Of a DNA stretch of 42,485 nucleotides, positions 1 to 42,485 are shown piece after piece (within the stretch, counting starts at the first letter, position 1; each line of letters starts with the position of its first letter). This DNA comes from Octopus bimaculoides (Eukaryota), in NCBI RefSeq assembly GCF_001194135.2, contig NC_068990.1, positions 49,986,499 to 50,028,983 on the forward strand. Reading direction: 5' to 3'. A program made the translations under genes and the position numbers. The notes beneath the pieces are model-generated. The model worked only from the letters and a program-made list of their open reading frames with translations. It ran no database searches and was not told where the DNA came from.

Positions 1-269
1 ATTTAACTGAGGCAGCATTCATCCAAACTTTCAAGATCCAACCTCAGATTTATCATCGCATTGTCTCTCTACTACCTCTGTCAAATGAATCACCAAAATT
101 GGCCTTTCATTATTTATAATCTGTACCTGTTTGTTTGCTTACGAAATAAGATACACAAAAACGTGTTTCTGAATTACGTGTATTTACTTTATATACATAT
201 GAGTTGAAAACTTTCTTCTAGCATTCCACTTAATATCTATGTTCCATGCTGGCATGGATTGGAGAGTTA

Positions 270-383
270 TTAATGTAGAAATATGGTATCGTAGCTACTA
301 ACAGTTGAGGGTTGCGTAGTCTAGACGGCGTTTTAGATTTCATTATTCTCTTTAACCCGGGCAACGCCGGGTGTTTCTGCTAG
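270..383 (+). mobile_element. Helitron 3' terminus
   Basis: GC hairpin CCCGG-gcaacg-CCGGG (356-371), then CTAG (380-383) followed by T: the canonical Helitron 3' end. The left boundary is approximate. Confidence 0.65.
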
Positions 384-418
384 TTGATATATAAAGTTTC
401 CCCAAACTTAAACATATA

Positions 419-1226
419 TCTAATATAATAAATGTGAATGTCAGTTTGTCACACTTTTTCAACTTTAATAAACCTTTTCTACTGGAAGCACAAGGCTTCA
501 AATTTTGGGGGAAGGGATTATGTTGATTACATCGACCCCAGTATGTAACTGGTACTAATTTTATCAATTCCGAAAGGATGAAAGGCAAAGTCGACCTCAG
601 AAGAATTCAAACTTACAACCTAACAGCAGACGAAATACCACTAAGTATTTCGCCCAGTGTGCTAACGAGTCTTCCAGCTTGCCGCCTTAATGTAATATAA
701 TATAATATAATACATGTGAATATATCAGTGTGTCACACTTTTTCAACTTTACTCCTAGAAGTCCAACATATCATACCATTTTGGAATCAGGCTGACTCTG
801 TGAGTAAATTAAAAACATTCCAGGCTGAATCTGGACCGATAATTCTGAAATTTTGGATTCCCAAGTTTTCATTACTGTGATTGTTTCCAGCAATTTTTTT
901 ATGTGACTTTTTGTGACAAATTTGTTTTGTACGATAACAATTTTTTTTACTCTAAAGGCCAACTCTGTGAGTAAATTAAGAACATTCTGGGCTGAATCCG
1001 GACCCACAATCCTGAAATTTGGGATTCCCAAGTTTTCATTACTGGAATTGTTTTTGGCAATTTTTTTTTACATAATTTTTGCGACGAATATGATCATCAT
1101 TGGGATATGACTCTAGAGGAAGCAATTGCAACAAATTCTTCAAAACAAGTCAGAGATCTGTCTGCAGATCTTCCTATTTGGGGTCGGTTGCTCAAAAGCT
1201 GCCCAATAGGGCAGCTTTTAAGCTAG
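419..1226 (+). mobile_element. Non-autonomous Helitron with internal tandem repeats and a nested SINE
   Basis: 5' end A|TCTAATATAATAAATG at 418/419. Internal ~167-bp-period repeats (ctctgtgagtaaatta...ttcccaagttttcattactg at ~797 and ~963). 3' hairpin AAAAGCTGCCC-aata-GGGCAGCTTTT (1194-1219), then CTAG|T (1223-1227). Confidence 0.7.
475..690 (-). mobile_element. tRNA-derived SINE, family A
   Basis: The reverse complement begins aaggcggcaagctgg...ttagca and carries the shared body (gtcgactttgcctttcatcc...actggggtcgatgtaatc) seen in the copies at 6150-6813. Confidence 0.75.
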
Positions 1227-1275
<49 letters not shown>

Positions 1276-1276
<1 letters not shown>

Positions 1277-1445
1277 GGTGCAAGTATGATTTCAAGGGTG
1301 CAGGCATGCCTGTGTGGTGAAGAATCTGCTTTGCAGCCATCTGGTTTTGAGTTCAGTCTCACTGCATGGCACCCTGTCTTGTCTTGTAGCCTTGTGCTGA
1401 GTATTGCCTTATAAGGGAATTTAGATGAAAACTGTGTAGAAGCCC
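1276..1445 (+). mobile_element. tRNA-derived SINE, family B (5' part, diverged)
   Basis: Aligns by eye to the full copies at 17704-18100 and 36842-37215 (tgtggtaag...gttcagtc...ggcacc...gtagaagccc). Confidence 0.55.
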
Positions 1446-1479
1446 ATCATGTGTGTGTGTGTACGTATGTATGTGTGTG

Positions 1480-2677
1480 TATGTATGTTCAAGAGCAATA
1501 AACACTGAAAATGTGCAGAGAACAACTTCTGCCACATTCCAGGGAGAAAAACTAGAAGTAGTTGATAGCTTCCGTTACCTAGGTGACCAAGTCAGTAGTG
1601 GGGGTGGGTGTTCTGAAAGTGTAGCTGCTAGAATAAGAATAGTCTAGGCGAAGTTCAGAGAGCTCCTACTTCTGCTGGTGACAAAGGGCCTCTTGCTCAG
1701 AGTAAAAGGTCGACTGTATGATGCATGTGTATGAACAGCCATGCTACATGGCAGTGAAACTGCTGAGGACATGCGTAAGCTTGCAAGGAACGAAGCCAGT
1801 ATGCTCCGCTGGATGTGTAATGTCAGTGTGCATACTCAACAGAGTATACGTGCCTTGAGAGAAAAGTTGGACCTAAGAAGCATCAGATGTGGTGTGCAAG
1901 AGAGACGACTGCGCTGGTAAGGTCATGTGGTGCAAATGGATGAGGATAGCTGTGTGAAAAAGTGTCACACTCTAGCGGTTGATGGAAACTGTGGAAGAGG
2001 TAGACCCAGGAAGACCTGGGATGAGGTGGTGAAGGACGACCTTCAAACATTAGGCCTCATCGAAGCAATGACTAGTGACCAAGACCTTTGGAAATATGCT
2101 GTGCTAGAGAAGACCCGGCAAGCCAAGTGAGACCTAACCCGTGGCCTATGCCAGTGGTGTAACCAGCCCACTTAGGCATACCTTTCTTTCACTGGACACA
2201 AAACTCTGCTTGCGAAGACCTGTTGAGGCAAGTGAAATCGAAATCAAATTCGATGACAGCACCGCATGACTGGCATTCGTGCTAGTGGAGTGCTAAGAGC
2301 ACGTAAAAAGCACCATTCAAGTGTGATCGTTACCAGTGTCGCCTTACTGGCACTTGTGCCGGTGGTACATGGAAAACAACATTCAAGCGAGGGCACTGCC
2401 AGTGTTGCTGGACTGGTTCCTATGCAGGTGATACATAAAAACACCATTTGAGCATGGCCATTGCCAGTACCGCCTGACTGGCCCTTGTGCCGGTGGTACG
2501 TAAAAGTACCCACTACACTCTTGGAGTGATTGGTATTAGGAAAAGCATCCAGCTGTAGAAACTCTGTCAGATCGGATTGGAGCCTGGTGCAGCCATCTAG
2601 CTCACCAGTCCCCAGTCAAACTGTCCAACCCATGCCAGCATAGAAATCGGACGTTAAATGATGATGATGATGATGAT
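1480..2677 (+). mobile_element. RTE-clade LINE, 5'-truncated (RT C-terminus, 3' UTR and (ATG)n tail)
   Basis: Interrupted frames EVVDSFRYLGDQVSSGGGC...RLYDACV...MLHGSET...RRLRW.GHVVQM...RGRPRKTWDEVVKDDL are typical RTE motifs. Ends ...ggacgttaaatgatgatgatg. Confidence 0.9.
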
Positions 2678-2691
2678 ATACTTATTCTTTG

Positions 2692-2746
<55 letters not shown>

Positions 2747-3924
2747 TCCTAGATAGCTCTATTTCCCTCTCTTTTGCTTTCTCTCCTTCTCTATCTTTCT
2801 AGCGTTGCCTTTGATGAACTTTAAACCTTTAACAGTAAGCTTAGTCTTTTTTTTTTCTCTGCCATATTGATTCTATTTCTAACATAGCAATGTATTATTA
2901 TATGCATAAACATAAACGACTAAGGCTAGTTCTTGCTGGCTTGGCATGACTTTCTTATGAAGAAAATATGCTGTTTTCTTTTTCTTCTCTAATTCACTAC
3001 CTAGACACCTATAACTTCCAGCTTGCTCCTGTTCTTCCTGTAACCATCCCACCCCCCAACCACTACCAGATAAACCAAACAGCTCATGTGAATAGTCATT
3101 TGCCACAAGGTTTTGTCATTAGGCAACAGCCCAAATCAAAATCAAAATAAAATAAAATAACAACCCTTAGTAATAAGCAGCATTAACTACCACACTGCTC
3201 TTTGGTTTAAGTTTCTCAGCTTCTACAACTAAAACTACTGTTAAAGTCCAATGTTTTTTCTCTCTGTACCTCTGTCTCATGGACCCCACATTTTTTCTTC
3301 CTCCTCCCCCACCCCTTTTTTCTTCACAGGTGCCAGGTGTTGGGCTGCTGGCAACTAAACCAGCAACCCCATAAAGCTTGCTTTGTGAGGAAGGTGCTTT
3401 TCTTGCTATTTGGTCACCCTGCAGGATTAAATACAAGACCTGTAAAAGCGGATGAACTCTGAAGAGTCAATAGCCATCCAAATTAGCAACTCTCATTACT
3501 AGCTATGCTGCTTATTAAGCCCTTACCCACTTAAGACAGCAGCAATAATAACAACTCTGCTGCCTTGTGGCAATACTCACTTAAGGGAAAGACTTCGGGA
3601 GTAAACTCCAAGGATAAATCAAGAGCCAGAGTCCCTAAGTCAGTTCAATACTGTAGATAACCTTGTTCTAGCAACTCCTGTGACCCCACTGGTGCCAAGT
3701 TGTATTGGCTCCTGCCCTTCCCTTGGATAACACTGGTGGCGGTGGAGAGAGGAGATGTGTTGTATGGGCAATTGCCAATCTCCCATGACTTAACTAGTAT
3801 TTTCCTGCTATCATCATCACGAGATCCTTTAGTATTGTTCTTGTTGTTAGCAGTAGTGGTCGTAGCAGTAGAAAAAGTACCTCTAAGTGTCATTATTATT
3901 GTTTATTTAGCATTGGTTGGAACT

Positions 3925-5385
3925 TATTAATAAAGTTCTTTTCTCAGATTGTTCTCTTGATTTCACTTGGACTGTGTACTTTGTAGAATGGAAATATGAT
4001 GAATATTTTCCGACCGCATGTTGCTAGATGGTTATTCAAAGGTATCTGACAGACATCTGAGTCTCTAATTTGCTGTTGGTGCACACATGAACGTTTTGAC
4101 AGTGCATTTGCAGTCTGACCCACATATAGTTCTTCACAATTCTGGCATTTGATGCAGTAAATCAAATTTCTGCTTTTGCAGTTCATATTTGTGTTTGTGA
4201 ATATTTTTCTGGTTTTTGTGTTCACATATTAGCCAGCATGTATGAATTGGCATGTGCTACATTAGCTATCATTGCATTTAGATACAGTGAATGATTGGTC
4301 TTTGTTGCTAAGGTCAAACTTTGCCTTTGTTAATAATTTTTTAAAGTTTTTAGGCTGTTTTTTTACTAAGAACCATAGCTCAATCTGTGATTATATCTTT
4401 TAATTCATTACTTTGAGCAGTGATTGGTAGGTTTGCTTTGGCAATGTTGAAGATATTCTGGCAATATGGGCTGCATGTCACTATAAATGGTATGACTTGT
4501 TCCTGTTTTCCTCTTCTTTGGGTTGTCCTCAGTTGTATGGGTATTTTTATAGCCCACTGTATGCCATTTTCTATAAGTAGAGACAAGTATTTTTGTTTGA
4601 GCAAAAATTCTCTTAGTTCNNNNNNNNNNNNNNTATGGGCTGCATGTCACTATAAATGGTATGACTTGTTCCTGTTTTCCTCTTCTTTGGGTTGTCCTCA
4701 GTTGTATGGGTATTTTTATAGCCCACTGTATGCCATTTTCTATAAGTAGAGACAAGTATTTTTGTTTGAGCAAAAATTCTCTTAGTTCTGTTAGGCATTT
4801 GTTCCTAATATTCACTTCTTCTACAATGGTACAAATTCTTCTGGCCAGGCAGTATGGGATGTTGTGTTTTGTATGTTGCGGACGGCATGACTTAAAATTC
4901 AGGTATTAATGTGTGTCCATGTATTTATAGTATATACCTGTGGTAATGGTGGTGTTCTTTTTAATTACCATTATATCTAGGAATGGTAATTTGGTACTAC
5001 TCGTCTCCTTTGTAAATTGTAGAGATGGATGTAGGTTGTTCAGGAGGATATTGAACTCTTCTAGAGTATTTAGAGATTCTGTCCAGATTATGAAGCAAGC
5101 ATCAAGATATTTCTTCTATGAATTTTCAATATACTTTTGAAATTCAATGCTATAGTTTGTGTAAACAGGAGCAAACCTCATTCCCATCACCATGCCTTTA
5201 ATTTGGATGTAATTCTTTCCATTGAAGAAGAATGCGTTGTTTCCCAGAATAAGTCTGACTGTGTCTAATATAAAATGGCACTGTAAATCTGTTGGAAATC
5301 ACTTCTCTATGTTTTTCTACCCAGTATTTAATCGCCTTTATTCCTAAATCATGTGGAATATTGGTGTAAAGGCTTACCACATCAA
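3925..5385 (-). mobile_element. Penelope-like retroelement relic (RT and GIY-YIG endonuclease)
   Basis: RT motif VSLYTNIPHDLG (5198-5380) and C-terminal GIY-YIG domain NLIYCIKCQNCEELYVGQT...KR..VH (3944-4225). Frameshifted and spans an assembly gap. Confidence 0.88.
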
Positions 5386-5419
5386 AACTAAGTAGAAGTA
5401 TATGAAATTTTGAATTTAG

Positions 5420-5488
5420 TTCATGAACCCCCAGTACTACCTTTGCAGACCACCAAGGAGTCTGCAGACCACAGGTTGGGAACCACTG
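5420..5488. mobile_element. hAT-type MITE end
   Basis: The terminus caggttgggaaccactg is the reverse complement of CAGTGGTTCCCAACC, a Charlie/hAT-like TIR. Confidence 0.45.
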
Positions 5489-5537
5489 CTCTAGACCATT
5501 TCCAATAACAAATGATGATTTTTATTCAAATATAGCT

Positions 5538-5680
5538 GCAGGAGTGACTGTGGTTAAGGTTTGCTTCCCAACCACATGGTTTCAGGTTAATGTGGCTCCT
5601 TGGGAAAGTGTCTTCTGCTATAGCCCCAGGCTGACCAAAGCCTTGGAGAAGCTTTGGTAGACAGAAACTGAAAGAAGCTT
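5538..5680 (+). mobile_element. SINE family B, 5' part
   Basis: gcaggagtgactgtggttaagg...cccaaccacatgg...gactgaaagaagc matches the other copies in the window. Confidence 0.7.
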
Positions 5681-6129
5681 CTCTCTCACTCTCTCTCTAC
5701 ATGCGTGCATGCACATGTGTGTGTGTATGAGTAAGTATATGTTTGTGTCTATTTGTCTTGGCAGTAATTGGTTGTTGTAAATGGATGACATTCACTTCCC
5801 ATATTCTGAAAAAATATGTCTGACCATGGGGAAATATATCTTGCTTGGAAATTAATAAGAGTTGGCTACAGAATACCATCTGTTCATAGAAAATCTGCCT
5901 CAAACTCTGTCCAAGCTATGCAAACATGGAAAAGTGGATGTTAAAATGATGATGACACAAAGTCAATTTCTGGAAAGGAAGGGAGTACATCTGAATGAAT
6001 AATTCACACTACATTACTAGTATTAAGATGACAGAGAGGTAGAAATAGTAAAGCAATGAAGCAATTACTTTACAGTATTTGTTTCTATCCCCCTCTTCTA
6101 TCCCCAAGGTACTGTCACATTTGCTTTTT

Positions 6130-6833
6130 ATTATTTTAAGAGCAAACAAATGCGGTGAGCTGGCAGAATCATTAGCATGCCAGACGAAATGCTTAGCGGT
6201 ATTTCGCCTGTCACTACCTTCTGAGTTCAAATTCCACTGAGGTTGACTTTGCCTTTCATCCTTTTAGGGTCGATTAAATAAGTACCATTTATGCACTGGG
6301 TTCAATGTAATTGACTTAATCCCTTCCCCCAAATTTGAAGCTTTGTGCTTCATTTGAAAGGATTATTTTAAGAGCAAACAAGGCGGCAAGCTGGCAGAAT
6401 CATTAGCATGCCAGGCAAAATGCTTAGTGGCATGACATTCTATCTGTGTCTCTGTTCTGAGTTCAAATTCTGCCAAAGTTAAATTTGGGGTCAATAAAAT
6501 AAGTACTAGTTGAGCACTGGGGGTCGAAGAAATCTGTCCCCTAATATTGCTGGCCTTGTGCCAAAATCTGAAACCATTGTTTTAAGAGCAAACAAGGTAG
6601 CATACTGGCAGAATTGTCACTGCAGTAGACAGAATTTTTAATGACATTTCTCTCAGCACTTTATGTTCTGAGTTCAAAAGCTGTCAAGATCATCTTTAAC
6701 TTACATCCTTTTGTGAGATGATAAAATGGAAGTACTAATCAAGTACTAGGGTTGATGTAATCAACTTGCCTCTCCTCTCAAAAATTGCTGGCCTTGTGCC
6801 AAAAATAGAAAAAATTATTTGAAGAGAAATAAC
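6130..6833 (+). mobile_element. Head-to-tail trimer of SINE family A with repeated spacer
   Basis: Three diverged units (~6150-6361, 6382-6575, 6596-6813). Each is preceded by ATTATTTTAAGAGCAAACAA or a close variant (6130, 6362, 6576; a degenerate copy at 6814). Confidence 0.8.
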
Positions 6834-7852
6834 ATAAGTATCTGCCATATACTGGGATCAACTATATTGTTTACCTAAAAATATTTGGACATGTACCAAG
6901 GTAATAAAAAACAAAACAGATATATTGCAGGAATTTTTATCATCCTCGGCACATTTTGAACTCAGCACAATAAGAAGCTGGTTGCAGTAACAGAACATTG
7001 ATTTCTTTTGAAAAGACACACCCAAAGTTAGATATTATTATTTTTAACCACAAATCTTAGGTTCAGGATATAGTCAATTGCACTGACACTTGTACTGAAC
7101 CAATACATTTTATTAACCCTGTAAAGAGGGAAGGTACAGTCAACCCAGTAAAGAGAGGACTTGAACAAAGAACACAGAGTGAAGTAACTAAACACTGCAT
7201 ATCCTACTGTTCCACTGATTCTGTTAGACCAATGACCTGTTAAATGTAATATGTTAATTTTGTGCAATGGCACAAGACTCCACAGTTCAATTTTAAAGAC
7301 CTTGTGCTTGTACCTCGTTTTACTGACATCAATGGCACTTGAAGTCAGAATATAAGTGACCTTAATTAAATAGTGCAAGGTATTTTGTCTGATGCATTAA
7401 CAATCTTATTGATCTTCCACTCTTACATGAAATATATTGTAATGTATTACTAAGACTTATTTTTATTACTCGTAACACCAATGTAGTTGTTGTTATTATT
7501 GCTGTTGGTTAGCCCCAGGTCAGTTCTTATTGAAAAGCTTTATAACCAAAGGAGTGCCACTTGTGATAAACATTTTTATAGGACTATTTAGAACTACATA
7601 ATCTAATTTTATATTATAATAGTGTGTAATTTGAGATAAATTTAGCTGCTACTTCTAGCAGGTTTATGACCATCTAATGGATCTCTCAAAGGCACAGGTT
7701 TTTATTAATAAGCTCCAAGTTGACTTTGATCAAATAGACCTATCATATAGGGATATTGTGACTACCACTTTTTCTTTTTTTTTCCTCACACTAGCATAAT
7801 CTATCCAGAACCAAATTATTCAGTATCCTTCCATTTATTAAAGATGATAGGT

Positions 7853-8012
7853 GCAGATGTGGTTGTATGGTAAGAGGCTTGCTTCCCAACTGCATAATTT
7901 CAGATTCAGTCCCACTGAGTAGCACTTTGGGCAAGTGTCTTCTACTGTAGCTTTGGTCTAACCAAAGCATTGTGAGTGTATTTGAGAGATGGAAACTGAA
8001 AGAAGTCTGTCA
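7853..8012 (+). mobile_element. SINE family B, 5' part
   Basis: Same head and body as 36842-37215. Confidence 0.7.
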
Positions 8013-9491
8013 TATATATATATAAGCATATATGTATATGTGTTTATAAGTGTTAATGTCTCCTTGTCTTGACGTTGCGTGATAGTTGTAAACAATTGTG
8101 GCCTTCATATCCATTATTCTGCGGCGGTGACGACAGCGACGACGATCACAGAGTATAATTTAAGAATTATTTGTTTGCTATTTCCTTACATTGATGTATC
8201 TAGCTGTGTAGGGTAGTGGTGCACTGCAATTTTTGAAAAATTATATAATTTAAAGTTTCGAAATTCTATACTTAATAGAGTGTCTTGAAAAAGACGTATT
8301 TCTTCACAATTTTGTTATACACAAGTACAATTAATAAAACAAGGTATATAGCGTAAACTAGAAAAAGTGTTCGACAGGCTCAGCTAAACATGCAAATACA
8401 ATTATTATCAAACATTCTAATTTTGTGTTTACTGCAAATTAGACGGTTAAACGCTGGATCCATTTTATTAAGAATCCATTTAAAACAAAATCTTGATTAC
8501 ACCCAACAGATAGACAAATTTTTTTTTTAATTTTAAACTCTAAAATACAGTTGCTTTTCTTTTTAACTTTCTATGTTAAGTGCGTCAGTAATGTCTTTGT
8601 TTGATCCTGAATGCGCCACAGAGTAAAGAATACTGACAACCACTGATGTAATTACATAGCTGCCAGGTTAAAAACGTCGCGTTGCCATCATAGCATCCTG
8701 GGGTAGATCCTCACAGCACAGTAATTTGGTTAAATAGCTTCTATAGTCTCAGGTTCTCATCCAAACGCTGTAAGTCAAATTAAGCTACCGGAAACTATGA
8801 AAACCTGTCGACTGTATTGTAACCTATATTTCAAACGAGCTAGCCTTGACGGGCACTTCATGCTAATTGGAAAACTTTATTATTGAAGTGCGGCACCAAC
8901 TGGAAATAACCTGCACTTGGTAAGCCTTGAATTCATGACTACATATTTACTTCCATCAATCAGCATCTAGTAAATGTCGTTTGACGGCCGAAGAAGTTTT
9001 AGTTTTATTCATATATTTCTAAATGTCTTTTTCTTTTGCTGGGTGTGTGTGTGTGTGAGATGGCAGGTGGTATTTTGATTCGCATTAAAAATGTTAGGGA
9101 CGATCCTTGGTATTTTTTTTTTTCATTTTAGAATTTTATAGGCTTAACAAAACGAAAACGAACAACTAAAACAAGTTCTAAACGATCTGATACAATAATC
9201 ACCCTCCTTTTCACTCATTCAAAATATTAAATATTAAAATTGGAAATTGTTATTGAAAGAAAATACAAAATATTTCAAATAGAGAATGAGGTAAGCAAGC
9301 ATGTGTGTAGTAGTAATTCAATACACATCTTATGTTGTACATAAGATAAGTGGAATAAATAGATAAGACTTTGTGATTACTACATTCTGAAATTTATGTA
9401 AACTAGTTATTTATTCTGATTGTTATCATAATAGTATTCTAAGGCAGAAGCAAAATATCCGAAAGAATTATTATATATAAAACAATATTAC

Positions 9492-9602
9492 CTTTCTCGA
9501 AATTATTTCTGATTGTCTGATTTTGTCTTCATCTGGTATTAAAGATAGAGTGTGTCTGCATTTCTTTCTCATCACAGCTTTTGCTGTTTGTATCGTGGCC
9601 AT
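9492..9602 (-). CDS. MTHFS: 5-formyltetrahydrofolate cyclo-ligase (MTHFS), coding exon 1; remaining exons lie left of the window
   Basis: Translates MATIQTAKAVMRKKCRHTLSLIPDEDKIRQSEIISRK (37 codons), resembling the MTHFS N-terminal helix (human ...AKRSLRGELKQRLRAMSAEERLRQSRVLSQK). Start context is acaatcATGG. The exon ends at a phase-0 donor AAG|gtaata at 9492/9491, at the same residue where the vertebrate first intron falls. I found no exon-2 motifs in 1-9490. Confidence 0.85.
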
Positions 9603-9691
9603 GATTGTAAGGGAAGTAACTGCTGCCACGCAAACTGAGTAACTGCCCTTGTTTTTGAGGCGAGTGAAAAACAATAAAAGAATATGTCTAC

Positions 9692-10113
9692 GTCGGCAAT
9701 AGTTTGTTGTTAAAAAGTTCGTTTGTAATGTTCTATACGTTCGATTGCAATGAAAAGTGAAGAATCTAAAGTTTTAAATCCTTACTTTTCGCCTGAGAAT
9801 GCGAAAGAGACGGATTTGGTTGTGACGTGATAAGTGAGATAATAATAGGAATTTGTTAAAGCTTATTGCATTTCTGTATTTAAAGTGTCATTAGTTGAAA
9901 AGTCTTTCAACTAATGACACTTTAAATACAGAAATGCAATAAGCTTTAACAAATTCCTATTATTATCTCACTTATCACGTCACAACCAAATCCGTCTCTT
10001 TCGCATTCTCAGGCGAAAAGTAAGGATTTAAAACTTTAGATTCTTCACTTTTCATTGCAATCGAACGTATAGAACATTACAAACGAACTTTTTAACAACA
10101 AACTATTGCCGAC
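9692..10113. repeat. Perfect 422-bp palindrome (arms 9692-9900 and 9905-10113, loop AGTC)
   Basis: Base-by-base comparison shows the right arm is the exact reverse complement of the left arm over 209 bp. Confidence 0.97.
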
Positions 10114-10143
10114 TATCTGATGACATACCTACCGCGGACAATA

Positions 10144-10455
10144 TTTTTTATTTTATTTATGCGCCCTTTTTTAAAGCCTAGTCAGGCTCATGGGCCTGGT
10201 TTCCCGGTTTCTACGGCGTGTGTCCCCCTCCCCCCAGCTGGACGGGACGCCTGTTCATCGCAGCGTTACTCAAGAAACAGGAAGAAAGAGTGAGAGAAAG
10301 TTGGGGCGAAAGAGTACAACGGGGTGTCGTCACCACCCATTGCCGAAGCCTTCTGGAGGTTTAGGTGTTTTCGTTCAATAAACACACGCAACGCCCAATC
10401 TGGGAATCGAAACCGCGAGTCCACTGCCCTAAACACTGAACCATTGCGTCTCCAC
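10144..10455 (-). mobile_element. tRNA-derived SINE, family C (intact-looking)
   Basis: Minus-strand head GTGGAGACGCAATGGTTCAGTGTTTAGG (A box), TTTCGATTCCC (B-box-like), central gcgatgaacaggcgtcccgtccag motif, and an A-rich tail (aaataaaataaaaa). Confidence 0.75.
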
Positions 10456-10548
10456 CCGCGGAAAATATACAGTGTCTTTAAGAAAAAGTGTATGAATCTC
10501 TTTAATGAAATACTGTCTATTTCTATGCCATTCCTGATTGCTCAGAAC

Positions 10549-10955
10549 TGTAGCGAACCCTACCAGTGAGAAAGGGAAATAAACGAGGGTTGCGTTTCCT
10601 ACTTCACTACAGGATATTCTGAATATGTTGTAACTTCCGGTGGGAATGCCAACAAGTGGCATTACAGCCAGTTGATATAAAAAGCGAAATACCGCGAAAT
10701 TCTCTCTCTTCCTCTTCTTACCTGGCTTTCTCTGGCACATTAGCACTTTGCCTGATCGCTCAACTTGTGCGGTCACACACACCTGATGTCTTGGACTTCC
10801 AACGACGAGTTTTATAATTAGCAGCCTTTAGATAAAATAACATGTTTGTATATATCTACCCTGTTATTCCATGCATTCACCTTTGTACCACTCAAATTGA
10901 TATAAATATAACGTGTATTTAAATCTATCTTAACGTCATTGCTTGCCCCACAACA
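10549..10955 (+). mobile_element. Putative solo LTR
   Basis: TG...CA termini (TGTAG...CAACA) flanked by CAGAAC/TAGAAC, a possible target duplication with one mismatch. Contains ACTTCCGGT (10633) and TATAAAA (10676) followed by a pyrimidine-rich tract. Confidence 0.45.
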
Positions 10956-10959
10956 TAGA

Positions 10960-33900: not shown

Positions 33901-36724
33901 TCTGCATTATGCTACTTTCTTGTCACAAAAGTAAATCATTTTTGAATCAAATTGTAACATGATGAGAAATGGATCCAATACAATAACCGTAAACATTCAG
34001 CATAATACATTTTACATGTAAAGATTCATGTCATCCACAAGTTTCTTCATTCTGCAGATACTGTTAAAAACGTGAGGCATGATGTATGTATATTTCCTTT
34101 TAAGTAACTTTTATATCCTTGTAAATTGGATAAATAATTTAACAAAGTATTTACACGAATGCACAAGACTTAATACAAGGTTACACAGCTCACAGTGAAC
34201 TGCTTACCAATCAACTGATAACTTGACAGTTCTTTATAGCAAATGTGACAGTCCACTTTTAATCATAAGTGGGTGGTTGGAATCCTTCCACAACAGCAAG
34301 GAATGAGGCAGGGATGGATCATGAGTAAACCTATAAACTGTAAACCATCATTGTCGCCATCGTCAACAACAACAATGAATTTCAATGTTTTATTTATTTA
34401 TTTTTTCTAATATTAGGAGTGAAATTACCTAGAATCTTATATACATTCACATCATCATTGTATGTCCGTTTTCCATGCTGGTATGGCTTGACAGAATCTG
34501 TTGAGACCAAGGGACACACCAGGTTTCTTTATAAATACATATATATTCATGTGTATATAAAGAGAGACAGCTATGTTTCGCTGTCTGTCTGCCTGCCTAT
34601 TGCATGGTATCCTCAGATGAAGATGATTTTCAAATAATTTATTTAGAGAAATGAAATAAAAAAAACAATGAATTTTTTCAATTTATTAATTGAATTTATA
34701 TATGTAATATAAGAAAATAAGGTTTGCGTTTTATTTTTTTCCCTCAGAAATCAGTGAAAAAAAAGTAGCTATCAATATTCCACTCTTAAATACAATGATA
34801 TAATGTGTGATAAAGGTAAAAAAAATAAACTAGAAGAAGAAAGAGAAAAGCGATAAAAATAGTGATGATCATTAAAACAGTTAATTCCCCAGTAAACCTA
34901 TTTCAAATTGAATGCAGTTTATTCTACCACTTGAAACAACATATTTTGAAGTGGATAAACTATTTTATGAAAACCTTCAGCCAGTAAGACAGTCAATTAA
35001 TTATTACCATCACCATCAGCATTCCAGTTGTCTCATTTCTATTGCATGTTTTTACTTCACAACTAAGACTGCTTCCTAGCTCTATTATAAAAACTTTGTT
35101 TTAAGTGACCTAAATTAAAACCTTCTATCAAAATATCAGCTAAACAATAAGTTATTTTACTAAACTCATCATGTTTTCAAAATTTACTGAAACAAAAGCA
35201 ATATGTATCAATAGAAATATGATAACAAAAAGGTTAATCTTTTATTAGTTTTAGTCATTGGACAGCAATCATGCTGGAACAATGCCTTCAAGAGATTTTT
35301 TTGTCAATCATAGAACCTGTCAGTATTTATTCAGAATTACTGCCCTTCTAGACAGATTGTAGGTCCACACCTTGCTCATATTTTCCATTTTTGGCATCAT
35401 TTATAAGGCTGGATGACCTTCTTAACACCTAGTGTCCTAGTGTACAGAGTTTTGCTGGGTGCATTTCATCATAGCATCAATACCGGTGAATTTGTCATGT
35501 CTAATGGGCTCTCTCAATTTTTGAGTTGTCTCCATTCATTCACCAACCACTTTATAAAAGTGTACTGAATGCATTTTATCATGATGTCAGTACTATTGAG
35601 ATTGCCTTGTGCCCCCTCAAGACGACTGTGTTCTCACTACTTTATGGTGTCTTCATTTGTTTAAGGATCATACAAATGAGATTGATAGCAGAAGAACCAA
35701 GATGAGTGGATGGTGAGACGGAGAATATGATGAGAGAAACAGAGTTGGTGTGAGAAGTCAGTGATAAACTTGTAACAGGTGGATGTAAGAGTAAGTGATG
35801 GAACTCAGTAACAAATAGTTAGAGGAAGAGAGTTAGTTGGCAGCACAGAAATGGTGATGACAGAATGTATCATATACAAACAGATCTTATGATATCCTTT
35901 ATATGTAGGCATCTTGATGGGAAGAGGAGTGATAAGGGTAGTGGCAGAATATACAAGGGTCCAATGCCATCTATCCTCTGTACATTACTACACTGGTAGC
36001 ATGGTACAAAAGATAGGAGGGGAGATCCATTACCATTGTTTGTTACAGATAGCATGGCATAGAAAATAAGAGAGAGTGAGCAAAGAATATAAGTGATGAA
36101 GAGATGACTGATAAGATAAATATCTAATATAAGTACGTTTATACCTTCCAGCCTGTATCCCTACCACCTTTTGAATGTTCATTTGACCATGCTAACATTG
36201 AAATCGCAAAGTTGTGCAATAATAACATGCTTGAGTTAAAACAATGTGAATATATAAGCATTACACTTGACAGAATAATATGAATGCTAAAGGATTAATC
36301 AACATTATCTTCAAATTTATTTGCATAAAAAATTCATGTTTTACTCTACTCCTGACTTGTTAAAAACTTCATATTTTGACCACTTTGAAGGAATTGATAC
36401 AATAATAAATTTCTAAAATGCTCAACTCGATGCACTAAAAAATGTTGAAATATATGTAAGAGATTCTGCAACTAATTTTGTCTTTTTTCATATACAAAAA
36501 TATTTTTCCACATAAGTCCTGGCCATTTTCACCAAAAAAATGTTGAAATAACCAAACCAGTCTTGTTAGCCTTTTCAATTTCTGGCCATTCAGCACATTA
36601 ATTTCAAGAATCCAGAATTCTATGTTATCATAAAAAATAAACTTGTTTCTTAGTAGCAAAAATACCAACTTTCTAATGATTATTTTGATCAATATAATTT
36701 CGGAACAGAAAGATACTGCTTTAA

Positions 36725-37319
36725 CCCTTTAATATTTAAACAGACCATATCTGGTTCAAATATTTAACCTGTTTTACATTAAAACAAGCCAGATCTGGCA
36801 ACCTATGCCTATCCAACATTTTCATTTTAAAAATAAACAATCAGGAGTGGCTGTGTGGTAAGTAGCTTGCTTACCAACCACATGGTTCCGGGTTCAGTCC
36901 CACTGCATGGCACCTTGGGCAAGTGTCTTCTACTATAGCCTCGAGCCAACCAAAGCCTTGTGAGTGGATTTGGTAGATGGAAACTGAAAGAAGCCCATCG
37001 TATATATATGTATATATATATATGTATGTATTTGCCCCCCCCCCCACCATCACTTGACAACCGATGCTGGTGTGTTTACGTCCCCATAACTTAGCGGTTC
37101 GGCAAAAAGAGACCAATAGAATAAGTACTAAGCTTACAAAGAATAAGTCCTGGGGTCGATTTTCTCGACTAAAGGCGGTGCTCCAGCATGGCCGCAAATG
37201 ACAAACAAGTAAAAGAGTAATCACATCAGCAAAGCTCTAAGCTACAGAGATAATGCATAATTAATTCAAAACAATGTGAATAAATAAGCATTTGATAGAA
37301 TAATTTGAATGCTAAAGGG
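36725..37319. mobile_element. piggyBac-type (TTAA) MITE with nested SINE
   Basis: Left end TTAA|CCCTTTAATATT and right end GAATGCTAAAGGG|TTTAA. A second copy of the right end lies at ~36215-36297, and TTAACCCTTTCATTACC left ends at ~39962 and ~42319. Confidence 0.6.
36842..37215 (+). mobile_element. SINE family B, full length
   Basis: tRNA-like head (caggagtggctgtgtggtaag...gggttcagtccc), body and tail are shared with 17704-18100. Confidence 0.88.
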
Positions 37320-37379
37320 TTTAAAGTTTATAGAAAAAATTTTGTAGCAAACTGACTGGAGAAATGAGTTTTGATTTTC

Positions 37380-37454
37380 AAACAAAAACATAAAAAAGCA
37401 TGACAAAAAACAAAACAAAAAAACGACAACATATCTGAAGAAAACAAATTTATT
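37380..37454 (-). terminator. Candidate distal polyadenylation signal of SMNDC1
   Basis: On the minus strand, AATAAA (37449-37454) is followed by ...cttCA about 13 nt later and then a GU/U-rich tract (tgttgtcgtttttttgttttgtttttt). It lies at the end of a stretch below the stop codon with no recognisable repeats. Confidence 0.45.
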
Positions 37455-39643
37455 CACTTCTGTTGACTATTTGTTTATATACAACAGCTCCTTTAAATAG
37501 AAAATGAAGGCCAAACATGTTATTTCAGTCTGTCACACAAGTGAGCTGCCAAAACACAGTATAGCTTCTACAAGTGCAACAAGACTATGCTTTATACATG
37601 AACAACATACAATGGAGTAAACAAGCTTGCTCTTTGAATTTAAGATGACAAATGAATTTTCTTAAATCCAGCAGAATTTAATATCTGGGATATAACCAAA
37701 ATAAATTAAAAGGTAAAAAACAAAGTAATGCAGAAAGGTTTTGGAGTTCTTTAATTGAAGAAGGAAAAAAAAAAAAATTTGGTGAGATTACTTTGTAAAA
37801 GTTTAAGAATTTTACAACAGAAAGTAGGGGAGAAGAGAATCAAGCCAAAGTTTAAATTATGAATATGTTATATGCATTGCAATGCAGTGGCAATTTATAG
37901 AATCCTGACTAATTGTTTTTTGATGCTAAATTCATGTATACTGGAATAGATGTCACTATCTAGCGGCAAGAGATCAATGGCTAGGTAATTAGCTTCAAAG
38001 TGCAAGCAGTGCTAATTCTTAAGTCCTCATAAGAGAGCTAGTATCTATCCCAACATAATTTCAACCAATTTCTATTTTGATAAAGATATCAGTAAGAAAG
38101 GTGTTGTGCTCAATTTCAACTTACTAATATCTAATTTTTATTTACTTTTTACGGTAGCATTTTTCTTCATTTGAATTACAGAAATAGTAAACACCCATTA
38201 GAAATTAAAAACGTAAGTACAAATAAGAATGTTGATTTTATCAGTCATTTTGAAAATATAAGGACTTTCAAAAACAAAATAAATACTGAAATGAAAATTG
38301 AAGTGTTAAAGAAAGAGAAAAGTGATATCATGAACTTGGAACTGACATAATTACCCCGTATCACAGACAACAGGTGCCTATATTCACTAGTATTATGATT
38401 GTCAAAATCAAAAACCAACAAGAGATTCTGACAAAACTACTGACTTTCCCACACTATCACCAATTCCAAATCAAAATTGGCTGTTCCTATTCTACTAGAA
38501 GAGCATATCAAAATCTGAGTTACACCAAACATATTCCTAGATACACACAGGTTGTGGACTATGTACAGATGAAAACTAATTCTTACAAAATATATCCAAC
38601 AAATGTTTTTATTAGAAACCTATTATAATGGCATAATTGCAAATTGTTTATGCTCAAGAATAAAATATAGTACAGTTGCTCCTTCTTCAAGTAAGAACTG
38701 CATGTGTGTAGATTTGGACAAAACAACAAAAAGCTAGCAAAACAACTACTTAATTTAGATTAGATATAAATGCAAAAACTAGTAATACACCATCTAAAAA
38801 TTCTGAAGATCCAAATGTCTCTTCAGACACAAAAACAACTCGTATAGACATGGACAGTTTGTGGGTGAGGAAGGGTTTATAGATAGGAGAGCACCATATT
38901 AAAAATTTCTTAAGAATATAGTTTTGCACAACAAATTATCTAAAAGGAAAGTGTAAGCTGAAATATACCAGCTATGTGATATATTCCATGCAAATATTAA
39001 ACATTAAGTCATTCATTACTGTATGCAAGACTTGTACATAAAAAAACCTAACAATAGCTTAATATCATGAAGTATTATAAAATATCACCATTCAAGGTTT
39101 GTAAACACAGCCACACACATAATTAAACCTGTACATAAAAGTTATTTGGCAACATCTAAGAAGTTGCACTATTTAAAATTTTCATGTTGTGCAAGTAAAT
39201 GGAAGTAAGCTTTCTTTTAACATTCCATTTTCTTTAAACAAAAGTCCTGATCAACAGAGGAAGAACTTTGAGGAATTAAAAGAAATTAAATTTTCGACCA
39301 ACAAAGATACTTAACACAGCAATAGAATATTATCAGCACCATTGAAAAAAATCTGTTACGATAATAGTTCCTAAATCATTTGGTTTACTGATTTTAAAAA
39401 AATAAATATGTTACCTAATTAAAAAAAAAAAATGTTTAATTAAAAAAGTAAGCAATGAGATAAATGTAAAAAATTGTATAGATGAATAATTTCAAGAGCA
39501 AGTTTAATGATAAAGTTGAAAGTTAAGAGTTATGTGTCAAAGAAAGAAAGAAAAAAAAAACTGATGGAGCTCAACAATAATCTATATACAAATCTGAGAG
39601 GCCATAGAAAAAAAAAATATTTGGGATGGGAATGAAAGCAGTT

Positions 39644-39790
39644 TCACTTTTTCCACTTTTCTTGGGGATGGTACTCTGTCATAGGTTTCCCACCAGTTCC
39701 ACATGTACCAATTCCAACTCTTCCATTGATATTATCTGGAGAAGCAAATATAGACCTCTTCACTTTCCCCTTGTTTGTCTTGGAAAATGT
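39644..39790 (-). CDS. SMNDC1: SMNDC1/SPF30, terminal coding exon
   Basis: Acceptor attttcag|; phase 0, joins in frame to the previous exon. Translates TFSKTNKGKVKRSIFASPDNINGRVGIGTCGTGGKPMTEYHPQEKWKK*, containing the SPF30 hallmark KRSIFASP..V.G.VG.GTCG...KPMT. Confidence 0.95.
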   Translation of the reverse strand, partial: TFSKTNKGKVKRSIFASPDNINGRVGIGTCGTGGKPMTEYHPQEKWKK

Positions 39791-40829
39791 CTGAAAATAA
39801 TTTCAAAATATGTTTTCAGATTTTCTGCTACATTCTAAGTTTTTCATACATTTATAATCAGAACATGACAAAGAAAAATAAACATGCTATATAAATACAT
39901 AAAATTTTTTGTTTTCAATTTTAGATTCTCTTAGATTTGGAGCAACAAATTGGTAGATTCTTTAACCCTTTCATTACCATATTTCTAATGATATTATTAT
40001 GAATTTAAGTCTTACCTAGGTTAAATTTGCCTTTTATCCTTTTGGGGTTGACAATAAAATACCACTTATGTACTGTAGGATCAATGAAATCAACTCCTCT
40101 CCCAAGTTTCAGGCCTTGTATCTTTATTAGAAACCATTATTATTATTATCAGCAGCAGTAGTAGCATTACCATTTTTAGATTTGCTTGTAAGACTTTCTG
40201 GACAATAAATTCTCTTATTATTTCCATGTAATTCTTTAATTGCAGATAAAGTTTATTGAATAAATCAAAGACAAAGGCAGTGCAAATAAGAAGTGTCACC
40301 AGTCAAAGCTAATCTGCAGGTATGCATATCTCTTGCACAAATGAATTATTCAAGATGATTGAAAAAGTGTCATCAATAGAGCTACAACAAAGATTTTAAT
40401 AAGTGACTATATTGGCTCTAAAATCAGTTAAGGCTTAAGTGCATCAAAATTATATTGTTCCAATCTAGTCACTAATGACATGCAAGAAAATTAAAAATAA
40501 CATAAACAATATAGAGTAGGGGTTCCCAAGCTGATCAATTTTGTTATTTAAAAAATCTGAAGTAAACTAGTGAAAATAATAGTTTTCTTTGCTGATAATG
40601 GAGGAGTCTCATTCAGAAAACTTAGGTTCTGGAATCTGCTCATGGGTTCATAAGTGAAATAACAATATGCGCTATCTTCATGTTGTTTCACCTTAGTATT
40701 ACAATACAAACAACATAGTACTATGAATAAAATAGCTAAAAATTGAGTATTTTTGTTGGAAAAAAAATTTTTTTTGCAGTAATCGCAGTCAGTAAAAAGT
40801 GAAATGTACATAAAAAAATTATATCTTAC

Positions 40830-40956
40830 CTTTGCATTAAAATCAAGCCATTTATTTTTCTCGGTTTCCCTCTCCTCTTCTAATTGTTTCATGCGCTGGG
40901 CTTTCTTTTGTGCCTTTTTCCGCTTTTTCTCACGTTCTTCAGCAATCAGATCTTTC
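40830..40956 (-). CDS. SMNDC1: SMNDC1/SPF30 (survival motor neuron domain-containing 1), penultimate coding exon
   Basis: Acceptor ccaaatag|G and donor AAG|gtaaga; 127 bp. Translates KDLIAEEREKKRKKAQKKAQRMKQLEEERETEKNKWLDFNAK, matching the SPF30 coiled-coil (KEMIAQQREYKKKKALKKAQRIKELEQERE..K.KW..FN). Confidence 0.93.
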
Positions 40957-41312
40957 CTATTTGGAAAATAATTTAATCAGTACAGAATAATCTTTATATT
41001 CAAAATTAGAATATAAAAAAAATCAATATATAAACCTGATTTTTTTCCCCCAACTTCCTTAAATCAAGCTTCAAACTACAGCAAATGCTACATTTGATCC
41101 CATATTCTTCTCCCACTTTTTTTTTAACAAAGTGATAGAATAAAGTAAAACATTTAAGAAATTCTAAATATAAATTTTGAAAGCACATTCCCAATTTTTA
41201 TATCACATTTTACATTTTTTAAAACTGAAATTGAAATGAAAACCTATATTATGTTAAAATTTGTAAGAGTTGAAAATACATAATAGTATAGATTTTAGTT
41301 GCATAAAAAACA

Positions 41313-42318
41313 TATTGAGTTGGCAAGAAAGTAATTTCGTTTTTTTAGTGTGAAATAAAAGTAATTTTTTTCTCATACAAAGAATCATATATTTTCCATT
41401 TTGTTCAATGACCTTTTGCCATCTTTCTGGCAATTTCATGGTTCTGCGCTTATAGAACTTCTGGTCCTTATCAGCCAAACACTGAAGTGCGATTTCAGCT
41501 CATCACCATTATTGAAAGAATTTTGCAAACTTTGAAATAAATGGTAATCTGATGGTGCAAGATTAAGGTTATATGGTAGATGTGACATCACTTCCCATCT
41601 AAGCTCCAATAATTTTTCACAAGTTAGCAAAGACGTGTGTGGTCCAGCATTGTCATGGTGGAACACGATTCCTTTACGATTTGCCAATTCTGGCCATTTN
41701 NNNNNNNNNTTTCACAAGTTAGCAAAGACGTGTGTGGTCCAGCATTGTCATGGTGGAACACGATTCCTTTACGATTTGCCAATTCTGGCCATTTTTCTTT
41801 GTTTCCTTCAGTAAACATCTAAATTGATTGTTTGATTCCTTGGAAGCAGCTCAAAATAAACAACACCTTTGTAATCCCACCAAATTGACAGCACAACCTT
41901 TTTTTGATGCAATTCAGCTTGGACTATGATCATTTTCAATTGATGTTATTGTAGACAATCTATTTTTCATCACCAGTGATGATTCCTTTAAAAAAAAAGG
42001 GCAATTTCATTGCATTTGAGATGCATATCGCAAATATTGATTCATTGGGTTAAGTGAATCTCTTCCAATTTATGTGGAACCCAAATATCAAGCTTCTTAA
42101 TAAGCTCAAGACATTTTAAGTGATTTTCAATTGTTTTGTGTGATACATTTAACCCCTCTGCAATCTCTTGCACAGTTATATGACAATCAGATTCAATTAT
42201 GGCTTTGATTTGGTCATCATCAACTTCAGTAGGTCAACCAGAACAGAACATTGGTCAACTTTGAGTGAAAAATCTCCAGAATGGAATTTTTAAAACCATT
42301 TCTCATATGTGCATTCTG
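41313..42318 (-). mobile_element. Mariner relic in an SMNDC1 intron
   Basis: WF.KFHSGDFSL, WVPHKL, FHHDNAGPH, HLPYNLNLAPSDYHLFQSLQN and LPERWQKVIEQNGKY motifs. A TIR-like end TATTGAGTTGGCAAGAAAG lies at 41313. Confidence 0.9.
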
Positions 42319-42485
42319 TTAACCCTTTCATTACCATATTTCTAACCAAAATACACCCCTTATGTGTTTCAATTAATTTCTAACATCAACATCATCATCA
42401 TCATCGTTTAACGTCCGCTTTCCATGCTAGCATGGGTTGGACGACTTGACTGAGGACTGGTGAAACGGGATGGCAACACCAGGCT

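What the first reader, a model, noticed from the sequence alone, without database searches (positions are those of the whole stretch)
9692..10113. Perfect 422-bp palindrome occupying the MTHFS proximal promoter
Seen: two 209-bp arms with zero mismatches and a 4-nt loop (AGTC), starting 90 bp upstream of the MTHFS ATG. The neighbouring repeats are all clearly decayed. Each arm carries promoter-like motifs (GTGACGTG, CRE/ATF-like; a nested mini-inversion TTTCGC-ctgagaat-GCGAAA), so these motifs face both directions. The ends read TA-c-GTCGGC... and ...GCCGAC-TA, which hints at a TA-target foldback element rather than an arbitrary break. Established: long perfect palindromes extrude cruciforms, are unstable and are hard to assemble, and coleoids have extensive ADAR editing of dsRNA. 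Inference: if real, this is a very young or actively homogenised foldback element that mirrors the MTHFS core promoter. It could drive divergent transcription or place a 209-bp dsRNA in a 5' UTR or intron. An assembly mirror artefact remains a serious alternative, because this contig shows other gap artefacts.
Basis: partly seen in the sequence, partly recalled or inferred. Interest (0 to 1): 0.75.

Follow-up and report, generated by a model that had tools for sequence, protein, structure and literature searches.

The report
Perfect 422-bp palindrome upstream of MTHFS
A flawless 422-base hairpin-forming palindrome really is in this cephalopod scaffold, inside a promoter-like CpG island next to a probable MTHFS first exon, but without raw reads or a second assembly I cannot tell whether it is a very young inverted duplication, a small hairpin transposon or an assembly error.

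Summary
The arms are 9692-9900 and 9905-10113, each 209 nt and 100% complementary, with the loop AGTC. The next longest non-microsatellite hairpin in the 42 kb is far shorter. The palindrome ends abruptly on both sides, and the window holds no other copy of the arm.

It lies 89 nt upstream of an ATG-started 37-codon exon with a GT donor, whose best solved-structure match is the N-terminus of human MTHFS (weak, E 0.6). It also lies in the middle of a 3-kb CpG-undepleted island (observed/expected CpG 0.94, against 0.38 in the rest of the window), so a promoter setting is plausible.

The scaffold does show gap-filling errors: two of its four N runs are flanked by perfect direct duplicates. However, the palindrome is 1.4 kb from the nearest gap and exits into a different unique flank, which a simple hairpin-contig error would not do.

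- **Most likely (about 0.38):** a very young fold-back inverted duplication.
- **Assembly or library artefact:** about 0.35.
- **TA-target hairpin MITE:** about 0.2.

No public octopod sequence of this locus could be reached with these tools, so the real-or-artefact question stays open. The proposed functions (divergent transcription, dsRNA, editing) are untested. Interest is modest.

The parts
9692..9900 (.). Left arm of the palindrome (209 nt), next to the putative MTHFS exon 1
   Evidence: 32% G+C, 8 CpG against 4.6 expected. No tandem subrepeats.
9901..9904 (.). Central 4-nt spacer AGTC, which is not self-complementary
   Evidence: Because the centre is asymmetric, the k-mers across it cannot come from a palindromic (k-1)-mer strand switch in a de Bruijn graph. 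They must exist in sequenced molecules (inference; background in PMC9528984).
9905..10113 (.). Right arm, the exact reverse complement of the left arm
9492..9602 (-). Putative MTHFS exon 1 coding part: ATG at 9602-9600, 37 codons, then the donor AAG|GTAATA
   Evidence: tblastn with human MTHFS, 34% over 38 aa, E 0.003. (top match in the Protein Data Bank is human MTHFS residues 4-40, E 0.61). No Pfam hit. No homologue in the protein collections.
9603..9691 (-). 89 nt between the ATG and the palindrome (5' UTR or proximal promoter)
   Evidence: No inverted similarity to the right flank beyond A-rich low complexity.
9689..9690 (.). Left TA, separated from the arm by one unpaired C (9691)
   Evidence: Chance of a TA/TA pair with up to 1 nt of slack is 0.024.
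10114..10115 (.). Right TA, directly abutting the right arm
9787..9806 (.). Nested mini-hairpin TTTCGC-N8-GCGAAA, mirrored at 9999-10018
9822..9829 (.). GTGACGTG (half-CRE/ACGTG-like motif), mirrored at 9976-9983
   Evidence: This is a motif match only, with no functional evidence.
8001..11000 (.). CpG-undepleted island that contains exon 1 and the palindrome
   Evidence: Observed/expected CpG is 0.94 with the right arm excluded, against 0.38 in the rest of the window. The 1-kb bins step from 0.07 (7001-8000) to 0.95 (8001-9000).
10145..10455 (-). 311-bp SINE-like retroposon in the right flank. It has an A-rich tail and sequences like tRNA A and B boxes. A 13-nt target duplication CCGCGGAMAATAT lies at 10132-10144 and 10456-10468 (12 of 13 identical).
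   Evidence: read directly from the sequence. It is not called as a tRNA or by Rfam. It has no other copy in the window.

Best explanation
A real and very young local inverted duplication, a fold-back or 'snap-back' palindrome in the CpG-island promoter region of a probable MTHFS gene.

**Proposed origin (inferred).**
1. A break or stalled 3' end arose just right of 9904.
2. That end folded back on itself at the short hairpin GAAA-AGTC-TTTC.
3. A polymerase copied 209 nt of the adjacent upstream DNA in inverted orientation.
4. The new end was joined by end-joining to the right-hand flank at 10113/10114.

**Age.** The event is recent. With 0 differences in 209 sites, arm divergence is below 1.4% at 95% confidence. 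It is also younger than the neighbouring SINE-like insertion, whose target duplication already carries a mismatch.

**Consequences (inferred, not shown).** The site would be cruciform-prone and fragile. The upstream motifs would be present in both orientations. A long hairpin RNA would form only if transcription starts distal to the palindrome.
For: - **Structure:** the arms are perfect, the spacer is 4 nt, and identity drops from 100% to random at both outer ends.
- **Not obviously mobile:** the arm has no second copy in 42 kb and no tandem subrepeats.
- **Left arm looks native:** it is continuous with a CpG-undepleted island and shares its CpG richness.
- **Flanked by unique DNA:** the palindrome leaves into a different unique flank, which then runs into an older SINE-like insertion with its own target duplication. 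It is 1,443 bp from the nearest N run.
- **Needs read support at two points:** the asymmetric centre and the arm-to-right-flank junction must both be present in reads. This is expected for a real palindrome but needs two separate accidents for an artefact (inference).
- **The mechanism is documented:** fold-back templated inverted insertions occur at breaks, with polymerase delta synthesis at one end and end joining at the other (PMC11724301).
Against: - Documented fold-back insertions are mostly 5-34 bp (PMC11724301), far shorter than 209.
- Perfect inverted repeats with short spacers this long are extremely rare in well-finished animal genomes. The longest in human has 140-bp arms (PMC13155455).
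- From general knowledge, such palindromes are unstable in vivo.
- The scaffold demonstrably contains gap-filling errors.
- Any short-read assembler would build both arms from the same reads, so zero mismatches is partly forced.
- No independent sequence of the locus could be obtained.
Confidence: 0.38

Rival explanations
1. An assembly or library artefact. The genome holds only one copy of the arm, or an inverted repeat with a different spacer or imperfect arms. The mirror copy was created during contig extension or gap closing, seeded by fold-back chimeric library molecules at the natural GAAA-AGTC-TTTC hairpin.
For: - This is a short-read scaffold with estimated-size N runs of 14, 209, 92 and 10.
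- Two of the four gaps are flanked by perfect direct duplicates of 155 and 85 bp, which means unmerged extensions.
- Both arms of any palindrome longer than a read are built from the same reads, so perfect identity is what an artefact or a collapse would give.
- Library preparation is known to make chimeric reads at inverted repeats (PMC10908179).
- A perfect 209-bp arm exceeds anything in the finished human genome.
Against: - The palindrome is not at a contig end or next to a gap; the nearest N run is 1,443 bp away.
- It does not run back along its own left flank. It exits at exactly the symmetric position into different unique DNA. That needs reads joining the inverted arm end to the right flank.
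- The centre is not self-complementary, so it cannot arise from a graph strand switch alone.
- Where this pipeline failed to merge sequence it left Ns, and there are none here.
Confidence: 0.35
2. A hairpin-type miniature transposon: a non-autonomous Tc1/mariner-like element, analogous to human MADE1. It would be 423 bp and made almost entirely of two terminal inverted repeats, and would have inserted recently into a TA in the MTHFS promoter region.
For: - TA lies on both sides if one unpaired C is counted as part of the element. A TA pair with that slack has a chance probability of 0.024.
- The outer boundaries are sharp.
- The element is short, non-coding and AT-rich.
- TA-targeting transposase remnants exist in the same window: a mariner-like pseudogene at about 41000-42300 and a DDE_3 fragment at 18266-18682.
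Against: - There is no second copy of the arm or of its terminal 19-mer in 42 kb.
- The termini are not symmetric: C on the left has no matching G on the right.
- The strict TA-element-TA prediction without an offset fails.
- Perfect 209-bp inverted repeats would still require a very recent fold-back origin of the element itself.
- The arm shares the CpG richness of the surrounding island.
Confidence: 0.2
3. An older palindrome whose arms are kept identical by arm-to-arm gene conversion, as in sex-chromosome palindromes.
For: The arms are 100% identical although all dispersed repeats nearby are 60-94% identical.
Against: - There is no decayed inverted similarity beyond the perfect core.
- The 4-nt spacer and 209-bp arms are unlike known conversion-maintained palindromes, which have kilobase arms and long spacers (general knowledge).
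- A palindrome with so short a spacer would be expected to suffer centre deletions over time (general knowledge).
Confidence: 0.05

Closest known systems
[quoted passage not shown]
   Same: An exact inverted copy lies directly next to its template. The loop is very short and bounded by microhomology. The far end is joined to unrelated DNA without homology.
   Different: Described events are mostly 5-34 bp, and this one is 209 bp. Here the ancestral allele and the break are only inferred.
MADE1 / Hsmar1-derived hairpin MITEs (Tc1/mariner, TA target)
   Same: The element would consist almost wholly of two inverted repeats around a few central bases. There is a possible TA duplication, it is non-coding, and it lies near a gene.
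   Different: MADE1 is 80 bp and present in thousands of copies. Here the element would be 423 bp, only one copy has been seen, the termini are asymmetric by 1 nt, and no related autonomous element was identified.
Human palindromic AT-rich repeats (PATRRs; general knowledge)
   Same: They are several hundred bp, AT-rich, nearly perfect palindromes. They are cruciform-prone, hard to clone and hard to sequence.
   Different: PATRRs are about 90% AT and are not promoter-associated. This one is 68% AT, CpG-rich for its composition, and lies in a promoter-like island. Whether it is polymorphic or causes breakage is unknown.
Hairpin or palindromic misassemblies in short-read and long-read assemblies (PMC9528984, PMC10908179, PMC12870357)
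   Same: The mirror identity is perfect, and the scaffold has other extension errors.
   Different: Typical hairpin contigs sit at contig ends and retrace their own flank. This palindrome is internal and is flanked by two different unique sequences.

Membership tests
Tc1/mariner-type hairpin MITE (MADE1-like) | TA target-site duplication directly abutting symmetric termini | tested here: inconclusive
   TA is present on both sides only if an unpaired C (9691) is allowed. The chance of this with such slack is 0.024 for TA and 0.24 for any dinucleotide.
Tc1/mariner-type hairpin MITE (MADE1-like) | Multiple dispersed copies in the genome | not testable with these tools
   There are none in the 42-kb window. 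No cephalopod genome could be reached: the arm 32-mer is absent from the metagenome and prokaryote collections.
Tc1/mariner-type hairpin MITE (MADE1-like) | Termini matching those of an autonomous element | tested here: inconclusive
   The terminal 19-mer has no other match in the window at up to 3 mismatches, including near the mariner-like pseudogene. That pseudogene's own ends were not defined.
Classical Foldback (FB) transposons | Long inverted repeats built of tandem subrepeats | tested here: not met
   Tandem Repeats Finder reports nothing in 9692-10113.
Fold-back templated inverted insertion (break repair) | Exact inverted copy contiguous with its template, with a short loop | tested here: met
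Fold-back templated inverted insertion (break repair) | Typical size of tens of bp | tested here: not met
   209 bp, against mostly 5-34 bp (PMC11724301).
Fold-back templated inverted insertion (break repair) | An ancestral or allelic sequence that lacks the inverted copy | not testable with these tools
   No orthologous or allelic sequence could be retrieved.
Hairpin-contig assembly artefact | Located at a contig end or gap and retracing its own flank | tested here: not met
   The nearest N run is 1,443 bp away. The right flank is unrelated to the reverse complement of the left flank.
Hairpin-contig assembly artefact | No reads or single molecules spanning the centre and both flanks | not testable with these tools
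   Raw reads are not available here.
miRNA or hairpin-RNA gene | Match to a curated RNA family at its gathering score, or evidence of expression | tested here: not met
   Only sub-threshold, structure-driven hits were found, for example MIR5998 at 76.6 bits against a gathering score of 180. There was nothing at gathering thresholds. Expression is not testable here.
MTHFS (5-formyltetrahydrofolate cyclo-ligase) gene, exon 1 | Significant similarity to the family | tested here: inconclusive
   The N-terminus aligns to the N-terminus of human MTHFS, at E 0.003 within the window but E 0.61 against the Protein Data Bank. There is no Pfam hit. An ATG, a GT donor and a CpG island support a first exon of some gene.

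The most novel reading that the evidence does not exclude
The palindrome is real and transmitted through the germline. It would be a perfect palindrome with 209-bp arms, longer than any perfect short-spacer inverted repeat in the finished human genome. It would be tolerated in the middle of an unmethylated CpG-island promoter. There it would extrude a cruciform and act as a mirrored, bidirectional promoter module, or as the source of a long hairpin RNA (a substrate for ADAR or small-RNA pathways) that modulates MTHFS.
Probability: 0.05. Interest if true: 0.6.

Novelty: new member of a known kind. Interest (0 to 1): 0.3.

Why it matters
**If real:** this would be an unusually long perfect palindrome sitting in an active-looking promoter of a folate-metabolism gene. 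It would give a natural test case for how animal genomes tolerate cruciform-prone DNA. It would also be a snapshot of a fold-back duplication, or of the birth of a hairpin element, before any decay.

**If an artefact:** it is a useful flag for this assembly. The promoter of this gene, and probably other perfect palindromes in the same assembly, should not be used for motif or regulatory analysis without read-level checks.

Tried and rejected
**Attempts to find independent sequence of the locus. All failed.**
1. The exon-1 peptide found nothing in the 5.8-billion-protein collection.
2. A concatenation of eight local reading frames from 7028-11085 gave no hit. This shows that no gene calls from this region exist in the collection.
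3. An HMMER scan of 1.84 billion representatives with exon 1 returned only three spurious tandem-repeat proteins.
4. A 32-mer from the arm is absent from the metagenome and prokaryote contig collections.
5. The window's LINE reverse transcriptase found no relative above 57% identity. The window's species and close relatives are therefore absent, and sampling their DNA for arm copies was not possible.

**Ideas rejected.**
- **A larger decayed inverted repeat around a perfect core.** Flank alignments are at null level.
- **A mechanistic link between the 209-N gap (11556-11764) and the 209-nt arm.** Both that gap and the 92-N gap lie in a related repeat of about 160-176 bp, so the equal length is probably coincidence.
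- **miRNA family membership.** All hits are sub-threshold and structure-only.
- **Bacterial-type promoter or terminator scans.** They are uninformative for a eukaryote.

Full report
**1. The observation**

The sequence contains an inverted repeat with arms at 9692-9900 and 9905-10113. Each arm is 209 nt, the arms are 100% complementary, and they are separated by AGTC. As single-stranded DNA the 462-nt region folds at -255 kcal/mol, against -39.9 +/- 4.5 for dinucleotide shuffles (z = -48).

An exhaustive scan for perfect inverted repeats with a spacer of 10 or less finds nothing comparable. The next entries are (TA)n microsatellites with arms of 29 nt or less.

**2. The setting**

*The exon.* On the minus strand an ATG at 9602-9600 opens 37 codons that end at a good donor, AAG|GTAATA, so the coding exon is 9492-9602. 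The peptide aligns N-terminus to N-terminus with human MTHFS:
- 34% identity over 38 aa, E 0.003 within the window.
- Human MTHFS is also the top hit among 177,635 sequences of solved structures, but at E 0.61.
- Pfam gives nothing.
- Neither protein collection contains a relative.

The MTHFS label is therefore plausible but weak. No further exons lie in 1-9491.

*The CpG island.* Independent support for 'first exon and promoter of some gene' comes from CpG content. The window as a whole is strongly CpG-depleted (observed/expected 0.38). The stretch 8001-11000 is not depleted (0.94 with the right arm excluded), and the edge at 8000 is sharp. In a methylated genome this is the signature of a region that is unmethylated in the germline, which typically means a promoter (inference). 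The palindrome lies in its centre, and the arm itself has 8 CpG against 4.6 expected.

*The right flank.* After 18 nt of unique sequence it enters a 311-bp SINE-like retroposon (10145-10455, minus strand, A-rich tail). This is bounded by a 13-nt target duplication with one mismatch.

*The rest of the window* is transposon-rich:
- LINE reverse transcriptase and endonuclease.
- Integrase remnants.
- A DDE_3 fragment.
- A mariner-like pseudogene.

The LINE reverse transcriptase has its best named relatives in Argonauta hians (55%) and Acanthosepion pharaonis (32%). This supports a cephalopod, probably octopod, origin.

**3. Is it an assembly artefact?**

*Evidence for an artefact.* The scaffold is a short-read-type assembly with N runs of 14, 209, 92 and 10. 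Two of those gaps are flanked by perfect direct duplicates: 4465-4619 = 4634-4788, and 41615-41699 = 41710-41794. These are contig extensions that overlapped but were never merged, so local extension errors do occur here. In addition, any palindrome with arms longer than a read is assembled from one pool of reads for both arms. 'Zero mismatches' is therefore partly forced and cannot be read as a precise age.

*Evidence against a simple hairpin-contig error.*
- The palindrome is 1,443 bp from the nearest N run.
- It does not retrace its own left flank. It leaves at the exactly symmetric position into unrelated unique DNA.
- Its centre, AGTC, is not self-complementary. It therefore cannot arise from the palindromic-overlap strand switch of bidirected de Bruijn graphs (PMC9528984).

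Both the centre and the junction between the inverted arm and the right flank must therefore be present in sequenced molecules. That is what a real palindrome gives. An artefact needs two independent chimeric supports, for example library fold-back chimeras at inverted repeats (PMC10908179). Where this pipeline could not merge sequence it left Ns, and there are none here.

*The prior for a real structure is low.* In the finished human genome the longest perfect inverted repeat with a spacer of 8 or less has 140-bp arms (PMC13155455).

I put the artefact at about 0.35 and a real structure at about 0.6.

**4. If real, what is it?**

Identity falls from 100% to background at both outer ends. This rules out an old, decayed inverted repeat with a homogenised core.

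*Transposon reading.*
- The arm has no other copy, and its terminal 19-mer has no other match, in 42 kb.
- The arms have no tandem subrepeats, so it is not a classical Foldback element.
- A TA on each side fits a Tc1/mariner-type hairpin MITE only if one unpaired C is allowed. That configuration occurs by chance in 2.4% of placements for TA and 24% for any dinucleotide. The hint is real but modest.

*Fold-back reading.* Either way, perfect 209-bp arms imply a recent fold-back copying event. I therefore favour a local fold-back duplication, at about 0.38. In this model:
1. A 3' end near 9904 snapped back at GAAA-AGTC-TTTC.
2. It copied 209 nt of the adjacent upstream DNA.
3. It was end-joined to the right flank.

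This is the mechanism shown for templated inverted insertions at breaks (PMC11724301), although those are mostly 5-34 bp.

The hairpin-MITE reading gets about 0.2, and conversion-maintained antiquity about 0.05. With 0 differences in 209 sites, arm divergence is below 1.4% at 95% confidence.

**5. Function**

Nothing here tests function. The following are inferences:
- The mirrored motifs would face both ways.
- The site would be cruciform-prone.
- A 209-bp RNA hairpin would form only if transcription began distal to the palindrome, at least 512 nt upstream of the ATG.

Rfam hits over the hairpin are sub-threshold and structure-driven.

**6. What could not be done**

No independent sequence of this locus or species was reachable. 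The decisive tests remain open: read mapping, long reads or PCR across 9600-10200, genome-wide copy number of the arm, and orthologous promoters.

**Verdict**

The origin is unresolved between a young fold-back duplication, an artefact and a hairpin MITE. The functional claims are untested. If real, the palindrome is a new member of a known kind, and interest is modest.

Noticed in passing
window 4465-4788 and 41615-41794: Two N runs (4620-4633 and 41700-41709) are each flanked by perfect direct duplicates, of 155 bp and 85 bp. These look like overlapping contig extensions that were never merged, so sequence around the gaps in this scaffold is duplicated artificially.
   Followed up: yes
window 11556-11764: This N run is exactly 209 bases, the same length as the palindrome arm. 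Its flanks and those of the 92-N gap (24362-24453) share a repeat of about 160-176 bp, so both gaps probably lie in an unassembled tandem-like repeat. The equal length is probably coincidence, but that is not proven.
   Followed up: partly
window 8001-11000: A CpG-undepleted island (observed/expected 0.94) in a window that is otherwise strongly CpG-depleted (0.38), with a sharp edge at about 8000. It is promoter-like and centred on the putative exon 1 and the palindrome.
   Followed up: yes
window 10132-10468: A 311-bp SINE-like retroposon on the minus strand, with an A-rich tail and sequences like tRNA A and B boxes. It is flanked by a 13-nt target duplication, CCGCGGAMAATAT, with 12 of 13 identical. 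It is not recognised by ARAGORN or Rfam and has no second copy in the window.
   Followed up: partly
window 29115-32126 (minus strand): A LINE with a 535-aa open reverse-transcriptase frame (RVT_1 plus zf-RVT) and a 218-aa endonuclease frame. The best named relatives are in Argonauta hians (55%) and Acanthosepion pharaonis (32%). Some hits come from metagenome records and one is labelled Herbaspirillum, which is probably host DNA misfiled.
   Followed up: partly
window ~41000-42300 (minus strand): A mariner-like transposase pseudogene with stop codons and a HHDNAGPH motif. It is interrupted by the 10-N gap and its duplicated flanks.
   Followed up: no
window 11030-13879: Remains of an LTR-type retroelement: a reverse-transcriptase-like frame at 11030-11335, DUF7041 at 12853-13116 and an integrase zinc-binding domain at 13499-13879. 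Direct repeats 12588-12804 and 14710-14927 are 85-90% identical.
   Followed up: no
window 20515-20713 and 21154-21352: A pair of 199-bp direct repeats, 99% identical and 639 bp apart. This is the only other near-perfect repeat in the window that is not next to a gap. Its nature is unknown.
   Followed up: no
window 9803-10002: Rfam covariance models of long-hairpin plant and animal miRNA precursors (MIR5998, mir-552 and others) score on both strands with small E-values but far below their gathering scores. Any perfect long hairpin triggers these models.
   Followed up: yes
window 18140-18682: A (CA)n/(CACACATA)n-rich stretch creates long spurious reading frames on both strands. It sits next to a Tc1/mariner-type DDE_3 transposase fragment.
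   Followed up: no
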